Source: Patescibacteria group bacterium (GTDB taxonomy: Bacteria; Patescibacteriota; Minisyncoccia; Phycocordibacterales; Phycocordibacteraceae). From it: a DNA stretch of 64,000 bases. The number at the start of each line of letters is the position of its first letter. Within the stretch, counting starts at the first letter, position 1. The notes beneath the pieces are model-generated. The model made no database searches. It saw only the letters and a list, made by a program, of their open reading frames with translations, and had not been told where the DNA came from. The position numbers and the translations under genes were made by a program. Positions 1 through 64,000 of the stretch are shown here, piece by piece. The DNA is taken from the NCBI GenBank assembly GCA_038062175.1, contig JBBTXR010000001.1, forward strand, positions 9,420 to 73,419, in the 5' to 3' direction.

Positions 1-33
1 AGGCCATTTCAGGCATGCTTCATGCTCTGTGCA

Positions 34-816
34 TTAGTTCCGAAGTGTTTGCGCAAGCGAAAGCCAATCATGAAGAGAAAGATCCTCCGCACGCACCTTT
101 TCAGGAAGAGAAAGTGACTTCAAGACTGCCGCTACCTCCCCTCGCGGAACCAGTGCCTCAAGATTTTTGACCAACTGCTTTCGCTTATGTCCAAAGCCGG
201 TACGGAGCACGGCAAAGAACCAATCCTCCTCAGCCTGGGTCGGAAAGGCATCTTTTGAGATGTTCTGTATTGAAAGGACGGCCGAATCTACCTTTGGTGC
301 AGGCACAAAAGCACCACGGGGCACGGTGAACCTATATATAGGAGTGCCATATACCCGTACGGCAATGGAAAGCAGGCTTCCCTTGGGGTCCCGAACGATG
401 CGATCCGCTACCTCTTTTTGCACCAAAAGGGTCATAGACCGAGGTTTTTGGCTACGGGAGAGGAACATCCGAAGCAATTCCCCAGTAATGTAGTACGGAA
501 TATTGGCGACTAGATGATAGTCCTCGGGAAGAATGGAGAGATCGACACTTCGGACGTCTCCTTGTACGAGACGGAGCCTCCCTTCTGCAACCTCATTCGC
601 AAACCGCTCTTCAAGGGTGGGGATGAGGGTATGATCAGCCTCAACGGCAACCACCGACATTCCCGTCGTTAGAAGTGCGCTCGTGAGCATGCCGGTACCC
701 GGCCCTATCTCAAGCACTACTGCCCTTTCCGGAAGCTCTGCTGCCTCAACAATACGCTGCGCCGTTTGCGCATGCATGAGGAAATTCTGCCCGAGTGACT
801 TCTTAGCAAATGCCAT
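34..816 (-). CDS. rsmA: 16S rRNA (adenine1518/1519-N6)-dimethyltransferase RsmA/KsgA
   Basis: 260-aa ORF. N-terminus has the KsgA signature (LGQNFL) and a SAM-binding motif (VLEIGPGTG). Start codon overlaps the upstream helicase stop by 1 nt. Confidence 0.9.
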   Translation of the reverse strand: MAFAKKSLGQNFLMHAQTAQRIVEAAELPERAVVLEIGPGTGMLTSALLTTGMSVVAVEADHTLIPTLEERFANEVAEGRLRLVQGDVRSVDLSILPEDYHLVANIPYYITGELLRMFLSRSQKPRSMTLLVQKEVADRIVRDPKGSLLSIAVRVYGTPIYRFTVPRGAFVPAPKVDSAVLSIQNISKDAFPTQAEEDWFFAVLRTGFGHKRKQLVKNLEALVPRGEVAAVLKSLSLPEKVRAEDLSLHDWLSLAQTLRN

Positions 817-2729
817 TAGTCTATTATCACCTCTCCCGACCCATCTGGGGGCACGGAATACATAAGCCCCTCGTCGATGTCATAGAGGAAGTGCGAAGGC
901 TCGGCGAAGTAGTCAGTGCCATAAAGACGGCGAACGCGCGCAAGGGTGAGCGTGAGACGCTTCCTTGCGCGGGTGACGGCGACATAAAAAAGGCGGCGCT
1001 CTTCTTCCTCATCGCGCTCCCCCTCCCCCATTCCCTCATGTGGGAAGAGTCCCTGCTCCATGCCGGTCACAAACACGCTATCGAACTCAAGTCCCTTAGC
1101 TGCGTGTACGGTCATGAGGGTGACGCCGGTCTCTCCGGGCTTCCGGTCGAGCTCGTCTTGATCTCCTGCAAGCGCGGTATCTGCAAGAAATGCCGCGATT
1201 CCCTCTTCTCCCGGCGTGAGGTCATAGCGGCTGGCAAGCGTTGCAAGCTCGCGTGCGTTTTCAAGGCGATCCAGATCCTCCTCCCCTCCCTTTTGAAGAC
1301 TCGTTGCGAGTCCACTCTTCTCAATGACTGAACGAACAAACACTGAAGGAAGTGCGGTCTTCGCCTCTTCATGCAGTTCTTGTACGAGTCGCTCGAATGC
1401 TTCTACCTTCGTGCGCTCCCCCGCTTTCAGCTCATCGCGCTTCCCAGCGACAAGCTTGCCGAGGGTTACCTTTCCAATGCCACGAGGCGGCGACTGCACT
1501 GCGCGCATTCGATCCGCTTCACGCGTTGGTTCAAGCGAAAGCTTGATCCACGCAAGAACATCTTTAATCTCCTTACGATCGAGAAACCGCGTACCTAGGA
1601 GTTTATACGGTACTCCTGCATGCAGAAATGCTTCCTCGATCGCTCTCGATTGAAAGTTAGTTCGATACAGCACAGCAATCTCGGACGCAGGGGTGCCGCG
1701 CGCGATCTCAGAACGTGCCTGTCGCGCAACATAGCGAGCCTCTTCTTCTGCAGTGTCTGCCACGTACATGCGGATTGGGTCACCATCCGGGTTGTCCGTT
1801 ACTGAAATCTTTTCTTTACGGTTGTGGTTCTTCTCGATGATCTGGTTAGCGGCCTCAACGATCGTTCTTGTAGACCGGTAGTTATGTGCAAGCACGATCG
1901 TGCGTGCTGATGGGTAGGTCTGTTCAAAAGAAAGAAGGTTTTCGATCGTTGCACCACGCCAGGTGTAGATCGTCTGATCGATGTCACCGACGACGAAGAT
2001 GTTTCCGTGATTTGCAGCTAGATATCCCGCGAGCTCCCCCTGGAGTGCGTTAGTGTCCTGGTACTCATCAACATGTACGTATGAGAACAGATCTGCTGCC
2101 TGTGCACGCACGTCGTCATGTGCTTTCAAAAGCTGCACCGGAAGACAGATGAGGTCATCGAAATCGAGTGACTTCTCCTTCTTGAGAGTATTGTCGTATT
2201 TCTCCCACACTTCAGAAGTAACACGATTCCGGAAACTATCGCGGCCATGCTTTTCCTTAAACGCCTGCGCAGTCATTCCCTCCCCCTTCGCCTTGCTGAT
2301 GCGCGACAGAATTGTCCGAGGAGGCACTTCCTTTGGATCCACATCAAGCGCTTTAAGCGCTTCTTTGATTGCGCGCTCCGAATCATCTCGATCGAAGATG
2401 CTGAAGTAGCGGGGTACGCCAATCCGAGAACCAAATCGCTCAAGGAGTACTCTGCCGAGTCCGTGGAACGTGACTACGAGCGGAAGCGGTGAGTCACCGA
2501 GCCTCTGTGCAAGACGCTCCCGCATCTCTCTCGCTGCCTTATTGGTAAAGGTCACCGCAAGTATCTTCTCCGAGGGCACACCCTGCTTAATAAGGTGGTA
2601 GATACGGGTGGTCAGCACACGTGTTTTCCCTGATCCGGCCCCAGCCAAGACCGAGATCGCTCCCTCGGTTGCGAGCACTGCGTCTCGCTGTGCGTCATTC
2701 AAGCCTTCAAGGTGCTGCATGTCGCTCAA
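816..2729 (-). CDS. uvrD: ATP-dependent DNA helicase, UvrD/PcrA family
   Basis: 637-aa ORF with Walker A (GAGSGKT) and UvrD motifs (VTFTNKAAREMRERL, VDEYQDTN). Confidence 0.9.
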   Translation of the reverse strand: MSDMQHLEGLNDAQRDAVLATEGAISVLAGAGSGKTRVLTTRIYHLIKQGVPSEKILAVTFTNKAAREMRERLAQRLGDSPLPLVVTFHGLGRVLLERFGSRIGVPRYFSIFDRDDSERAIKEALKALDVDPKEVPPRTILSRISKAKGEGMTAQAFKEKHGRDSFRNRVTSEVWEKYDNTLKKEKSLDFDDLICLPVQLLKAHDDVRAQAADLFSYVHVDEYQDTNALQGELAGYLAANHGNIFVVGDIDQTIYTWRGATIENLLSFEQTYPSARTIVLAHNYRSTRTIVEAANQIIEKNHNRKEKISVTDNPDGDPIRMYVADTAEEEARYVARQARSEIARGTPASEIAVLYRTNFQSRAIEEAFLHAGVPYKLLGTRFLDRKEIKDVLAWIKLSLEPTREADRMRAVQSPPRGIGKVTLGKLVAGKRDELKAGERTKVEAFERLVQELHEEAKTALPSVFVRSVIEKSGLATSLQKGGEEDLDRLENARELATLASRYDLTPGEEGIAAFLADTALAGDQDELDRKPGETGVTLMTVHAAKGLEFDSVFVTGMEQGLFPHEGMGEGERDEEEERRLFYVAVTRARKRLTLTLARVRRLYGTDYFAEPSHFLYDIDEGLMYSVPPDGSGEVIID

Positions 2730-2892
2730 ATATACCTTGAGCAGACACTATCCACGGCATTTCTTGACCTTTTTACCAAAAATTGGCTCTCAACAGTCTG
2801 TGTATTGTCGAGGTTGACCTCAGTTCCCTACCCTTTATACTGGCTTCATCGAGTGAGATGCTGATACGCAAGGATGGCTTATATAAGCCATT

Positions 2893-4035
2893 TTGTATTC
2901 TGAAGAAACGCTGAATCAACCCCCTGGTTTCCTTATTTCAAATCCTCAACAGCCTTCCCGTTCAACCGCGAATGTCGCAAACGGAAATGCATATCGTGCG
3001 ATCGCCGTATTAATTGCGGCAGGCCTTACTCTTAGCCTCATCGCGCTTCTTATCCCACGTGCCGCGGGCGCCTTTTGGCCATTTAGGGGTGCTCAGGCCC
3101 AGGTTTCAGACACCCTTACGCATGACGCAAGCATGGAATTGCTTGCTGCGGCGGTGAACTCAGACCCCAATCCTAATAAAGGAGGGGGTGACCTCGCCCT
3201 TTCTGGTGACTCTGCCCTTCTCGCGAAGATGGGTCCCGAAGGCGCCATCTCACCAAAGCAGGCTGCAAAGACTGCCGCAAATGGTGGTGGCCAGATTTCT
3301 AGCTATACCGTTAAGGAGGGCGACAGTCTTTCTGAGATCGCCGAGCGCTTTGGTGTCACCGTAAATACCATCCTCTGGGCTAACGACATTAAGAGCGCAA
3401 ACCTCGTAAAGCCAGGTGACGATCTCCTCATCCTCCCTGTTTCAGGCCTTCAGTACACGGTGCGCGCAGGCGACACAATTTCCGGTATCGCAAAGAAATA
3501 CGGTGCAGATCCTGAAGAAGTCGCACTTTTCAATGGTCTTGAGTCTTCTGCCGACCTTAAGGCGGGTTCTGACATCATTGTCCCTGGTGGCGCCCTTCCA
3601 ACCACCAAGGCAAAGGTAGCTACCAAGTCTTCTACTGCTGCAAAGAGCTCAGGCGCAGCTGCTTCCCGTTCCCTCCCTGCTATCTCTGGTTACTTTGGTA
3701 ACCCCGTCCCAGGCGGCAAGATCAGTCAGGGCGTTCATGGTTATAACGGTATCGACGTTGCAGCGCCATCCGGCACCCCAATCTATGCAGCAGCCGCAGG
3801 TACGATTGTGGTCGCAAAGAATAACGATGGATACAACGGTGGCTACGGTAACTACATCGTAATCAGTCATGACAACGGTACCCAGACCCTGTACGCACAC
3901 ATGACGAGGACGGCAGTCTCAGGTGGCTCAGTCGGCAAGGGAGAACTCATCGGCTACGTAGGTAACACCGGACGCTCCACTGGTAACCATCTCCACTTTG
4001 AAGTACGCGGTGCGAAGAACCCGCTCGCAAACTAA
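2893..4035 (+). CDS. Secreted/membrane-anchored peptidase M23 with two LysM domains
   Basis: N-terminal TM segment, two LysM repeats (YTVKEGDSLSEIA..., YTVRAGDTISGIA...), C-terminal M23 motifs (HxxxD ... GNTGRSTGNHLHFE). Confidence 0.9.
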   Translation: MYSEETLNQPPGFLISNPQQPSRSTANVANGNAYRAIAVLIAAGLTLSLIALLIPRAAGAFWPFRGAQAQVSDTLTHDASMELLAAAVNSDPNPNKGGGDLALSGDSALLAKMGPEGAISPKQAAKTAANGGGQISSYTVKEGDSLSEIAERFGVTVNTILWANDIKSANLVKPGDDLLILPVSGLQYTVRAGDTISGIAKKYGADPEEVALFNGLESSADLKAGSDIIVPGGALPTTKAKVATKSSTAAKSSGAAASRSLPAISGYFGNPVPGGKISQGVHGYNGIDVAAPSGTPIYAAAAGTIVVAKNNDGYNGGYGNYIVISHDNGTQTLYAHMTRTAVSGGSVGKGELIGYVGNTGRSTGNHLHFEVRGAKNPLAN

Positions 4036-4036
4036 G

Positions 4037-4066
4037 AAAACCCGCAAAAGCGGGTTTTCTCTTTGT
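4037..4066 (+). terminator. Rho-independent terminator after the M23 peptidase gene
   Basis: aaaacccgc-aaaa-gcgggtttt hairpin followed by a T-rich tract, right after the stop codon. Confidence 0.7.
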
Positions 4067-4082
4067 GGGTGATGACAGTTCG

Positions 4083-4595
4083 CTATCCAATTAGTCCTCT
4101 TACTTGTTTATAGACCTCCTCGGGACTTAGGATACTTGCATCGATAAAGACTGCGTTAGGCCTGGTCTCCTTTAAGGCCTGCGATAGATTCCATAAGTGC
4201 TCGACTCCTTCAAGAGTAAGCAAACCATTAGGATTGAATCCCCTCTTTTGCGCTCTATCCATTACGATCTCCTTCTCTGCGGTAATTACGATTTCGTATA
4301 TATCAGCGCTATGTTTTTCTCCAACACTAACCAGTGCGTCGAGAGTTTGGTCATCGTTAAGTATTGCCTTATCAATGATGACGTCATGACCCTCTAAAAG
4401 GTATGTATCGACTGCTGCCAACGTCATCTTATAGGCCAAAACCTGACTTTCTCTCCTGTGTTCTCTCCATTCACTAATCTGTTTACGCCACGTGTCCACA
4501 ACGATCAGTAGAGACAATGGCATGTCTGCATGGAGTTTCTCGGCAACGGTAGATTTTCCGACACCGGGAGGTCCATTGAGGATTATCAATTTCAT
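4083..4595 (-). CDS. P-loop NTPase, AAA_33/kinase-like, function unknown
   Basis: Walker A at the N-terminus (ILNGPPGVGKST). About 170 aa, the size of small nucleotide/nucleoside kinases. Confidence 0.65.
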   Translation of the reverse strand: MKLIILNGPPGVGKSTVAEKLHADMPLSLLIVVDTWRKQISEWREHRRESQVLAYKMTLAAVDTYLLEGHDVIIDKAILNDDQTLDALVSVGEKHSADIYEIVITAEKEIVMDRAQKRGFNPNGLLTLEGVEHLWNLSQALKETRPNAVFIDASILSPEEVYKQVRGLIG

Positions 4596-4664
4596 AGGTG
4601 AATCTTAGCAAAGTCGCCGCTAGAGCAGATTTCGAAAACAGGACCGGTTTCCCGGTCCTGTTCG

Positions 4665-5342
4665 TTACACTACTGCTTCTTCAGTCGGTACTAACGAGAG
4701 TGTCTCCGACAGCGTTCGATACGCGTGCACCATCGCAAGTACAGTGGTTGGAATCGTCACCAGGAGTCCAATCACGAGTGCGAGGAGGCCCAGAAGGTTG
4801 ATACCGATAACCGCGAGAAGGAGGAAGAAGATCTGGAGGCGATGTCCCTTGGTTATGCGAGCGCTTTCTTTAAGTGCATCGATTGGTCCCAGGTCCTTAT
4901 CAACTACGAGATAGAGTGCAAACCCGAACACGAGTGACACGACGAGTGCAGGAATTATGAGGATGGCGAGCACCACGTCCGGTAGCTTCAGAAGAACAAG
5001 GGCGAGATATGGAAGGCCAATGAAGAGCCATAGGAGGACCGAGGTGCAGAGGAATCTCCAGTAGGCCTTCGGGTACCAAAGATCCTTAACACGTGCGGCT
5101 GCAGGAGCGTCATGTGCCTTTAGGAATAGGTGCGTGTGCCCCACTGCATACACCATAGAAATAAGGAGGGCGACCAAAATGCCGAGCGTTGCTGCAACAA
5201 CGTCTCCCGCAGTTGCCTCCTCAATCATTGTTGTGACGCCTTCAATGACGACACCGATGGCGAGCGCAAGGATAAGGAGCCAGGGACGCTTTTTAAAGGT
5301 CTCCCATCCAAACCGAAGGCAGTCTTTAATGGAAAGCGTCAT
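4665..5342 (-). CDS. Integral membrane protein (multi-TM), hypothetical
   Basis: 225-aa ORF with at least five hydrophobic helices. Tightly packed next to neighbouring genes. Confidence 0.6.
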   Translation of the reverse strand: MTLSIKDCLRFGWETFKKRPWLLILALAIGVVIEGVTTMIEEATAGDVVAATLGILVALLISMVYAVGHTHLFLKAHDAPAAARVKDLWYPKAYWRFLCTSVLLWLFIGLPYLALVLLKLPDVVLAILIIPALVVSLVFGFALYLVVDKDLGPIDALKESARITKGHRLQIFFLLLAVIGINLLGLLALVIGLLVTIPTTVLAMVHAYRTLSETLSLVPTEEAVV

Positions 5343-5344
5343 AT

Positions 5345-5698
5345 CTATGCATTTAGGTGTGCCTTGCAGGTCTTTGCTGCAGGCTCCGCTTCAAGACGAT
5401 CCTCTTCAATGAGCTCCCCTCCTTCCGTGCAGGTGCCGTAGGTTCCGTTCTCTACGCGTGCAAGCGCAGCAACGACGTCGTTGTATCGATTCTCAAGATC
5501 AGTAAGGATGGCGCTGTTATCACCATACCCTTCCATAAGGTCAGCCTGATCGTTCGGGTCTGCCTCCTGCCCCACCTCGGGCGGTACTGCCTCCCAGTCT
5601 GCAGGGTTTGAAGGGTTGCGGCGACCAACGGTTGCAAGCTCTGCCTCAAGTGTTGCCTTCTCGCTCTGAAGTCGCTCTTTGAAGTGTTCGATGTTCAT
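5345..5698 (-). CDS. DksA/TraR-family protein with a degenerate (2-Cys) zinc finger
   Basis: C-terminus YGTCTEGGELIEEDRLEAEPAAKTCKAH aligns to the DksA zinc finger ([28 protein letters not shown]), but only 2 of the 4 Cys are retained. N-terminal coiled-coil. Confidence 0.55.
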   Translation of the reverse strand: MNIEHFKERLQSEKATLEAELATVGRRNPSNPADWEAVPPEVGQEADPNDQADLMEGYGDNSAILTDLENRYNDVVAALARVENGTYGTCTEGGELIEEDRLEAEPAAKTCKAHLNA

Positions 5699-5719
5699 GA
5701 AGCGTACTTTATCACACTC

Positions 5720-6961
5720 CTACTTCCCTGCGGAAAGACGGGAGACGAGGTTTTCATACGCTGCCTCATCCCGAGCGAGGATAAGGAGATCCTTGGTGAC
5801 GTAGCCGTAGAGCATGAGTGTCTGCCCTGCTGTATCTTTAAGCACTCGTACATCGTGGTTGGCGACGATTGCGTCTGCAAAGGTTGGGAGTGGACGAACA
5901 GGTTCTGCAAACGTTGGTGTTGAAGTGGCGATAGGTTCGCTTGTCCCTGTAGGCGCAAGACTACCTGCGTTCTTTGCGGGGTACAGAGTCATCAGATCCT
6001 GCGCCATGCTGACCTCCCAGGCGAGCATGCCTGCGAATGTTCGCTCGTAGGAGGAGACCTTGAACACAAAGAAGGGTCTCGTTTCACTACCGGCATGGAT
6101 GATACCCACCGTGCTCTCACTGGTGACATTTCTAAGCAGAATCTCAGGAGCAGGAAGCTGCATGGCGCTTACAAGTGCGCCACCGGAGAGTGGTGTCTCG
6201 ATCACCTTCCCTTTCGGTGTGGTGGTTGATTCAGAGAGGTAGAGCACCAGTACGTGACCATCGGGCACTGGTTCGTTAGCAAGTGCGGCTATCTCACTCA
6301 TGAGGTCAGGTCCAGCACTCGTAAGACGCACCTGTTCATCAGCGAACACGAGTGAGGGTGCGGAAAGTACTCCGCCCGGTAACGTATTTGAGCGAATGAC
6401 ATACCAGGCAGCTGTACCAAGACCTGCACCGCCGAGCACGATCATTGCAACCGCTGCGGTGACCATAAGCATGTTCTTCTTTTTTGCAGGCGCTATAGAA
6501 GCAACGGGCTTTGCATCCTGTTGCGCTGCAAGTACGGAGAACGTAGACGCACCCTTTTGGTCGATGTGATCAGCAAAGTCGCTCTTATACGTGTGGATTG
6601 GAGAGGCGGTCGTAGATTCTCTCGTAACAGGCGGCACGGGAGGAGGTGGAGGGGCGGGCGGCTCAAATACTGACTTAGGAGGTGGAGGTGGCGCCTCAGC
6701 ACGCATTTTCCGATCCTCCTCTACCTTTTGTCGCAAGCGCGCAAGTGTCGCTTCACGCTCTGGGTCGACCGCAGGCGTTGGCGGTACGTACGCAGATACT
6801 TCCCTCCTAGGTTGTGGAGATGGAAGAGGTTGAACTGTTGATGGCGAGACACGCTGTGGTTCTGGTGCGTTGTTCTGTGACCCGGTAAGTGCAGCAACAT
6901 CCTTCGCATAGGTGCGAATGAACTTCGACTTATCATTTCGTGGCTGCTGCGTATCACTCAT
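5720..6961 (-). CDS. Hypothetical membrane-anchored protein with a proline-rich N-terminal region
   Basis: 413-aa ORF with poly-Pro stretches (PPPPPK..PPAPPPPPVPP), a single TM segment (LMVTAAVAMIVLGGAGLG) and a large C-terminal domain. Confidence 0.55.
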   Translation of the reverse strand: MSDTQQPRNDKSKFIRTYAKDVAALTGSQNNAPEPQRVSPSTVQPLPSPQPRREVSAYVPPTPAVDPEREATLARLRQKVEEDRKMRAEAPPPPPKSVFEPPAPPPPPVPPVTRESTTASPIHTYKSDFADHIDQKGASTFSVLAAQQDAKPVASIAPAKKKNMLMVTAAVAMIVLGGAGLGTAAWYVIRSNTLPGGVLSAPSLVFADEQVRLTSAGPDLMSEIAALANEPVPDGHVLVLYLSESTTTPKGKVIETPLSGGALVSAMQLPAPEILLRNVTSESTVGIIHAGSETRPFFVFKVSSYERTFAGMLAWEVSMAQDLMTLYPAKNAGSLAPTGTSEPIATSTPTFAEPVRPLPTFADAIVANHDVRVLKDTAGQTLMLYGYVTKDLLILARDEAAYENLVSRLSAGK

Positions 6962-7024
6962 GCGCTATATCAAAGTATAACCGGAACAGCCCCCGCACGT
7001 TTGTGCGGGGGCTGTTCTTCTTTC

Positions 7025-7546
7025 TTATATTGCTCCTCGATGTCCGATGATGAACTTCTTTGGGTTCTCGCACATGTCAGTGAATGCGTGTGCGGCCTCT
7101 TTGAGTTTCTGTGAGGAAGACTTCCCGAAGGAGATCACTTCCACCTGACAACCCTCGTTCATATCGAGGTATTCAATGAGCGGAACGAAGTCACCGTCGC
7201 CTGATGCGATGATGACGGTATCGAGCTTGGGTGCGAGCTTTACGGCGTCGATAGCAAGTCCGACGTCCCAGTCAGCCTTCTTGGCACCATCGGAGAAGAC
7301 CTGAAGGCCTTTCACCTTGGTTTCGATACCAATTTTAGTGAGTGCCTCAAAGAAGTTCTTCTCGTCACCTGCCTCTGTCGAGATGACGTAGGCGATGGCT
7401 CGCACGAGGACGCGGTTGCCGACTGCCTCTTCGAGGACGTTGGCGAAGTTTACGCGAGATTTATAAAGGTGCTTGGCGCTGTGGTAGAGGTTCTGAGTGT
7501 CTATGAAAACCCCGACACGCTGCGCCGGATGTTTGATCACGGGCAT
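7025..7546 (-). CDS. NYN/LabA-like domain protein (predicted RNase/PIN-like)
   Basis: 173-aa ORF with conserved acidic motifs (VFIDTQN ... IIASGDGDF) typical of the NYN/LabA family. Confidence 0.75.
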   Translation of the reverse strand: MPVIKHPAQRVGVFIDTQNLYHSAKHLYKSRVNFANVLEEAVGNRVLVRAIAYVISTEAGDEKNFFEALTKIGIETKVKGLQVFSDGAKKADWDVGLAIDAVKLAPKLDTVIIASGDGDFVPLIEYLDMNEGCQVEVISFGKSSSQKLKEAAHAFTDMCENPKKFIIGHRGAI

Positions 7547-7589
7547 AGCGGTAACGTATTAAAAATAAGTAACAAAGTAATGATAGCAC

Positions 7590-7626
7590 CTGCTTAGAAA
7601 CGAAAATCGCGGGTGGCCCCGCGATT
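7590..7626 (-). terminator. Rho-independent terminator downstream of rpsO
   Basis: aatcgcggg-tggc-cccgcgatt hairpin (9-bp stem). On the minus strand it is followed by a U-rich tract. Confidence 0.65.
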
Positions 7627-7628
7627 CC

Positions 7629-7904
7629 CTACTTCTTCAAACCGAGCTTCTTGATGAGGGCGTTGTATCCCCTCTTGTTGCTCTTCTCAAGGTAGCGAAG
7701 ATGGCTCCTTCGGTCAGCAACCATCTGAAGTAGGCCGCGACGTGAATGGAAATCCTTCTTATTCTTCTTAAGGTGAGCAGTTAGCTCTTCGATTTTACGG
7801 GAGAGGACAGCGATCTGGACCGAGGCAGAGCCGGTATCGGTCGCATGAGCCGCTACATCCTTGATGACGCCCGTCTTTACGCGTTTCGTAAGCATTGGCA
7901 CCAC
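7629..7904 (-). CDS. rpsO: 30S ribosomal protein S15
   Basis: 91-aa ORF with S15 signature (LTKRVKTGVIKD...HLKKNKKDFHSRRGLL...RR..LRYL). True start may be the second Met. Confidence 0.9.
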   Translation of the reverse strand: MVPMLTKRVKTGVIKDVAAHATDTGSASVQIAVLSRKIEELTAHLKKNKKDFHSRRGLLQMVADRRSHLRYLEKSNKRGYNALIKKLGLKK

Positions 7905-7999
7905 CTTACCACATCTTGATTAAAAGCGCAAGTGTTGTGGGGTGTTGTTGAGCTTTCCCGAGGAATATTGTGCGAAGTTCTGAATGGTAGAATCTCGCT

Positions 8000-8905
8000 A
8001 TGGATACTCGCTCAATGCTTCGCCAATTCCTCGAATATACCGAGATCGAGCGCGGCCGAGCGGTGAAAACCGTCGAAAACTACGAGCATTACCTCACTCG
8101 TTTCTTTGATCAGATGGAAATTAAGGAGATTTCCGACATTACCGAGGAGAAAATACGCGAATTCAGGCTCTGGCTGAATCGTCAGCCGGGCACGTCAGGT
8201 ACGATGAAGCGACGAACGCAGAACTATTACCTCATTGCGCTTCGTGCCTTTCTCAAATTCCTTCGGAAGCGCGGCATAGAAGGTCTAAATCCTGAGCGAA
8301 TCGAGCTTGCCAAGCTTCCTGAGCGTCAGATCGATCTTATTTCAAGCACTGAGCTTGAGCGATTGATTACTGCGACTGATGGTGTGGGAGAAAAAGCGTT
8401 ACGCGATAAGGCTATTCTTGAACTTCTCTTCTCTACCGGACTTCGTGTGTCTGAGCTTTGCGCCCTTAATTCAGATATCGATCTCTCGAGGGATGATCTG
8501 TCAGTGCGCGGTAAGGGAGAGAAGGTGCGGGTGGTATTTCTCTCAGAAGCAAGCAAACAGGCCGTGCGAGAGTACTTGAAGGTCAGGAAAGATATGGAGG
8601 AGGCGCTTTTTGTGAATATTCCCCGTGTCGGTACTGACTCCAAGAAGACCCCTACCCGCCTCACTCCTCGCGGTGTTCAGCTCACCATCAAGTACTACGC
8701 GACTAAGGCCGGCATTACTAAGAAGGTCACTCCGCACGTGCTCAGACACTCTTTTGCCACTGACCTCCTTTCAAACGGAGCTGATCTACGTTCGGTACAG
8801 GCGCTGCTTGGGCATGCGTCTATCAATACGACCCAGATCTATACGCATGTCACCGATGCCCATCTTCGGGAGGTACATAAGCGGTTTCATTCGAGACAGA
8901 AATAA
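8000..8905 (+). CDS. xerC: Tyrosine site-specific recombinase XerC/XerD
   Basis: 301-aa ORF with the C-terminal catalytic box (HVLRHSFATDLLSNGADLRSVQALLGHASINTTQIYTHV) and an N-terminal SAM-like domain. Confidence 0.85.
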   Translation: MDTRSMLRQFLEYTEIERGRAVKTVENYEHYLTRFFDQMEIKEISDITEEKIREFRLWLNRQPGTSGTMKRRTQNYYLIALRAFLKFLRKRGIEGLNPERIELAKLPERQIDLISSTELERLITATDGVGEKALRDKAILELLFSTGLRVSELCALNSDIDLSRDDLSVRGKGEKVRVVFLSEASKQAVREYLKVRKDMEEALFVNIPRVGTDSKKTPTRLTPRGVQLTIKYYATKAGITKKVTPHVLRHSFATDLLSNGADLRSVQALLGHASINTTQIYTHVTDAHLREVHKRFHSRQK

Positions 8906-8946
8906 ATGCGGCCGCCTTCCGGCAGCCGCACCGATGCTGACTTACG

Positions 8947-9639
8947 TTATGTAATTAGCGCCTCTCTCCGCTGTACTTCTGCGAACCACGATGTTGGGTA
9001 CTCGAGGATCTCAACGCCGAGCTTCTTGAGCAGTTCCCTTTCCCAAGACGCTCCGTGGGAACTTTCCCAATCAGGAAGAAAGATCGCTGTAGTAATTAGG
9101 CCGGAATGAAAGACGGGTCCATAGAAGCCTTCGAGGATCTGAACGTTGTACTCTTCGACCGGCATGCCAGGCCTAAAACCCGTTATGCGGATCATCATGT
9201 CCTGGAACACCATCTGGTTGAATACTTGTACTCCGTGCTCATGCATCACCTCCATGGCAATACGAAAGCGTGCCATATTCAGGTCGATGTGCCCGCGCCC
9301 TCCTGTCGACATGGGTCCGCAAAGCTGGACGACGTTTCCTCCGAGCTCGTAGAGGCGGCCTATGCAGGTGACCGCTATTGCTGCAGCCTTTTCTAAGTCC
9401 ATGAGTTCGGAAAGAGAAGCGAGCTCCTCCTCCGTCAGTTGGTCATGCATTGGAATCCCCTTTTGGTCTGCCAAGAGGATATATGTTTGTGTACCATCAA
9501 ACAAGTTGCTGTCAGCATTTGGTACTATGCGCGTATGCGCATCATGTCCTGGAACGTAAACGGGATTCGAGCCGTCCATAGGAAGGACGAGTTCATGCCG
9601 TTCATTAAGAAATACAAACCAGACATCCTCTGTCTCCAA
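8947..9639 (-). CDS. Hypothetical protein, weakly nucleoside 2-deoxyribosyltransferase-like
   Basis: 230-aa ORF. C-terminal S-x-G...E...LG pattern is reminiscent of NDT/DUF4406 Rossmann folds. Start uncertain because the 5' end overlaps the divergent xth start. Confidence 0.4.
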   Translation of the reverse strand: METEDVWFVFLNERHELVLPMDGSNPVYVPGHDAHTRIVPNADSNLFDGTQTYILLADQKGIPMHDQLTEEELASLSELMDLEKAAAIAVTCIGRLYELGGNVVQLCGPMSTGGRGHIDLNMARFRIAMEVMHEHGVQVFNQMVFQDMMIRITGFRPGMPVEEYNVQILEGFYGPVFHSGLITTAIFLPDWESSHGASWERELLKKLGVEILEYPTSWFAEVQRREALIT

Positions 9640-10329
9640 GAAACCAAAGCGGAACAGGAGCAGTCCCCTCTCGATCTCACTGACTACGAGGAATACTGGA
9701 GTTCTGCGAAGAATAAGAAAGGATATAGCGGCACCGCCATCTTTACTAAGATGACGCCAAACGACGTCGTATACGGCATGCCCGAAGACATAGCCAAGAA
9801 GTACGGTCTTTCTGACGATAGCTATGGTGATCCAAACGAGGAGGGGCGTATCGTGGCCGCTGATATGTTCGATTTCTGGGTGGTATCGGTATATACCCCG
9901 AACGCTAAGGACGACCTCTCTCGCTTATCACTTCGGCATAAGCAATGGGATCCAGCATTCCTTGAATATATGAAGCGGCTTGAGGAGGAGAAACCCGTTA
10001 TTTTCTGCGGTGATTTGAATGTTGCCCACACTCCAGAGGATCTTGCTCGACCTGACGCTAATGTCGGAATGAAGGGCTTTACTGATGAGGAGCGAGAAGG
10101 CATCGACCAGGCTCTAAAAGCCGGGTTCATCGATACGCTCCGACTCTTCAAGAAAGAGGGCGGTTTATATACTTGGTGGAGTCCCTGGGGAAATGCGCGA
10201 GAACGTAATGTGGGCTGGCGCATCGATTACATCTTCGTTTCAAAGACATTTGCTAAGCACGTAAAGGCTGCAGACATTCACCCCGAGGTAATGGGCTCGG
10301 ACCACTGCCCTGTCTCAATCGATATATAG
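9535..10329 (+). CDS. xth: Exodeoxyribonuclease III (AP endonuclease family 1)
   Basis: Xth N-terminus (MRIMSWNVNGIRA...KPDILCLQETK) and C-terminus (DYIFVS...SDHCPV). The ORF-track start at 9439 is an upstream extension; Met at 9535 fits the family. Confidence 0.9.
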   Translation: MRIMSWNVNGIRAVHRKDEFMPFIKKYKPDILCLQETKAEQEQSPLDLTDYEEYWSSAKNKKGYSGTAIFTKMTPNDVVYGMPEDIAKKYGLSDDSYGDPNEEGRIVAADMFDFWVVSVYTPNAKDDLSRLSLRHKQWDPAFLEYMKRLEEEKPVIFCGDLNVAHTPEDLARPDANVGMKGFTDEEREGIDQALKAGFIDTLRLFKKEGGLYTWWSPWGNARERNVGWRIDYIFVSKTFAKHVKAADIHPEVMGSDHCPVSIDI

Positions 10330-10759
10330 GACATCCTAAAGGACAGGTTATACACATCCATGTCCTTTACTCTGTCCTATAGAAACCCTAGTATTATCTA
10401 TGGACGTGGGGCGTCGAGCATCTTTCCAAGATAGAACGGCGCAGCCACGCTTCGATGGTTGTTCTTTGCTAGCTCTTTTCAGATCAAACGCATAACGTAA
10501 GGTTCAGGACCTCCCAACGAACTCCGGAGCGTATCTCCCAAAATAAAAACGGGTTAGGTCCGGTTCCACGTGAAAGCGTACACAAGAAGCATCATGCGAA
10601 ACGCGATCCCCGCTTTTCTCCAGTAGGACACTCACATAGCCCCAAGCCCCATTTATCGTCCTACACAAAACGGATCGCAAAGTAGCCAACGTTCGTCAAA
10701 GGGCCTCGTCTTTAGCTCGGAACTTCGATTCTAAGCTGAAAACGAGGCCCTTTCTTATA

Positions 10760-10805
10760 TCCTTTCACGTGAAATGTTGCTTTTAGGCCATTTCACGTGA
10801 AAGAC
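10760..10805. repeat. 16-bp inverted repeat pair built from TTTCACGTGAAA palindromes
   Basis: cctttcacgtgaaatg ... ccatttcacgtgaaag, with each arm itself palindromic. Sits between the convergent xth and cca genes. Confidence 0.6.
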
Positions 10806-12275
10806 CTAGGATACGTGGTGTTTCTTGAGGATTTCTTGAACTTCCCTCTCCTCCTCCATTTCCTGTCGTTTTTTACCCGAATCCCCTAATTCTTTGAGTT
10901 CCTGATCATTAAGTGCAAGTAACTCATTTGTGCGTGCATCTAGGTATTCCTCAGTGTTCTTCTTTGGGTCCTCAAGTACTTCCTCAAGCAGTGCATGGAG
11001 AATATGACCGATCCTGGGGCCAGGTTGCACATGAAACTGAGTCATAATCCGGTTTCCATCGGTCCTGAGCATGGCTACGGAGATTGGATCCCGGAGCGCC
11101 TCCTCGACCATAGCCTTGTATCGGCGGAATCTAAATGGTTGTTCCTTTGGTCGTCCGGTACCAATACGGTCGCAGATCCGGAGATTGAGAAGATCCCATA
11201 TGTTCTCCTCTCCCACATTAGCGATCATTCTCCTCACGGCTGAGAGGGTAATCTGGTCTGGATCTGAGAAAAACATGTGCCAGCGAACCATTTTGCTCAC
11301 TTTCTCAATTGTTTCCCGTGAAAAGCGTAGATCCTCAAGCGCCTTCTTGGTCACTCGTGAGCCAACAACCTCATGTCCGTGGAAGGTCCAGTCTCTTTTC
11401 TCGTCAGACCAATAGCGAGTCTCAGGCTTTGCGACATCATGGAAGAGGGCAGAGAGCCGGATATCAAGTGGCCAGCCCTTATCAGCTGCATGCTGGAGGG
11501 CACGCATATTGTGCTCGAATACGTCGTAGCTATGAGCTTGGTTCTGATCCACGCCGATACCACGGATAAGGTCAGGGGCGATATATTCAAGGATCCCAAG
11601 CCGATGGGCCATAACCAGAGCAATCATTGGCTGATCTGACTCAAGAATGCGTACGAACTCATCCTTAATCCTTTCACGTGAAATGTGCTTGAGGTTACCA
11701 GCCTTTGTTTGAATAGCTGCAGCAGTATCAGTATCGAGCGCGAAGCCTAGTTCAGCCATCAAGCGGACTGCACGCATAAGACGGAGACCATCCTCCTCAA
11801 ATCGAGCTTCAGGATTACCTACTGTCCTTAATACCCGAATCTCAATGTCCGTTTGTCCTTTATAAGGGTCAACCAATTGTCCTTTAGAATCCTCAAGGGC
11901 AATGGCGTTAATGGTGAAGTCGCGGCGGGCGAGATCGTCCTCAAGACTGTCCCCAAAGCTAACTTCATCCGGGCGTCGCTTATCTGAATATCCCGTCTCC
12001 GTGCGGTAGGGAGTAACCTCAACCACAGCTAGCCGCGGATCCTCAGATTCGGTCTTTACGCCGACTGTCCCGAAGTCGTTTTCATAGAAGGAGTTAGGGA
12101 AGATCCTCTGAATGTCTTCAGGCTTTGCGTTAGTGGTCACGTCCCAGTCCTTAGGGGTGCGATCAAGAACTAGGTCGCGAACACAGCCGCCAACTAGATA
12201 TGCCTCGTAGCCTTCCTTGCGGAGCCCGTCAGTGACAGCCTGTACCTCAGGCGGAATAGGGAAGTGCATACACAA
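10806..12275 (-). CDS. cca: CCA-adding tRNA nucleotidyltransferase with HD domain
   Basis: 489-aa ORF with a Pol-beta head domain (GGCVRDLVLDRTPKDWDVTT) and HD motif (HD...FHDVAKP). Confidence 0.85.
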   Translation of the reverse strand: MCMHFPIPPEVQAVTDGLRKEGYEAYLVGGCVRDLVLDRTPKDWDVTTNAKPEDIQRIFPNSFYENDFGTVGVKTESEDPRLAVVEVTPYRTETGYSDKRRPDEVSFGDSLEDDLARRDFTINAIALEDSKGQLVDPYKGQTDIEIRVLRTVGNPEARFEEDGLRLMRAVRLMAELGFALDTDTAAAIQTKAGNLKHISRERIKDEFVRILESDQPMIALVMAHRLGILEYIAPDLIRGIGVDQNQAHSYDVFEHNMRALQHAADKGWPLDIRLSALFHDVAKPETRYWSDEKRDWTFHGHEVVGSRVTKKALEDLRFSRETIEKVSKMVRWHMFFSDPDQITLSAVRRMIANVGEENIWDLLNLRICDRIGTGRPKEQPFRFRRYKAMVEEALRDPISVAMLRTDGNRIMTQFHVQPGPRIGHILHALLEEVLEDPKKNTEEYLDARTNELLALNDQELKELGDSGKKRQEMEEEREVQEILKKHHVS

Positions 12276-12302
12276 ATGCTAGCACAACGCGCCAACTGAA
12301 CC

Positions 12303-13001
12303 ATGATATCCTATGTACATATCATGAAAGCAAAGGTTTTAGAGAAGGAGAAGGCAATACTGCTTCGCAAGCAGGGGATGAGCTACAAAGATATCCTTGC
12401 TCAAATCCCCGTGGCAAAGAGCTCGCTCTCAATGTGGCTTCAAGATTTACCGCTAACAGAAGAGGAGAAGCATAATTTGAAGCGGAGGAAGGACGGTAAT
12501 ATTTCCCGTGGAAGAATTCGAGCGGCAACTTCACTGCATAGGTTGCGCGAGGCGAGGGATAGTGATCTTTACGAAATCTGTAGGAAAGAATTTGCGCAGT
12601 TTGCGCACGATCCATTTTTTCAAGTCGGGATATCTCTTTATTGGGCAGAGGGGGCGAAGAGAAGCTCTAATTTTGGCTTCACCAATTCTGATCCTGAAAT
12701 GGTCATGGTAATGATCAGGTGGATCAATAAATACCTCGATATTAAGACAAGTGATTTACGCTTACGTCTGTATACACATCGTCCTTTTGCATCTGAGAAT
12801 CAAGAAGAATATTGGGCTAAAGAAACGGGTATACCTCGGCAAAATTTCGGCAAAACTGTATATAAACCCACCGGACTACTCGTAAAAAAGAGACCAAACT
12901 ATAAAGGATGTATAAGAATTGAAATAGGAAAAGTGCTTTATCTACGTAAAATGCTCTTCTGGCAGCGTCTTCTGATTGAATACTATAGAAAAGAGCGCTA
13001 A
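12303..13001 (+). CDS. Low-GC hypothetical HTH-domain protein (possible degenerate LAGLIDADG-like fold)
   Basis: 232-aa ORF, markedly AT-rich versus its flanks. N-terminal HTH-like segment (MSYKDILAQIPVAKSSLSMWL). LYWAEGAK resembles a degenerate LAGLIDADG motif. Lies directly upstream of the tRNA cluster. Confidence 0.45.
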   Translation: MISYVHIMKAKVLEKEKAILLRKQGMSYKDILAQIPVAKSSLSMWLQDLPLTEEEKHNLKRRKDGNISRGRIRAATSLHRLREARDSDLYEICRKEFAQFAHDPFFQVGISLYWAEGAKRSSNFGFTNSDPEMVMVMIRWINKYLDIKTSDLRLRLYTHRPFASENQEEYWAKETGIPRQNFGKTVYKPTGLLVKKRPNYKGCIRIEIGKVLYLRKMLFWQRLLIEYYRKER

Positions 13002-13012
13002 GGTTCAGGAAG

Positions 13013-13085
13013 GCGCCTGTAGCTCAACGGATAGAGCACTTGCCTTCGAAGCAAGGGGTTGGGGGTTCGAGTCCCTCCGGGCGCA
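13013..13085 (+). tRNA. tRNA-Arg (anticodon TCG)
   Basis: Manual cloverleaf: acceptor GCGCCTG/CGGGCGC, anticodon stem CTTGC/GCAAG, loop CTTCGAA, T-loop GGTTCGAGTCC. Confidence 0.8.
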
Positions 13086-13126
13086 CTAGAAAGAAAGGTG
13101 GCTCTCGTGCTAGTATTTCGAACGAA

Positions 13127-13197
13127 GCGGCTATAGTTTAGTGGTAGAACGGGACCTTGCCAAGGTTCAGATTCGGGTTCGATTCCCGGTAGCCGCA
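13127..13197 (+). tRNA. tRNA-Gly (anticodon GCC)
   Basis: Manual cloverleaf: acceptor GCGGCTA/TAGCCGC, anticodon loop TTGCCAA, T-loop GGTTCGATTCC. Confidence 0.8.
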
Positions 13198-13205
13198 CAG
13201 GTAGC

Positions 13206-13232
13206 AAAACAGCCCGAAAGGGCTGTTTTGCG
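13206..13232 (+). terminator. Rho-independent terminator after tRNA-Gly(GCC)
   Basis: aaaacagccc-gaaa-gggctgtttt hairpin with T tract. Confidence 0.7.
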
Positions 13233-13379
13233 TTGGGGACAAAGGTGTTAGTACTGGGGATAAAGGACATAGGACATTACAGAAGAAACTCATCAATGTC
13301 CGCGAAATACTAAGTAAATACAGCGTATTTCTAATTAGATCTTCTTATCCACCTCTCGGACCTTTTCCACACTAGTTTG

Positions 13380-13450
13380 TCGGGGTGCGGAGAATTGAAC
13401 TCCGTCTATCTGCTCCCAAAGCAGACGTACTACCGGTATACGACACCCCG
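13380..13450 (-). tRNA. tRNA-Pro (anticodon TGG)
   Basis: Reverse complement folds with acceptor CGGGGTG/CACCCCG, anticodon stem TCTGC/GCAGA, loop TTTGGGA, T-loop GGAGTTCAATTCTCC. Confidence 0.75.
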
Positions 13451-13472
13451 AATGGAGAGAGAATACCACAGA

Positions 13473-14534
13473 TTATCGACTAAGTTCACGTACTAGGAGA
13501 ATTCCAAGGCGCTTTGAGTCATCGGTGAACACCTCTACAAAGTCTTTGGTCTTCCCGTTCTTGAAGTAGCTATCAAAATCCTCACCGCTATCCGCCTTAA
13601 AACTAGCTCGCATATGCGCAACAGTGACTGCGCGCGTTTCGCGGCTCGCAATGTCCCCAGTCTGTGTGCTGGTGGTGACAATCCCCACAAGCTCGCCTCG
13701 TCCGTTAGCTACAGCGCCTCCAGAAGAACCCTGCTGGGAGGCTGCACTTCCGGTGAGTGCAAGAAGATCGATTCTGCCGTTGTCGAAGCTGAATCGGTTC
13801 TTTACCTTGGCCAATACAAGGGTGGGGAAGAGAGAGCTTTGAATTTGCTTTGAAGATAGGGCTTGCGCGCCGTAGGTGCCAAGGGCGAGTTCCGTGCCCT
13901 GGGCAGTTTCTCCCTTAGTAAGCGGCATGTATGCAAAGCTTCCGGGGAGCGGAAGCGGTGTAGCGCTCTGGGTTATCGCGAGCACCGCAAAATCATGCTC
14001 TCCGGTGCCTTTGGCACCTAGAGACGCAAGAGTGCGCGGGTTAGCTGCTACCCACTGACTAGATACATACACCGGCTCAGCCTTATACGCAGCCTGTGCA
14101 GGGCTTCCAGTCCGTACGGTGCAGCTTATTGCTCCTTCAGGAAGCGCGTCACGGACAAGGTAGTACTGAGCAATATGGCTATTGGTCAGAATAAGTCCTT
14201 TAGAATCGAAAATGACCCCACTCCCGCTCATGGAGCGCACCTTAGGGTCCTTCGAGGTGCAGATAATGTTTACGATGGCTCCTCGGAGCTTGGTAAGTGT
14301 GATGCCAAGGTCCGACTCAGGGGCTTTGGGGAGCAGTGGAGCCAACGCTGAAGGAACGGATGGCTTAGTAGGTGTCAGTGGCTTTATAGGCGCTACAGGA
14401 ACGCTTGAGGTGGCAACCGGACCAAAGAGACCGGTTACTTGTGGGGTGGAACTGCCCATCTGTATCCCATAAAGCGAATTAAGGGTGATGATGAGGGCTG
14501 AAAGCGCCGAGATGACACCCTGGAGAGCAGGCAT
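13473..14534 (-). CDS. Trypsin-like serine protease (S1 family, HtrA-like protease domain without PDZ)
   Basis: 353-aa ORF with an N-terminal signal/TM segment, catalytic Ser motif (GSSGGAV) and His/Asp regions (LTNSHI..., DFAVL). Confidence 0.75.
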   Translation of the reverse strand: MPALQGVISALSALIITLNSLYGIQMGSSTPQVTGLFGPVATSSVPVAPIKPLTPTKPSVPSALAPLLPKAPESDLGITLTKLRGAIVNIICTSKDPKVRSMSGSGVIFDSKGLILTNSHIAQYYLVRDALPEGAISCTVRTGSPAQAAYKAEPVYVSSQWVAANPRTLASLGAKGTGEHDFAVLAITQSATPLPLPGSFAYMPLTKGETAQGTELALGTYGAQALSSKQIQSSLFPTLVLAKVKNRFSFDNGRIDLLALTGSAASQQGSSGGAVANGRGELVGIVTTSTQTGDIASRETRAVTVAHMRASFKADSGEDFDSYFKNGKTKDFVEVFTDDSKRLGILLVRELSR

Positions 14535-14602
14535 ATCTAAACGCTACACTGGAGCTGCTTAAAAATACAGAGCAGAAGGTATTATGGTATTCTCCTACCG
14601 AA

Positions 14603-14673
14603 GCGGGGTTAGTTTAATGGTAGAACAGTAGGTTTCCAACCTTCTAGCAGGAGTTCGATTCTCCTACCCCGCA
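14603..14673 (+). tRNA. tRNA-Gly (anticodon TCC)
   Basis: Acceptor GCGGGGT/ACCCCGC, anticodon stem GTAGG/CCTTC, loop TTTCCAA, T-loop AGTTCGATTCTCC. Confidence 0.8.
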
Positions 14674-14676
14674 CAT

Positions 14677-15555
14677 TTAGATGGCGACCGATATTTTAAT
14701 GTGAGGATGAGATTGATACCCATCAAGACGAGTATCTGTGTGTGCCCACGTCAGCACTGAAACTGGTTGCGATGTAGAAGTGCGCGGTAATGCAGAATGC
14801 GGCTCTCGAGAAAGTATCTCATCCGCTTGATCTTCATGCGTAACGTAAAGCTCCACATTTCCAAAGAAGGCTGTGACCGTACCAGGAATATAACCAGTCT
14901 CCTGCGCAAGGAGATGGAGAAGGAGTGCATATTGAGCGAGGTCGAAAGGGAATCCCAGCATGATATCTATCGACCTTTGGAAGAGAAATAGATGCATTGT
15001 GTTCTCGAATACGCTTACTTTAAACGCGAACGGACAGGGTGGGATTGCCTGTTGAGTAAGGTGCTGAGGGTTCCAACAACTTACCACCATTCGCTTACTA
15101 TTCGGATCGGTCTTAATCGTCTCCAGAAGCCAGGTGATCTGATCAACTCCTTGGCCGGAATAGTCATTTGCATATCCCTCGTACTTCGCTCCAAAGTGTC
15201 GCCATTCAAATCCGTAGAGCGGACCGAGATCCCTTTCTTCATGCATGCGACGTCTTGTCGCGGCATCGCGCGCGTAGGGTACGAGCGATGGATTACACCA
15301 CTCGTCCCAGATATGATTTCCGCGCTCCTGTAACCACCGCTTGTCAGTAATACCTTGAAGATTGAATTCGAGCTCTGAAGCTATGAGATGGAAAGGGATA
15401 GTGCGCAGGGTGGTAAGCGGAAAGCCCTCAGAAAGATCGTGCACGAACGTTGCTCCAGGAAGCATGTGTGCATCGACACCAGACCGAGTCGACTTTATGG
15501 GAGCATGACGCACTTCGCTAAGAAGGCTTTGATATTTGAAATCAAAGGAGCTCAT
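14677..15555 (-). CDS. thyA: Thymidylate synthase ThyA
   Basis: 292-aa ORF with ThyA motifs (GFPLTT, IWDEW, PPCPFAFKVSVF, QRSIDIMLGFPFD). Confidence 0.9.
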   Translation of the reverse strand: MSSFDFKYQSLLSEVRHAPIKSTRSGVDAHMLPGATFVHDLSEGFPLTTLRTIPFHLIASELEFNLQGITDKRWLQERGNHIWDEWCNPSLVPYARDAATRRRMHEERDLGPLYGFEWRHFGAKYEGYANDYSGQGVDQITWLLETIKTDPNSKRMVVSCWNPQHLTQQAIPPCPFAFKVSVFENTMHLFLFQRSIDIMLGFPFDLAQYALLLHLLAQETGYIPGTVTAFFGNVELYVTHEDQADEILSREPHSALPRTSTSQPVSVLTWAHTDTRLDGYQSHPHIKISVAI

Positions 15556-16844
15556 GACTTCCTTGGACGAATCTTATAGTTACGGGTATCTGCGATTGTG
15601 TCCTCATTATCAAGCGTAATGATCTCGTAGACATAACCATAGTGTTCTAGACCCTTCTTGAGGAGTTCAAGCGAATCGAGATCCTTATTCGAGAAGTTGA
15701 GATAGATCACACCCTTTGGACTCAGGTAATCCTTAGCTGACTGCAGGAATTTGGTGAGTACGCTCTCGTCGTCTCCTTGCGTCTTGAATGCGTGCGCAAG
15801 GCTCACATCGGTCTTCTTCAGTCGTTCGTTATGGAAGGGAGGATTGAAGTAGATGATGTCGAAGTATCCCTTATAGATCGAAGGTATTTTCTCGAACAGG
15901 CTACTTTCAAAGACAACACCCTTATCTGCGTGCTTTGAATGATCGAGATTGTACTTTGCGTTTGCGACTGCAGTTGGATTGATATCGCTCATTACCACTT
16001 CCTTTGCATCAGCATCAAGCGCGACTAGACCCATAGCGCCATGGCCACAGGCAAGATCGAGTACTTTCTTGCCGCGTGCAGTGGTGCGCACGAACTGAGC
16101 GAACAGACGGGATGATCGAAATCGATTCGAAGGATATACGCCAGGGAACACGGTCATGACGAGCTTCTCAAAGCAGATCAGATAATTCGAAGTGTTCTTA
16201 AGGATGTGTTGGTAAATCTGCTCTGATGTAAGTGCGGGATAGAAGGTGGGTGGGTAGTAATCCCTTTCGACCAAGCTATCGAAGTAATCGATGACGATGC
16301 GTGCTGCCTCATCCCCATCTTTCGCATAGAAGAGGGGAGTGTGGTCTTCATGCATGAGGTTCTCAGCGATGAACGAATCGATAAGGTTCTTGTATCGATC
16401 AAAGTAATCCCCAACCAGAACAGTCGGTTTATCGCACTCCTTGAGGATGTTTAGGATATGTACCTCCAGAATCTCGTGGAAGGTACCCACGGCACCCGGT
16501 AGAGCGATGTAAGCGTCTCCAAGCTCGATAAGCCTGCGCTGTCGGTCATGATGATCGGTATAGGCCTCGTACTCATCCAGATAGGCATGCGGTTTGGGAT
16601 CGTGGTTCGCAAGAGCGATACCGAATACATGGCCACCGGCTTTCTTAGTTGCCTTCGCGACGACGCCCATGAGGCCGGATGAGCTCCCGCCATTGTTTAT
16701 GCCGAATCCTGCCTCACTCAGATTCCTGGCCACCGTCTCAGCATCCCGAATGTAGAGCGGGTTTGTGGTCTCATTGCGACTTGAGAATACGGTCGCCCGC
16801 GGGGTATACCCCGACTTCGTTTTCTTCAATGCGATATTTGTCAT
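15552..16844 (-). CDS. Fusion protein: LOG-like (TIGR00730) domain plus SAM-dependent methyltransferase with NPPF motif
   Basis: N-terminal half has LOG family motifs (GGSSSGLMG ... PGAVGTFHE). C-terminal half has a class I MTase motif I (VLDLACGHG) and FNPPFH (RsmC/RlmG/HemK-like). Overlaps the thyA start by 4 nt. Confidence 0.7.
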   Translation of the reverse strand: MTNIALKKTKSGYTPRATVFSSRNETTNPLYIRDAETVARNLSEAGFGINNGGSSSGLMGVVAKATKKAGGHVFGIALANHDPKPHAYLDEYEAYTDHHDRQRRLIELGDAYIALPGAVGTFHEILEVHILNILKECDKPTVLVGDYFDRYKNLIDSFIAENLMHEDHTPLFYAKDGDEAARIVIDYFDSLVERDYYPPTFYPALTSEQIYQHILKNTSNYLICFEKLVMTVFPGVYPSNRFRSSRLFAQFVRTTARGKKVLDLACGHGAMGLVALDADAKEVVMSDINPTAVANAKYNLDHSKHADKGVVFESSLFEKIPSIYKGYFDIIYFNPPFHNERLKKTDVSLAHAFKTQGDDESVLTKFLQSAKDYLSPKGVIYLNFSNKDLDSLELLKKGLEHYGYVYEIITLDNEDTIADTRNYKIRPRKS

Positions 16845-16907
16845 ATGCGCAAAAGTATTGTCTAACTAGCTCTGCCTGTCAAACACTGTCAGACAGTAGT
16901 TGACAAC

Positions 16908-17696
16908 ATGTCCGAACAGACTTACATTTTGAGTATGGAATTGAATAAGGCGCTAGAAACGCTCGGGTTTTCAGCTAAGGAAATACAGGTCTATTTGACC
17001 GTTCTTAAGCTCGGGAAGACAACCCCTGCTGAGGTCGCAAAGATCACCAAGATTGGGCGCCCAACGGTCTACAACATCGCCAAAAGCCTCCTAACAAAAG
17101 GGGTTATAGCTGAAGACAAGGCAGATTCAGTCCTTCATTTGGTTGCACTTCCACCTGAAGGACTTAAGGCTTCGCTCGAACAAACCAGGGTAGAGCTTGC
17201 AAAACGTGAGGAAATCATTGAGGAGACGATCGAACAACTCGCAGTTATGCGTTCGGAGGATACCTACCCAGTCCCAAAGCTCCGTTTTATAGAAGAAGGA
17301 GAGCTACGGGACCATCTCTTTCAAAATGCAGTGAAATGGAACGAGAGCACGCTCGGTAAGGACGGTGTCTGGTATGGGTTTCAGGACCACAGTTTTGTTG
17401 AGAACTATGCCGATTGGATTGACTGGACCGTGAGGAAATTCAAGGATACGGATTATAAAGTACGCCTTTTTAGTAACGCGTCGAAGATCGAAGAGCGACT
17501 TGAGGGCAAGATTCCTACACGAACCATTAAGTTCCTTAAGGATTCACGCTTTACAGCAACTACCTGGGTCGTCGGAGACTATCTGGTTATGATTTCATCA
17601 CGAAAATCACCCTTTTATCTCGTGGAAATCCACGATGCCCTCATGGCAGAGAATATGAGGGAGGTGTTTAAGAATATGTGGGCGGTAAGCGAATAG
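16908..17696 (+). CDS. TrmB-family transcriptional regulator (N-terminal wHTH)
   Basis: TrmB-type HTH (LTVLKLGKTTPAEVAKITKIGRPTVYNIAKSL) plus a C-terminal TrmB-like domain. Divergent from the LOG-MTase gene, with TGTCA repeats in the intergenic region. Confidence 0.6.
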   Translation: MSEQTYILSMELNKALETLGFSAKEIQVYLTVLKLGKTTPAEVAKITKIGRPTVYNIAKSLLTKGVIAEDKADSVLHLVALPPEGLKASLEQTRVELAKREEIIEETIEQLAVMRSEDTYPVPKLRFIEEGELRDHLFQNAVKWNESTLGKDGVWYGFQDHSFVENYADWIDWTVRKFKDTDYKVRLFSNASKIEERLEGKIPTRTIKFLKDSRFTATTWVVGDYLVMISSRKSPFYLVEIHDALMAENMREVFKNMWAVSE

Positions 17697-17791
17697 GCCT
17701 TGAAATCAGAGTTCTTCATTGATTCTCCAGGGATTTGTTGTAATGTCCGTAGTAGGACTAGGGCGAAAGATTAATAAATGGCTTATTTACT

Positions 17792-18718
17792 ATGCAGAAC
17801 GTAATTTCTAAGACGGGTTTTATTGCGATTGCCGCAGTTGCGGGTGCTTTTGCGGTGCTTGGCCTTGCCACACCAGCTGAGGCTCAGTTCACATCGCAGC
17901 CAACGCAGTGTGTCTTTACTCGGGACCTCTACCTCGGTGCCTTTGGTGAGGATGTACGCTGCCTCCAGCGCTACCTAAACGCCTCTGGTTATCCAGTCGC
18001 ATACAGTGGTGTTGGTTCGTACGGACGTGAGGGATACAACTATGGACCTCTCACTGCAGCAGCTGTCGCCCGCTGGCAGACTGCTACCGGTCAGCAGGCA
18101 TCTGGATACTTCCGCGTTGCTGCGCTTTCCGGAAACAGCTCCAATCCGTTCGTAAACACACCGATTGGTAACGATGACTGTAACTGTGATGGCGACAACG
18201 ATCGGGATCGTGACGATGCCCGTGAGGCGATCGATGACGCGGATGAGGCGATCGATGACGCTCGAGAAGAGATCGATGATGCGGATGATGCAAACAAGGA
18301 TGTCGATGAGGCCGAGGATCTTCTTGATGAGGCTCGCGACGATCTTCGTGATGCCCGCCGTGCATACAAGGAAGGCGACTATGACGATGCAGTAGACTTC
18401 GCAGAGGATGCGGAGGACAACGCCGAAGAGGCAGTCGATGAGATCGGCTCTACTGGTGGCAGCTCTGCAACCGAGGCGAACGCTCGTCGCGCGCTCGAGG
18501 ACGCCGATGACGCTATCGATGATGCTTGGGATGAGATCGATGAGGCCGAGGACGACGGTTATGACACCGATGACGCTGAGGATCTTCTCGACGAGGCAGA
18601 GGATGCCTATGACGACGCGAAGGATGCCTTTGATGACAAGAACTACGCAAAGGCTATTCGTGAAGCTGAGGACGCCGAAGAGCTCGCTGACGACGCAGTC
18701 GACGAGATCGAGGACTAA
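17792..18718 (+). CDS. Secreted protein: N-terminal PG_binding_1-like domain plus hyper-acidic tandem repeats
   Basis: Signal/TM segment (FIAIAAVAGAFAVLGLA). Peptidoglycan-binding-like motif (CLQRYLNASGYP...GPLTAAAVARWQ). The C-terminal half has two ~47-aa Asp/Glu/Ala-rich repeats (DEAEDLLDEARDDL... and DDAEDLLDEAEDAY...). Confidence 0.7.
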   Translation: MQNVISKTGFIAIAAVAGAFAVLGLATPAEAQFTSQPTQCVFTRDLYLGAFGEDVRCLQRYLNASGYPVAYSGVGSYGREGYNYGPLTAAAVARWQTATGQQASGYFRVAALSGNSSNPFVNTPIGNDDCNCDGDNDRDRDDAREAIDDADEAIDDAREEIDDADDANKDVDEAEDLLDEARDDLRDARRAYKEGDYDDAVDFAEDAEDNAEEAVDEIGSTGGSSATEANARRALEDADDAIDDAWDEIDEAEDDGYDTDDAEDLLDEAEDAYDDAKDAFDDKNYAKAIREAEDAEELADDAVDEIED

Positions 18719-18740
18719 GTCACTCACCACTCTCCTAATT

Positions 18741-18771
18741 GAAAACACCCGCTTCAGGCGGGTGTTTTCAT
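18741..18771 (+). terminator. Rho-independent terminator after the acidic repeat protein gene
   Basis: gaaaacacccgc-ttca-ggcgggtgttttc hairpin. Confidence 0.75.
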
Positions 18772-18791
18772 AGTGGTGCTATGCTTTTGGT

Positions 18792-19088
18792 ATGGAACAT
18801 TCGCCAAGATGGCATCGAGAAATTAAGAAGGCTCCTCAAGAGCAATTCAAAGTCGAGCCGATCGGTAGTCACTATGTGCAGCGAGCACTTATCCTCATGA
18901 TGGACCCCGCTGATCCTCACAGGGCTGCAGAACTTTGGACAAACGAGGATGTGGGAGGCGAATCACTTGCGAAGCGATACCGGGATTATGTTGAGTTGCC
19001 AGTGAATAAGGATCGAGTAGTTGATCTCTCTGATGAGGCAGGGGTGACCAGGCTCTTTCAGGAGATTACAGGCCCTACCGTCCATTAG
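18792..19088 (+). CDS. Hypothetical small protein
   Basis: 98-aa ORF between a terminator and rarA. No recognisable motif. Confidence 0.35.
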   Translation: MEHSPRWHREIKKAPQEQFKVEPIGSHYVQRALILMMDPADPHRAAELWTNEDVGGESLAKRYRDYVELPVNKDRVVDLSDEAGVTRLFQEITGPTVH

Positions 19089-19130
19089 TCTCTTCATTGA
19101 TTTTCATCCCCGCAAGCGTACGCTTCTAGT

Positions 19131-20279
19131 ATGGAGCCACTCGCTAATCGCATACGTCCCCAAACCATCGACGAGGTCGTGGGTCAGGAGCATTTGGTGG
19201 GGGAGGGTAAACCACTTCGAGTCGCCATGGAGAAGAAACACCGCTTCTCCTTCGTTCTGTGGGGACCACCCGGTACTGGTAAGACCACCATCGCTCGCAT
19301 CTATGCGAGAGCACTTGATGCTGAGCTGCATGAGCTATCGGCAGTATCAGCCGGCAAAGACGACATTAGGAAGATCGTTGGAGAAGGGAAGGGGCCGACC
19401 TTAGGTCTTCGACCCAAGGTGCTCTTCCTTGATGAGATACACCGTTTCAACAAGGCGCAGCAGGATTTCCTCCTACCATACGTTGAGAGTGGCGAACTCA
19501 CCCTTGTTGGCGCTACCACTGAGAATCCTTCCTTTGAGGTGATTCCGGCTCTTCTCTCACGTGCACGAGTATTTGTACTAGAACCTCTTTCAGAAGAGTC
19601 ACTTCGAGCAATCGTCGCACGAGCAAAGATAAAGCTTGGGAAGGATGCGTTTGAATGGCTCTTGGGTTACGCCAATGGGGACGCTCGTCGGGCGCTCACG
19701 CTCCTTGAGGGCGCCAAGACGCTCTATGGGAAGGTAACGGTGGAAGCACTTAATAAAGCGCTTGAGGACCCGCACCTACGCTATGACAAGAAGGGCGAGG
19801 AACACTACGACACCATCAGCGCTTTCATTAAAAGCATGCGGGCCAGTCAGCCTGACGCGGCTATCTACTACCTCGCTCGCATGGTTGAGGCGGGGGAGGA
19901 CCCGCTCTTCATCGCACGAAGAATGGTGATCTTTGCCTCTGAAGACATTGGACTGGCTCAGCCCACCGCACTGGTAGTTGCAAACTCAGTATTCAGGGCC
20001 TGTGAAGTAATTGGATACCCTGAGTGCGCTATTAATCTTGCGCATGGCGTTGCGTATCTTGCGAACGCCACAAAGGATCGCTCTGCCTATGACGCGCTTA
20101 TGGCAGCGCAGTCAGACGTGCGCAGGACCGGTAATCTGCCGATACCAAAGAAGATACGCAATGCTCCCACCAAGCTCATGAAAGACCTTGGATACCACAA
20201 GGGATACAAGAAATATGATGAGGAGAGCTATCTGCCGGAGAAGCTGAAGGATAAGAAATACTTCCCTGAGAATAAGTAA
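19131..20279 (+). CDS. rarA: Replication-associated recombination protein A (AAA+ ATPase RarA/MgsA)
   Basis: Walker A (LWGPPGTGKTT), Walker B (LFLDEIHRF) and a C-terminal MgsA helical domain (YYLARMVEAGEDPLFIARRM). Confidence 0.9.
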   Translation: MEPLANRIRPQTIDEVVGQEHLVGEGKPLRVAMEKKHRFSFVLWGPPGTGKTTIARIYARALDAELHELSAVSAGKDDIRKIVGEGKGPTLGLRPKVLFLDEIHRFNKAQQDFLLPYVESGELTLVGATTENPSFEVIPALLSRARVFVLEPLSEESLRAIVARAKIKLGKDAFEWLLGYANGDARRALTLLEGAKTLYGKVTVEALNKALEDPHLRYDKKGEEHYDTISAFIKSMRASQPDAAIYYLARMVEAGEDPLFIARRMVIFASEDIGLAQPTALVVANSVFRACEVIGYPECAINLAHGVAYLANATKDRSAYDALMAAQSDVRRTGNLPIPKKIRNAPTKLMKDLGYHKGYKKYDEESYLPEKLKDKKYFPENK

Positions 20280-20280
20280 A

Positions 20281-20304
20281 AGCCCTGGTTTCCCAGGGCT
20301 TTTA
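20281..20304. terminator. Bidirectional terminator between rarA and hup
   Basis: agccctgg-tttc-ccagggct hairpin with T tracts on both strands. Confidence 0.65.
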
Positions 20305-20321
20305 CTTATTAAACCAATGAT

Positions 20322-20594
20322 TTACTTAACTGCGTCCTTGAGCGCCTTTGCTGCGCGGAACTTTGGAGTGCGGGTTGCAGCAATCTTGATGGTCTCGCCA
20401 GTGCGAGGGTTGCGGCCAGTGCGAGCTGGGCGAGCCTTTGCGCTGAAGATACCAAGACCTGCGATCGAAACCTCGTCGCCTGACTTAAGGCCGCCGGTGA
20501 TGGATTCGATAACAGTCTCGACTGCGCGTTCTGCGTCAGCCTTGGTGCTGCCGAGGGTTTCCTGCACCTTAGCTGCGATATCTGCTTTGTTCAT
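20322..20594 (-). CDS. hup: DNA-binding protein HU
   Basis: 90-aa ORF with HU/IHF signature (GFGTF-like arm: LGIFSAKARPARTGRNPRTGETI). Confidence 0.9.
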   Translation of the reverse strand: MNKADIAAKVQETLGSTKADAERAVETVIESITGGLKSGDEVSIAGLGIFSAKARPARTGRNPRTGETIKIAATRTPKFRAAKALKDAVK

Positions 20595-20763
20595 TGTTAT
20601 GTAATTAGGGGTAATCCCTTGTAGGGCTTAGGTAAGCCCTACCGAGAGGGCTACGGTGAAAAGTATAGGAAATGAGCCATTTTACGCAATAGGCTAGGAT
20701 TTTGGCCGTGGATAGCGAAAAGTCGCCAATTAGGCGACTTTTCAAAGCACACGTCAATCCGTG

Positions 20764-22293
20764 CTATCTGGCAAACTCCACCACGCGGTTCTCACGAATC
20801 ACATTCACCTTAATTTCTCCCGGATATTTAAGCTCTGCCTGCACGCGTTCAGCAATTTGACGAGCAAGTTTGTGCATCTGGAGGTCAGAAACCTTACCTG
20901 GATTCACAAAGATACGTATCTCGCGTCCAGCGGAGATGGCGTACACCTTCTCAACGCCCTCAAAGCCCTTAGCAATGCGCTCAAGGTCTCCCAGTCGCTC
21001 AAGATATCGCTCAACCGTGTCACGGCGCGCACCCGGGCGTCCTGCGGAGATCGCGTCTGCCACCTGCACGATGATTGATTCAGGTGTTTCATACGGATAT
21101 TCCTCATGATGCGACTGCATCGCCTGAATGATTTCCTTCTTCACCCCGAACTTCTCAAGGATTCTGCGGCCAATTTCCACATGTGTGCCCTGCACCTCAT
21201 GATCAACGGCCTTACCAATGTCATGCAGAAGCGCTCCGGCTCTCGCGGTGTCCGCGTCCGCACCAAGCTGCTCAGCGAGCATGCCGGCGATATGTGCCAT
21301 CTCAATTGAGTGCTGGAGCACATTCTGTCCATAGCTCGTACGGAAGTGGAGGCGGCCGAGAAGGGTGATCAGCTTTGGATCAAGTCCTACCACGCCTACC
21401 TCATACGCTGCCTCCTCACCTTTTTGCTTTACCGTCTCCTGCACCTGCTGCTTAGCTTTCTCAACGGTTTCCTCAATCTTTGCAGGCTGTATACGACCGT
21501 CTTCAAGCAGGCTTTCAAGCGCAATCTTTGCGATATGGCGCCGAAGCGGATCGAAAGACGAGAGCGAGATCTTGTCAGGAGCATCGTCGATGATCACATC
21601 AACACCCGTTGCGCGTTCAAACGCCTTGATATTCCTGCCTTCTTTTCCGATGATCTTGCCCTTCGCCTCTTCAGAAGGGAGGGTGACAGAAAGCGTCATG
21701 ATGTCAGCGTTTACCGCTGAGCCAAGGCGGTGAATGGTCGAAAGGAGAATGCCACGAGCCTTTTCTTCAAGCTGCTTGCGACCATGTGCCTCAAGCTTTT
21801 GAATGCGCGCGAGAAGCGCCTCGGTCTCAGTCTCTTCAAGATCCTTCATGAGCATAGTGCGCGCTTCTTCTTCAGACAGGCGTCCCATACGCACCAGATC
21901 AAGCCTTCGCTGCTGCAGAAGCTTTTCCGCCTCACGCTTTATATTTGCAGCCTCATTCTCACGATTACGCACGTCCTCGCTTTCAGTTGAGAGTGTACGC
22001 TCGCGCTCATCAAGAAACTCTTCACGCTTAGCAAGACGCTCAGCTGCCTTTGAAAGTGCTAGTTCACGCTCCTTAAGAGGTTCCTGCTTCTGACTCTCGA
22101 GTTTCTCTGCGCGCTCTTCCGCTTCGCTAATGATGCGACTAGCGCGCTCTTTAGCCTCAAGAAGCTTTTGCTTTACCTCAAGCTCAAGAGAGCCGCGTTG
22201 GCCAAGCGCAATCAAAAGCCTGAGCACATACCCAAGCGCGATACCTGCAAGGCCTGAGAAGGCCAGGAGGCTCAGTATTAGTTTTATGGACAT
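20764..22293 (-). CDS. rny: Ribonuclease Y
   Basis: N-terminal TM, coiled-coil, KH domain (IIGKEGRNIKAFE) and HD domain (HSIEMAHIAGMLA...HDIGK). Confidence 0.9.
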   Translation of the reverse strand: MSIKLILSLLAFSGLAGIALGYVLRLLIALGQRGSLELEVKQKLLEAKERASRIISEAEERAEKLESQKQEPLKERELALSKAAERLAKREEFLDERERTLSTESEDVRNRENEAANIKREAEKLLQQRRLDLVRMGRLSEEEARTMLMKDLEETETEALLARIQKLEAHGRKQLEEKARGILLSTIHRLGSAVNADIMTLSVTLPSEEAKGKIIGKEGRNIKAFERATGVDVIIDDAPDKISLSSFDPLRRHIAKIALESLLEDGRIQPAKIEETVEKAKQQVQETVKQKGEEAAYEVGVVGLDPKLITLLGRLHFRTSYGQNVLQHSIEMAHIAGMLAEQLGADADTARAGALLHDIGKAVDHEVQGTHVEIGRRILEKFGVKKEIIQAMQSHHEEYPYETPESIIVQVADAISAGRPGARRDTVERYLERLGDLERIAKGFEGVEKVYAISAGREIRIFVNPGKVSDLQMHKLARQIAERVQAELKYPGEIKVNVIRENRVVEFAR

Positions 22294-22483
22294 ACCAGTA
22301 GGGCCGGATCACCTCTAAGGATGAAACGGATTAATGCAATGTAAGGTTAGCCGGAAATTCAGTCGGATAATCGTTTCGGTCGCGGCTTGCGGCAACGATA
22401 CACCTATTAGAAAGGGGGCGCAAAAAGTAGACGTAAGGGGATATTGGCGGTATATCTTCTTCAGAAGTGAGGGGAGTACGTTC

Positions 22484-22915
22484 ATGCCGAAGCGTAACAA
22501 GTATGACTGGGACTGGACCTCCACGCGGGTAGAGTTCCTAGCTGCGCGCATCGAGGAGAATCTGAGCTGCGGCGAGATCGCAAGGAAATTCAACAGCGAG
22601 TATGCCGAAGAATGCCCCGATCTTGCACTCGATAAGAACTTCATTCTGAAGTCGGTGAAGAGCAGGACAGTGCAAGCCTTACTCGTCGAGCTCTATGGCA
22701 AAGAGAGAAGGGACGAGCTTGTTGCGCAAGTATGCCAACCACGACTCACGGGGCGCCCTCGGCGCGAAGGTCCGCCACCACCTAAGAAACGTGGTCCGCC
22801 AAAGACGCCGCGTACTGTGCATCGGGCACCTGCTCAGTCTCCCCGTCCTGGACGGTTAGTGACTATGGCAGACGTTCTGGCCTTTCGGGAGAAAAACAAA
22901 ACCCCCGCGCAGTGA
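22484..22915 (+). CDS. Hypothetical protein with a basic/proline-rich C-terminus
   Basis: ORF-track entry is 22334-22915, but the internal Met at 22484 (MPKRNKYDW) is the more likely start. No recognisable domain. Confidence 0.35.
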   Translation: MPKRNKYDWDWTSTRVEFLAARIEENLSCGEIARKFNSEYAEECPDLALDKNFILKSVKSRTVQALLVELYGKERRDELVAQVCQPRLTGRPRREGPPPPKKRGPPKTPRTVHRAPAQSPRPGRLVTMADVLAFREKNKTPAQ

Positions 22916-22932
22916 TGCGCGGGGCCTTGTTT
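22899..22932. terminator. Bidirectional terminator between the hypothetical gene and clpP
   Basis: cccgcgc-agtgat-gcgcggg 8-bp GC stem flanked by A and T tracts. Confidence 0.6.
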
Positions 22933-22937
22933 ACTAC

Positions 22938-23534
22938 TTATTTCTTATACACCTGATCGATGATGCCGTACTTCTTCGCGTCATCCGCCATCATGAAGTA
23001 GTCACGCTCAACGTCCTTCTCGATCTTTTCAAGTGGCTGACCGGTATTCTTCGAGAGAATCTTATTCAACCGATCGCGTGTCGCAAGGATGTGCTTTGCG
23101 GTGATTTCAATATCGGTTGCCTGTCCCTGCGCACCGCCCCATGGCTGATGGATCATGACCTCTGCGTTTGGGAGTGCGTAGCGCTTGCCCTTTTCTCCTG
23201 CTGAGAGAATCACCGCTGCAGCTGACGCTGCCATACCCACACAGACGGTCGAGACCGCTGGCTTCACATGGTTCATGGTGTCGAGGATCGCAAGACCTGC
23301 GGTTACTGAGCCACCAGGAGAATTAACGTAGAGGGATATGTCCTTCTTTGGGTCCTCTGCCTCAAGGAAGAGAAGCTGCGCGATGATGAGGTTCGCCACG
23401 TCATCATCGATACCACCGCCAAGGAACACGATGCGGTCTTTGAGGAGACGGGAATAGATGTCATAGCCGCGCTCACCGAACTGCGACTTTTCGACGACCA
23501 TCGGTACGAGCATAGATGATTTAGGCTTATTCAT
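22938..23534 (-). CDS. clpP: ATP-dependent Clp protease proteolytic subunit
   Basis: ClpP motifs ([20 protein letters not shown], catalytic Ser/His region MIHQP). Start chosen at MNKPKSS. Confidence 0.9.
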
Positions 23535-23573
23535 AGTGTGCGCATAGTAGCAAAAACACCGCACCCGCGCACG

Positions 23574-23831
23574 CTATTCAGCGGTTACTTCAGGTGTTGC
23601 TGTCTGTGTCGCAAGGCGCTCGCCCCAACTATAGAAGGCAGCGGTGACGATGAGACCAACGATGAGAATGATGCCGATGACTCCACCCCAGCCACCCTTG
23701 GCTGCAGGCACTGCTTCAGGAGTCTCTACGATAGGTGCAGCGGCCATGACTGGTGGAATCACTGGTACTGTCTCTGCGACAGGCACCACCTCCTTTTCGC
23801 GCATAAACGGTATTGGCGAATCACTATCCAT
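23574..23831 (-). CDS. Small membrane protein, hypothetical
   Basis: 85-aa ORF with a proline/valine-rich N-terminus and one C-terminal TM helix (VIGIILIVGLIVTAAFY). Confidence 0.4.
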   Translation of the reverse strand: MDSDSPIPFMREKEVVPVAETVPVIPPVMAAAPIVETPEAVPAAKGGWGGVIGIILIVGLIVTAAFYSWGERLATQTATPEVTAE

Positions 23832-23869
23832 ACCAGGAGTATACGGCTAAGCGAAGCGATATGCGAAAG

Positions 23870-23906
23870 ATGGGGAAAAGAAACAGCCCGCGCAGGCGGG
23901 CTGTTT
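23870..23906 (-). terminator. Rho-independent terminator downstream of ppa
   Basis: aaacagcccgc-gca-ggcgggctgttt hairpin with a U tract on the minus strand. Confidence 0.7.
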
Positions 23907-23924
23907 CTTACAGGAAGTAGTGGG

Positions 23925-24443
23925 TTACTTCTTCTCTGCGTACATCTGGCAGGCGCGGGTAAAGGCTGCCTGTGCCTCCGCCTTACCCTTGAAGCCGTGA
24001 ACGGTAACCTCCTTGTTCTGGAGTTTCTTGTAGGTTGAGTAGAAGTGTTCCATCTCCTTGAGCCAGTGCTTGTTGAGGTCGGAAAGATCCTTAACGTCAT
24101 CAAAGCGCGGGTCATCAACGGGAACGGCGATGATCTTCGCGTCAGAGTCACCACTATCGGTCATATCCATGATCGCAACAGGACGAGCGCGGACCAAGAT
24201 ACCCGGTAGAAGGGGGTAGGTAGTCAGAAGCGCCACATCAAGCGCGTCACCGTCGTCCCAGAGTGTCTGCGGCACGAAGCCGTAGTCAAACGGGAAGTCC
24301 TGGGCAGTATGCGCCACTCGGTCGAGTGCGATGATGCCGGTCTCCTTATCAATCTCGTACTTATTCTTTGAGCCCTTGTTGATCTCGACGATGACGTTCA
24401 TCTGATCAATGCTGCCTGCTGGAATATCGTGAAGAAGATTCAT
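23925..24443 (-). CDS. ppa: Inorganic pyrophosphatase (family I)
   Basis: 172-aa ORF with the PPase metal-binding pattern (EINKGSKNKYEIDKETG...DGDALDV). Confidence 0.9.
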   Translation of the reverse strand: MNLLHDIPAGSIDQMNVIVEINKGSKNKYEIDKETGIIALDRVAHTAQDFPFDYGFVPQTLWDDGDALDVALLTTYPLLPGILVRARPVAIMDMTDSGDSDAKIIAVPVDDPRFDDVKDLSDLNKHWLKEMEHFYSTYKKLQNKEVTVHGFKGKAEAQAAFTRACQMYAEKK

Positions 24444-24445
24444 GG

Positions 24446-25912
24446 TTAGGCTTGGTTATCGCTCTGGCTCTCTGTCGTGACGTCACGGTCCTCAGGGTTC
24501 ACCGGAGTACCGTCGTCTGAGATAGCTGTTTCGTCCTCAACGGTGAGTGCGCCTGACTCGTCAGTAGCATCCTCTTCTGAGGTGATAACGGAGTCGCTTT
24601 CGTTTGGTGCAATGCCTGCTTCAATTGAAGGACTGTCAGCTGCACCTGCCTCCTCAGCTTCAATCTGAGCTTCGGCAGCAATCGTTGAGTCATGTGCCTT
24701 CTGCTTGTCGAAGGAGATCTCATCGCTTGCAGCGCCACCAACGGAGCCACCGCCGGTCGATTCGATATCGATGTTCCAGCCGGTGAGCTTTGCGGCAAGG
24801 CGTACGTTCTGGCCGCCGCGGCCAATTGCGAGCGACTGCTGATCTTCCGACACGGTCACCTTTGCCCGGTGATTTGCCTCATCAAGTGCCACCTCAACAA
24901 CGGTTGCGGGAGAAAGCGACTCTTTAATGAATGCTGACTGGTCTTCAGACCACTCGATGATGTCGATGCGCTCGCCACCAAGCTCGCTCATTACGGTCGA
25001 GACACGGACACCGCGCTGACCAACGAGGGAACCAACCGGATCTACATGCGGATCAACGGATGCAATTGCAATCTTGGTGCGGCTTCCAGGCTCACGAGCT
25101 ACACCCTTCACTTCAATGGATCCAGAAGCAAGCTCCGGTGCCTCCATCTCAAAGAGACGGATCAAGAAACGAGGATGACTACGGGAAAGGCGAAGGTATA
25201 CGCCACGGAACCCTTCGTCTACCGCGTAGAGGTAGGCACGAAGACGTTCGCCAGTGCGGTATCGCTCTCCGGGGATCTGCTCCTCGTAGGGGATGATGCC
25301 GGTTGCGCGACCAAGGTCGACAAAGATCGCACCACGCTCAATGCGCTGCACGATACCCGAGACAATCTCACCCTTCTTGTGGGCGAACTCATCGAGGATA
25401 GAGAGCTTCTCGGCCTCACGAATCTTTTGGATGACGACCTGCTTTGCAGTTTGTGCAGCAATGCGGCCGAAGTCGTCCTGCGGCTCAAGAGGGAAGATGA
25501 TCTCTTCACCAAGGGCGGCGTTACGCTTAATGCGTGCCGCATCCTCAAGAAGGATGTGCTTCTCCGCGTCGTAGCGAGGGAGTTCTCCCTCAGCAACCTC
25601 CTCCTCACGGTCATGGTGCGGGTGGTGGGCAGGGAGCTCTTCGATTTCCTCGTCTTCGTCAGGGAAACGCACCATGGTGTCGTCCACCACAGTCTTTACC
25701 TGCTCGAAGATGACGGTACCCGTATTCATGTCGAGCTTGCCGCGAACCACCTGGCCGCGCTTTCCGTATTCCTTCTTATAGGCGGTCGCCATCGCGCTTT
25801 CGATAGCGTCGATCATGGTTTCCTTGGTGATGCCCCGCTCCTCGAATTCAGTGAGCACTGAGTTGATTGTCTTCAAGTCCAACATAGTTCCGATATTTAA
25901 TTGTGTATTCAA
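24446..25912 (-). CDS. nusA: Transcription termination/antitermination factor NusA with an acidic C-terminal extension
   Basis: NusA N-terminal domain, S1 and two KH domains (VDPVGSLVGQRGVRV, GRGGQNVRLAAKLTGW), then an acidic tail. Confidence 0.85.
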   Translation of the reverse strand: MNTQLNIGTMLDLKTINSVLTEFEERGITKETMIDAIESAMATAYKKEYGKRGQVVRGKLDMNTGTVIFEQVKTVVDDTMVRFPDEDEEIEELPAHHPHHDREEEVAEGELPRYDAEKHILLEDAARIKRNAALGEEIIFPLEPQDDFGRIAAQTAKQVVIQKIREAEKLSILDEFAHKKGEIVSGIVQRIERGAIFVDLGRATGIIPYEEQIPGERYRTGERLRAYLYAVDEGFRGVYLRLSRSHPRFLIRLFEMEAPELASGSIEVKGVAREPGSRTKIAIASVDPHVDPVGSLVGQRGVRVSTVMSELGGERIDIIEWSEDQSAFIKESLSPATVVEVALDEANHRAKVTVSEDQQSLAIGRGGQNVRLAAKLTGWNIDIESTGGGSVGGAASDEISFDKQKAHDSTIAAEAQIEAEEAGAADSPSIEAGIAPNESDSVITSEEDATDESGALTVEDETAISDDGTPVNPEDRDVTTESQSDNQA

Positions 25913-26135
25913 TTGTCCGCCCTTTAAAAAGAAAGGTCCGCGGGTGCGGACATTTCAGATGCTAGGAACATACCATATATAGGTAGGGGTGGTCAATGCA
26001 ACCAAACAGGCGTATTTGACAGTTATATCCCTCAGGTGTGTAATAGAGAAAATCGACTTTCGCTTGGGATGACCACGAAAGCACCGTTCTTTCGCATCGT
26101 CTCAATAACCCATGGTCAGACACGGAGAGATTGCC

Positions 26136-26270
26136 ATGACCCAAGATACTGCCTCGGACACCAAGGAGTACCCTTTCACCTGGCAGGCCGTCATCGCCGT
26201 GATCGCCCTCCTCATTCTGGTGGGTGTCGCTGCGCTCTTCATGTTCGGTTCGCCGGACATGAGCCGCTGA
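26136..26270 (+). CDS. Putative 44-aa single-TM peptide
   Basis: ATG preceded by GGAGAG. Hydrophobic core (AVIAVIALLILVGVAALFMF). Immediately followed by a strong terminator. Too short to appear in the ORF track. Confidence 0.35.
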   Translation: MTQDTASDTKEYPFTWQAVIAVIALLILVGVAALFMFGSPDMSR

Positions 26271-26295
26271 GGCCCTCTGAAGGAGACATGAGACG

Positions 26296-26333
26296 AAACG
26301 CCCCTGCATCTACTACAGGGGCGTTTTCTGTTG
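26296..26333 (+). terminator. Rho-independent terminator
   Basis: acgcccctg-(9-nt loop)-caggggcgt followed by ttttctgttg. Confidence 0.7.
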
Positions 26334-26389
26334 CATAATCAATAAATTACGTATACTATAAGCTCAGGTGTCAACCAGGAGAGTGTTAT

Positions 26390-26983
26390 ATGAGCGTCAG
26401 TCAGCAGCGAGACGATCAGCCGCCCGGCAAGCGGGTGCTTGCCAAACAAGCTACGAAAACAAGGATACGCACAGTAGCAAGGAAGCTGTTTACGGAGCGG
26501 GGGTACGGAGGTGCGGCGATCAGCCGCATTGCTGGTGCGGCCGGTATCTCTACCAAGACAGTTTCCTCAAACTTCTTCGATAAAGAGGATCTCCTCTTTG
26601 CGGTGATCGGGAAGGAGCACGAGGCATATCACGCCGCCTTCCGAAAAGGTGGTCGCGCTGCTCCTCTTCACGAGAAGATCGTGAACGCGCTCGCCATCGA
26701 TTACGAGCCTCGTCGTCGCTCGCTCGTGGTTGCCGAGATGGAGCACTCCTGGGCGTCGAAGGAGAGCGGTCACTGTGTCCGTATGAATTGTCTTCGGGAT
26801 CTCCTGAAGACTGAGGCGTTTCGGCGATCGAAGCCGTCTGTGTTCGATGCCTTCTTTCTGATGGTCTGGGGCGCGCATGTGGAGCTCTGTCGTCCCGACG
26901 GATTCGGACGCAAGATGTCCGAGGCAGGTCGACGGGCACACGTCGAGCGCGTGGTGAAAATCGCTCTCGCCGCGATCGAGTAG
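26390..26983 (+). CDS. TetR-family transcriptional regulator
   Basis: N-terminal TetR HTH (TRIRTVARKLFTERGYGGAAISRIAGAAGISTKTVSSNF). Confidence 0.85.
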   Translation: MSVSQQRDDQPPGKRVLAKQATKTRIRTVARKLFTERGYGGAAISRIAGAAGISTKTVSSNFFDKEDLLFAVIGKEHEAYHAAFRKGGRAAPLHEKIVNALAIDYEPRRRSLVVAEMEHSWASKESGHCVRMNCLRDLLKTEAFRRSKPSVFDAFFLMVWGAHVELCRPDGFGRKMSEAGRRAHVERVVKIALAAIE

Positions 26984-27138
26984 CACGAACGCTACTCAAG
27001 TACCTTAATTCTATACAACGCCGCGCGGGTAACTGCGCGGTGTTTTATTTTCCTCGGCATCTCCACAATGACGTATTGATCTTCCTGTTGCGCCCTGTCC
27101 CATACGCACGTAAGGTGGGGGCGGACAAGGAGGTTCCC

Positions 27139-27636
27139 ATGATCCACGATCTAACTCGTCCACCTACGGATGAGGAGCTGGCAGAGATACTCGACAGCTC
27201 TGACTATCGCAGATGGAAGATCACTGAGTACGAGCACTGGGCGCTCTATCTCAACCCAAGCGATCAGACGCTGCTCGGACGGTCATATGCCTGGCTTTCA
27301 AAGCGTCACGTCGATCGGATGAGTATGAGTGAGCTTATGTCTGACGAGCTCGGTGAGCTTGTCTATGCAGTGCTCAGAGACTACGAGCAGGCGGTTAAGC
27401 GCTGCTGGCCTGGCGTAACGACCGTCAATGCGGAATGGCTTGGCAACACCACCACGCATCATCGTGGGCATGGTCACCTGCATCTTATTCCGAGATATAG
27501 GGGTAAGGTCGACTTTGCGGGTGTGAAGTTCATCGATCCCGATCACGAGAAGCGTCGCACCTCGGCACGAATCGAGGTGTCAGACGATGTGCTTGAGCAA
27601 ATTCGTTTCTCACTCAAGAGTGCACTCGGCCGGTGA
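27139..27636 (+). CDS. HIT-family (histidine triad) protein
   Basis: HxHxHxx motif (HGHLHLIPR). Perfect SD (AAGGAGG) 6 nt upstream of the ATG at 27139; the ORF-track start at 27040 lacks an SD. Confidence 0.7.
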   Translation: MIHDLTRPPTDEELAEILDSSDYRRWKITEYEHWALYLNPSDQTLLGRSYAWLSKRHVDRMSMSELMSDELGELVYAVLRDYEQAVKRCWPGVTTVNAEWLGNTTTHHRGHGHLHLIPRYRGKVDFAGVKFIDPDHEKRRTSARIEVSDDVLEQIRFSLKSALGR

Positions 27637-27742
27637 CTATGCTGCAAGGCGCCGCGATCAACATCGCGGTGCTTTTGTTTTCCCCTCACACACGTATTCA
27701 TATATAGGTACATACACGCAACAAGCTATACTCTTACTAGCT

Positions 27743-29497
27743 ATGCAGGTATCAGAAAGCGAACTCAAAGAATTTATCCTCGACTCCGGTCTTGTTGCCC
27801 GGAAGGACGTTGAGGATGCGGCCAAAGAAGCAGAAGAGAAGAAGCAGTCGGTCGGAGACATTCTCGTTTCTCGCGGCACGCTTTCTTCTGACGCACTTCG
27901 CCGCATCAAGGCATACGTCCTTGGTATTCCGTTTGTGAATCTTAAGGACCGCAAGATTCCGCTCGACATCCTCTCTCTGATTCCCGAGCCGATCGCGCGC
28001 ACGCATTCGATCGTCGCGTTTAGGAAGAACGGTAACGACCTCGAGGTTGCCATGCTCGATACCGAGGATATCGCCTCAATCGATTCGGTGAGAAAGAAAA
28101 CCGGTCTCAAGATTCTTCCACGTCTGACCGACGACGAGTCACTCAAGTCTGTTCTTGTGCAGTACCAGAAATCCTTGAAGGAAGAATTCGGTGACCTCAT
28201 TTCAACGGAGGCTGGAAAGTTGAATCTCGTTAAAGAGGGAGGAGGTGATGACGTGTCGGGAGACGACCTTAAGAAGATGGCGGAGGATCTTCCAATTGTC
28301 CGCATCGTCGACACTCTCCTTCGTCACGCAATCATCCAGGGCGCATCCGACATTCATGTCGAGCACTCAGAGACGGAAGTCATCGTTCGCTACCGAATCG
28401 ACGGGGTGTTGCACGATGCGATGACGCTCCCGAAAAATGCGGCAGCGGGTCTTGTTGCACGCATCAAGGTCTTGGCAAATCTGAAGCTCGATGAGAAGCG
28501 TCTTCCACAAGACGGACGTTTCAAGATGGAGACGGAGGCGGAGACGGTCTCGTTCCGCGTTTCACTTCTTCCAACCTACTACGGTGAGAAGATCGTCATG
28601 CGTCTTCTTCGAGAAACCGGCGGCGAAGGTTTCACTCTCGATGTGCTCGGTTTCCATGGCGAGACGATGGAGCGCATCCACAAGGCAACGAAGCAGACGA
28701 CCGGCATCATCTTGGTCTCGGGTCCAACCGGTTCCGGAAAGACGACGACCTTGTACACGATCCTCGATATTTTGAATACGCCTGACGTGAACATCTCAAC
28801 GATCGAAGATCCGATCGAGTATCAGATGAAGCGCGTGAATCAGACGCAGGTGAATCCCGCGATCGGTTTCAACTTCTCAAACGGACTTCGTGCACTCGTG
28901 CGTCAGGATCCAGACATCATCATGGTCGGTGAGATTCGTGACGGCGAGACTGCCGCACTTGCAATCAATGCTGCACTCACCGGACACTTGGTCTTGTCTA
29001 CCATTCACACCAACTCTGCTGCAGGTGCGATTCCTCGTTTGATCGATATGGGTGTGGAACCCTTCCTTCTTGTGTCGACCCTTCGTGTCATCGTGGGTCA
29101 GCGTCTGGTGCGTCGTCTCTGCGACAACAAAGAAGAGTACAAACTTGATAAAGAGGAACGAGCAAAAGTTGCGCATGACGATAAGTTCGACGCGGTACTC
29201 AAATCCCTTCAGGACGAGAAGCTTGTGAAGGCAAGTACGAAGGTCGATGACCTCTCGTTCTACAAGCCGGTCCCAAGTGCCGAGTGTGAAGAGGGATACA
29301 AGAGTCGTATTGGTATCCACGAAGTGCTCGCGGTTTCTTCTGCAACCCGTGAGTTGATTCTCCATAGTGCGACTTCAGAAGCGATCGAAGCGCAGGCTCG
29401 CAAGGAAGGCATGCTCACCATGCTTGAAGACGGACTCTACAAAGCAGCGAAGGGAACGACCTCGATCGAGGAGGTGTTGCGAGCAGTGACGGAATAA
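27743..29497 (+). CDS. pilB: Type IV pilus assembly ATPase PilB (GspE family)
   Basis: Walker A (GPTGSGKTTTL), Asp and His boxes, N-terminal GspE_N-like domain. Start at MQVSESEL. Confidence 0.9.
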   Translation: MQVSESELKEFILDSGLVARKDVEDAAKEAEEKKQSVGDILVSRGTLSSDALRRIKAYVLGIPFVNLKDRKIPLDILSLIPEPIARTHSIVAFRKNGNDLEVAMLDTEDIASIDSVRKKTGLKILPRLTDDESLKSVLVQYQKSLKEEFGDLISTEAGKLNLVKEGGGDDVSGDDLKKMAEDLPIVRIVDTLLRHAIIQGASDIHVEHSETEVIVRYRIDGVLHDAMTLPKNAAAGLVARIKVLANLKLDEKRLPQDGRFKMETEAETVSFRVSLLPTYYGEKIVMRLLRETGGEGFTLDVLGFHGETMERIHKATKQTTGIILVSGPTGSGKTTTLYTILDILNTPDVNISTIEDPIEYQMKRVNQTQVNPAIGFNFSNGLRALVRQDPDIIMVGEIRDGETAALAINAALTGHLVLSTIHTNSAAGAIPRLIDMGVEPFLLVSTLRVIVGQRLVRRLCDNKEEYKLDKEERAKVAHDDKFDAVLKSLQDEKLVKASTKVDDLSFYKPVPSAECEEGYKSRIGIHEVLAVSSATRELILHSATSEAIEAQARKEGMLTMLEDGLYKAAKGTTSIEEVLRAVTE

Positions 29498-29584
29498 TCC
29501 CAGCCACGTTCCACGCGCGCGAACGACGCATTCATCGCACTAAGGATCAGGAATCGCGTTCCACGAAACGATTCCAGTACTAAG

Positions 29585-29625
29585 AGCCGGTTCTCCAATG
29601 GAGACCCGGCTCAAAGTCTTTTGCG
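29585..29625 (+). terminator. Hairpin plus T tract between pilB and pilC (possible attenuator)
   Basis: gagccgg-(15-nt loop)-ccggctc followed by aaagtcttttg. Confidence 0.4.
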
Positions 29626-29643
29626 TGCTAAGATTTTTATGAA

Positions 29644-30864
29644 ATGAAGTACCGCGTAATTCTGAAAAATAGTTCAAATAATTCTGAAGAAAAGATAACG
29701 TTGGATGCGCCGTCACGTTTCGCGGTGTATGCGGAAGCGGAGAAGCGAGGTGCCACGGTCGTCAGTATGCGAGAGGGTGGTGGGATGCCACCATTCCTCA
29801 GTCGCCTCTCGAACATTCAGTTCGGAAGCGGTGTGAAGATGGAAGAGCGTATAACCTTCACAAAAAATCTATCCGCCATGCTTTCGGCGGGTCTCTCACT
29901 CTCCCGTGCGCTCTCCGTGATTGAGCGACAGTCGACCAATAAGTCCCTGAAACGAATCGTCTCGGATATTTCTGAGAAGGTGAAAACCGGTCAGGCGTTT
30001 CATGAAACGCTTGAGGCGCATAAAAACGTCTTCTCGGATCTTTTCATCGCGATGACAAAAGCAGGTGAGGAGTCAGGAACACTCGCGGAGGCCTTGAAGG
30101 TCGTGGCACGTCAGATGGATCGATCGAACTCTCTCAATAAGAAGATCAAGGGAGCGATGATTTACCCCTCGATCATTTTGGTTGCGGTGATTCTCATCGG
30201 TATCCTCATGCTGATCTATGTGGTGCCGACTCTCTCAAACACCTTCCGTGAACTTGGTGTGGAACTTCCGGCGGCAACTAAGGCGGTGATCGGTGCGTCC
30301 GACTTTATGGCGAGTCATCCGATTCTTGTGCTCACCCTCTTCGGAATCTTTGTGTTCGGTTTCATTCTCTTTACCAAGACCAGAGTCGGCGCGAGCATGA
30401 TGGTGGGGATCGCGCTCCACGTGCCGGTCATCGGTAACCTGGTCAAGGAGACCTACAGTGCACGAGCAGCGCGTGCACTCGCGTCACTTCTTGCGGCGGG
30501 TGTTGAGATGCTCTCTGCACTTTCAATTGCAGCGGAGGTGGTGGGAGAAAAGAAATTCTCGAAGGTGATCACGGAGGCAGAGGAACGGGTGAGAAAGGGT
30601 GAGTCACTCTCCGCAACGTTTAATGATTATCCAAAACTGTATCCAGTCTTTATCGCTGACATGATCGCGGTGGGGGAGGAGACGGGTAAGGTCGCAGACA
30701 TGCTCGGACAGGTCGCCGAGTACTATGAGACGGATGTGGAGGATCGAACAAAAGATCTCTCAACAATCATTGAACCGGTTCTCATGCTTTTCATTGGAGG
30801 GGTGGTGGGTATATTTGCGCTCTCGATGATCTCACCGATCTACTCGCTGTCAGATAAAATTTAG
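29644..30864 (+). CDS. pilC: Type IV pilus inner-membrane platform protein PilC (GspF family)
   Basis: 406-aa ORF with two GspF repeats and 3-4 TM helices. Confidence 0.9.
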   Translation: MKYRVILKNSSNNSEEKITLDAPSRFAVYAEAEKRGATVVSMREGGGMPPFLSRLSNIQFGSGVKMEERITFTKNLSAMLSAGLSLSRALSVIERQSTNKSLKRIVSDISEKVKTGQAFHETLEAHKNVFSDLFIAMTKAGEESGTLAEALKVVARQMDRSNSLNKKIKGAMIYPSIILVAVILIGILMLIYVVPTLSNTFRELGVELPAATKAVIGASDFMASHPILVLTLFGIFVFGFILFTKTRVGASMMVGIALHVPVIGNLVKETYSARAARALASLLAAGVEMLSALSIAAEVVGEKKFSKVITEAEERVRKGESLSATFNDYPKLYPVFIADMIAVGEETGKVADMLGQVAEYYETDVEDRTKDLSTIIEPVLMLFIGGVVGIFALSMISPIYSLSDKI

Positions 30865-30948
30865 GCCCGAGATCGGGCCGTCAGTAATTGACAAATATAT
30901 CTCAGACGATAGTTTCAGTTCAGAATATTTTCCCTGGGAGAGTTCAAG

Positions 30949-31113
30949 ATGACATTCGGCACAATCGTACGGATGGTAAGCGGGGTGCTAGTTGCGGCAG
31001 GTCTATTCATTGCGGCGGATAATCCGGAAGATCTTTCGACCGGTCTTCGCATCGCCGGCTTCTCATTTCTCGTGTTCATGACCTCCGTGCTTATGAAGAT
31101 TGAATCAAAATAG
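30949..31113 (+). CDS. Putative 54-aa membrane peptide within the pilus cluster
   Basis: SD-like GGAGAG upstream. Two hydrophobic segments. Not in the ORF track (<60 aa). Confidence 0.35.
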   Translation: MTFGTIVRMVSGVLVAAGLFIAADNPEDLSTGLRIAGFSFLVFMTSVLMKIESK

Positions 31114-31224
31114 TTTCTACTGGAGAGCCCGCGATAGCATCAAAGGCTTTTCTCTTTGGTGCGAAGAGTCTTCGTGGTCTCGGGTGCTAGTAACTTTTAA
31201 GTACAAAAATGTGTTCCACCTTAT

Positions 31225-31533
31225 ATGACCCCGCACCCACTCAAGAACGCGACCGCAGCCGCACTCTATATCGCACTCATCGTCTCAGGTATCTTCCTTG
31301 GCGGTCCGCTTCTTGAGCCGCTTGAAGAAGCAATCCTCCTTCCTATGATGATGCTCGGCGTCCTCGTGTTCTCGGTTGCGGCCATGGCATTTCTGTTCTT
31401 CGCAGAACCCGTACGACTCCTTACCGAAGGTAAGGCACAGGACGGCATGCAATTCTTCCTTCGGACTCTTGGGGTGTTTGCGTTCTATGTGGTGCTTGCG
31501 ATAGCACTCGCATTCTTCTTCTCGACCCGATAG
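31225..31533 (+). CDS. Small integral membrane protein (3 TM), hypothetical
   Basis: 102-aa hydrophobic ORF between pilC and the pseudopilin genes. Confidence 0.5.
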   Translation: MTPHPLKNATAAALYIALIVSGIFLGGPLLEPLEEAILLPMMMLGVLVFSVAAMAFLFFAEPVRLLTEGKAQDGMQFFLRTLGVFAFYVVLAIALAFFFSTR

Positions 31534-31561
31534 CGCACATTCGGTGCGCTATCATACCCAT

Positions 31562-33283
31562 ATGTTCCCTCGAGGTCCGCTTCGCGGCATGTCGCTCATC
31601 GATGTCCTGGTTGGTTCAGCGATCACGCTGATTATTTTTGTTGCGCTCTTTGGTCTCCTGCGCGCTTCGTTCACGGTCTCGTCGCTTACGAAGTCTAAGG
31701 CGATCGCAACGACGATCGCCGCAGCGCAACTTGAGCTCGTCCGCTCGCTTGAGTATGACGATGTTGGGACGGTCGGCGGTATTCCAAACGGCGCAATTGA
31801 GCAAACGGCAACCTCGACACACAACGGCCTTACCTTCGTGACCCGTACCTTTATTAGGTACATTGATGATCCTTCTGATGGATTGGGCGCCTCTGATGAG
31901 ACGGGAATCATCACTGACTATAAGCAGGTGAAGGTTACCGTGAGCTATACGATCAATAATCAGGAGCGTTCGGTTGAGCTTATTTCCAATCAGTCACCGG
32001 TGGGTCTTGAGACCACGGTCGGGGGCGGTACACTCCAGGTGAATGTGGTGAATGCCGTCGGGGTCGCCATTGCGGGCGCCGAAGTACATATCCAGAACTC
32101 GAGCCTTACGCCTGCTGTCGATCTCACCACCTTCACGAACGCAGCAGGTCTCGTATTCCTACCGGGTGCGGCGACTTCGACCGACTACCGCATCACCGTT
32201 ACCAAGGATGGGTACTCAACGGCGCAGACCTACGCGCGTGATACGACGAACCAGAACCCAACGCCTGGGTACTTAACGGTCGCTGAGAATCAGACTACGA
32301 GCGCAACCTTTGCAATCGATCTCCTCGCCGATCTCACCATTCGCACCCTCACTCCTCCCGAGACGAGTACCTGGGAGGATAGCTTTGATGATGCGTCGAA
32401 CATCGCGAGCGCATCGAATGCAGGTGCTTCTGGAGGTGCCATCAAGCTTATTGATAGTGGGGCGGGCTATCCGGGGAGCGGAAGTGTGGTTTCCGTTACG
32501 CTAACCCCGTCCGGGCTTGCGCAGTGGCTTGCACTCGATGCTGACCTCAATCCGTCAGCAAGCACGCAGGTGAGTGTGCAGGTGGTGAATGCGTCAGGGA
32601 CACTTCTGCCAGATGACGTACTTCCGGGTAATAGCACCGGCTTCACGAGCTTCCCGGTGAGTCTTGCGGGGGTTGCGACCTCGACCTATCCCGCGCTTGC
32701 GCTGCGAGCGGTACTTGAAAGTTCGGCACCGGCCGAGACCCCTGACCTCACTCGATGGTCTCTCTCGTATGAAACGAACGCAACACCAATACCAAACGTC
32801 AGTCACACGCTTCGGGGCGCCAAGACGGTTGGTTCGACTGGTGCCGGTGCGGCGATTTATAAGACGACGGTATCGGATACGACTGGGGCGTCCGGTGCTA
32901 CAACACATTCGCTTGAATGGGATGCGTACGACCTCACTCTTAACGGCTACGATATTGTTGATGCCTGCTCTTCACCGCCCTATGCGCTTTCACCGGGCGT
33001 TACGATCGATTCGAGCTTGTATCTGGGTACCGATTCGGCGCACATGCTCCTCGTCACGGTCAAAGATACTGCTGGTGCCGTCGTCGCAGGAGCGGACGTG
33101 ACACTCTCGCGGACCGGGTATAGCGAGACTGTGCAAACTTCGTCCTGCGGCACGGCCTACTTTGGCGATCTTGCGGCGGGAAGTGCGTATACGATCAGTC
33201 TCTCGAAGGCGGGATATAGCGACACTTCATTTACGGGCGTTTCAGTGTCAGGCAATACCTTCTATGTGGCGCCCTTCGAATAG
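31562..33283 (+). CDS. Pilin-like protein: prepilin-type N-terminus plus a large beta-rich C-terminal domain
   Basis: Prepilin leader and hydrophobic helix (RG/MSLIDVLVGSAITLIIFVALFG), then about 540 aa rich in T/S/G/A with CarbopepD_reg-like segments. An alternative GTG start lies at 31544. Confidence 0.6.
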   Translation: MFPRGPLRGMSLIDVLVGSAITLIIFVALFGLLRASFTVSSLTKSKAIATTIAAAQLELVRSLEYDDVGTVGGIPNGAIEQTATSTHNGLTFVTRTFIRYIDDPSDGLGASDETGIITDYKQVKVTVSYTINNQERSVELISNQSPVGLETTVGGGTLQVNVVNAVGVAIAGAEVHIQNSSLTPAVDLTTFTNAAGLVFLPGAATSTDYRITVTKDGYSTAQTYARDTTNQNPTPGYLTVAENQTTSATFAIDLLADLTIRTLTPPETSTWEDSFDDASNIASASNAGASGGAIKLIDSGAGYPGSGSVVSVTLTPSGLAQWLALDADLNPSASTQVSVQVVNASGTLLPDDVLPGNSTGFTSFPVSLAGVATSTYPALALRAVLESSAPAETPDLTRWSLSYETNATPIPNVSHTLRGAKTVGSTGAGAAIYKTTVSDTTGASGATTHSLEWDAYDLTLNGYDIVDACSSPPYALSPGVTIDSSLYLGTDSAHMLLVTVKDTAGAVVAGADVTLSRTGYSETVQTSSCGTAYFGDLAAGSAYTISLSKAGYSDTSFTGVSVSGNTFYVAPFE

Positions 33284-33284
33284 T

Positions 33285-33866
33285 ATGCGGGGATTCACAC
33301 TCATTGAGACCATCGTCGTTGTCGCGATCGTGACGATGGTGGGTGTTGCGCTCACCGGTTCAATCCAGTATTTCTACCGGAGCAATGCCTACATTCTTGA
33401 GCAGACCGCTGCGCTTGAGAGTGTGCGGCGCGGTCACACCTTCACACTCCAGAACCTCCGTGAGGCCACCTATGGCGACGATGGGTCCTACCTTATCACT
33501 GCTGCAGGCACATCGACCGTCACCTTTTATGGCGATATCGATCAAGACGGCGGCATTGAACGGGTGCGAGCGTATTTAACTAACGGTACGCTCTACCGGG
33601 CGATTGCAAACTCATCCGGAAATCCAGCAAGCTACAGCGGGCAGCCCGAGATACTTGAAACGATTGCTGTCTATGTGCGTAATGCGACCTCGACACCCAT
33701 TTTCACCTACTACAACAGTGAAGGCGCTGAGCTTACGTATCCGATCGATCTCACGGCGATCACGGCAGTCGGTGTGCATCTGGCTGTCGACATCAATCCA
33801 AACCGTCTCCCGAACATCTTCACACTTACGGGTCGTGCGACGCTGCGTAACCTACCGACAGAGTAG
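33285..33866 (+). CDS. Pseudopilin with prepilin-type cleavage/methylation N-terminus
   Basis: MRGFTLIETIVVVAIV at the N-terminus. ATG sits 1 nt after the upstream stop. The ORF-track start at 33162 is an overlapping extension. Confidence 0.8.
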   Translation: MRGFTLIETIVVVAIVTMVGVALTGSIQYFYRSNAYILEQTAALESVRRGHTFTLQNLREATYGDDGSYLITAAGTSTVTFYGDIDQDGGIERVRAYLTNGTLYRAIANSSGNPASYSGQPEILETIAVYVRNATSTPIFTYYNSEGAELTYPIDLTAITAVGVHLAVDINPNRLPNIFTLTGRATLRNLPTE

Positions 33867-33875
33867 AATAGAGGG

Positions 33876-35288
33876 ATGCAGAAAGCGCCGCGTGGCTACC
33901 TCCTCCTTCTGGGACTCGTATTCGGTACGATCTTTATCACGGTGCTCGGCAGTCTTGCGAGCTTCGTTCTCATCTCCAATCGTGCACAGACGGTGAACAC
34001 CGAACGTGCGATGGCCTTTGCGATCGCGGAGGCAGGGCTTGAGTACTACCGCTGGTTCCTTGCGCATAATCCGGGCGACATAACCAATGGCACAGGAGCG
34101 CCTGGCCCCTATGTAATTCCGTATGAGGATCCTGAATCATCGACCGAGGGCACGATCACGCTCGATATCGAAGGGAACACTCAGTGCGGTCAGTTGACTT
34201 CAATCGACATCAACTCAACTGGGCAGGCAGAGGGGGCTGATGTTTCTCGCACGCTTACCGTACGCTATACGCGTCCTTCGGTTGCGCTCTACTCCTATAT
34301 ATTGAACGACACGGTATGGGCAGGAGCCGATCGTGTCATCAATGGGCCCTACCACAGCAACGGCGGCATCCGTATGGATGGAACAGCGAATGCGCCTGTG
34401 ACCAGTTCGCTATCTTCGTGGCTCTGTACCTCGACCTTCGGCTGCTCACCCAATCAGACTAAAAATGGCGTCTGGGGTGCAGGACCTAATCAGACCCTCT
34501 GGAGCTTCCCGGTACCCCAGGTCGATTTCGCCGGTATCTCTGCCGACTTCGGAAGTTTGAAGACGATCGCACAATCCGAGGGGGTATATCTTCCACGCTA
34601 TTCAACGGGAAACAGTAATGGCGCTGCGTATTGGCACGGCTATCATCTTATTTTCAATGCAAACGGCACGATCACGGTACGTCGTGTATCGGCAACGACA
34701 CAGCTGAATGTGACACCGATCAATCCATCCGATAGTGGAACCGATCGCGCCCTCATTCAAAACGAGACCTTCTATCAGACCATCACGCCACCAGCAGGCT
34801 GCAAGCTCATCTTCATTGAAGATAATGTTTGGATTGAAGGAACGGTGTCGGACAAATACACGGTAGTTGCAGCGAATGTGACCACGAGCGGCATTGCACC
34901 TAATGCGTATCTCCGCGGCAACACGATGTATCAGACGACGGACGGTTCGGATGGGCTCACGGTCATCGCCGAGCACAACATCCTCGTCACGCCGGACTCT
35001 CCGAGCACTATGACTCTAAACGGTATCTTCATTGCGCAGGGAGGGGCATTTGGTCGGAACTACTATTCGAGCTGTAATAGCGCGTATGAGCCAAAGTCCT
35101 CACTTACCATCCGTGGCACAACGGTTTCGAACAAGCGTACCGGCACGAAGTGGATAAATGGGTGTGGCAACTACGCAGGCTACAACAATCGTGTTGATGC
35201 TTATGACCGGCAGCTGGCGACCGATCCCCCGGCATTCACCCCGGTCGTGTCCACCGACTATCAGTTCGTCGATTGGCGGGAGGAGTAG
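33876..35288 (+). CDS. PilX-like pilus assembly/minor pilin protein
   Basis: N-terminal TM helix followed by a PilX_N-like motif (AFAIAEAGLEYYRW), then a large beta-rich C-terminal domain. Confidence 0.55.
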   Translation: MQKAPRGYLLLLGLVFGTIFITVLGSLASFVLISNRAQTVNTERAMAFAIAEAGLEYYRWFLAHNPGDITNGTGAPGPYVIPYEDPESSTEGTITLDIEGNTQCGQLTSIDINSTGQAEGADVSRTLTVRYTRPSVALYSYILNDTVWAGADRVINGPYHSNGGIRMDGTANAPVTSSLSSWLCTSTFGCSPNQTKNGVWGAGPNQTLWSFPVPQVDFAGISADFGSLKTIAQSEGVYLPRYSTGNSNGAAYWHGYHLIFNANGTITVRRVSATTQLNVTPINPSDSGTDRALIQNETFYQTITPPAGCKLIFIEDNVWIEGTVSDKYTVVAANVTTSGIAPNAYLRGNTMYQTTDGSDGLTVIAEHNILVTPDSPSTMTLNGIFIAQGGAFGRNYYSSCNSAYEPKSSLTIRGTTVSNKRTGTKWINGCGNYAGYNNRVDAYDRQLATDPPAFTPVVSTDYQFVDWREE

Positions 35289-35544
35289 GGGGGGTTGTTT
35301 TATTGACTCCTTCTCGCTACCCGGATACCGTAAGAACGTTCGAGCACCACTGGGCTGCGTAGTGTCTACGAGCGGTGCAAGGGTTCAAACCCCTACCAGT
35401 AACCAGAGATTGAAGAAGCTTGCTCTGCGACTCCGCCACCTTTAAATAGGTACGCTCCTGAGAGCAGTGCGTCGTTCTCAGATTTGATCTAGGGATTGCA
35501 TACGTTCCTGGTAACAAATCTCTCGGTGCTCGAGCACACATCTT

Positions 35545-35572
35545 AAAGACCGCCCCGGGCGGTCTTTCTTTG
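35545..35572. terminator. Strong GC hairpin terminator upstream of tpiA
   Basis: gaccgcc-ccg-ggcggtc followed by tttctttg. Closes a 340-nt intergenic region. Confidence 0.65.
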
Positions 35573-35628
35573 ATTGCTGGCAGACTAGGTATCGAACCAT
35601 CGCTATCTAACATGCTACGATTCCATAC

Positions 35629-36369
35629 ATGTTGATCGTCTCGAACTGGAAGGCATACGTAGAAAAGCTTGATAAGGCAAAGGCGCTTTTAGCAGCTGCT
35701 AAGCGCGCGGCAGGGAAGGGTGGGCATGAGCTGGTGCTTGCGCCACCTGCACCATTCCTTGGCTTATTGACGGGCGTACGAACGAAAGTTCGATTTGCCT
35801 CTCAGGATCTCTCCCTTAGTACGGGAGGAGCACATACCGGAGAAGTGACCGCTGCGGCGGTTGTTGGGGCAGGGGCCTCCTATGCCATCATCGGACACTC
35901 TGAGCGCCGTGCTGCGGGAGAAACGGACGAGCAAGTGCTTGAAAAAGTACGGCATGCGATTGCGCACAAGCTGACTCCCATTGTTTGTATCGGAGAGCGT
36001 GAGCGGGATGAGGATGCGCAGTATTTGAAATTCGTTCGTGAACAGATTGGTGCCGTCTATGCTCCGCTTAGTCCTAAAGAGCGGCTCCAGGTGGTGATTG
36101 CGTATGAGCCGGTGTGGGCGATTGGGAAAGCGGCAGCAGATGCGATTACCTCAACCGATCTTGCAGAGATGATTGCGTACATCCGCAAAGTACTCGCTGA
36201 CTATATTCCTGGTAAGGGGAATCAGAAGGTCAGGATCATATACGGTGGTTCGGTAGAGCCAGGCAACATCCGCATGCTTGCAGGTGGAAGCGGGGTGGAT
36301 GGGTTCTTGATTGGGCATGCGAGCGTTGATGTGCCGACGTACTCGGCCTTGGTGAAGGCGCTTTCGTAG
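35629..36369 (+). CDS. tpiA: Triosephosphate isomerase
   Basis: TIM active-site motifs (NWK, IGHSERR, AYEPVWAIG, GGS). Confidence 0.9.
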   Translation: MLIVSNWKAYVEKLDKAKALLAAAKRAAGKGGHELVLAPPAPFLGLLTGVRTKVRFASQDLSLSTGGAHTGEVTAAAVVGAGASYAIIGHSERRAAGETDEQVLEKVRHAIAHKLTPIVCIGERERDEDAQYLKFVREQIGAVYAPLSPKERLQVVIAYEPVWAIGKAAADAITSTDLAEMIAYIRKVLADYIPGKGNQKVRIIYGGSVEPGNIRMLAGGSGVDGFLIGHASVDVPTYSALVKALS

Positions 36370-36403
36370 TGGTATTGTCTGCCTGGGTTTGTAGGGGAGA
36401 GTC

Positions 36404-36736
36404 ATGATCTGCATTGAAGATCGCGTACGCTTCCTCGAGGAGCGGTGCGAGCGCATTTATTCGCGCTCAAGATCGAAGGTGATATGGCGGGGAGACCAGT
36501 GGCCGAACATTATGCGTGCCTGTATTGCGACCAGGTTTGTCTATTACCCTAACCGAAGTGCGGTTCGGGAGGCGCCGACAATGGAAGCAGTAGAGTCTTG
36601 CGTCCGATATCTCGAACGTCGTCGCAGCATACATTTACGCATGCCGACGTTAGAGCGGGAGCATGAGCTTAAGGAGCTACTCAAGGTCTGGCATATCCAA
36701 CAATGGAGGAAGAAACGTAAAAAAGCGGCGGAGTAA
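36404..36736 (+). CDS. Hypothetical basic protein
   Basis: 110-aa ORF between tpiA and pgk. C-terminal Lys/Arg tract. Confidence 0.35.
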   Translation: MICIEDRVRFLEERCERIYSRSRSKVIWRGDQWPNIMRACIATRFVYYPNRSAVREAPTMEAVESCVRYLERRRSIHLRMPTLEREHELKELLKVWHIQQWRKKRKKAAE

Positions 36737-36772
36737 CATCCGCCGTTTCCCTTTGCGCGGTATGATGCATGC

Positions 36773-37906
36773 ATGCATCTACTTCGTGACATCCCTCATC
36801 TTGAAAACGCGCCGGTACTCGTGCGCGCAGCACTGAATGTACCGGTCGCAAGTGGGAGAGTGACTAACACCTTCCGATTGCGTAGTGCGCTTCCAACCAT
36901 TGAGTATCTGAGAAAGAAACATGCGCGCATTATTCTCATTGGGCACCTGGGTGACGGCGGCACGGAAAGTTTTGTGCCGGTGTATGAGGCACTTAAGGAA
37001 CTTGTTCCGGGCATCAAGTTCTGTGATCAGGCGATTGGCGCTAAGGCTCGTCAGGCAGTACGAGATTTGGTGCCAGGCGAAGTGCTGCTGCTTGAGAACC
37101 TGAGGAGACATAAAGGAGAGAAAGAAAACGATCCTGCGTTTGCTGCAGAACTCGCCTCACTTGCCGACGTGTTCGTGCAAGATTCCTTTGATGTCTGCCA
37201 TCGCACACATGCATCAGTGGTGGGGGTGCCGGAGCTGCTTCCTTCTTATGCGGGATTTCAGGTCTCAAAAGAGCTCGAAGAGCTTTCAAAGGCAGTCACC
37301 CCAAAGCGTCCTTCGCTTGCGATCATTGGAGGTGCGAAGTTTTCTACCAAAGAAGCGCTTCTTTCCGTACTGCTTCAATCCTACGATCATGTGTTTGTGG
37401 GTGGCGCACTCGCGAATGATTTTATGCAGGCCTTAGGGAAACCGGTGGGTGCCTCACTTGTTTCAAATGGAGACCATGAAGGTATTGAAGAACTCCTGGA
37501 GAACAAGAAGCTTCGTCTCCCGGTTGACTATGTGGTTGCTCCTAAAGGAAGTCAGAGGGAAGAGGGGCATCTGTCAGGGGTGACGGTGGTCGCACCGAAT
37601 GAGGCCATTTTAGATAACGGACCAAAGACCATCGAGATGCTCGCTGAGCTTGTTGGTAGCGCTAAGACGGTGCTGTGGAATGGGCCACTTGGAAACTACG
37701 AGCATGGGTTTACGGAAGGCACCGAGGCACTCGCGAAGGTAATTGCGTACTCGAAGGCGCATTCAATCGTGGGTGGGGGAGACACGATCGCGGCTATCGA
37801 GAAGCTTGGCCTCGATGATCACTTCTCCTTTATCTCAACGGGAGGTGGCGCGATGCTTGATTACCTTGCCGACGGATCTCTGCCCGGCATTGAGGCGTTA
37901 CAGTAG
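36773..37906 (+). CDS. pgk: Phosphoglycerate kinase
   Basis: PGK motifs (VRAALNVP, ILIGHLG, GGGAM). Confidence 0.9.
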   Translation: MHLLRDIPHLENAPVLVRAALNVPVASGRVTNTFRLRSALPTIEYLRKKHARIILIGHLGDGGTESFVPVYEALKELVPGIKFCDQAIGAKARQAVRDLVPGEVLLLENLRRHKGEKENDPAFAAELASLADVFVQDSFDVCHRTHASVVGVPELLPSYAGFQVSKELEELSKAVTPKRPSLAIIGGAKFSTKEALLSVLLQSYDHVFVGGALANDFMQALGKPVGASLVSNGDHEGIEELLENKKLRLPVDYVVAPKGSQREEGHLSGVTVVAPNEAILDNGPKTIEMLAELVGSAKTVLWNGPLGNYEHGFTEGTEALAKVIAYSKAHSIVGGGDTIAAIEKLGLDDHFSFISTGGGAMLDYLADGSLPGIEALQ

Positions 37907-38305
37907 CGCGCGGATCTTTGCGGCGACACTGTCTGCCTCACCTTCGCCATAGCTACCTGCCGGAAAGTGCGTAAACCCGTCTCCTTCGTGGCGGGGAATG
38001 ATATGGACGTGTGCGTGGAAGACGACCTGTCCTGCTGCTGGTTCGTTATTCATGGCGATATTGATGCCGTCTGCGTCTACAGCCTCTTTAATAACAGGAG
38101 CGAGCTTATGGACTGTTTTCATGACGGCAAGCCAGGAATCCTCAGAAATATCGAGAATGTTACGAGTGTGTACTTTGGGGATCACGAGCGTGTGTCCTGG
38201 GTTGTTGGGCGCAATATCAAGGAACGCGAGCGTTGCCTCGTCTTCATAAATGATGGTGGCAGGGATCTCGCGGGCAATGATCTTCTCAAAGATAGTAGGT
38301 TCCAT
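37898..38305 (-). CDS. HIT-family protein (HinT-like)
   Basis: Histidine triad (HAHVHIIPR) and N-terminal IFEKIIAREIPA. Start at MEPTIFEK (38305) rather than the ORF-track 38341. Confidence 0.85.
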   Translation of the reverse strand: MEPTIFEKIIAREIPATIIYEDEATLAFLDIAPNNPGHTLVIPKVHTRNILDISEDSWLAVMKTVHKLAPVIKEAVDADGINIAMNNEPAAGQVVFHAHVHIIPRHEGDGFTHFPAGSYGEGEADSVAAKIRALL

Positions 38306-38350
38306 ACCTGAAAAGCATAGCGCATAGCAACTCTGATACAATCACCCCAC

Positions 38351-40072
38351 ATGTTTCCGCTCCATGACGTTCTTGATGAGAAATTACGCGACGAGCTTGC
38401 TGCGTATGATGATTTCACGGCCTCGCTTCTAGCCAGAAGAGGGGTCACGAGCGCTAAAGAGGCAGAAGCCTTTCTTTCTCCCTCCTACGACGAGCACATT
38501 CATGACCCTATGCTCATGACTGATATGCCTAAAGCAGCTGAACGGCTTGCGCGTGCCATTTCAAACAAGGAAAAGATCACCGTCTGGAGTGACTATGACT
38601 GTGACGGGATTCCGGGAGGGGTGGTGCTCCATGATTTTCTTAAAAAAGCCGGAGCTGATTTTACGAACTACATTCCGCACCGACATGACGAGGGGTACGG
38701 CGTGAACTTGAAAGGTATTGAGAAACTTGCCAAGGAAGGAACCAAGCTCGTCGTTACCGTTGATGTGGGTATTGTCGACAATGAAGCGGTCGCACTCGCG
38801 AACGAACTTGGTATGGAGGTGATCGTTACTGACCATCATCTTCCGTCAGGCGACCTTCCGCCTGCGTATGCAGTCGTTGACCCGAAGGCGCGTGCGGATG
38901 AGACGTACCCGTTTAAGGATCTGTGTGGAGGGGGAATTGCATGGAAGCTTGTTTGTGCAACACTCCAGCACGGATTTACCGGTCGCGAGAACATTGCACC
39001 AGGATGGGAGAAGTGGCTTTTGGATATGGCAGGACTTTCAACCATTGCAGATATGGTGCCACTCAAGGGAGAGAACCGAGTGATCGCAAAGTACGCACTC
39101 TTGGTTATGCGGAAGTCACCTCGTCTGGGGCTGCAGCGACTTTGTAAGGTTGCGCGCGTGAATCAGCGCCTGATCACTGAAGACGATGTCGGCTTTATGA
39201 TCGCGCCCCGAGTGAATGCGGCTTCACGCATGGGAGATCCGCGTGATGCGTTTCAACTCTTCACGACTGAAGACGAAGTTGAGGCAGACGAGCTTTCAAA
39301 GAAGCTTGAAGCGATCAATCGGTCACGGCGAGCGGTTGCGGGAGCGACGACGCGTGAAGTACACGAACGACTTGAGGAGCGAAAGCTTCAGGGAGAGTTG
39401 CCTTCAGTACTTGTGTTCGGGAACCCTGACTGGAGGCCGGGACTTTTGGGGCTCGTTGCAAACGGCATAGCAGAAGAATACGGACGACCGGTGTTCCTTT
39501 GGGGACGAGAGGGGAACGATACCCTTAAAGGATCATGTCGCGCTGGCGGGAAGGTGAGTGTGAATGCACTTATGCACGCAGCGACCGATGCGTTTCTTGA
39601 GTTCGGTGGACATGCAGCGTCGGGTGGTTTTTCTATCGCACCAGAGCAGGTCTCGTATCTTGAAGCGCGATTGGTAGAGGCGCTTGCCACCTTGCCTCCA
39701 GAGACGGCGGAAGAGTCGAGAGCGGATCGTGAGCTCTCGCCACAAGAAGTGTCTCCGCGGCTCCTCCTGTCGCTTGAGAAGTTTGCACCGTTTGGTATGG
39801 GAAACACGAAGCCATCGTTTGCGCTCCACAGTGTGCTCGTGACTGAGGTGTCGTGGTTTGGGAAGGCAGGGGAACATCTTAGGCTTCGGATTCTGCGGGA
39901 TGAGTTTGATGACACGACGATCGAAGCGATCTCGTTCTATGCAAAGCGAGAGCTCGGAAAGAGTTGCGAGAAGGTGGTGGCAGGGGAGCGAGCATCACTT
40001 CTGGCGCATGTGGAGCGAGATACGTTTTCGAGGAAGAGCCCGGTGAGGCTTCGGATTGTGGCGATTAAGTAA
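38351..40072 (+). CDS. recJ: Single-stranded-DNA-specific exonuclease RecJ
   Basis: DHH motifs (VWSDYDCDGI, VIVTDHH) and a DHHA1 domain. Confidence 0.9.
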   Translation: MFPLHDVLDEKLRDELAAYDDFTASLLARRGVTSAKEAEAFLSPSYDEHIHDPMLMTDMPKAAERLARAISNKEKITVWSDYDCDGIPGGVVLHDFLKKAGADFTNYIPHRHDEGYGVNLKGIEKLAKEGTKLVVTVDVGIVDNEAVALANELGMEVIVTDHHLPSGDLPPAYAVVDPKARADETYPFKDLCGGGIAWKLVCATLQHGFTGRENIAPGWEKWLLDMAGLSTIADMVPLKGENRVIAKYALLVMRKSPRLGLQRLCKVARVNQRLITEDDVGFMIAPRVNAASRMGDPRDAFQLFTTEDEVEADELSKKLEAINRSRRAVAGATTREVHERLEERKLQGELPSVLVFGNPDWRPGLLGLVANGIAEEYGRPVFLWGREGNDTLKGSCRAGGKVSVNALMHAATDAFLEFGGHAASGGFSIAPEQVSYLEARLVEALATLPPETAEESRADRELSPQEVSPRLLLSLEKFAPFGMGNTKPSFALHSVLVTEVSWFGKAGEHLRLRILRDEFDDTTIEAISFYAKRELGKSCEKVVAGERASLLAHVERDTFSRKSPVRLRIVAIK

Positions 40073-40165
40073 TGCTTCGCTTAGTTCAGGACGTTAGAAT
40101 CTTCATATAAAACAGAAGACCCGCTCGGCAGGAGCCAAGTGGGCTTCTGCTCGAACGGGTCGTAT

Positions 40166-40849
40166 TTAAGTTAGGGCAGAGAGGGAGCGCTTGAGATTCT
40201 CTCGAGCGCGGGCCTCATACTTGCGCTGGAAGTACTGGAGGTTGTAGATGGTTGTTCGATCGAGGAATCGTTGTAGGACAGCTGCTCTCCCGGATCGGAA
40301 TGCGTCGGCTGGTACCCACTCATACTCCAGTCGGATCTGCCGCTCGTATTCGTCGAACGCCTCTTCTGGTTGTCCGAGGATGGCGAGATCGACATCGAGC
40401 ACCAGCTTTTCGTCGAAGAAGAGAGGCTCTTTGGTGTGGGCGGTGACGCGGATGTAGGACGCGACAAGGCCAGGGTTCGCATAGAAGCAGCGGGCTTCGG
40501 TGAGAACCTGTTCGGCAAACAGAGCACTACGCTCCTCGTTGTCGTTTGCTCGTGTATCGTAGAACACGTCGTGGTACCAGAGCGCCAGTTCAACGGTGAC
40601 TCGCGCATTTGAACCGAGCGAGATGCCGTCGTCATCTCTGAAAGCCTCGTTCAGTTCCCGGAAGCAGTGCTCGAGGTGAGCAAGGGTGTGGTACGCCCGG
40701 TGCGGCTCAGAATAGCGCCGCTCCAGGTCTTCGTAGAGAGCGAGTGCATCACCTTCATATCCGAGGCCGCTCCAGAGCTGGAGCCACCGATCTCTCAATA
40801 CTGTGTTCATCTCCAACTCCTGTGGAAGTCTGAAAGAGTTATAGCACAC
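40166..40849 (-). CDS. Predicted HD-superfamily metal-dependent phosphohydrolase
   Basis: RYSEPHRAYHTLAHLEH plus a later HD-like motif (WYHDVFYD). Start is possibly the internal Met at 40809. Confidence 0.55.
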   Translation of the reverse strand: MCYNSFRLPQELEMNTVLRDRWLQLWSGLGYEGDALALYEDLERRYSEPHRAYHTLAHLEHCFRELNEAFRDDDGISLGSNARVTVELALWYHDVFYDTRANDNEERSALFAEQVLTEARCFYANPGLVASYIRVTAHTKEPLFFDEKLVLDVDLAILGQPEEAFDEYERQIRLEYEWVPADAFRSGRAAVLQRFLDRTTIYNLQYFQRKYEARARENLKRSLSALT

Positions 40850-40917
40850 GATATGAATTTGTCAGCTGCCGCTGGCAGGACTCGAATCCTCTGGATTCAT
40901 TGCGCTATAGTACGCAT

Positions 40918-41340
40918 ATGAATTTCACTCTCTACGCAGACGGCGGTGCACGCGGGAATCCGGGTCCTGCAGGAGCTGGTGCAGTTGTTTTCGATAGTCT
41001 CGGCAAGCGCGTTGTTGAGGTCTCGGATTATCTTGGTGTAGCGACCAACAACATCGCTGAGTATGAGGCAGTGATCCGAGGCCTTCGGAAACTCGCTGAA
41101 GAATATCCAATAGACATACTTAAGTCTGCTCCGCTTACCATCCGCATGGACTCAAAGCTCGTGATTGAGCAATTGAAAGGTGCGTACAAAGTGAAGCATC
41201 CCAACCTCGTTCCTCGGCACTTTGAGGTGAAGAATATTCTTGCGCGCTCATTCGGTACCGTTGCCTTCGAGCACGTGTATCGCGAGAAGAACAAAGACGC
41301 GGACGAACTCGCCAATCGAGCGATGGATGCAGGGAAGTAG
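40918..41340 (+). CDS. rnhA: Ribonuclease H (type 1)
   Basis: RNase H catalytic pattern (LYADGGARGNPGPAG...NNIAEYEA...DADELAN). Start at MNFTLY. Confidence 0.85.
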   Translation: MNFTLYADGGARGNPGPAGAGAVVFDSLGKRVVEVSDYLGVATNNIAEYEAVIRGLRKLAEEYPIDILKSAPLTIRMDSKLVIEQLKGAYKVKHPNLVPRHFEVKNILARSFGTVAFEHVYREKNKDADELANRAMDAGK

Positions 41341-41380
41341 TCTTCAGGTTTCTCCTATCTTCAAGTGGTAGCGTCGCGGC

Positions 41381-42823
41381 ATGAGCCGCTTGTTTCTTTT
41401 AGGTATCGGAGCGTTTGCGCTTGGCGTTGCGATGCAGTCGCTGTATCCCGTGTCGCTGCCACTAATCGCATTTGCTGCACTCGCTGGCATGGTGCTTATT
41501 TTCTTTGCGCGAACAGACTGGTCGATGGGTGTGGGTGTCGTGCTAGTGCTGTGTGCGCTTGGGGTAGGGAGGGTGGCATTCATGCCAAGCAGCCCTCCTC
41601 CTGTATTCCTACCGCTCTTTGATACGAAGGTGGAGTTACTTGGTGTGGTGGTGGGCGATCCAGACATTCGAGAAACTACCCAACGCGTAACGGTTGAAGT
41701 CGCACATGAGGATGCGCGAATGCGAGTGCTCGTGGTGGCATCCTTGTATCCCGAACTTGCGCATGGCGAGGGAGTAGCAGTCATCGGAAAACTTGAACAC
41801 CCTGAACCCTTCGACACGGATGGTGGCCGTGTTTTTCGCTACGACACATTCCTCGCAAAAGACGGCGTGTTCGGGATTGTGAGTTATGCAAACGTCGAAG
41901 TGGTGAGTAAACCATCCACACTCGATACATTTCGAAGTTCTTTGTACGCAGTGAAGCACTGGTTCACGCGTGGACTTGAATACGCACTTCCAGAACCCTA
42001 TGCCGCGCTTGCTGCAGGCATCATCACGGGCGGGAAGCAGGGTCTTGGGAAAGAACTCCTTGATGCGTTTACGACTGCCGGACTCATACATATCGTGGTC
42101 CTCTCTGGATACAACGTAATGATTGTGGCGGAGGCAGTGCTCCGGATGTGTGGGTTTCTAAAGAAGCGTAGCGCTGCAGTAGTGGCAGGGATCGTGATCG
42201 CACTCTTTGTTATGGCAGCGGGAGCAGGAGCGGCAAGCATTCGTGCAGGCGTGATGGCAGGGGTCGCGCTCTTTGCGAGAGCGTCCGGGCGTACCTATGA
42301 CGCACTTCGAGCACTTCTCTTTGTGTTTGTGGCTATGCTCCTCATCAATCCGCTTCTGCTTATACATGATCCGGGATTTCAATTCTCCTTTGCAGCAACG
42401 CTCGGACTCATCCTTGCAGCTCCCTCGATTGAGGCGCGATTTGCAAGGGTGCGTCCCGCCTTTGTGCGCGATATTGCTGCTACTACTATTGCCGCGCAGC
42501 TATTTGTCTTACCGCTTCTGTTGTATCAGACAGGTAATCTTTCGTTTATCGCGTTTCCCGCAAACATTCTCGCGCTTCCGGTTGTTCCGCTTGCCATGCT
42601 TTTCTCAGCCATTGCAGGGGTGGCGGGAATTCTCGTTCCTTTCATTGCTCCCGTTATTGCTGTCCCCGCACTTCTTTTACTTGCGTATCTTATTGAGCTC
42701 GCGCAGATTGCCGCGTCACTTCCATACGCCACGAGTGTCGTCCCGGTATTTCCGTTTATTCTGGTACCCGTTATGTATGCAGGCCTTGCGGGCCTTATCT
42801 ATCTTCTAAAGAGAAGTGGCTAG
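41381..42823 (+). CDS. comEC: ComEC/Rec2 competence channel, membrane part (DUF4131 + Competence domain), no MBL domain
   Basis: 480-aa polytopic membrane protein with the Competence-domain signature (AAGIITGGKQGLGKELLDAFTTAGLIHIVVLSGYN). Confidence 0.8.
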   Translation: MSRLFLLGIGAFALGVAMQSLYPVSLPLIAFAALAGMVLIFFARTDWSMGVGVVLVLCALGVGRVAFMPSSPPPVFLPLFDTKVELLGVVVGDPDIRETTQRVTVEVAHEDARMRVLVVASLYPELAHGEGVAVIGKLEHPEPFDTDGGRVFRYDTFLAKDGVFGIVSYANVEVVSKPSTLDTFRSSLYAVKHWFTRGLEYALPEPYAALAAGIITGGKQGLGKELLDAFTTAGLIHIVVLSGYNVMIVAEAVLRMCGFLKKRSAAVVAGIVIALFVMAAGAGAASIRAGVMAGVALFARASGRTYDALRALLFVFVAMLLINPLLLIHDPGFQFSFAATLGLILAAPSIEARFARVRPAFVRDIAATTIAAQLFVLPLLLYQTGNLSFIAFPANILALPVVPLAMLFSAIAGVAGILVPFIAPVIAVPALLLLAYLIELAQIAASLPYATSVVPVFPFILVPVMYAGLAGLIYLLKRSG

Positions 42824-43422
42824 GTGGCTGCGTTTGCGAAGCGTTCGTTCACGAGTTTCCAGTTCACGTTGTCGAGGAAGGCATCGACATAGTCTTTCTT
42901 CTCTGCAGGGACGTAGTCGATCATGAACGCATGCTCCCAGAGATCGATAGCAAGGATGATGGGAAGACCGGCAAGCTGCCCCAGCTCATGATCATTTACA
43001 AAGGCGGTGTGGAGGGTGTTCGCACGAGGATCGAAATAGGTCACCACCCAGCCGATGCCGCGGGTGCCCGCAACTTCTTTCAAGTGGGTGAGGAAACTGG
43101 CCCAGTTGCCGTACTTTTCTGAAGCGGCGTTCCCAAGCGCAGAGTCCTCTTCGCTCTCGGTGGCACCTCCCTCAAATTGCTCGAAGTAGTACTCGTGCAT
43201 GCGCATGCCATCGAACTCGAAGCCGAGACGGCGGCGTAGCTCATTAATGACGAAGGCGTTCTTCTCAGCGTCCTCCTCCTTAAGGCGCTTGATGGTATCG
43301 AGGATGAGGTTTGTGTGCTTTACGTAGCCCTCGTAGAGCGCGAGGTGCACGTCGATTTGTTTCTTTGAAAGTCCTTTGAGTTCTGGAAGGGTGAAAGTGC
43401 GTGGGGTGTAGGTCATAGTCAT
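42820..43422 (-). CDS. sodA: Superoxide dismutase (Fe/Mn)
   Basis: Fe/Mn-SOD signature (DLWEHAFMIDY) and N-terminal LPELKGLSKKQIDVH. Confidence 0.9.
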   Translation of the reverse strand: MTMTYTPRTFTLPELKGLSKKQIDVHLALYEGYVKHTNLILDTIKRLKEEDAEKNAFVINELRRRLGFEFDGMRMHEYYFEQFEGGATESEEDSALGNAASEKYGNWASFLTHLKEVAGTRGIGWVVTYFDPRANTLHTAFVNDHELGQLAGLPIILAIDLWEHAFMIDYVPAEKKDYVDAFLDNVNWKLVNERFANAAT

Positions 43423-43431
43423 GTGGTTAGT

Positions 43432-43674
43432 TTAGAAATTGCGATAGGTGGTGTCATCTCGTCGCCCAACATCAAGTATGCGAATCTGCTCGTCTTTCCT
43501 ATGGAATATGACGCGTATACTGCTGATCCGCAATCGATAGATATCATCGTGGCCCTTGAGCTTTTTGATGTCGAGCTCGTCTATGTTTCCTGCAAACAGG
43601 GCAGCAAGCGTTTTTTGAAGGTGACCCCGTTCCTTCAGATCTAGTTTCTTGAAAAACTTTGCGAGTTTATCCAT
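43432..43674 (-). CDS. relE: Type II toxin, RelE/ParE family
   Basis: RelE-like C-terminus (IYRLRISSIRVIFHRKDEQIRILDVGRR). Start chosen at MDKLAKFF, giving an 8-nt overlap with the antitoxin. ORF-track upper bound is 43743. Confidence 0.7.
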   Translation of the reverse strand: MDKLAKFFKKLDLKERGHLQKTLAALFAGNIDELDIKKLKGHDDIYRLRISSIRVIFHRKDEQIRILDVGRRDDTTYRNF

Positions 43675-43912
43675 CGAGTTTCTTAAGAGAAGCAAGAACT
43701 TCTTCAATAGGGACACCTCGCGGATCGATCTTCGTGAAATCAATCACCGTCTCCCATCCCATCTCTTCCTCATCTACAGGCGTGAGTCGGAATAGGGGAG
43801 TCGAACGGCGCATGACCGTGATTGATTCTCCCTTATTCACGCGCTTGATGTACGTCTCCGTGTTCTCACGGAGCTCTTTAAGTCCTATGATGTTCTTTGC
43901 TTTGGTAGCCAT
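43667..43912 (-). CDS. Type II antitoxin, Phd/YefM family
   Basis: 81-aa ORF with the Phd/YefM fold pattern (LKELRENTETYIKRVNKGESITVMRRSTPLFRLTPVDE), overlapping the toxin start. Confidence 0.7.
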   Translation of the reverse strand: MATKAKNIIGLKELRENTETYIKRVNKGESITVMRRSTPLFRLTPVDEEEMGWETVIDFTKIDPRGVPIEEVLASLKKLDG

Positions 43913-43913
43913 A

Positions 43914-43943
43914 CTCTAAGATTATCTTAAGATAATCTTAGAG
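43914..43943. promoter_or_regulatory. 30-bp perfect palindrome directly upstream of the antitoxin start (putative TA operator)
   Basis: ctctaagattatctt|aagataatcttagag, a perfect dyad ending 1 nt before the phd start codon. Confidence 0.55.
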
Positions 43944-43959
43944 TCAACAGGCTGAATGT

Positions 43960-44283
43960 TTAATGAGGGGTCTCGCGGGCTGAGGTATACCGATCCTTAT
44001 CCCGTTCCGTCACCTTATCGATACTCTTTCTCATCGCGTCATCGAGATTGATGTTGTGTGCGTTCGCAAAGCAGATCAGGGTGTAGATGATGTCGCCAAG
44101 CTCTTCCTCCATATCCTGCACCTCCTCCTCAAGCTTCTTTTTCTTTGGTCCGTAGACATGGTTCACGAGGCGGGCAAACTCACCACACTCTTCAAAGAGT
44201 CGGGTGGTAATGGCAAGGGGTTCCCAGTAGCCCCAGCCCTTTTGCTTAAACCATGCATCGACTTCCTCCTGGTACTGTTTCAT
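43960..44283 (-). CDS. MazG-like nucleotide pyrophosphohydrolase (small, single-domain)
   Basis: EExxE-type motif (ECGEFARL ... EEELGDIIYTLI). Confidence 0.8.
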   Translation of the reverse strand: MKQYQEEVDAWFKQKGWGYWEPLAITTRLFEECGEFARLVNHVYGPKKKKLEEEVQDMEEELGDIIYTLICFANAHNINLDDAMRKSIDKVTERDKDRYTSARETPH

Positions 44284-44309
44284 ACCCCTATACTATGGCA
44301 TAGCTACTT

Positions 44310-45164
44310 ATGTGCGCACTTCAGTCCTGGCCCTTGGCCCTCCTCATCGTTTCGCTCCTTGTGGCGCTTAATGCTGCTGTTGCGTATGCCATCTTCGAGC
44401 CTCGTGACGAGACCCTCAAGGTGTCGTTTCTTGATGTGGGGCAGGGAGATGCGATTCTAATTGAAAGTCCTGAAGGTATAGAGCTTCTGATCGATGGCGG
44501 TCGGGACCGCTCGGTGCTTCGCGAGCTTCCGCGGGTTATCGGACCCTTAGATCGATCTATTGATATGGTGCTTGCAACCCATCCGGATGCCGATCATATC
44601 GGCGGACTTCCTGATATATTCTCTCGCTACCGTGTCTCGTACTATCTCTCGTCCGGGATTGAAAACGATACGAGTCCTACGGAGCGTCTCGAGGCGTATG
44701 CGTCTGCAGAAAAGGGGATGCAATCGTTTATCGCACGCCGTGGCATGCGCATCCATCTTGGGAAAGACGTATATGCAGACGTGCTATATCCCGATCGGGA
44801 CGTATCCAAAGGAGAAACGAATGCCGGATCGGTAATAGTGCGACTGGTGTATGGCGAGACCTCGTTTTTGTTAACGGGAGATGCGCCCGACACCGTCGAG
44901 AATTATGTGGCTACACTAGGGGTCGTTGATAGCGATGTGCTGAAGGCCGGACACCATGGCTCGCGCAATTCCACGAGTGCCGTATTCCTTTCTGCAGTTA
45001 CGCCCGATACGGTGGTTGTATCAGCAGGTAAAGATAACTCATACGGTCACCCACATGCGGAGGTGGTACAGCGAGTACGAGAGAGTGGGGCAGAGCTCGT
45101 ATCGACTAGTGAGGAGGGGGCGATTACTTTCGTCTCAAACGGGATAGATATTGTACGGAAGTAA
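44310..45164 (+). CDS. ComEC-type metallo-beta-lactamase domain protein (membrane-anchored)
   Basis: N-terminal TM, then MBL motifs (LDVGQGDAILIE, HPDADHIGG, GHHGS) matching the C-terminal domain of ComEC. Confidence 0.8.
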   Translation: MCALQSWPLALLIVSLLVALNAAVAYAIFEPRDETLKVSFLDVGQGDAILIESPEGIELLIDGGRDRSVLRELPRVIGPLDRSIDMVLATHPDADHIGGLPDIFSRYRVSYYLSSGIENDTSPTERLEAYASAEKGMQSFIARRGMRIHLGKDVYADVLYPDRDVSKGETNAGSVIVRLVYGETSFLLTGDAPDTVENYVATLGVVDSDVLKAGHHGSRNSTSAVFLSAVTPDTVVVSAGKDNSYGHPHAEVVQRVRESGAELVSTSEEGAITFVSNGIDIVRK

Positions 45165-45485
45165 GTACGTGCTACTGTTGACTAAGGTTAGTTGTGGGAG
45201 GGTTCAGATGCGTTGTCCATGCGTGATTAAGGCAGACTTTATGTTCACTGCCATTTCGCAGGGCAGTGTCGGCAGCGATCTTGGTTGGCTGCGTGATCTA
45301 CGGAAGCTCATCGATGCGGACCTTGCGAACATGCCGCCCCCGAGCACGATTTCCAGCGCTGTATTCGCTGAGATGTCCCAGGAGCTCGAAGTTCTCTGTG
45401 ATGTCGATAGGCGTGTGGTGCTCGCCATGCTCGGCGAACGCATTGATGGTCGGCTTGCCGTCGTCTAACGTCGCCGATAAATAAA

Positions 45486-45524
45486 GAAAGCGCCCGGATC
45501 CAGATGGACCCGGGCGTTTCTTCT
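45486..45524 (-). terminator. Rho-independent terminator downstream of rpmB
   Basis: gcgcccgg-(loop)-ccgggcg hairpin with a U tract on the minus strand. Confidence 0.65.
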
Positions 45525-45531
45525 GCCCTGC

Positions 45532-45777
45532 TTACTTAACGATTCCTGCCTTTTTCAGGGTGGCGTAGGCGCCGTTCTTCTTGATGATGCGCATGCCCTT
45601 GGTGGAGATGTCGACGAGGATCATCTTGCCAAGCTCGGGGACAAAGATGCGGCGCTTGGTGAGGTTGGCGCTGCGGCGAACCTTACCCGTTGGGTTGAAC
45701 TGGGTAGCACGGGTGCGGTTAGAATACCGCCCGCCAATCTGCGTGCTCTTTCCGGTTACTTCGCAAGCTCGTGCCAT
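45532..45777 (-). CDS. rpmB: 50S ribosomal protein L28
   Basis: 81-aa ORF with the L28 N-terminus (MARACEVTGK...NRTR..FNP). Confidence 0.85.
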   Translation of the reverse strand: MARACEVTGKSTQIGGRYSNRTRATQFNPTGKVRRSANLTKRRIFVPELGKMILVDISTKGMRIIKKNGAYATLKKAGIVK

Positions 45778-45822
45778 AGTCCCCGCATGCTAGCATAGGG
45801 ACACGTAAATCGGCAACTTTCT

Positions 45823-46452
45823 ATGGAATTCATCATATTCGGCGTCATTGTGCTCATTCTTTCGATCATCGTGCATGAGGTGGCTCACGGGTATGCCGCC
45901 TACGCGCTTGGGGACCCGACCGCAAAGCTTGAGGGCAGGCTTACCTTGAACCCTATACCGCATGTGGATCCTATAGGATCGATCATTTTGCCTGCGCTTT
46001 TGGTCATGACGAACGCAGGGATTCTCTTTGGTTGGGCAAAGCCCGTTCCATATAACCCGTATAACCTGAAGAATCAGCGATGGGGTGAGGCGATTGTGGG
46101 AATCGCAGGAGTCGCGACCAACCTCTTTCTCGCGGTCCTCTTTGCGTTTGTTGCGCGCTATGCGTATGGCGCAGGGATGACTGAGTTTGGGGATCTCGCA
46201 GCGATCGTGACTCTAACGAACCTTTCGCTCGGGCTCTTTAACTTGATTCCGTTTCCTCCGCTTGATGGGTTTACGGTGCTTCGTGGCCTCTTGCCGTTCA
46301 AGGCATCCATGGCGATGCGTGAGTTTGAGGACCGTATGCGTGCCGGGAGCATCTTCACGCTCGTTGCCTTCCTCTTTATATTCAGCTATCTGTTTGCAAA
46401 GCCCTTCTACGCCGTCATCACCTACCTATTTAAGATGTTGGTCGGCGCATAA
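45823..46452 (+). CDS. Site-2 protease-family zinc metalloprotease (peptidase M50)
   Basis: HExxH in a TM helix (IVHEVAHGYAAYALGD), multiple TM segments, and the second motif (LFNLIPFPPLDG). Confidence 0.8.
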   Translation: MEFIIFGVIVLILSIIVHEVAHGYAAYALGDPTAKLEGRLTLNPIPHVDPIGSIILPALLVMTNAGILFGWAKPVPYNPYNLKNQRWGEAIVGIAGVATNLFLAVLFAFVARYAYGAGMTEFGDLAAIVTLTNLSLGLFNLIPFPPLDGFTVLRGLLPFKASMAMREFEDRMRAGSIFTLVAFLFIFSYLFAKPFYAVITYLFKMLVGA

Positions 46453-46455
46453 CAT

Positions 46456-47112
46456 ATGGAGAAAAAAGTAACTCCCGCGGTAGTCGATAAAACGCTGGAG
46501 CTTGCATCTCTCATGCTTGCGTTCGGGCGAACGCTCCGTGCAACCCATCATGAGGATGGTGAACGCAGAGAAACCGATAGCGACCATACCGTCATGCTCG
46601 GTGTTATGGCGTGCGCCTACGCCGATGTGTTCGCGCCACAACTCGATAAAGGAAAGATCGCGCAGTATGCACTCGTGCATGACTTGGTTGAAGTGTATGC
46701 GGGGGACACAGTTACCTTCGGTAAGCTCGACGGAAGCGGCGACAAGGAGAAGGAAGAGCGGGAGACAGCAGCGCTCGTGCGTATCAGGGAAGAGTTCGAT
46801 GTGGTATATCCGTGGATTGGTAAGACGATCGAGGAGTACGAGAGCCTCAACTCTTACGAAGCGCGCTTCGTGAAGGTGATCGATAAGGTGATGCCGAAGC
46901 TCGTACATATATTGAATAAGGGTGCGACAGTGCGAGCACTCAATCACGACGATAAGAGCACAAAGGAATTCCATGACTATCAGTTCAACAGGCTCACACA
47001 AACCTATGGTGCGGACCAGGCGGAGGCGATGGAACTCCTTAAGTGCGTAAATGAGGCAGTGCAGAAGGCGCGGAAAGACTGGGACGACGAGCTTGAAACT
47101 GCCTGCACCTAG
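46456..47112 (+). CDS. HD-domain hydrolase (YfbR-like 5'-deoxynucleotidase family)
   Basis: HD motif (ETDSDHTVMLGVMA ... LVHDLVEVYAGD). Confidence 0.75.
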   Translation: MEKKVTPAVVDKTLELASLMLAFGRTLRATHHEDGERRETDSDHTVMLGVMACAYADVFAPQLDKGKIAQYALVHDLVEVYAGDTVTFGKLDGSGDKEKEERETAALVRIREEFDVVYPWIGKTIEEYESLNSYEARFVKVIDKVMPKLVHILNKGATVRALNHDDKSTKEFHDYQFNRLTQTYGADQAEAMELLKCVNEAVQKARKDWDDELETACT

Positions 47113-47259
47113 ATTTGGTTCTAACAGGTAATGAAGCACCTCATTGCCGCAGTCGCACTCCTGGTTCTAGGCTATATCCTCGGCCGACAGCAGAGGTAGC
47201 TCACGCATACTTCAGTCTCGCTGCGTAAGACTGCGCATGTAGCAGCTAATAAGGCGCGT

Positions 47260-47544
47260 ATGACACAGATACAGACCAATGGCACAAAGCGCACGACCGA
47301 CCATGACGAGATCGAGCGCTGGGCAGAAGAGCGACAGGGCACGCCTGCGATCGTGGAATCGACGTGGGATGGAAACACTGCAGTGCTTCGAATTGACTTC
47401 GGCGAGCCGAACGAAACGCTTATGGAAATAGGGTGGGATCAATTCTTCCAGATCTTTGATGAGGCTGATCTTGAGTTCCACTACCAGGGATATACCGCAG
47501 ATGGAGACATCAGCCGCTTTCATCGGTTTGTTGAGCAGGAATAA
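47260..47544 (+). CDS. Hypothetical acidic small protein
   Basis: 94-aa ORF with no recognisable motif. Confidence 0.4.
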   Translation: MTQIQTNGTKRTTDHDEIERWAEERQGTPAIVESTWDGNTAVLRIDFGEPNETLMEIGWDQFFQIFDEADLEFHYQGYTADGDISRFHRFVEQE

Positions 47545-47567
47545 GCTGTAATGGCTATACTGTCGTT

Positions 47568-48206
47568 ATGGAGATAACGAAGTACGGACATGCTTGCCTC
47601 CTTGTTGAGGAAGGGAATGCCACGATCCTCCTTGATCCGGGGGTGTGGAATCCCATGCCTGATGCAACGGGTATCGATGCCGTGCTGATTACCCACGAGC
47701 ATCAGGACCATATCGATATTGAGCAATTGAAGGAGGTGTTAGAGAGAAACCCTGATGCCGTCGTATATACGCACGAGGCTGTCGGGAAGTTGCTTGAAGA
47801 AGCGGGTATTGCATACACTCTGATTACAGAAGGGGAGGTGGTGTCCGTGCAAGGTGTTTCCATACAGAGCTTTGGTCATGACCACGCCGTTATATATGGA
47901 GGCGTGTCTCCCTGCAGGAATACCGGGTATTTGATAGCGGAGAAGCTGTATGTGCCGGGAGATGCGTTGCATGATGTGCCTTTGAAACAGGTAGAGGTGC
48001 TCGCGCTTCCGACCGGGGCGCCTTGGATGAAGCTTTCTGAGGCTATTGATTATGCGAAGAAAGTACGGCCAAGAGTCGTATTCCCCATACATGACGCTAT
48101 GTATACGGAGGACTATCAGCGCGGCCTAGTTCCAAGGATTATCGCTAGCAATATAGGTGATATCGAGTTTAGAGACATGCCCATGGGAGCGGTGGAAGAG
48201 TTTTAG
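47568..48206 (+). CDS. MBL-fold metallo-hydrolase
   Basis: HxHxDH motif (LITHEHQDHID). Confidence 0.8.
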   Translation: MEITKYGHACLLVEEGNATILLDPGVWNPMPDATGIDAVLITHEHQDHIDIEQLKEVLERNPDAVVYTHEAVGKLLEEAGIAYTLITEGEVVSVQGVSIQSFGHDHAVIYGGVSPCRNTGYLIAEKLYVPGDALHDVPLKQVEVLALPTGAPWMKLSEAIDYAKKVRPRVVFPIHDAMYTEDYQRGLVPRIIASNIGDIEFRDMPMGAVEEF

Positions 48207-48286
48207 GTAAGTGGAAAGAGTACAAAACGTCCCCATAAGAGCGATACACTGTCTCTACGACACTGTGTGTCCATTACACTAACCAT

Positions 48287-49186
48287 TTGCAATCCATGAT
48301 GAAAGTATTGGTAGCATCGGGTGTTGCGCTCGGCCTTTTGATTTCGGCCGTGCCAGCACCGGTGTTTGCGCAGACCTCGACATCGAACACGGTGCAGGTT
48401 GAGACGCTCTTGAAACAGATCAAGCAGCTGCAGGATCAGCTCGCAGAACTTAGCAAGCAGCGCGCTGAAGTCGGCGTTGAACTTAAGGACGCCCTTGCGC
48501 TCGCTGCTGATCTTCGTCAGGGCATGACTAGCGAAGAGGTGAAGGCACTTCAGGAGATCCTTGCCGCTGACCCTGAGATATACCCTGAGGGTGTAGTGTC
48601 TGGTTTCTACGGTCCGTTGACCGCGAAGGCCGTCGCTAAGTTCCAGAAGAAGCATGGTATTGAAGGTGAGGCTGCAGTCGGCATGAAGACTCGCGCTCGC
48701 ATCAACGCACTCGCTGATGATAAGGACTTCCGCTGTAAGGCGTGGGGCAAGCTTATCGCTCCTGGCCAGATGAAGAAGCGTCTTGGTAATGCAACCATCG
48801 ACCTCTCTATGTGCGGAAAGGTTCCTGAGGGCATTCAGAAGAAACTTGATGGTGACTGGAGGACGGGTACGTCATCGACCGCTACCTCGACCGATCGATT
48901 TGCGCCGGTTATCTCACGCGTCGACATTGATGACATCACTGATGATTCAGCGATGCTTACGTTCTGGACGAGCGAGCCTGCACAGGCTGCTATCTGGTAC
49001 AGCACCGAGAACGATCTCGATGACGCGGAGGTGGAGGAAAACACGAAGTTTGTGAAGGAGCATGAATTCGAATTTGAGGATCTTGAAGCGGATACGGACT
49101 ACTACTACCGTATCGTCGTAACGGACAAGGCAGGCAACAGTGCCACCTCAACCATCCGAGACTTCGAGACTGAAGAGGAGGATTAA
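48287..49186 (+). CDS. Secreted protein with PG_binding_1-like domain and C-terminal Fn3-like domain
   Basis: Signal peptide, PG-binding motif (GFYGPLTAKAVAKFQKKHGI), then an Fn3-like segment (DTDYYYRIVVTDKAGNSAT). Confidence 0.6.
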   Translation: MQSMMKVLVASGVALGLLISAVPAPVFAQTSTSNTVQVETLLKQIKQLQDQLAELSKQRAEVGVELKDALALAADLRQGMTSEEVKALQEILAADPEIYPEGVVSGFYGPLTAKAVAKFQKKHGIEGEAAVGMKTRARINALADDKDFRCKAWGKLIAPGQMKKRLGNATIDLSMCGKVPEGIQKKLDGDWRTGTSSTATSTDRFAPVISRVDIDDITDDSAMLTFWTSEPAQAAIWYSTENDLDDAEVEENTKFVKEHEFEFEDLEADTDYYYRIVVTDKAGNSATSTIRDFETEEED

Positions 49187-49206
49187 TCGATTGTAGTGAA
49201 GAAAGG

Positions 49207-49236
49207 TAAAAGCCCCGCTCACGCGGGGCTTTTACT
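49207..49236 (+). terminator. Rho-independent terminator
   Basis: aaaagccccgc-tcac-gcggggctttt. Confidence 0.75.
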
Positions 49237-49306
49237 ATCCACTCCCTCGAGGAAAAAATCATAAAATCTTTATATAAATTTTATCGCTCTTGGGTAGAGT
49301 GCGGGC

Positions 49307-51844
49307 ATGAAACTCAATCAACTTTCTGCCTCTGCACTTATCGGTGTACTTATTATTCTTCCGTTCGCGGCGCATGCCGATATCATTCCGGGTGATCCCG
49401 TGCTCTCTACCTTCGAGAATCAGCAGGGACTCATGGTCTCGCTTGAGGTGGGTGGCGAAGTGATTACTGATGCAGCCTCAAGTTCACTTCCCGTAGGTAC
49501 GCCACTAGAAATTGAGTATCAGATCAAACTCGGGAGCAGAAACTATCCAAATGATTCTGAAGAAGTACGAACAGAAATACTGTTGAGTATCCTTGAAGAC
49601 ACGCGAACGTATCTCGAGCTGTGGCGGGGCACACCGTTTACTGCCGACGCAACATTCATCGATTCAAGAGAGTTGTCGGCTACACCTGAGGGTACGGTGA
49701 GCATGAGTGTGCCGGAAGCTGGGGAGTACTTCTTCTTACTCTATGCGGGAGATCAGATACGGGATATGGATGCGTATTGCGAAAAGTATCAGGTCGAACC
49801 AGAAAACTGTGCTGACCCTGAGTTCATACAGCAACATACTCCCGAAGAAGTGCATCCGTACTTCACCTATGAACTCGACTCAGATCCATGGAATGAGTTT
49901 CAGTTTCCGCCTATATGGGGAGGAGTACGTTTTGCAATTGATGCGCCGTCGGTAGGGGCACCGAATATTCTTTTCATTCCAGGATTCACCGCAAGCCGGC
50001 TGTATATGACAGATACCGATGGTGATGAGGAGCCCTTGTGGGAGCCGCTGGGGAGCGAGGACATCAAGAGGCTCGCTTTTACGCCTGAAGGTACGAGCAA
50101 GGAGGTTGTGTATACGCGCGATATCGTTGATTCGATTAAGAATCTTCCGTTTGGGTTTACGGTCCACGAGGAATTTATGGAATATCTCGATGACCTTAAG
50201 GAAGACGAGAAGATCGCTGACTGGAAGGGATATCCATACGACTGGCGGTATGACGTGTTTGATGTGGTCGATAACGGTGCACTGAAGGAGAACGGTTCGC
50301 GCGAATACCTTATTGATGTTGTCGAAGAGCTCGCAGCATCTTCAAAGAATGGAAAGGTAGCGATCGTTGCTCATTCAAATGGTGGACTTGTCGCAAAGGC
50401 GCTTATGGTGCGACTTGAAGCGCAGGGGAAGGCAGATCTTGTAGATAAGATTGTATTGATTGCATCACCGCAGGCGGGGACGCCCAAAGGCATGTTCAGT
50501 CTCCTGCATGGGCGTGAGAAGCTCCTCAACTTCATCGTTCCGGCAGGCGTACTTCGCTCTGTGCTTGCGACCCTTCCGGGCGCATATTCACTCGCGCCTT
50601 CAGGGATGTACTTCGAACAGGAATCTGAGAAGCTTGCCGAATTCAAGAGTGGATCGAAGACTGATGCTTTGGTGGCAGCGTTCGGATCTGCAATTGATTC
50701 AGCAGTAGAAGCACGGGGATTTGCACTCAATACACCAGAGACAAGATCGACTCCAACCGAAAGGGATTCGGGCACACCGCTCCCACTTTCTCCAGAATTA
50801 ATCGCAAAGACTGAAGCGACGCACGCAATCCTAGATGCGTGGGTGCCACCCGCAGGCGTAACGGTGCATGAGATTGCGGGATGGGGCCAGCCGACCGTCA
50901 GTACTGGTTCCTACTACACGCTTAACAAAACCTGCTTGCTTGGAATATTCTTCTGCAGCCAACCAACTATTGAATACAAGCCACTCACTTCTAGTGATGG
51001 AGATGAGACGGTGATGTCATCGAGTGCATTGATGGGGGAGGGTGGGGTGTATTTCAACCTGCATGAATTGAGGGATCAGTTTAGAGAAAACAAAAAGCAC
51101 CATAACCTTACCGATTCTAAGTTCCTGCATCCATACATATCTAATTTGCTTGTCGGTACGACTCCGTTTGAAACAGATTTATTCCCTTATGAAAAACCCG
51201 ATACAAATCTTGCAAACACAGTCGTTGGTATCCACTCTCCTGCACTTATATCGGCAGAAGATACAGAAGGTAATGTGACAGGCATATTCCCACTCACGAA
51301 TAGTGATCTGATGTACGTGCGTGAGGAAATACCAGGCAGTAGTGTCGAGTTGGGAGGAGAAGGTAAATACCTTGTTCTTCCTAAAGAAGGTGCGTACGAC
51401 CTTACTATTGATGGAACTGGTGCCGGGACATTCGGTGTTTCCTTCTCAGATGAGGACGGGAATGTATTTAAGGAGTTAAAAGATCTACCCATTTCGACTT
51501 CTACTGAAGCAACTCTCACCATTGATGACGGAAGTGCAGGATCGCTCATTCTGGATCTCGATGGAGATGGAAAGACAGATGGTGTCGTAAAAGACAAGCT
51601 CGCCCGAAAAGATGCTATAGCTATCTGTAAGAAAGAAATAGGCCTCGTCCGTACTGTGTTCGTGAAATTGTACATAGCTCTTGTTATAGGCAGTATCGAA
51701 TCTCAGGGAAAGGACAATGCAAAGTTTCAGAAGTTCGTCACAGAACTCAAGAAATATGTTCAGGCACACCTGAGCTCTATCCCCCCTGAGCGTGCTGCAG
51801 CTATTGCTACCTGCATCCATGCGCTGGAGAATAGTAAGAAATGA
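49307..51844 (+). CDS. Large secreted alpha/beta-hydrolase (lipase/PGAP1-like) protein
   Basis: Signal peptide (LIGVLIILPFAAHA). GxSxG-type nucleophile elbow (IVAHSNGGLVA). 845 aa with beta-rich C-terminal extensions. Confidence 0.55.
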   Translation: MKLNQLSASALIGVLIILPFAAHADIIPGDPVLSTFENQQGLMVSLEVGGEVITDAASSSLPVGTPLEIEYQIKLGSRNYPNDSEEVRTEILLSILEDTRTYLELWRGTPFTADATFIDSRELSATPEGTVSMSVPEAGEYFFLLYAGDQIRDMDAYCEKYQVEPENCADPEFIQQHTPEEVHPYFTYELDSDPWNEFQFPPIWGGVRFAIDAPSVGAPNILFIPGFTASRLYMTDTDGDEEPLWEPLGSEDIKRLAFTPEGTSKEVVYTRDIVDSIKNLPFGFTVHEEFMEYLDDLKEDEKIADWKGYPYDWRYDVFDVVDNGALKENGSREYLIDVVEELAASSKNGKVAIVAHSNGGLVAKALMVRLEAQGKADLVDKIVLIASPQAGTPKGMFSLLHGREKLLNFIVPAGVLRSVLATLPGAYSLAPSGMYFEQESEKLAEFKSGSKTDALVAAFGSAIDSAVEARGFALNTPETRSTPTERDSGTPLPLSPELIAKTEATHAILDAWVPPAGVTVHEIAGWGQPTVSTGSYYTLNKTCLLGIFFCSQPTIEYKPLTSSDGDETVMSSSALMGEGGVYFNLHELRDQFRENKKHHNLTDSKFLHPYISNLLVGTTPFETDLFPYEKPDTNLANTVVGIHSPALISAEDTEGNVTGIFPLTNSDLMYVREEIPGSSVELGGEGKYLVLPKEGAYDLTIDGTGAGTFGVSFSDEDGNVFKELKDLPISTSTEATLTIDDGSAGSLILDLDGDGKTDGVVKDKLARKDAIAICKKEIGLVRTVFVKLYIALVIGSIESQGKDNAKFQKFVTELKKYVQAHLSSIPPERAAAIATCIHALENSKK

Positions 51845-52275
51845 AGCAAAAGCTCTTATTAGTAGGTGTAGCAACTCTGGGCGTAATTGCCGTTACTTAT
51901 TTGATTTGGCCCGAATGGTTCGGTTTTTGCGAGAAAATCAAAACCGTCACTCGCGGTGATATATGTCGCGCACCATACGCTGCCCTAGTAGGTAAGCCAC
52001 TGTTGCCGTTCACATTAGGTTTTCTGCTAGCCTCACTCTTTGCCTTCTTCGTTACCCGAAAGACTCACCACCACTGGGCCTGGTTTACCCTCTGGTACAG
52101 CATTGTAGCTGCCATTCTCATGCTCCTGGCTATCGCTTCTGAGATTGATGTAGGCATGCTTACCATTCAGCTCTTTGATATAGAGAAGGTGGCCTGGTTC
52201 CTGGCGGGTATATACGCCGTTATCTCAGTCCTTCTCCTCGGTATCTCCGACTTTCTGATCCGTCGGAAGCGATAG
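51841..52275 (+). CDS. Integral membrane protein (4 TM), hypothetical
   Basis: 144-aa hydrophobic ORF overlapping the upstream stop (ATGA). Confidence 0.5.
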   Translation: MKQKLLLVGVATLGVIAVTYLIWPEWFGFCEKIKTVTRGDICRAPYAALVGKPLLPFTLGFLLASLFAFFVTRKTHHHWAWFTLWYSIVAAILMLLAIASEIDVGMLTIQLFDIEKVAWFLAGIYAVISVLLLGISDFLIRRKR

Positions 52276-52286
52276 GAAGGATGTAT

Positions 52287-52315
52287 TTGCATTAATCTAG
52301 GCCTTTCTATATAGT
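52287..52315 (+). promoter_or_regulatory. Sigma-70-like promoter upstream of rpsL (TTGCAT-N17-TATAGT)
   Basis: Near-consensus -35 and -10 with 17-bp spacing, about 36 nt upstream of the rpsL ATG. Confidence 0.5.
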
Positions 52316-52351
52316 GTGCCTAACTCCCACGGGGGAGTTTTCATTTACGAC

Positions 52352-52762
52352 ATGGCAACCATCCAGCAGCTGACAAAGTCTCCTCGGAGCAAGAACAAGC
52401 GAAAATCAAAAGTCGTGGCTCTTGGTCGTGGTTTCAACACCTTGAAGAATCGTCCAACCTTCTACCCAGCGCCATTTAAGCGCGGTGTTTGTGTGAAGGT
52501 GACGACGAAAACCCCCCGCAAGCCTAACTCGGCTATTCGTAAGATCGCCCGTGTCCGCCTTACTAACGGTATGGAGGTTACTGCCTACATCCCAGGTGAG
52601 GGTCACAACCTCCAGGAGCACTCAGTGGTCATGCTCCGTGGTGGTCGCGTGAAGGACATTGGTGTCCAGTACACCATCGTTCGTGGACGCCTTGATACCG
52701 CCGGTCTTGATAAGCGTCGCCGTGGTCGCTCACGTTATGGTGCTAAGCGCCCGAAGGCATAA
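52352..52762 (+). CDS. rpsL: 30S ribosomal protein S12
   Basis: S12 signature (PKKPNSALRK-like: [20 protein letters not shown]). Start at MATIQQL. Confidence 0.9.
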
Positions 52763-52771
52763 TTTTAGAAC

Positions 52772-53236
52772 ATGCGTCACCCTGTAAAGAACAAGTACCC
52801 ACGCCGCCCTGACCTCGTCTACGGATCCGAGGCTATCTCACGCTTCATCAACACGGTCATGTGGGACGGTAAGAAGGACACGGCTCGTAAGCTCGTGTAT
52901 GGAGCGCTCGACAAGATCAAGGAGCAGGAGATGGATCCGCTTGAGACCTTCGAGACCGCCATCCGCAACGTCGCTCCCCTTATGGAGGTTCGTTCCCGCC
53001 GTGTCGGTGGCGCTAACTACCAGGTGCCTCGCGAGGTTCCTCAGCAGCGCCGTATCGCTCTTGCATACCGCTGGCTCATCAACGCTGCCCGCAACAAGAA
53101 GGGGAAGCCTATGGCCGAGAAGCTCGCAGAGCAGATCCTCCTTGCCGCAAAGAACGAGGGTGACGCAATTAAGAAGAAGGACGACATGCACCGCATGGCA
53201 GAAGCAAACAAGGCATTTGCTCACTTCGCGTGGTAA
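52772..53236 (+). CDS. rpsG: 30S ribosomal protein S7
   Basis: S7 motifs ([32 protein letters not shown]). Confidence 0.9.
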
Positions 53237-53307
53237 TTCCTTACCAATAGGAACTGAGAAAGGCGCTCCGTACGGAGCGCCTTTCGCGTCGTATATACTA
53301 AGGAAAC

Positions 53308-53571
53308 ATGAGTGATGAGGTGATATTCGATGGAGAGAAAGATCCGGTGGCATCGCGCCGCTCAAACAATCAGCGTACTGGCAGATCCATAGCCGAACTC
53401 ATTACCCCAGGACCGCGTAAAGAGCAGGGCATGAGCGACAAGGTCGTGCTTGGTGTCCTAGGAACGGTACTTATAGCCTCAATCCTTATTGCGGTTAAGA
53501 CAGCACCCAAAGAAATCGTGCTGCTGACGCCCATGGACGCGCCGCTGGTTAATCCGCCACCGCGCCAATAG
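53308..53571 (+). CDS. Hypothetical small single-TM protein
   Basis: 87-aa ORF with one hydrophobic helix ([18 protein letters not shown]), immediately upstream of and nearly abutting the pilin gene. Confidence 0.4.
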
Positions 53572-53573
53572 TT

Positions 53574-54041
53574 ATGAAACAATCTCCACGCGGATTCACG
53601 CTTATTGAGCTCCTGGTCGTCATTGCGATCATCGGGATCCTGTCTTCGGTCGTGCTCGCGTCATTGAATGTGGCGCGTAACCGGGCGAATGACGCAAAGA
53701 GAAAGTCTGACGCAGGTCAACTTGTTCGGGCAATCGCTAACTTCTACAGCACTAACGGTTCACTTCCGCAGGTTACTAACTTCTGCTCAACGGTGACGCA
53801 TACGACGGGTGGCCCGCTTCTTACGTCAGACCTGGTGCCAGGCTATATAGCAAAGCTTTCAAGTGATCCGACTCGTGGGGGTGGGGCAGGTGACTATATC
53901 TACAGAAATAGAGATGATCATAATGGCGGATATACGGTGTGCGCTGCTCTTGAAACCGATCCGGGTACGGAGGAGCCTTCTGATATGTCGTCATGTGCAG
54001 GTTGGTCGGCTTCGTATAACCACTGTATTACGCAGCGGTAA
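53574..54041 (+). CDS. Type IV major pilin (PilA-like), inside the str operon
   Basis: Classic prepilin N-terminus ([26 protein letters not shown]) and a C-terminal Cys pair. Confidence 0.85.
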
Positions 54042-54045
54042 AAGT

Positions 54046-54080
54046 GAGCGCGCCCCGGAAAGGGCGCGCGAAGCATAAAT
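54046..54080. terminator. Bidirectional GC hairpin between the pilin gene and the antisense ORF
   Basis: gcgcgccc-cggaaa-gggcgcgc 8-bp stem. T-rich on the minus side. Confidence 0.55.
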
Positions 54081-54083
54081 TTC

Positions 54084-54380
54084 TCAGTGACGTTTCGGTC
54101 GTAGTCCGAGTTGTTCACTCACGGTCCGGACCCTCGCCGATGTGTTTTTAAAGCCAAGACTGGTCAGGTCATGGCTACCTACCGCTGTCCAGGATTGTCC
54201 CGTCTCATCTGTCGCAAAAGTAACTTCAGGCATGGCACTGAACGTCGGGCCATACTTTGCTTTCTCAGCCTTTGATCGTGCGATGCTTGGCATGTGGGAG
54301 AAACCGAGTTCGCGAAGCTTTGCGGCGTGTTTACTCTCTGCGTCCATGAATTTATCTCCTTCTGTCGAAGACCGTACCAT
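54084..54380 (-). CDS. Hypothetical protein (antisense to the str operon direction)
   Basis: 98-aa ORF with no motif. Coding status uncertain. Confidence 0.3.
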   Translation of the reverse strand: MVRSSTEGDKFMDAESKHAAKLRELGFSHMPSIARSKAEKAKYGPTFSAMPEVTFATDETGQSWTAVGSHDLTSLGFKNTSARVRTVSEQLGLRPKRH

Positions 54381-54458
54381 CCCGTTTGCTTTTTGTCCCC
54401 CAGTTCCGTATCTTATGGGTAACGCAACTGCGGGCTTTTTTATTTACTTTCACACCTT

Positions 54459-56606
<2,148 letters not shown>

Positions 56607-56650
56607 GTATCTGCTACCTCAAAAGAACATAGCGCTGTCCTGCGACAGCG

Positions 56651-57523
56651 CTATGTTCTTTTATATGCCTCTCGTAACGCAACTACGTCGTCACTTACGT
56701 TCTTCAGCGTAGGAACGAGGTGGTCGTAGAGTATATCGATGAGTTTGAATGTCTCTTCGAAAGCAGTGCGAGATTGAGGGAGGCTATGGAGTGAGAAGAT
56801 GTAGATCTTTGTTCCTACACACTCAAATCCATACGAGCCAAACGAATCCATATATGAGGCCATGAATGCAGGATCCAGCACCGTGAGTGCCTCCACTTCC
56901 ATCTCGTGAGAGGTGTACACATCAAATTGGTCATTAAATGGTCCTTCAAGCCGAAGGATTCTTGTTCCATGAGGGCTCCAATCTCTAGCTCCACTCCAAC
57001 GTTTTGGTCGCACTAGCAGATCGAGCATGGGAACTGCGCACTCTACCTCCCATACGAGCATCTGATGATATGTCCTGTGCTTGTGGCTACCGGTGGTGTA
57101 GTGGAAGGTGAAGAAGCGTGTCGGACGACCTTCGTAGGTTCCTGAGAACACGTCGGCGAGTCTGCGACTGTGCCCGAATGAAAAGATCTGTCCGGTAACG
57201 GTATTCATGGCAGCGGATTCGCTGTACGCGAAGCCGTAGGATGCGGCAATCTCCTTATAAAATTGTTTCTGGACGACACGTCGCGCAAGTCCGTATGCAA
57301 TCAAAAAGGGTGCGATAGGTAACGAAAGTACGAGGACCACACCCGTTGCGTTGCTTACGAAGGTTTCTAGAGATCCTAGTGCGAATGCGGCTACGACGAG
57401 CCCTGCAATAGCACAGAGTTCAAAGACTATGGCGATAGTGGCGAGTACCTGTGTCCGTCTGCGGTGTGTCACCCACAGATGCGTCATAAGGGCATCCTCA
57501 ACGCTTTCTATGCGAGATTCCAT
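56651..57523 (-). CDS. Hypothetical membrane protein (2 N-terminal TM helices plus cytoplasmic domain) between fusA and tuf
   Basis: 290-aa ORF on the opposite strand to the ribosomal cluster. Confidence 0.5.
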   Translation of the reverse strand: MESRIESVEDALMTHLWVTHRRRTQVLATIAIVFELCAIAGLVVAAFALGSLETFVSNATGVVLVLSLPIAPFLIAYGLARRVVQKQFYKEIAASYGFAYSESAAMNTVTGQIFSFGHSRRLADVFSGTYEGRPTRFFTFHYTTGSHKHRTYHQMLVWEVECAVPMLDLLVRPKRWSGARDWSPHGTRILRLEGPFNDQFDVYTSHEMEVEALTVLDPAFMASYMDSFGSYGFECVGTKIYIFSLHSLPQSRTAFEETFKLIDILYDHLVPTLKNVSDDVVALREAYKRT

Positions 57524-57622
57524 GATTTCCTCACAGTACCTTGATTCATATGGACGACCTTCTCTTATGCACAGGATTTCTCATGCTATGCTCAGCCGCA
57601 GAACAGTAGGAGGAAGGTTTCA

Positions 57623-57859
57623 ATGGCAACCTATTTCTTCGAGACGATCACAGACGGACAGGCACTGAGATTCAATGATGATGACGTACTCGTCTTCGGG
57701 GCAGTCAACAATGATCGATTTCCCTTCAGCGAGGTCTGCATCTTGGCTCGACCGCGACTTCCAGCACCGCCACCCGTACTCGGCAAACGGCTCCTGATGA
57801 CGCAGACGGTGCTCCGCAGACCTGAACTGTGGCAGAAAAGGACACGAGGCGACCCCTAG
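57623..57859 (+). CDS. Small hypothetical protein with strong SD and its own terminator
   Basis: AGGAGGAAGG sits 5 nt upstream of the ATG. 78 aa. The stop is embedded in a GC hairpin terminator. Confidence 0.45.
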   Translation: MATYFFETITDGQALRFNDDDVLVFGAVNNDRFPFSEVCILARPRLPAPPPVLGKRLLMTQTVLRRPELWQKRTRGDP

Positions 57860-57880
57860 GGTCGCCTTTCCTTGACCTTT
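57848..57880 (+). terminator. Rho-independent terminator
   Basis: ggcgaccc-cta-gggtcgcc followed by tttccttgaccttt. Confidence 0.7.
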
Positions 57881-58078
57881 CATTTCACGGCCTGTATCTT
57901 TACCCCTAACGCGAGTACGGCGCTCTTTTTAGTATTCCTTCTCCATAGGGGACAGGGGTTTCTGAAAGGCGCTGCGCGGGGAAATCGCCCAACGCCTTGG
58001 TCGCCTGCCATTCTCTGAGGGGAAGCAGGCAGGCGCGGCAAAAAGTTATAACTTTAGCTACCAGTAATTTACGTACCT

Positions 58079-59281
58079 ATGGCAGATGCATTCGATCGCA
58101 GCAAGCCGCACATGAACGTAGGAACCATCGGTCACGTTGACCATGGTAAGACCACGCTCACGGCTGCTATCCTCAACGTCCTTAACCTTAACTCTGGTGC
58201 CGGCTACAAGGCTCGCGCTGAGAAGGTTGAGAATATCGACAACGCGCCTGAAGAGAAGGCTCGTGGTATTACCATCGCGCTCCACCACTCGGAGTACGAG
58301 TCACCGAACCGCCACTACGCGCACATCGATGCGCCGGGCCACGCTGACTACATCAAGAACATGATCACTGGTGCCGCCCAGATGGACGGCGCAGTCCTCG
58401 TGGTTGCTGCAACTGACGGCGCAATGCCTCAGACCCGTGAGCACATCCTTCTTGCAAAGCAGGTTGGTGTGCCAAAGCTCATCGTCTTCCTCAACAAGGT
58501 GGACATGGTTGATGACAAGGACATGGTGGACCTCGTTGAAGAGGAAATCCGCGAACTTCTCACCAAGCAGGGCTTCGACGGTGCTGCTACCCCCGTTGTT
58601 AAGGGTTCAGGTTTGAAGGCACTTGAGGCAACCTCAGCAGATGACGAGTACGCACTCAAGGTGAAGGAGCTCATCGACACGATGGACTCATACTTCCCAG
58701 ATCCTGTTCGTGAGACCGACAAGCCGTTCCTTATGGCAATTGAGGACATCTTCTCGATTGAAGGACGCGGTACGGTGGTCACCGGTCGTATCGACCGCGG
58801 CATCGTAAAGGTGGGTGAGGAAGTCGACATCGTCGGTCTTCATGACACCGCCAAGACGACTGTCACCGGTATCGAGATGTTCAACAAGCAGCTCCAGGAG
58901 GGTCAGGCAGGCGACAACGCAGGTATTCTTCTTCGCGGTACGAAGAAGGAGGACGTGCATCGCGGCCAGGTGCTCGCAAAGACTGGTTCTGTGAAGCCAC
59001 ACACCGAGTTCGAGGCTGAGGTCTACATCCTCTCCAAGGACGAGGGTGGTCGCCACACCCCATTCTTCTCAGGTTACAAGCCTCAGTTCTACGTTCGTAC
59101 AACCGACGTGACTGGTGAAGTGACCCTTCCAGACGGAAAGGAAATGGTTATGCCAGGTGACACCGTGACCTTCAAGGTCAAGCTCACCGCGCCTATCGCC
59201 ATGGAGGAGCAGATGCGCTTTGCTATCCGCGAGGGTGGCAAGACGGTTGGTGCCGGCGTCGTGACGAAGATCACCGTCTAA
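58079..59281 (+). CDS. tuf: Elongation factor Tu (divergent)
   Basis: [18 protein letters not shown] motifs with full EF-Tu length. Unusual substitutions versus the canonical sequence ([12 protein letters not shown]). Confidence 0.95.
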
Positions 59282-59312
59282 GGTATCATTCTCACAACGC
59301 ACATTGACTCGT

Positions 59313-59678
59313 ATGGCAACCGCAACTAAGAAAGTATCCAAGAAGAAGGTCGCTGAGGCAGGTCCTGCCGCAGAGCCCAAGCTTCGCATCCGTGTGCGCG
59401 CCTACGAGCACAAGATTCTCGACCTTTCGGTGAAGCAGATCATGGATACGGCTAATCGCTTCGATGCGAAAATCGTCGGTCCGATCCCGCTCCCGACCGA
59501 GATCAAGCGCTGGACCGTGAACCGCTCCACGTTCGTGCACAAGGACGCACGCGAGCAGTTCGAGATGCGCATCCACAAGCGCCTCATCGACATCATGTCG
59601 CCGAACCCTAAGGTTATCGAGGCTCTCACGAACCTCAACCTTCCTTCAGGAGTCACGATTGATGTGAAGATGGCGTAA
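59313..59678 (+). CDS. rpsJ: 30S ribosomal protein S10
   Basis: S10 core (RIRVRAYEHKILD...KDAREQFEMRIHKRLIDI) with a Lys/Ala-rich N-terminal extension. Possible alternative TTG start at 59304. Confidence 0.9.
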   Translation: MATATKKVSKKKVAEAGPAAEPKLRIRVRAYEHKILDLSVKQIMDTANRFDAKIVGPIPLPTEIKRWTVNRSTFVHKDAREQFEMRIHKRLIDIMSPNPKVIEALTNLNLPSGVTIDVKMA

Positions 59679-59695
59679 GTCAAAAGATGCAAAGC

Positions 59696-59726
59696 AAAGC
59701 GCCCCGAAAGGGGCGTTTTGCTTTTG
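59696..59726 (+). terminator. Hairpin H1 of a conserved terminator-like repeat family (after rpsJ)
   Basis: aaagcgcccc-gaaa-ggggcgtttt followed by GCTTTTG. Shares the GGGGCGTTTTGCTTTT tail with H2-H4. Confidence 0.7.
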
Positions 59727-59764
59727 TCTGTCGCTAATGATTATCTATCGATAGGAGGTGTCTC

Positions 59765-60040
59765 ATGTTCTTGATCTATTTTTTATCTCCCCATGAAAGG
59801 TGGCGGCGATTCTGTGAAAGAAATCGTGAGTTCCAGCGGGCGCGTCGTAGATGGTTGCGGCAAACTCCTGGCACGCCAGAGGAGAGAGCTGCGGGCAGAG
59901 AACTGAGTCGAATTAGAAAGAAGCTTCACCGACTTGGGGCATCGCTCGGTATGGCAGAAGTCGCCACTGAGCTCCTGCTTCCGCGGGAGTTTCGTTCACG
60001 CGGCACGCCCCCGATTCCCAGGTGGATTCTTGCACGTTAG
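59765..60040 (+). CDS. Array ORF A: 91-aa Arg-rich hypothetical protein
   Basis: GGAGGTG SD 4 nt upstream of the ATG. Bounded by hairpins H1 and H2. Confidence 0.5.
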   Translation: MFLIYFLSPHERWRRFCERNREFQRARRRWLRQTPGTPEERAAGRELSRIRKKLHRLGASLGMAEVATELLLPREFRSRGTPPIPRWILAR

Positions 60041-60047
60041 TTAGCAA

Positions 60048-60078
60048 GGGCGCCTCGGAAACGGGGCGTTTTGCTTTT
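60048..60078 (+). terminator. Hairpin H2 of the repeat family
   Basis: gggcgcctcg-gaaa-cggggcg followed by TTTTGCTTTT. Confidence 0.7.
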
Positions 60079-60125
60079 ATATATTTATGTGTTATTATTG
60101 ACCTGAATTATTTGGAGGTCTTTAG

Positions 60126-60434
60126 ATGAGCACGTTTTGGGTTTCTGAAGCAGTGATCAAGGAGACGGTTCGGAAATACCAACTTCCCGAACACGAGGTC
60201 AGATGCCGGTTCATTCAGATTGATGGGTACCTGAAGGACGCGACCAGGTTGAGCGATGCAACGCTCAAGAGCACGATGTGGGACTATCGCCTCCGTGGAG
60301 ATCACTACCAGGCCTCACTTCTCTGGACGGTCTGGACCTGTAGAGCCTTGGGCTTCACGGAACAAGAGATGGTCGACCTGATCATCCCACTGACGGTCTA
60401 CCCAGCTGATGACCTGGTTCAAAGGGTCGCGTAG
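60126..60434 (+). CDS. Array ORF B: 102-aa hypothetical protein
   Basis: GGAGGT SD 6 nt upstream of the ATG. Bounded by H2 and H3. Confidence 0.5.
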   Translation: MSTFWVSEAVIKETVRKYQLPEHEVRCRFIQIDGYLKDATRLSDATLKSTMWDYRLRGDHYQASLLWTVWTCRALGFTEQEMVDLIIPLTVYPADDLVQRVA

Positions 60435-60452
60435 TCCCTCAAGATCAACGTG

Positions 60453-60485
60453 CGACGCCTCGAGCAATCGGGGCGTTTTGCTTTT
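60453..60485 (+). terminator. Hairpin H3 of the repeat family
   Basis: gcgacgcctcg-agcaat-cggggcg followed by TTTTGCTTTT. Confidence 0.7.
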
Positions 60486-60528
60486 ACCCATGCGCATGCG
60501 ATAGTCGCCACAGAAGAGGAGGTGATCC

Positions 60529-60927
60529 ATGACTGGATTCATCAAGACGCACGAGCGACTGTCAGCATTTGCGGAAGTGATCAAGCCGAGACATATCGCG
60601 GTTCCTTTCCACGCCTTCGGCAAGGCGGAGATCGACGAGAATGCAGGTCACCTCGTGAGTTTCTTCCAGGAGCAAGACGCATGGGTGCCGTTCGAAATGT
60701 CGGCCTTCAAGGAGTTTTGCACACGCTTCAGGCCGAATGGCAGTCCCATCTTCTACGGTCTTGTCGGTGACGGGTTCGATGAGGGTGATCCTACTATCCA
60801 TTACGATCCGCATCTCATCCGGCTTCTCGATGATGGTCGATTGATTGTGACCGACCGATTCATCCTCCGTTGTAGCGGCATGAGTTCGGATCGGATTAGC
60901 GGTCTGACGCGAGAAATTGCAGCCTGA
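60529..60927 (+). CDS. Array ORF C: 132-aa acidic hypothetical protein
   Basis: GGAGGTG SD 4 nt upstream of the ATG. Bounded by H3 and H4. Confidence 0.5.
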   Translation: MTGFIKTHERLSAFAEVIKPRHIAVPFHAFGKAEIDENAGHLVSFFQEQDAWVPFEMSAFKEFCTRFRPNGSPIFYGLVGDGFDEGDPTIHYDPHLIRLLDDGRLIVTDRFILRCSGMSSDRISGLTREIAA

Positions 60928-60934
60928 TCCTAAG

Positions 60935-60967
60935 CGACGCCCCGAGCAATCGGGGCGTTTTGCTTTT
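60935..60967 (+). terminator. Hairpin H4 of the repeat family
   Basis: gcgacgccccg-agcaat-cggggcg followed by TTTTGCTTTT. Near-identical to H3. Confidence 0.7.
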
Positions 60968-61023
60968 CTCTTCATGTGAAATGCGATATTCTCATCCTCT
61001 GTTCTTTCGAAAGGAGGTGATAT

Positions 61024-61406
61024 TCGTGAGCAGAAGACCAATCGGATCTCGTGTCCTGTGGGGTGAAGCTAGGAGTGCTGCACAACATCTCGATGCTGCG
61101 ATGGTTCAGTTTTACCCTGATCCTACAACGTATAAAGGATTTGACGGTAAGCTAGACGATTCCAGTCTTCCCCAAAAGAAGAACTTCGCGCGTTGGAAAC
61201 GTCCAAAGCGTAAGGATGGAACCCGTAAACGGGGAACTCAAGTTCGGCCTCTCGTCATTCGCGAAATCAGAAACGCGAAGGATGAGAAGGGAAGATCGGT
61301 GCGTGGGAGATTCGTCTCTCTTGCTGACTACGAGCAACGCGCTGCGAAATACCGTGAAGATGTGAAGAAATATTTTGAAGAAAACAAGAGGCGGTCGCGG
61401 AGATAG
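61024..61406 (+). CDS. Array ORF D: 127-aa Lys/Arg-rich hypothetical protein (GTG start)
   Basis: GGAGGTG SD 6 nt upstream of the GTG at 61024. The ORF-track ATG at 60960 lies inside hairpin H4 and lacks an SD. A GC hairpin (ggtcgcgg...ccgcgacc) overlaps the 3' end. Confidence 0.45.
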
Positions 61407-61418
61407 GTCCGCGACCGT

Positions 61419-61452
61419 AACGCCCTCGAGCAATCGAGGCGTTTTCTTTTCC
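61419..61452 (+). terminator. Hairpin H5 of the repeat family (compensatory variant)
   Basis: acgccctcg-agcaat-cgaggcgt followed by TTTTCTTTT. The stem keeps base pairing through paired substitutions relative to H3/H4. Confidence 0.65.
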
Positions 61453-61520
61453 ATAGATACAAATTACGGTATGCTCTTCGTCTGTTCCTTGTTCTAGAAA
61501 CGAGATTAGGGGAGTCGATA

Positions 61521-61652
61521 GTGACGAAAAAGATCAAGAAAGAATTGAGCGCCGAGGAGCGCAGAGATTGGCGGGAAAACAGTCAGAATGCAGCGCCCAA
61601 ACCGCCGGTAGGGGTCCTCAAAGATCTCAAAGAGTCTAACCCTCGTGATTGA
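61521..61652 (+). CDS. Array ORF E: 43-aa basic peptide (GTG start)
   Basis: GGGGAG SD 5 nt upstream of the GTG. Followed by a distinct GC hairpin terminator. Not in the ORF track. Confidence 0.3.
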   Translation: MTKKIKKELSAEERRDWRENSQNAAPKPPVGVLKDLKESNPRD

Positions 61653-61661
61653 GTGCTCAGT

Positions 61662-61697
61662 GGCCGCCTCGCAAGGGCGGCCTCCATTTTATTCTTG
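61662..61697 (+). terminator. Rho-independent terminator after ORF E
   Basis: ggccgcc-tcgcaag-ggcggcc followed by tccattttattcttg. Confidence 0.65.
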
Positions 61698-61984
61698 CGG
61701 TATATCTAACTCTGCGTTTAAATAGATGAAGGTGCTCTTTGTGCCACACGCCGCAAACGCGGCGATTCCGCGTTTCTACGAGGGGTTTGTGTGTTTCGAA
61801 GACTGCAAATGCGAGTCGAACAACGGCTAGTCGATCTTGAGTGTGAGCATCGTGTTGTGAAGCGCTTCTCGCACGTTGCGAGACATCCGAGCGATATACA
61901 GTATCGACGCGCGTTCTGGTACTTCGTATGCAGATGCTTCGGCATCTGCCCAGAAAAAACGCTCGCAGGAGCGTAAAAGAGAAT

Positions 61985-62021
61985 GGGCTCCGCGATTTCT
62001 CGCGGAGCCCTTCTTGGTTTG
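61985..62021. terminator. Bidirectional terminator at the end of the antisense membrane-protein gene
   Basis: gggctccgcg-atttct-cgcggagccc 10-bp stem with T-rich flanks on both strands. Confidence 0.7.
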
Positions 62022-62063
62022 ACCTATCAGTTGGTGGCTAGCGACACCCTGTGTCTCAGATGA

Positions 62064-62678
62064 CTACATCGCGTCGAGAAGATCGTCTTCCGTGTTCCAG
62101 GCGCCGATATAGACGCGATCGAAGCCTCGAACGGCGAGAACGAACGGATCCTTGAGTGTATATTCGACGAGCACATACGCTCCGGCTGCTTCTGCCGCCC
62201 TGATCCTTCGATCGAAGCGCGCTGGCGGCTCGATGATCCAATCCTTTCGTGCCGCTGATAGGTGCAGCTGCCGCCAGCTCCAGGTGGTTCTCGGACCTTT
62301 CCGCTCCGCATAGATCCATAGGCAGAACGTTAGAATGCAGCCGATGGCGGGAGTGAGAAGGAGAGCCGCGTGTAGTTGCAGACCAGGCATCGAAAGACAG
62401 GCCAAGCCGGCAACAGTCATCGCGACGACGACGTAGAGATAGTTGTTCGAGTACTGCCGGCCGGTGTACCGCTCGATTATCCTCGGCACGAAGTAGAGTC
62501 TCGGTAGCCAGAGCAGGTAGTAGAGGGTCTGGAGCAAGGCTGGCAATCGGTCCTTGCGCTGATGTGCCTGCACGAGGTGCTTTGGAATAACCGGCACCCC
62601 TTGTGCACGCAGCTCGCTCTCAAGCTTGCTGCAGGTTCTTGCGCCCTTCTCGAAGGCGCGTACTGCATCCATCTTCAT
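62064..62678 (-). CDS. Hypothetical membrane protein, antisense to the ribosomal cluster
   Basis: Two or three TM helices (YLYVVVAMTVAGLACL, LLLTPAIGCILTFCLWIY). Start chosen at the Met preceded by AGAGGT SD (62678). The ORF-track maximal extent to 62996 would overlap rplC. Confidence 0.5.
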   Translation of the reverse strand: MKMDAVRAFEKGARTCSKLESELRAQGVPVIPKHLVQAHQRKDRLPALLQTLYYLLWLPRLYFVPRIIERYTGRQYSNNYLYVVVAMTVAGLACLSMPGLQLHAALLLTPAIGCILTFCLWIYAERKGPRTTWSWRQLHLSAARKDWIIEPPARFDRRIRAAEAAGAYVLVEYTLKDPFVLAVRGFDRVYIGAWNTEDDLLDAM

Positions 62679-62772
62679 GAGAACCTCTAGTGCTATGGGG
62701 GAGAGGCACCCAATGTGCTTCTCCAGAACTCCCGTGGTAGTTGTAGCCGGAAAGCCTCGTAGAGACAAGAAG

Positions 62773-62801
62773 TTGCATTGCCTGAAGGCTTCGTGTAGAG
62801 T
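62773..62801 (+). promoter_or_regulatory. Sigma-70-like promoter for rplC-rplD (TTGCAT-N17-TAGAGT) with a structured ~90-nt leader
   Basis: Same architecture as the rpsL promoter. Leader contains GC hairpins (cccctcgggg, ggccgggaagcccttcgggg) before the rplC ATG. Confidence 0.45.
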
Positions 62802-62892
62802 GCCCCTATCGCTACGTATCCCCTCGGGGAGACCAATGGCCGGGAAGCCCTTCGGGGACGAACGCGCTGTTGAGGCGCGCTTTATTTTTTTC

Positions 62893-63504
62893 ATGAAATT
62901 CCTACTCGCCAAGAAAGGTCGTATGACCCAGATCTTCGATACCGATGGTCGGGTCTTTGCTGGTACCGTCCTTACGACTGCTCCGATGACCGTCACCCAG
63001 GTGAAGACGGTTGAGTCTGACGGGTATGAGGCGGTTCAGGTTGGTTTTGGCGAGAAGAAGGAGAGTCGCGTGAATAAGGCCGTCCTTGGACACACCAAGG
63101 GTAAGGGCTTCCAGACCATCAAGGAGTTCCGCACCGAAGCAGGAGACCTTGCGGTAGGTTCTGAGGTAACCGCAGACACCTTCGCTGAGGGTGATGTGGT
63201 TGAAGTCTCGGGCACCGTGAAGGGTAGGGGCTTTGCCGGAGTGGTGAAGCGCCATGGTTTCCATGGTGGTCGTCGCTCGCATGGTCAGAAGCACTCTGAG
63301 CGTGAGCCAGGATCGATTGGTGGCGGTGGTCGTGCCGGTGGTCGCGTCGCTAAGGGTATGCGCATGGGTGGCCGCATGGGTGGTAACCGCATCACGGTAA
63401 CCAACCTCAAGGTGCTCAAGGTCGATGCAGCTCGCGGCGAGATCATCATCTCAGGAGCCGTTCCTGGCGCTCCTGGTTCACTCGTCGAGATCGTCTCGAA
63501 ATAA
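62893..63504 (+). CDS. rplC: 50S ribosomal protein L3
   Basis: L3 N-terminus (MKFLLAKKGRMTQIFD) and a Gly-rich C-terminal region. The ORF-track start at 62626 is a spurious upstream extension. Confidence 0.9.
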   Translation: MKFLLAKKGRMTQIFDTDGRVFAGTVLTTAPMTVTQVKTVESDGYEAVQVGFGEKKESRVNKAVLGHTKGKGFQTIKEFRTEAGDLAVGSEVTADTFAEGDVVEVSGTVKGRGFAGVVKRHGFHGGRRSHGQKHSEREPGSIGGGGRAGGRVAKGMRMGGRMGGNRITVTNLKVLKVDAARGEIIISGAVPGAPGSLVEIVSK

Positions 63505-63515
63505 ATTTACGTACT

Positions 63516-64000
63516 ATGGCACCAGCTAAGAAAACCGTCGCAAAGAAGGCCGCTCCTAAGAAGGCAGTTGCTGCAAAGGCAACAGCTCCTAAGAAGGCAG
63601 TTGCATCTGAAGCGAATATTTACACCATGGCAGGGGGAGAGGCGGGTACTATCGCACTTCCTGCGGAGCTTTTCGCACAGCCTTGGAAGGCAGATCTCGT
63701 GCACCAGGTAGTTATCGGTATGCAGGCAAACGCACGCCCAACGGTCGCGAACACCAAGTTCCGCGGCGAAGTTGCTGGTGGTGGTAAGAAGCCATGGAAG
63801 CAGAAGGGTACTGGTCGCGCACGACACGGCTCTAACCGCTCTCCTATCTGGAAGGGAGGTGGTGTGACCCATGGTCCTCGCGCAGAGCGCGTCTACGCCG
63901 TGAAGATCAACCGCAAGATGCGTGCCGCAGCGCTTGCCTCTGTGCTCTCACGCAAGTGGGCAGATGGTCAGATTGTCTTCGTTGATTCTCTCGCGTTCAC
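63516..64000 (+). CDS. rplD: 50S ribosomal protein L4 (3'-truncated by the window end)
   Basis: Lys/Ala-rich N-terminal extension followed by L4 core motifs (KPWKQKGTGRARHGS...PIWKGGG). Confidence 0.9.
   Translation, partial: MAPAKKTVAKKAAPKKAVAAKATAPKKAVASEANIYTMAGGEAGTIALPAELFAQPWKADLVHQVVIGMQANARPTVANTKFRGEVAGGGKKPWKQKGTGRARHGSNRSPIWKGGGVTHGPRAERVYAVKINRKMRAAALASVLSRKWADGQIVFVDSLAF

Follow-up and report, generated by a model that had tools for sequence, protein, structure and literature searches.

In most bacteria, rpsJ and rplC are co-transcribed neighbours, and their adjacency is normally among the most stable in bacterial genomes. Phage morons are units of promoter, ORF and terminator that are inserted between conserved genes. 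In Neisseria, minimal mobile elements (Saunders & Snyder 2002; Snyder et al. 2007; summary in PMC3787668) are described as variable content between conserved genes with no mobility genes. Here we analysed a 64,000-nt stretch of DNA (the window) from a groundwater Paceibacterota (CPR) bacterium, in which a row of hairpins and small, fast-evolving genes sits in a variable gap within the ribosomal-protein cluster. The search of this genome for family copies covered the window plus 5.7 kb (~70 kb). Our literature searches returned no description of paralogous terminators, nor of islands that interrupt the ribosomal-protein operons of CPR bacteria. The explanation that we favour, and regard as probable, is that six hairpins (H1–H6) are Rho-independent terminators of one paralogous family descended from the rpsJ terminator, each of which would head an insulated intergenic module in the setting of an island between rpsJ and rplC.

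The rpsJ–rplC island and its small genes

The distance between rpsJ and rplC ranges from 30 to 3389 nt in 53 relatives and exceeds 300 nt in 36 of them. The fusA–tuf and rplB–rpsS junctions are likewise variable islands in this Paceibacterota lineage. The tuf–rpsJ junction is tight (>300 nt in 3/73 relatives), and the row rplC–rplD–rplW–rplB is tight with no exceptions. Specifically, homology between the window and the relative L124 continues through H1, stops at position 59725, which is the exact end of the hairpin tail, and resumes at 62773, where the promoter of rplC begins. The leader of rplC ends in a hairpin (62863–62879) and a T-run directly 5' of the rplC ATG at 62893. The islands of seven relatives (L124, L204, L207, L209, L211, L212 and L217) differ in gene content, and strong rpsJ terminators are near-universal in the island-bearing relatives. 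The island interrupts the S10 ribosomal-protein operon at the rpsJ–rplC junction, and in this lineage rplC carries its own putative promoter and leader.

The island of the window contains five small ORFs (A–E) on the forward strand and one gene for a predicted membrane protein, F204, on the reverse strand (Table 1). In each ORF the coding score is highest in the annotated frame; that of ORF A is −0.13, yet still the best of three frames. Searches of Pfam, PHROG, PADLOC and NCBIfam gave no match for ORFs A–E or F204, and no mobility gene was found among them. Among the relatives' loci compared, ORFs A and B are found in this genome only; ORF A has no tblastn match in 80 S10-anchored loci, and blastp matched it to none of the ORFs extracted from the islands of L3-anchored relatives. 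Besides ORF B itself, an exhaustive HMMER search with ORF B returned only giant repeat proteins, matched through a recurring 24-aa motif, and these were rejected as homologs.

The remaining genes have counterparts in relatives. With ORFs C and D, word-index protein searches found nothing beyond the query sequences, which is an underestimate, because the synteny-guided comparison found homologs of both. For ORF D, blastp matches L217_131 (E 2e-4) and L209_116 (E 0.005); ORF E is similar to L204_47 (z 4.7, 0/500 shuffles) and, by alignment, to L211_48. The AF2 model of ORF C, built without an alignment, has a pLDDT of 34 and is unusable. F204 is called as 204 aa in L121, and an identical 10-nt stem of its terminator is present at the equivalent place in L124/L205. 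Judged by these comparisons, C, D, E and F204 are old, fast-diverging residents of the island. Tandem duplication of whole units was rejected, because neither A–E nor the unit bodies resemble one another at the protein or DNA level.

Table 1 Features of the rpsJ–rplC island (window coordinates; terminators and promoter-like elements are predicted)
Feature	Position	Strand	Details
rpsJ (ribosomal protein S10)	59313..59678	+	Pfam Ribosomal_S10; last gene of the tuf-rpsJ unit
H1, rpsJ terminator	59691..59725 (core 59699-59716; extended stem 59691-59724)	+	AAAGCAAAGCGCCCC-GAAA-GGGGCGTTTTGCTTT + tail; loop GAAA; -28.9 kcal/mol, z -7.3
ORF A, 91 aa, Arg-rich	59765..60040	+	GGAGG ribosome-binding site; weak coding signal
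H2, terminator after ORF A	60047..60078 (hairpin 60047-60072)	+	Stem GGGCGCCTCG / CGGGGCGTTT; loop GAAA; tail TTTTGCTTTT; -20.3 kcal/mol, z -5.1
ORF B, 102 aa	60126..60434	+	GGAGG ribosome-binding site; coding +0.13 vs -0.77 and -0.50 in the other frames
H3, terminator after ORF B	60454..60485 (hairpin 60454-60477)	+	GACGCCTCGA-GCAA-TCGGGGCGTT + TTGCTTTT; loop GCAA; -18.3 kcal/mol
Promoter-like element before ORF C (IG3)	60478..60505	+	TTGCTT inside the H3 tail, 16 nt, TGC-GATAGT (extended -10)
ORF C, 132 aa, island resident	60529..60927	+	Homolog: 144-aa ORF of L212, 42% identity, E 2e-32
H4, terminator after ORF C	60936..60967 (hairpin 60936-60959)	+	GACGCCCCGA-GCAA-TCGGGGCGTT + TTGCTTTT; loop GCAA; -22.7 kcal/mol
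Conserved upstream module of gene D (within IG4)	60968..61025	+	(N)TCTTCAT; TGCGATATTCT 60982-60992; CTCTGTTCTTTC 60997-61008; ribosome-binding site AAGGAGGTGAT
ORF D, 126 aa, basic, GTG start	61026..61406	+	Fast-diverging small-protein family, motif W[KR]x3RKDGTR...RNxKGxF
Second hairpin over the D stop codon, directly 5' of H5	61392..61417	. (scan lists - strand)	CGGTCGCGGA...TCCGCGACCG
H5, terminator after ORF D	61419..61451 (hairpin 61419-61443)	+	AACGCC(C)TCGA-GCAA-TCGAGGCGTT + TTCTTTTC; loop GCAA; -13.3 kcal/mol, z -3.0
ORF E, 43 aa	61521..61652	+	C-terminal motif VG[VI]L[KR][DE]L
ORF E terminator, not of the H family	61662..61690	+	GGCCGCC...GGCGGCC + T-rich tail; counterpart after the E homolog in L204
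Bidirectional terminator, 3' end of F204	61985..62010	.	GGGCTCCGCGA-TTTC-TCGCGGAGCCC
F204, 204-aa predicted membrane protein, island resident	62064..62678	-	Homolog L212_231m, 27% identity, E 2e-10
Right island border, rplC promoter and leader	62773..62892	+	Promoter TTGCAT-17-TAGAGT, 62773-62801; conserved structured 5' leader, ~90 nt

A hairpin family with compensatory changes

The original prediction had placed a family of five related hairpins at 59696–61452. All five (H1–H5, 59692–61451) were found there, 6–19 nt 3' of the stop codons of rpsJ and ORFs A–D. Each consists of a G+C stem (core of 7–11 bp), a GNRA tetraloop and a T-rich tail, and is co-oriented with its upstream gene; the predicted RNA stabilities lie between −13.3 and −28.9 kcal/mol and their z-scores between −3.0 and −7.3. 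The U-rich tract 3' of the stem reads TTTTGCTTTT in H1–H4 and TTTTCTTTTC in H5. H1 is an extended near-perfect palindrome, matched by the terminator scan on both strands, and in relatives its ortholog by position is the rpsJ terminator. H5 is the weakest and most diverged copy, with an extra bulged C and a tail in which TTGCTT is lost; its orthologs are the D terminators of L211, L212 and L209. Additionally, we observed a sixth copy, H6, 3' of rplB and just outside the window (L121:7150-7180; tail TTTTTCTTTT).

The 16-mer GGGGCGTTTTGCTTTT has four exact occurrences in the window, in four of the five hairpins; with up to three mismatches it gives six matches against 0.55 expected, a number reached in 0/100 shuffles. 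A repeat search assigned H2–H5 to a 34-nt family and H1–H4 to a 20-nt family. The whole-window census of terminators lists 43 terminator-like entries at ~25–30 distinct sites with varied stems, and the 16-mer is present at none of the ~25 sites outside the island. The consensus quoted for all five copies, CGACGCC[C/T]CGAGCAATCG[G/A]GGCG..., describes H3, H4 and H5 and does not extend to H1 and H2, in which the stem top is shorter, the loop is GAAA and the common ground with H3–H5 is limited to the 3' arm and tail. An Rfam search over 56–64 kb (E≤1) gave sub-threshold chance matches only, on terminator hairpins.

Paired substitutions in H5 had been taken as a sign that the structure is under selection. 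One base pair does form a compensatory series from C-G (H4) through U.G (H3 and H2) to U-A (H5). For the seven copies first aligned (H1–H6 and the L124 copy), covariation was not significant, with one double-change pair and 209/500 shuffles scoring as high. With 14 copies from six genomes, 9 of 14 pairs are changed on both sides, which 0/500 shuffles reach, and the covariation score reaches 0.305, compared with no more than 0.137 in slid controls. A covariance model scores the family members at 41–62 bits and all other terminators in 581 kb of relatives at ≤34 bits. These data support the kinship of the hairpins as terminator-like elements, with compensatory change maintaining their structure. 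In the same 14-copy alignment, the TTTTGC tail covaries with the upstream GCAAAA, so the conservation of the tail is at least partly due to pairing within the hairpin.

A stem and tail of this kind could also be the form that suits intrinsic terminators best in general, and have arisen separately after each gene. Hairpins of the form CGCC...GGGGCGTTTTGCTTTT occur at no fewer than 120 loci in unrelated phyla, against ~12 by an estimate of chance, with one genome per species; the scan pattern (CGCC-N4-14-GGGGCGTTTTGCTTTT) was too loose and matched generic terminators of these phyla. Since the core ACGCCCC...GGGGCGTTTTGCTTTT has arisen independently in at least 120 unrelated genomes, the resemblance of H1 and H2 to H3–H5 could be partly convergent. 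None of the matches listed from the scan has the CGAGCAATCG top. However, H3–H5 also have in common their loop, the closing CGA/TCG and the unpaired flanks, H3 and H4 being 97% identical over 34 nt. Similarity in IG3, IG4 and IG5, and in other genomes, extends 60–70 nt past the hairpin, and no other terminator of the window reached this sequence. Convergence is largely refuted for H3–H5, and as an account of the family we judge it very improbable.

The copies are also ~34-nt imperfect palindromes, several in number and intergenic only, as would suit a mobile element of the REP/BIME or MITE type, small and palindromic, that landed by chance in intergenic regions. This origin is scarcely credible, since within the window plus 5.7 kb the copies lie only in ribosomal-protein islands, with six in ~10 kb while the remaining 59 kb of the window has none, every copy is co-oriented with the upstream gene, and the copies are positionally orthologous across genomes. 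There are no visible target-site duplications, and no RAYT or transposase was found among the 20 large ORFs checked.

Intergenic modules and promoter-like elements

In the explanation that we favour, each terminator would head a module of 85–114 nt. In it, the hairpin and its U-rich tail are followed by a promoter-like element of the sigma-70 type, of which the −10 or extended −10 is the clearest part, and then by a short 5'UTR with a strong Shine-Dalgarno sequence. The modules would insulate the small genes A–E from the highly expressed upstream tuf-rpsJ unit, and most likely make each of them a separate transcription unit. Both termination and promoter activity, as well as the mechanism of duplication or conversion, we infer from the sequence.

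The modules are conserved as wholes across genomes. Over its entire length IG4, the region before gene D, has 79% identity to the sequence between rpsJ and D in L209, and 73% and 70% identity to the intergenic regions before D in L211 and L207; DNA identities for comparison are 76–82% for rplC, 84–92% for rpsJ and ~55% for gene D. At 79% against 76–85% identity, the module of terminator, promoter-like −10 and 5'UTR is about as conserved between genomes as the ribosomal-protein genes, while other genes flanking it are replaced outright.

The conserved tail had been proposed to serve as the −35 of the next unit. The strong promoters of this lineage read TTGCAT-N17-TA(T/G)AGT, as exemplified by the rplC promoter, which is conserved in relatives, and by the str-operon promoter at 52287. 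The lineage −35 being TTGCAT, the tail hexamer TTGCTT is a 5/6 match to it, and in many relatives the T-run of the terminator passes directly into TTGCAT-17-TGTAGAGT. The window contains three matches to the pattern TTGCWT-N15-19-KATAKT, where 0.09 would be expected; IG3 and IG4 account for two of them. A generic sigma-70 scan gave 2 matches in the region, none at the IG3 or IG4 sites, compared with 4.1 in shuffles.

The hexamers GATAGT and GATATT do lie 16 and 19 nt after TTGCTT, before ORFs C and D respectively, as had been claimed. The idea of the tail as −35 is nonetheless borne out only in part. Before ORF C the role of the tail is plausible: TTGC[T/G]T is found 16 nt 5' of the extended −10 both in the window and in L212, with a spacing of 13 nt in L205/L124, and the extended −10, TG[C/G][G/C]ATAGT, is kept in C-type modules of three genomes, namely the window, L212 (before the C homolog) and L205/L124 (before a GNAT gene). 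Before ORF D the arrangement is not conserved. The conserved hexamer there is TAT[G/T]CT, 2 nt 3' of GATATT, which leaves TTGCTT 21 nt off; the corresponding −10 candidate in the window is TATTCT (60987–60992), TGCGnTAT[G/T]CT is conserved in five modules, and TTGCTT is absent from the orthologous D modules of L207 and L211. H5 has lost the hexamer itself. The broader proposal of compact terminator–promoter junctions is partly supported, junctions of this size with conserved promoter-like elements being present. Compact junctions, conserved promoter-like elements and strong ribosome-binding sites make independent transcription units the best reading of the small genes.

Some observations run counter to our preferred explanation, namely −35 elements that are inconsistent between orthologous modules, the weakness of H5, the occurrence of fewer generic sigma-70 matches than in shuffles and the independent recurrence of the hairpin core in unrelated genomes.

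The row could instead be read from a single polycistronic mRNA, starting at tuf or at one island promoter, with the hairpins as partial terminators, attenuators or 3'-end stabilisers and no internal promoters. The five ORFs are indeed co-oriented with tuf-rpsJ and separated by short spacers, and the same weak or inconsistent −35 elements and weak H5 would be in keeping with such a transcript. Nevertheless, we consider it unlikely: H1 is a very strong predicted terminator with a U-tract, relatives with an island nearly all have strong rpsJ terminators, the −10 or extended −10 blocks stand at fixed positions in orthologous modules and are conserved at the level of coding DNA, and TTGCWT-N15-19-KATAKT is enriched.

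Gene turnover and comparison with known systems

The slot between the rpsJ terminator and the D module holds A, B and C in the window, C' in L212, a 162-aa ORF in L207 and a 630-aa ORF in L211, and is empty in L209; the inserts are flanked by two family members in every insert-bearing genome. Relatives carry the repeat beside different ORFs: IG3 matches the module before the GNAT gene in L205/L124 as well as that before the C homolog in L212, so that one module precedes unrelated genes. The rpsJ terminator of L209 is identical to H4 over 31 nt; this single terminator combines an H1-like 5' flank with the H4-identical hairpin and 3' flank, which is the product expected from deletion between two copies. 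Moreover, paralogs within a genome carry common lineage-specific bases, with CGCC[C/T]CGA three times among the copies of the window and CGTCCCGA twice among those of L212. These features, together with the stop of L124 homology exactly at the terminator tail, would suit hairpin copies that are recombination substrates of a cassette system, as had been raised as an alternative. Genes would then be gained, lost or swapped via the repeats, whether DNA uptake is followed by homologous recombination or gene conversion, or an unknown site-specific recombinase is at work, with the terminator role secondary or combined.

Recombination between copies is suggested by these comparisons, the evidence for recombination sites being indirect and free of integron features. 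There is no integrase in or beside the island, and no recombinase gene in 56–64 kb; the sole tyrosine recombinase of the window (8000–8905) is Xer-like, lies 51 kb off and scores 131 bits with the integron-integrase model, whose cutoff is 265 bits. Direct reading of the sequence shows neither attC core sites (GTTRRRY / RYYYAAC) nor a dif-like 11-6-11 layout. The units are not promoterless, each being preceded by a terminator, its own promoter-like element and a ribosome-binding site. The order C–D is kept in L212, so part of the array is vertically inherited, and presence/absence variants are absent from three independent assemblies of the population. Exchange via the conserved flanking ribosomal-protein genes would account for the variable content without a special site. 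Recombination substrates as the main role of the hairpins therefore seem to us rather unlikely.

An extended version, which we likewise hold to be doubtful, would make the modules the recombination handles of an integrase-free cassette array, with fusA–tuf, rpsJ–rplC and rplB–rpsS as landing pads in Paceibacterota, and more than passive punctuation. New or foreign small genes captured between module copies would be expressed at once and insulated, and recombination between the copies would shuffle or delete them; this would explain module conservation at the ribosomal-protein level beside gene turnover or divergence to 30–40% identity. In our preferred explanation of a terminator family, the copies would descend from the rpsJ terminator region and have spread as genes were added between rpsJ and the residents C and D, and the copies within a genome would have been kept alike since by gene conversion or lineage-specific duplication.

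The rpsJ–rplC adjacency is a hotspot of gene turnover in this CPR lineage, and two other junctions of the cluster behave alike; the concatenated ribosomal-protein markers used for CPR phylogeny and binning are thus not always contiguous. The non-coding punctuation is conserved at the level of ribosomal-protein genes and its copies stay alike within a genome, while the small proteins that it frames evolve very fast or are replaced. If the modules promote gene capture and shuffling, they would offer tiny genomes a simple, recombinase-free route to new genes, and a natural example of portable, insulated expression units.

Like integron cassette arrays, the island is a one-directional row of small, mostly unknown ORFs with related imperfect palindromes in between and varying content. 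Unlike them, it is without IntI and attI, and its palindromes have U-tracts and are without attC cores or extrahelical-base architecture; by direct reading, the arms of H1–H5, CGCCCCGA / TCGGGGCG, contain no RYYYAAC ... GTTRRRY cores. An integron was therefore rejected on the integrase and attC criteria. The minimal mobile elements of Neisseria resemble the island in that the content between fixed flanking genes differs among close relatives and includes no mobility genes, and by analogy homologous recombination in the conserved flanks would be the obvious mechanism of exchange. The flanks here, however, are rpsJ and rplC, and repeated terminator–promoter modules are present internally.

Phage morons likewise contain small ORFs without known function, each with a promoter-like element and a terminator of its own, which separate genes that adjoin one another elsewhere. 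In contrast, the present island is chromosomal, lies in a ribosomal-protein cluster and not in a prophage, and is bracketed by modules that are copies of each other; it has no match to a phage protein family (PHROG), and a viral-contig scan for CCYCGAGCAATCGRGGCGTTTT gave 0 matches. The hairpins themselves are textbook terminators, with their G+C stem, tetraloop, U-rich tail and site just 3' of a stop codon, and the setting is less ordinary. In H1, and in the rpsJ terminators of relatives, the palindrome is extended (GCAAAA...TTTTGC), as in bidirectional terminators with A-tract/U-tract extensions. Unlike ordinary intrinsic terminators, neighbouring copies are near-identical paralogs kept alike within the genome, and their U-tract is broken by a GC that forms base pairs with the 5' extension and is similar to the local −35 hexamer.

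Genomic setting of the rpsJ–rplC island

An exact look-up of the S10 protein returned three assemblies that are 99.9–100% identical over the region (Hainich aquifer metagenomes from well H51, 0.1 µm fraction, and MAG GCA_964366495.1), and the nearest named L3 proteins belong to 'Candidatus Paceibacterota'. The genes run in the order fusA, a 290-aa ORF (minus strand), tuf-rpsJ, five small ORFs (A to E), a possible 61-aa ORF and F204, a 204-aa predicted membrane protein (minus strand), followed by rplC-rplD-rplW-rplB, a 2OG oxygenase gene, DUF3298 (minus strand), a 173-aa ORF (minus strand) and rpsS onward. No break in base composition is seen across the rpsJ–rplC island. The only recombinase among 20 large ORFs checked is a Xer-type tyrosine recombinase of 301 aa (about 250 bits with XerA/XerD models).

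Scanning metagenomes with S10 yielded 80 related loci (S10 identity 70–98%), in which the spacing of neighbouring genes was measured. The rpsJ–rplC junction is a hotspot throughout the lineage, and besides it fusA–tuf and rplB–rpsS are variable islands, which reach 3.5 kb (L124–L203; window 56607–58078; L121:7150-9630 in the same genome beyond the window), the other measured junctions being tight; in one relative, L209, rpsG–fusA is also broken, by a pilin-like N_methyl gene. Homology to the closest metagenome relative, L124, runs through rpsJ to 59725, where the H1 hairpin tail ends, and returns at 62773. Relatives bearing an island nearly always carry a strong, often palindromic terminator after rpsJ. 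Given this terminator, and the promoter and leader before rplC, tuf-rpsJ and rplC-rplB are predicted to be separate units here, with accessory genes gathering in the gap.

Features of the region and their comparison with relatives
Feature	Position or value	Remark
ORF A	59765-60040	co-oriented with rpsJ
ORF B	60126-60434	co-oriented with rpsJ
ORF C	60529-60927	co-oriented with rpsJ
ORF D	61026-61406	co-oriented with rpsJ
Hairpin across ORF D stop codon	61392-61417	10 bp
ORF E	61521-61652	fifth small ORF, after H5
Terminator at F204 3' end	61985-62010	bidirectional
rplC promoter	62773-62801	TTGCAT-17-TAGAGT; before rplC in window and relatives
rplC 5' leader	62802-62892, ~90 nt	conserved, structured; between promoter and rplC ATG
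Terminator-like hairpin ending leader	62863-62879
H6, AAAAGCGCCCC-TC-GGGGCGTTTTTCTTTT	after rplB, just outside window	sixth family member
Xer-type recombinase gene	8000-8905
Spacing rpsJ–rplC	30 to 3389 nt, median 744	>300 nt in 36/53 relatives
Spacing fusA–tuf	variable in relatives
Spacing rplB–rpsS	variable in relatives
Spacing tuf–rpsJ	tight	>300 nt in 3/73 relatives
Spacing rplC–rplD, rplD–rplW, rplW–rplB, rpsS–rplV, rplV–rpsC	tight	>300 nt in none
IG4 (before D) vs L209 intergenic region	DNA identity 79%
rplC, window vs relatives	DNA identity 76-82%
rpsJ, window vs relatives	DNA identity 84-92%
Gene D, window vs relatives	DNA identity ~55%

The rplC leader, which has counterparts upstream of rplC in L124–L140, L164, L196, L199 and L204–L212, contains CGCTACGTA, a covarying hairpin and an invariant GACCAATGG, and ends in the terminator-like hairpin and a T-run that abuts a start codon lacking a Shine-Dalgarno sequence. 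No match was found in Rfam; the leader is a candidate ribosomal-protein (perhaps L4 or L3) autoregulatory leader or attenuator. Upstream of it, the terminator at the F204 3' end has the same 10-nt stem, GGGCTCCGCG, as a hairpin in an equivalent place with different neighbouring genes in L124 (7092-7120) and L205 (2465-2493). In relatives the interval from this hairpin to the rplC promoter carries a small conserved minus-strand ORF (27–58 aa, e.g. M..KWVT.DPF); in the window F204 occupies that place.

Accessory genes in the gap include GNAT and MOSC (L124/L205), HicAB (L158) and PaaX-like regulators (L133, L138, L173). The apparent HicB/HicA-like toxin-antitoxin pair, recognized by eye at L158:3060-3539, suggests that the islands also gather addiction and defence-type genes. 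Three islands of Hainich relatives (L138:5252-6475, L133:6628-7325, L173:4332-5005) hold two or three copies of a palindromic element of 42–61 nt, ATGTTCGTTA-N21-TAACGAACAT, in which the asymmetric centre lies in opposite orientations in different copies. The same islands have repeated TTTCTTGCAT...GGTAGAG promoter-like boxes beside a conserved protein of about 200 aa with a PaaX_C/Cas2-like motif seen by eye, and element and protein may form an operator-regulator pair.

The hairpin family

Direct reading identifies five hairpins with T-rich tails between 59.69 and 61.45 kb, H1 to H5, which follow the ends of rpsJ and ORFs A to D in turn, 6–19 nt beyond each stop codon. The 16-mer GGGGCGTTTTGCTTTT has four exact copies in the window and, at up to three mismatches, six matches against 0.55 expected, a count reached by none of 100 shuffles. 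A repeat search recovered a 34-nt family comprising H2–H5 and a 20-nt family comprising H1–H4. RNA folding predicts hairpins whose energies run from -13.3 kcal/mol (H5) to -28.9 kcal/mol (H1), the z-scores lying between -3.0 and -7.3. A census of all 64 kb found about 25–30 other terminator-like sites, with unrelated stems and the 16-mer in none of them. The hairpins thus form a real and local family. The consensus of the original prediction applies to H3, H4 and H5 alone; in H1 and H2 the stem top is shorter and the loop is GAAA, and just the 3' arm and tail are shared. One stem pair is T-A in H5, C-G in H4 and T.G in H2 and H3; H5 has a bulged C and has lost a G from its tail. The hairpin across the ORF D stop codon directly precedes the weak H5, making two tandem hairpins.

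Seven copies alone gave no significant covariation signal, whereas with 14 members from six genomes none of 500 shuffles reached the observed value. In this alignment, 87% of cells are paired, both sides change in nine of 14 pairs, and the covariation score is 0.305 compared with at most 0.137 with slid partners. The supported helix includes the tail TTTTGC paired with an upstream GCAAAA, as exemplified by GGAA...TTCC in L211. With a covariance model derived from the copies in the window, family members score 41–62 bits and all other terminators in 581 kb of related DNA 34 bits or less. Since copies of one genome share lineage-specific bases (CGCC[C/T]CGA three times in the window, CGTCCCGA twice in L212), their likeness points to either gene conversion or duplication within the lineage. 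In the rplB–rpsS island, the 2OG-oxygenase gene is followed by a terminator, GGCCCGGA-GCGA-TCCGGGCC plus TCTTCTTTT (L121:8098-8142), that may be a distant member, since its top, GA-GCGA-TC, is the same as that of the L124/L205 rpsJ terminator and the family model gives it 32.6 bits.

At least 120 unrelated genomes (L001–L120; Proteobacteria, Acidobacteriota, Bacteroidota, Firmicutes and others) also have a terminator with the core ACGCCCC-loop-GGGGCGTTTTGCTTTT, often in the form of a perfect bidirectional palindrome, AAAAGCAAAACGCCCC...GGGGCGTTTTGCTTTT. The core stem-plus-tail thus looks like a convergent terminator sequence favoured across phyla, and given such independent origins the 16-mer alone warrants caution. 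Convergence as the full account, however, leaves the shared loops, the shared flanks and 60–70 nt of downstream similarity unexplained.

Intergenic modules, probable promoters and small genes

The module before D consists of the hairpin, (N)TCTTCA, TGCGnTAT[G/T]CT, CTCTGTTCTTT and a ribosome-binding site. It recurs before the D homolog of L209, directly 3' of rpsJ and with a hairpin identical to H4 over 31 nt, as well as 3' of a 630-aa ORF in L211 and of a 162-aa ORF in L207; a weaker form is present in L212, and within the window the module recurs as IG5, the intergenic region before E. The C-type module, a hairpin plus TG[C/G][G/C]ATAGT, stands before C and also precedes the C homolog of L212 and an unrelated GNAT gene in L205/L124. 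Depending on the genome, the slot from the rpsJ terminator to the D module holds A, B and C, a C homolog (C'), the 162-aa ORF, the 630-aa ORF or nothing, and an occupied slot always has a hairpin-family member at each side.

Strong promoters of the lineage follow TTGCAT-N17-TA(T/G)AGT, as before rplC and the str operon at 52287, and in many relatives a terminator tail abuts TTGCAT-17-TGTAGAGT. The pattern TTGCWT-N15-19-KATAKT has three matches in the window against 0.09 expected, two of them in IG3 and IG4, the regions before C and D. This enrichment, together with the conserved -10-type hexamers in the modules, makes internal promoters between the small genes likely. The proposal that the tail TTGCTT serves as the -35 element applies in part: it resembles the lineage -35 and lies 16 nt before the extended -10 of C in the window and L212, but the distance is 13 nt in L205, and before D, where the conserved hexamer is TAT[G/T]CT, TTGCTT is 21 nt off or, in L207 and L211, absent. 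The sole register common to all five D-type modules is TTTTnT-17-TAT[G/T]CT. The hairpin tail may hence contribute to some internal promoters.

Every small ORF has a GGAGG-type ribosome-binding site, and codon scores favour the annotated frame in all of them, by a clear margin in B, C and E and a weak one in A and D. None is a paralog of another, and A–E and F204 have no match in Pfam, PHROGs, PADLOC or NCBIfam. Word-index protein searches with C and D returned nothing beyond the queries; closer relatives obtained via L3 revealed homologs that these searches had missed. Specifically, L212 encodes homologs of C (42% identity, E 2e-32) and F204 (E 2e-10); D is one of a fast-diverging family that has further members in L209, L211, L212, L217 and probably L207; and E has a C-terminal motif in common with small ORFs of L204 and L211. 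C, D, E and F204 are thus old residents of the island. A and B occupy the stretch from the rpsJ terminator to the module upstream of C; A had no match in any library or related locus searched, and B found only itself in them. Residues 60–84 of B, YQASLLWTVWTCRALGFTEQEMVD, resemble a ~30-aa unit that recurs many times in a 2733-aa 'Decapeptide repeat' protein (pairwise BLAST gives at least 23 matches) and in two other large repeat proteins; the likeness probably reflects a small helical motif and not homology.

Comparison with known systems

Together, our data identify a genuine paralogous family of putative terminators, each fused to a promoter-like element, that frames small fast-evolving genes within a variable island splitting the S10 operon of a Paceibacterota lineage. 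Within the 70 kb searched, the family does not behave as a dispersed REP-like repeat. The alternative that the repeats are recombination sites for shuffling cassettes accords with family members flanking the occupied slot, but integron features were not found: there is no IntI, the sole, Xer-like recombinase is 51 kb distant, attC cores are missing and the cassettes are not promoterless. We consider it unlikely that the hairpin copies take part in cassette gain and loss. As intrinsic terminators, H1–H5 have every sequence-level hallmark. The elements themselves are ordinary. What is unusual is their arrangement, on three counts: the modules match ribosomal protein genes in conservation, they are kept alike within a genome, and the genes they flank turn over. 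The units resemble phage morons but are chromosomal, and no phage signal was found. With variable content between fixed conserved genes and without mobility genes, the island matches what is defined as a minimal mobile element.

Follow-up and report, generated by a model that had tools for sequence, protein, structure and literature searches.

The window, which is the whole 64-kb stretch of DNA analysed, comes from a groundwater member of the Patescibacteria. Its segment from 61985 to 63504 carries a minus-strand gene for a putative membrane protein, a hairpin at the end of this gene that is terminator-like on both strands, and a promoter and leader of ~85 nt placed before rplC (Table 1). Every sequence feature listed in a preliminary description of this DNA was located, either at the same coordinates or within 1-2 nt of them, and the interpretation given there is partly supported.

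Table 1. Features of the minus-strand gene and of the rplC promoter and leader (window coordinates)
Feature	Position	Strand	Details
Bidirectional intrinsic-terminator hairpin	61985-62010		11-pair stem, 9 G-C; terminator-like on both strands
Membrane-protein gene P0001	62064-62678	-	204 aa; identical 204-aa call in NCBI/ENA
Shine-Dalgarno AGAGGT of minus-strand gene	62683-62688	-	read from sequence; 4 nt before ATG 62678
Candidate rplC operon promoter	62773-62801	+	-35 TTGCAT 62773-62778; 17-nt spacer; -10 TAGAGT 62796-62801
Sensor hairpin	62811-62840	+	MFE fold; alignment of relatives
Segment b, CAAUGGCCG	62834-62842	+	predicted to pair with a (sensor) or with terminator 5' arm and loop (antiterminator)
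P2 hairpin, CCC-uucg-GGG	62848-62857	+	sequence and length variable among relatives
Predicted intrinsic terminator/attenuator	62863-62892	+	stem CGCGCU-guuga-GGCGCG 62863-62879, then CUUUAUUUUUUUC 62880-62892
rplC (uL3)	62893-63504	+	203 aa, starts MKFLLAKKGRMTQIF; Pfam Ribosomal_L3; no Shine-Dalgarno sequence

The longest open reading frame on the minus strand (62064-62996, GTG start, 310 aa) does overlap the beginning of rplC, as first described, and the overlap amounts to 104 nt. The internal Met that had been favoured as the true start is borne out by some 15 remote full-length homologues (199-235 aa), which align from about residue 16, and the AGAGGT motif reported with it is present as the complement of 62683-62688. 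Hydropathy of the resulting protein, with strong transmembrane segments at residues 79-99 and 103-124 and a weaker one at 45-67, is consistent with the two to three membrane spans predicted for it. The protein bears an N-terminal motif, L..L...GIPvIP..V..HKR, and a C-terminal domain typified by DPFLVA.RG...YIGAW.TG..LD; no significant match was found in Pfam, PHROGs or PDB sequence profiles, or by Foldseek against the PDB, and an AlphaFold2 model built from a 4-sequence alignment reached a mean pLDDT of 61. A profile search for the family added only three members, all on contigs of ~1.2 kb. No sigma-70-like promoter (TTGnnn-N16-18-TAnnnT) occurs on the minus strand between 62679 and 62900. The bidirectional terminator proposed downstream of the gene scores on both strands, ending the minus-strand gene with the tail ATTCTCTTTT and the plus-strand array with the tail TTCTTGGTTT.

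The TTGCAT-N17-TAGAGT motif upstream of rplC was originally likened to the rpsL promoter, and this likeness is borne out: with one mismatch allowed, the pattern TTGCAT-N17-TAKAGT has two matches in the 64 kb (0.38 expected), both perfect, and the other (52287-52315) lies directly upstream of rpsL. The motif is conserved as TTGCAT-N17-TA[G/T]AGT in 31 of 80 genome loci, mostly ~77-120 nt upstream of the rplC ATG but with distances as long as 193 nt at a few loci, and its equal distance from the leader in the relatives makes it a real promoter candidate. A generic scan, for which the consensus was that of E. coli, does not flag it (7/12 matches). Transcription is predicted to begin near A62808.

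A hairpin-rich leader had also been anticipated and was confirmed, including the terminator-like hairpin near its end. It is composed of a 5' sensor hairpin, a variable hairpin (P2) and an intrinsic terminator, with an alternative antiterminator pairing of CCAAUGGCCG with CGCGCUGUUG, and its last base immediately precedes the rplC ATG. The sensor opens with segment a, GCUA (62811-62814), followed by an internal loop and a G-U/A-C element with a conserved A.G mismatch; a variable stem-loop, UCCC-cucg-GGGA (62819-62830), forms the apex, after which come an internal loop, CAA, and UGGC (62837-62840), the 3' strand of the a:b helix. In outline the sensor reads GCUA-C-GUA…GAC-CAA-UGGC, and its degenerate form is GCUA-N-GWAC ... 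GGWC-CWA-UGGC, which includes the A.G mismatch. Segment b contains the ATG at 62836 that gene callers have used wrongly as the start of L3, and C62833 of the conserved word CCAAUGGCCG stays unpaired. The terminator 5' arm and its loop, CGCGCUGUUG, constitute segment c, and the 3' arm, GGCGCG, segment d. A strict hairpin-plus-T-run test was passed by 90 of 103 unique leaders; the distance from the end of the stem to the AUG has a median of 14.5 nt and is 13 nt in this genome, and a motif resembling a Shine-Dalgarno sequence was seen in a single one of the 103.

These segments can be arranged in two mutually exclusive folds. In the predicted OFF fold, a:b would close the sensor hairpin and c:d would form the terminator, whereas the ON fold would combine the b:c antiterminator with a pairing of a to d. 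The folding energy of the leader is no better than that of shuffled sequences (z = 0.11), so thermodynamics is uninformative, and it is the conservation and covariation seen among relatives that mark the leader as real. In an alignment of 28 sequences fitted to a covariance model, 93% of cells are paired and compensatory changes occur at 14 of 20 pairs, a result equalled by none of 500 shuffles. When 50 type I leaders were aligned with MAFFT, blind to structure, 96.5% of cells were paired for the terminator fold and 94.7% for the antiterminator fold. Controls in which the register was slid gave 30-46%. The apical helix of the sensor is ~97% paired, with compensatory changes at 5 of 6 pairs, and P2 has such changes at all 4 of its pairs; the a:b helix is 99% paired, invariant, and without covariation support of its own. 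Covariation is present at two pairs of the terminator stem (94.7% paired) and at two of the b:c helix (91% in the 50 type I leaders), where one pair is A:U in 40 cases and U:A in 4, and another G:C in 33, A:U in 3 and C:G in 2. Consistent with this pairing, RNAduplex, applied to 57 leaders (55 type I and two type II-like), pairs the variable base of b as predicted in 49, and the columns that serve both folds show no changes other than those that both can accommodate, such as U/C at column 91 and A/G at column 101.

In the leader of this genome, the terminator fold is calculated at -30.0 kcal/mol and the antiterminator fold at -27.1, and the 72-nt nascent transcript folds as the antiterminator. 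Of 57 type I leaders, 30 have a nascent transcript whose minimum-energy fold is the antiterminator, and in 26 this fold is the closed sensor. The type II leaders, belonging to a Kaiserbacteria-like sister group, are predicted at this stage to keep a:b (43 of 46) and not to form the antiterminator; by eye, AUGGCAGA could pair in them with the terminator loop UCUGUCAU, and an extension of b with the tail GUUYUGC, a pairing whose registers differ among subgroups and which RNAfold does not favour. Variants termed type III, which lack a terminator and have GGACCAAUAG directly next to the AUG, were also observed.

The association of this RNA with rplC is exclusive. A covariance model of the leader (R1) finds a single copy in the window and, across 80 loci, all of its significant matches (E <= 0.01) lie directly before rplC. 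Metagenomes were scanned with a pattern consisting of the -10 box and the sensor only, and thus blind to the downstream gene; as GCUA and AUGGC were written into this pattern, their lack of variation in that set is partly by construction. Among the 111 contigs recovered, rplC follows the motif by 41-178 nt in 107, the remaining 4 being truncated, and no other gene was found in that position. Sequence and structure are kept down to rplC identities of ~53-60%, and promoter and leader are common to more than 130 relatives, a distribution from which the pair is judged ancestral to the Paceibacteria/Kaiserbacteria-like clade. The sensor is present in 19 of 63 GTDB relatives with both rpsJ and rplC on one locus, always with a spacer of at least 159 nt between the two genes (>400 nt in 14), and its absence from a close relative (L017) marks the element as dispensable.

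Comparison with the known r-protein leaders of Rfam, put forward at the outset as a means of identification, places the element in no known family: Rfam 15 has nothing that overlaps the leader, whether in the whole window at the gathering threshold or in 59600-63100 at E <= 10, and no match in 11 further leader loci (E <= 1). No paper on an r-protein leader from Patescibacteria or Parcubacteria was found in the searchable literature. Most of the known autoregulatory r-protein leaders come from Proteobacteria and Firmicutes. The S10 leader of E. coli, an L4-interacting RNA that mediates both L4/NusA-stimulated attenuation and translational repression, is confined to Gammaproteobacteria (PMC3616713). 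Like the latter, the leader described here is a structured 5' leader of an operon containing rplC-rplD-rplW-rplB, bears an intrinsic terminator shortly before the first ORF together with an upstream hairpin, which in E. coli is needed for control, and may act on both transcription and translation (PMC3616713). Membership in the E. coli type was nonetheless rejected, as there is no covariance-model match, even at E <= 10, and no homology of sequence or structure; the E. coli leader precedes rpsJ and folds into hairpins HA-HG, whereas this one follows rpsJ and its terminator, stands directly before rplC, and has three hairpins with an explicit antiterminator. A candidate L4 leader of Archaeoglobi, for which the L4 ligand was assumed on prior grounds (Eckert and Weinberg 2020), likewise lies directly upstream of rplC, rplD, rplW and rplB (PMC7247131), but it is an archaeal and unrelated motif that the Rfam scans did not match here. 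The closest template for the proposed choice between terminator and antiterminator is the B. subtilis L20 leader of infC-rpmI-rplT, in which binding of the r-protein to an upstream structure decides between the two (cited in PMC3616713); operon, protein and RNA fold differ from those considered here.

The mutually exclusive pairings a:b with c:d, or b:c, also recall the classical four-segment attenuators of the trp type (1:2 and 3:4 versus 2:3). Those attenuators differ in having a conserved leader peptide, whereas the present leader lacks one, closes its ON fold with an additional a:d pairing, and has as its sensor a hairpin that resembles a protein site and lies at the extreme 5' end of the RNA. 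Mimicry of rRNA is established for the L20 leader of B. subtilis, and none is detectable here against E. coli rRNA, used as the reference in place of rRNA from the clade itself: the best ungapped matches to 16S and 23S rRNA compare with shuffles at P 0.4-1.0, and 8-9-mer matches in 23S rRNA at 2703 (GCCAAUGGC, domain VI) and 201 (CUAAGUAC) are both within chance. No rRNA was present in any of the retrieved loci.

The interpretation preferred here, as a whole and with a probability of about 0.6, is that two unrelated features adjoin at this locus. The 204-aa protein is the product of a genuine gene of a small uncharacterised family, carried as lineage-specific cargo, and the promoter and ~85-nt leader (62773-62892) would control the rplC-rplD-rplW-rplB operon by transcription attenuation. 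Covariation in a structured 5' UTR (93-97% of cells paired) and exclusive association with rplC are features of ribosomal-protein leaders, while an intrinsic terminator between the predicted transcription start and the ORF, together with a conserved pairing that excludes it (type I), is a feature of attenuators. The earlier suggestion of an r-protein autoregulatory site is therefore reasonable as regards a conserved structured RNA with a terminator directly before rplC, and the attenuator probably serves r-protein feedback analogous to that exerted by L4 on the S10 leader of E. coli. In such a scheme, a trans-acting factor would bind the sensor hairpin in its closed state, at the conserved internal loops, and block strand invasion by c, so that termination would be favoured. 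The most likely factor would be an r-protein encoded downstream, either uL4, as the E. coli case suggests, or uL3, the product of the first gene, and the synthesis of r-proteins would thus come under feedback control. Since rplC has no Shine-Dalgarno sequence and the stem ends so close to the AUG, the terminator fold could also damp translation.

Attenuation by a bound factor has to be weighed against other accounts of the same RNA. The leader could be free of any ligand, whether as a constitutive stabiliser, pause or partial terminator that sets the level of rplC, or as an ~85-nt sRNA gene upstream of rplC; a promoter and terminator of its own would indeed define a discrete short RNA, and two near-isoenergetic folds could give a fixed partition. 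This account has a low chance of being right, because the conservation of unpaired internal loops and the restriction of variation to changes that suit both folds point to a switch that is regulated and presents a surface for recognition, and because rplC has no other promoter in insert-free genomes, so that read-through must occur. A riboswitch for a small molecule or ion, sensing for example a growth-rate signal, would formally share the terminator/antiterminator platform and the conserved sensor, and would fit the lack of detectable mimicry of E. coli rRNA. It is improbable, however, for a sensor that is found upstream of rplC only (107/107) and once per 64-kb window, and whose architecture, a simple hairpin interrupted by two small internal loops and capped by an apex that varies freely, is typical of protein sites and includes no multi-helix junction or pseudoknot pocket.

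According to the preliminary description, the rplC promoter arose de novo because the upstream array terminates transcription from rpsJ. The window does contain 5-6 terminator-like hairpins and a convergent minus-strand gene between rpsJ and rplC, which make read-through from rpsJ implausible, but a recent origin of promoter and leader that restored rplC expression is very unlikely. Both elements are present where rpsJ and rplC lie only ~100-220 nt apart and no gene has been inserted. Five relatives (L024, L026, L040, L043 and L058) have spacers of ~160-220 nt that hold the rpsJ stop, a terminator, the TTGCAT promoter and the leader before rplC and nothing else, the rpsJ terminator abutting the -35 box; the 107 untruncated metagenome contigs, all with the motif before rplC, and the depth of its conservation in rplC identity contradict the proposal as well. 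The split of the operon is thus older than the insertions. Open reading frames in the rpsJ-rplC gap of 23 relatives are, with one exception, unrelated to those of the window and to one another (examples include an SDR, an NrtR-like NUDIX protein and a Big_7/PG-binding protein), no homologues of the insert genes of the window were found in the corresponding gaps of relatives, and the gaps among metagenome contigs range from 98 to 2650 nt. Judged by these contents, the junction of rpsJ terminator and rplC promoter behaves as an insertion hotspot, probably owing to the split itself: with transcription ending after rpsJ and starting anew before rplC, insertions into an operon already cut by this seam would be transcriptionally neutral.

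That 62836-62892 is coding, either as a 19-aa extension of L3 or as a regulatory leader peptide opened by the AUG in CCAAUGGC, is barely credible: ATG 62836, the start picked by gene callers, does share the rplC frame in this genome and follows GGGGAG, but among relatives the AUG within b occurs in each of the three frames (0, 1 and 2) with respect to rplC, often with stop codons after it, and is missing in some (CCUAUAGC, CCUCCAGC), homology of L3 in 80 relatives begins at Met 62893 (MKF[IL]LA), and the nucleotides are conserved as RNA pairs. A leader-peptide attenuator of the trp type was rejected on the same grounds, the sole leader AUG being neither conserved in frame nor universal and the encoded peptides unrelated. 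The 222-aa L3 of the public annotation, which starts at this ATG, is an artefact because its start falls inside the RNA motif.

In Patescibacteria, or CPR, small genomes and unusual ribosomes raise the question of ribosome homeostasis. A bolder combined reading, advanced tentatively and more doubtful than the attenuation model it extends, would make the leader an undescribed Patescibacteria-specific r-protein sensor, the first CPR r-leader, in which a 5' hairpin that binds uL3 or uL4 drives a four-segment strand-exchange switch, and would make the rpsJ-rplC seam a preferred, possibly site-specific landing pad for cassettes, each with a copy of an rpsJ-type terminator; if true, cassettes would be accumulating within the operon that is the genome's most conserved. 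The seam between terminator and promoter would explain how 0.1-4.8 kb of unrelated cargo came to lie in this clade between rpsJ and rplC, genes whose adjacency is normally inviolate. Recognition of the leader also corrects a recurrent annotation error, a false N-terminal extension of L3 by 19 aa or more to which a conserved AUG within the RNA motif gives rise, and it offers an RNA-protein pair that can be tested, for which over 130 natural variants of the sequence are already available.

A promoter-like TTGCAT-N17-TAGAGT stands ahead of rplC, as had been claimed, and the hairpin-rich leader that was described with it is also present, its final hairpin being followed by CUUUAUUUUUUUC and then the start codon. 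With one mismatch allowed, 0.38 matches to TTGCAT-N17-TAKAGT are expected in the window and two are present, both of them exact; the second lies directly upstream of rpsL, in line with the common architecture proposed for the two promoters. Searched with R1, a covariance model built on the whole leader, the 64-kb window gives a single match (90.5 bits), and the significant matches of the model (E <= 0.01) among 80 genome loci are all situated immediately 5' of rplC. A metagenome pattern restricted to the -10 box and the sensor, the 5' hairpin of the leader (GCCATWGGNCCN{4,30}GNNCDTAGCN9ACTMTA, both strands), matched 111 contigs; rplC starts 41-178 nt past the motif in 107 of these, the other four stop at most 68 nt from it, and no gene other than rplC was seen downstream of the motif in the 111. 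The sensor motif associates exclusively with rplC. We place the probability that this element is a conserved cis-regulatory leader with a terminator at about 0.9.

Features of the rplC leader, the rpsJ-rplC junction and other ribosomal cluster junctions (window positions unless locus L001 is named)
Feature	Position	Strand or basis
Type-IV-pilin-like ORF (N_methyl) between rpsG and fusA	53574-54041	
290-aa ORF, weak DUF3137 match, between fusA and tuf	56651-57523	minus strand
78-aa ORF between fusA and tuf	57623-57859	
Non-ribosomal stretch (3.2 kb) between rpsJ and rplC-rplD	59679-62892	
Hairpin, terminator-like in both directions	61985-62010	both strands
Membrane-protein ORF, longest form (GTG start)	62064-62996	minus strand
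Promoter-like element of rplC	62773-62801	
R1 match	62802-62895	covariance model
CGCU	62810-62813	antiterminator fold
Sensor hairpin GCUA-c-GU-a-UCCC-cucg-GGGA-g-AC-caa-UGGC	62811-62840	MFE fold
Segment b	62834-62842	antiterminator fold
P2, variable hairpin	62848-62857	RNAalifold consensus, enforced fold
Terminator	62863-62879	MFE fold
Segment c	62863-62872	antiterminator fold
rplC ATG	62893	
Three genes (one DUF3298, one weak 2OG-FeII_Oxy match) between rplB and rpsS	L001 4820-7094	
273-aa ORF between rplE and rpsN	L001 163-984	

The leader of the window folds at its MFE into a terminator form composed of the sensor hairpin and the terminator, from which P2 is absent. RNAalifold of ten close relatives gives an alternative, antiterminator form, in which segment b (CAAUGGCCG) pairs with segment c (CGCGCUGUUG, the terminator 5' arm and loop), the b:c helix is capped by P2, and CGCU, overlapping segment a (GCUA), pairs with segment d, the terminator 3' arm. 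In an alignment of 28 sequences fitted with the covariance model, 93.4% of cells are paired and compensatory changes occur at 14 of 20 pairs; none of 500 shuffles was as good, and slid controls reached 32-46%. Across 50 type I leaders, the kind that includes the window, a structure-blind MAFFT alignment is 96.5% paired in the terminator fold, with compensatory changes at five of the six pairs of the apical sensor helix (including U:A x43 / A:U x7) and two covarying pairs in the terminator stem. The antiterminator fold is 94.7% paired in the same alignment, b:c at 91% (A:U x40 / U:A x4, G:C x33 / A:U x3 / C:G x2) and a:d at 99.5%. In an independent RNAduplex scan, which agrees with these counts, the variable base of CCWAUGGC is paired with its terminator-loop partner in 43 of 46 cases when W is A and in six of nine type I cases when W is U. 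Positions shared by both folds display only doubly tolerated variation (column 91 U/C, column 101 A/G), while the a:b helix is invariant and hence without covariation support of its own, as expected because its segments are under two pairing constraints. The terminator fold of the window is computed at -30.0 kcal/mol and the enforced antiterminator fold at -27.1 kcal/mol; the two states are thus predicted to be near-isoenergetic, as expected of a switch. The 72-nt nascent transcript, before the 3' arm exists, folds as the antiterminator, and of 57 type I leaders, 30 have the antiterminator and 26 the closed sensor as nascent MFE fold. The leader probably acts by switching between the a:b/c:d and b:c/a:d pairings.

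In the sensor, the unpaired nucleotides of the internal loop C/CAA and of an A.G mismatch are conserved while the apex varies freely, a pattern characteristic of protein-binding sites. In the proposed mechanism, a protein would bind the closed sensor hairpin and keep b from capture by c, so that the terminator would form and transcription would end 1-8 nt short of the rplC start codon; at low levels of the protein, the b:c and a:d pairings would form and let RNA polymerase read through. We lean slightly towards an r-protein of the operon as the signal. The candidate would be uL4 by precedent, as in the E. coli S10 leader, in which attenuation and translational repression are combined (PMC3616713), or uL3 by position. 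An Archaeoglobi L4 leader candidate lies upstream of the same genes (PMC7247131). Compared with E. coli rRNA, the sensor shows no more than chance similarity; the 9-mer GCCAAUGGC matches position 2703 of E. coli 23S, in domain VI, a match that is not statistically meaningful, and this domain is organised by uL3 (PMC9935924). In its predicted workings the leader resembles r-protein leaders that carry a terminator/antiterminator platform. It falls outside the E. coli S10-leader family, having no Rfam match and a different position. Nor does it belong to any family of Rfam 15, and the searchable literature yielded no description of such a leader in Patescibacteria.

The sensor hairpin is common to type I leaders and to the type II leaders of Kaiserbacteria-like genomes, which differ in expression platform. 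In type II (for example L101, L134 and L090), the segment past AUGGC (GCAGAAC / GCAAAUC) complements the terminator loop (UCUGYC / UUUUGC) and also the post-terminator tail (GUUYUGC / GAUUUGC), with correlated changes such as column 57 A/U with column 86 U/A. More distant genomes (L065, L075, L077, L084) carry TTGCAT-N17-TATAGT and a variant leader (…CCACGUCC-hairpin-GGACCAAUAGACAAC) some 60-180 nt upstream of rplC, which in the first three meets the AUG directly, without a terminator, and may represent the same sensor core joined to a translational platform. Within the window, the rpsL promoter (TTGCAT-N17-TATAGT, 52287-52315) is followed by the short hairpin ACTCCCacgGGGAGT, TTTTCATTT and an SD-less ATG at 52353, the same layout of promoter, hairpin with T-run and SD-less start as at rplC; a further small attenuator may lie in this region (52287-52355).

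In public annotation, L3 is 222 aa long, from ATG 62836, or longer (263 aa in the case of one Logan contig). This start codon coincides with the AUG within the conserved RNA word CCAAUGGC, an AUG that in relatives occurs in all three frames with respect to rplC, often has stop codons behind it and is sometimes missing, and L3 homology starts at MKF(I/L)LA in 80 of 80 genomes; the upstream start was therefore rejected in favour of 62893. Callers choose the CCAAUGGC AUG or a codon upstream (window 62836-62892; L001-L005), and the false extension likely recurs throughout the clade. Among 103 unique leaders, the distance from the end of the terminator stem to the AUG has a median of 14.5 nt, and one leader has an SD-like motif in the interval 4-16 nt ahead of the AUG. 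SD-less starts in A/U-rich context are seen at rplC (62880-62895), rplD (63505-63520) and rpsL (52340-52355), and canonical AGGAGG SDs at inserted cargo ORFs (59745-59767, 60110-60128, 60512-60531); initiation signals thus appear to differ between r-protein genes and cargo.

Over its last 12 kb the window reads rpsL-rpsG-(pilin-like ORF)-fusA-(two ORFs)-tuf-rpsJ, a non-ribosomal stretch, and rplC-rplD, and non-ribosomal genes occupy every str/S10/spc cluster junction in the source genome. Between rpsJ and the minus-strand gene, four to five small plus-strand ORFs (59679-61700; 91, 102, 132, 126 and 43 aa), without a Pfam match, each have a strong AGGAGG-type SD and a near-identical 3' terminator hairpin similar to that of rpsJ (GACGCCYCGAGCAATCGGGGCGTTTTGCTTTT; four copies, 68-100% identity). 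Behind each array terminator is a TTTnnn-N13-17-TAnnnT stretch recalling the ancestral terminator/promoter seam, and the array looks like serial cassette insertion with seam duplication.

The minus-strand membrane-protein gene, with its bidirectional terminator, is present as described, its longest form encoding 310 aa and overlapping rplC by 104 nt. The gene is real and begins at the internal ATG 62678 (204 aa, with AGAGGT ahead, the complement of 62683-62688), relatives aligning from about residue 16 through the C terminus. In its deposited record the 204-aa protein is called hypothetical and comes from a 'Patescibacteria group bacterium' MAG, and contigs with it derive from 0.1-µm filtrates of Hainich groundwater. 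Among 5.8 billion proteins, a word-indexed search matched it to itself alone; an exhaustive HMMER scan of 1.84 billion representatives gave about 15 full-length relatives (199-235 aa, 24-32% identity in alignment, E-values 4e-15 to 3e-4). Their alignment displays a conserved N-terminal motif L..L...GIPvIP..V..HKR, a hydrophobic middle and a C-terminal domain DPFLVA.RG...YIGAW.TG..LD, and hydropathy of the protein indicates two strong TM segments and one weaker. Pfam, PHROG, PDB-sequence and Foldseek searches returned no match, and the AlphaFold model is of low confidence (mean pLDDT 61). The gene is treated here as cargo.

The preliminary description held that rplC had acquired a promoter de novo because of the upstream array. 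Its promoter, structured regulatory leader and antisense gene start stand, but this origin does not. In 80 GTDB genomes gathered by L3 similarity (52-77% identity), the rpsJ-rplC spacer ranges from 6 nt to 4.8 kb and is long in nearly all closest relatives. Directly 5' of rplC, the latter carry a conserved block of TTGCAT-N17-TA(G/T)AGT, 9 nt, GCUA-N-G(U/A)AC, a variable hairpin, GG(A/U)CC(A/U)AUGGC, a second variable hairpin, and ACGCGCYRUUG...GCGCGC with a U-run, then AUG AAA UU(C/U). Five relatives (L024, L026, L040, L043, L058) have spacers of about 160-220 nt holding just the rpsJ terminator, whose T-run abuts the -35 box, and the same promoter/leader block, which refutes the de novo explanation. 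Among 63 loci carrying both genes, the sensor occurs in 19, with spacers of at least 159 nt in all and above 400 nt in 14; spacers are at most 20 nt in 16 of the 44 sensor-less loci. A close relative (L017, 5740-6000; rplC 73.5% identical) has neither promoter nor sensor; all that is left ahead of the ATG is a GGGCGCGTTTTCACTTTTTAC remnant, and ORFs read toward rplC. Evidently the leader can be lost. The spacer ORFs, which include an SDR, an NrtR-like NUDIX regulator and a secreted Big_7/PG-binding protein, are mutually unrelated between genomes and unrelated to those of the window, apart from a single similar pair across 24 spacers. Together with the block in insert-free spacers, this indicates that promoter and leader are ancestral and that the operon split into rpsJ terminator and rplC promoter predates the insertions. 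The causal direction is the opposite of that first proposed, split first and insertions after, and the rpsJ-rplC junction behaves as an insertion hotspot.
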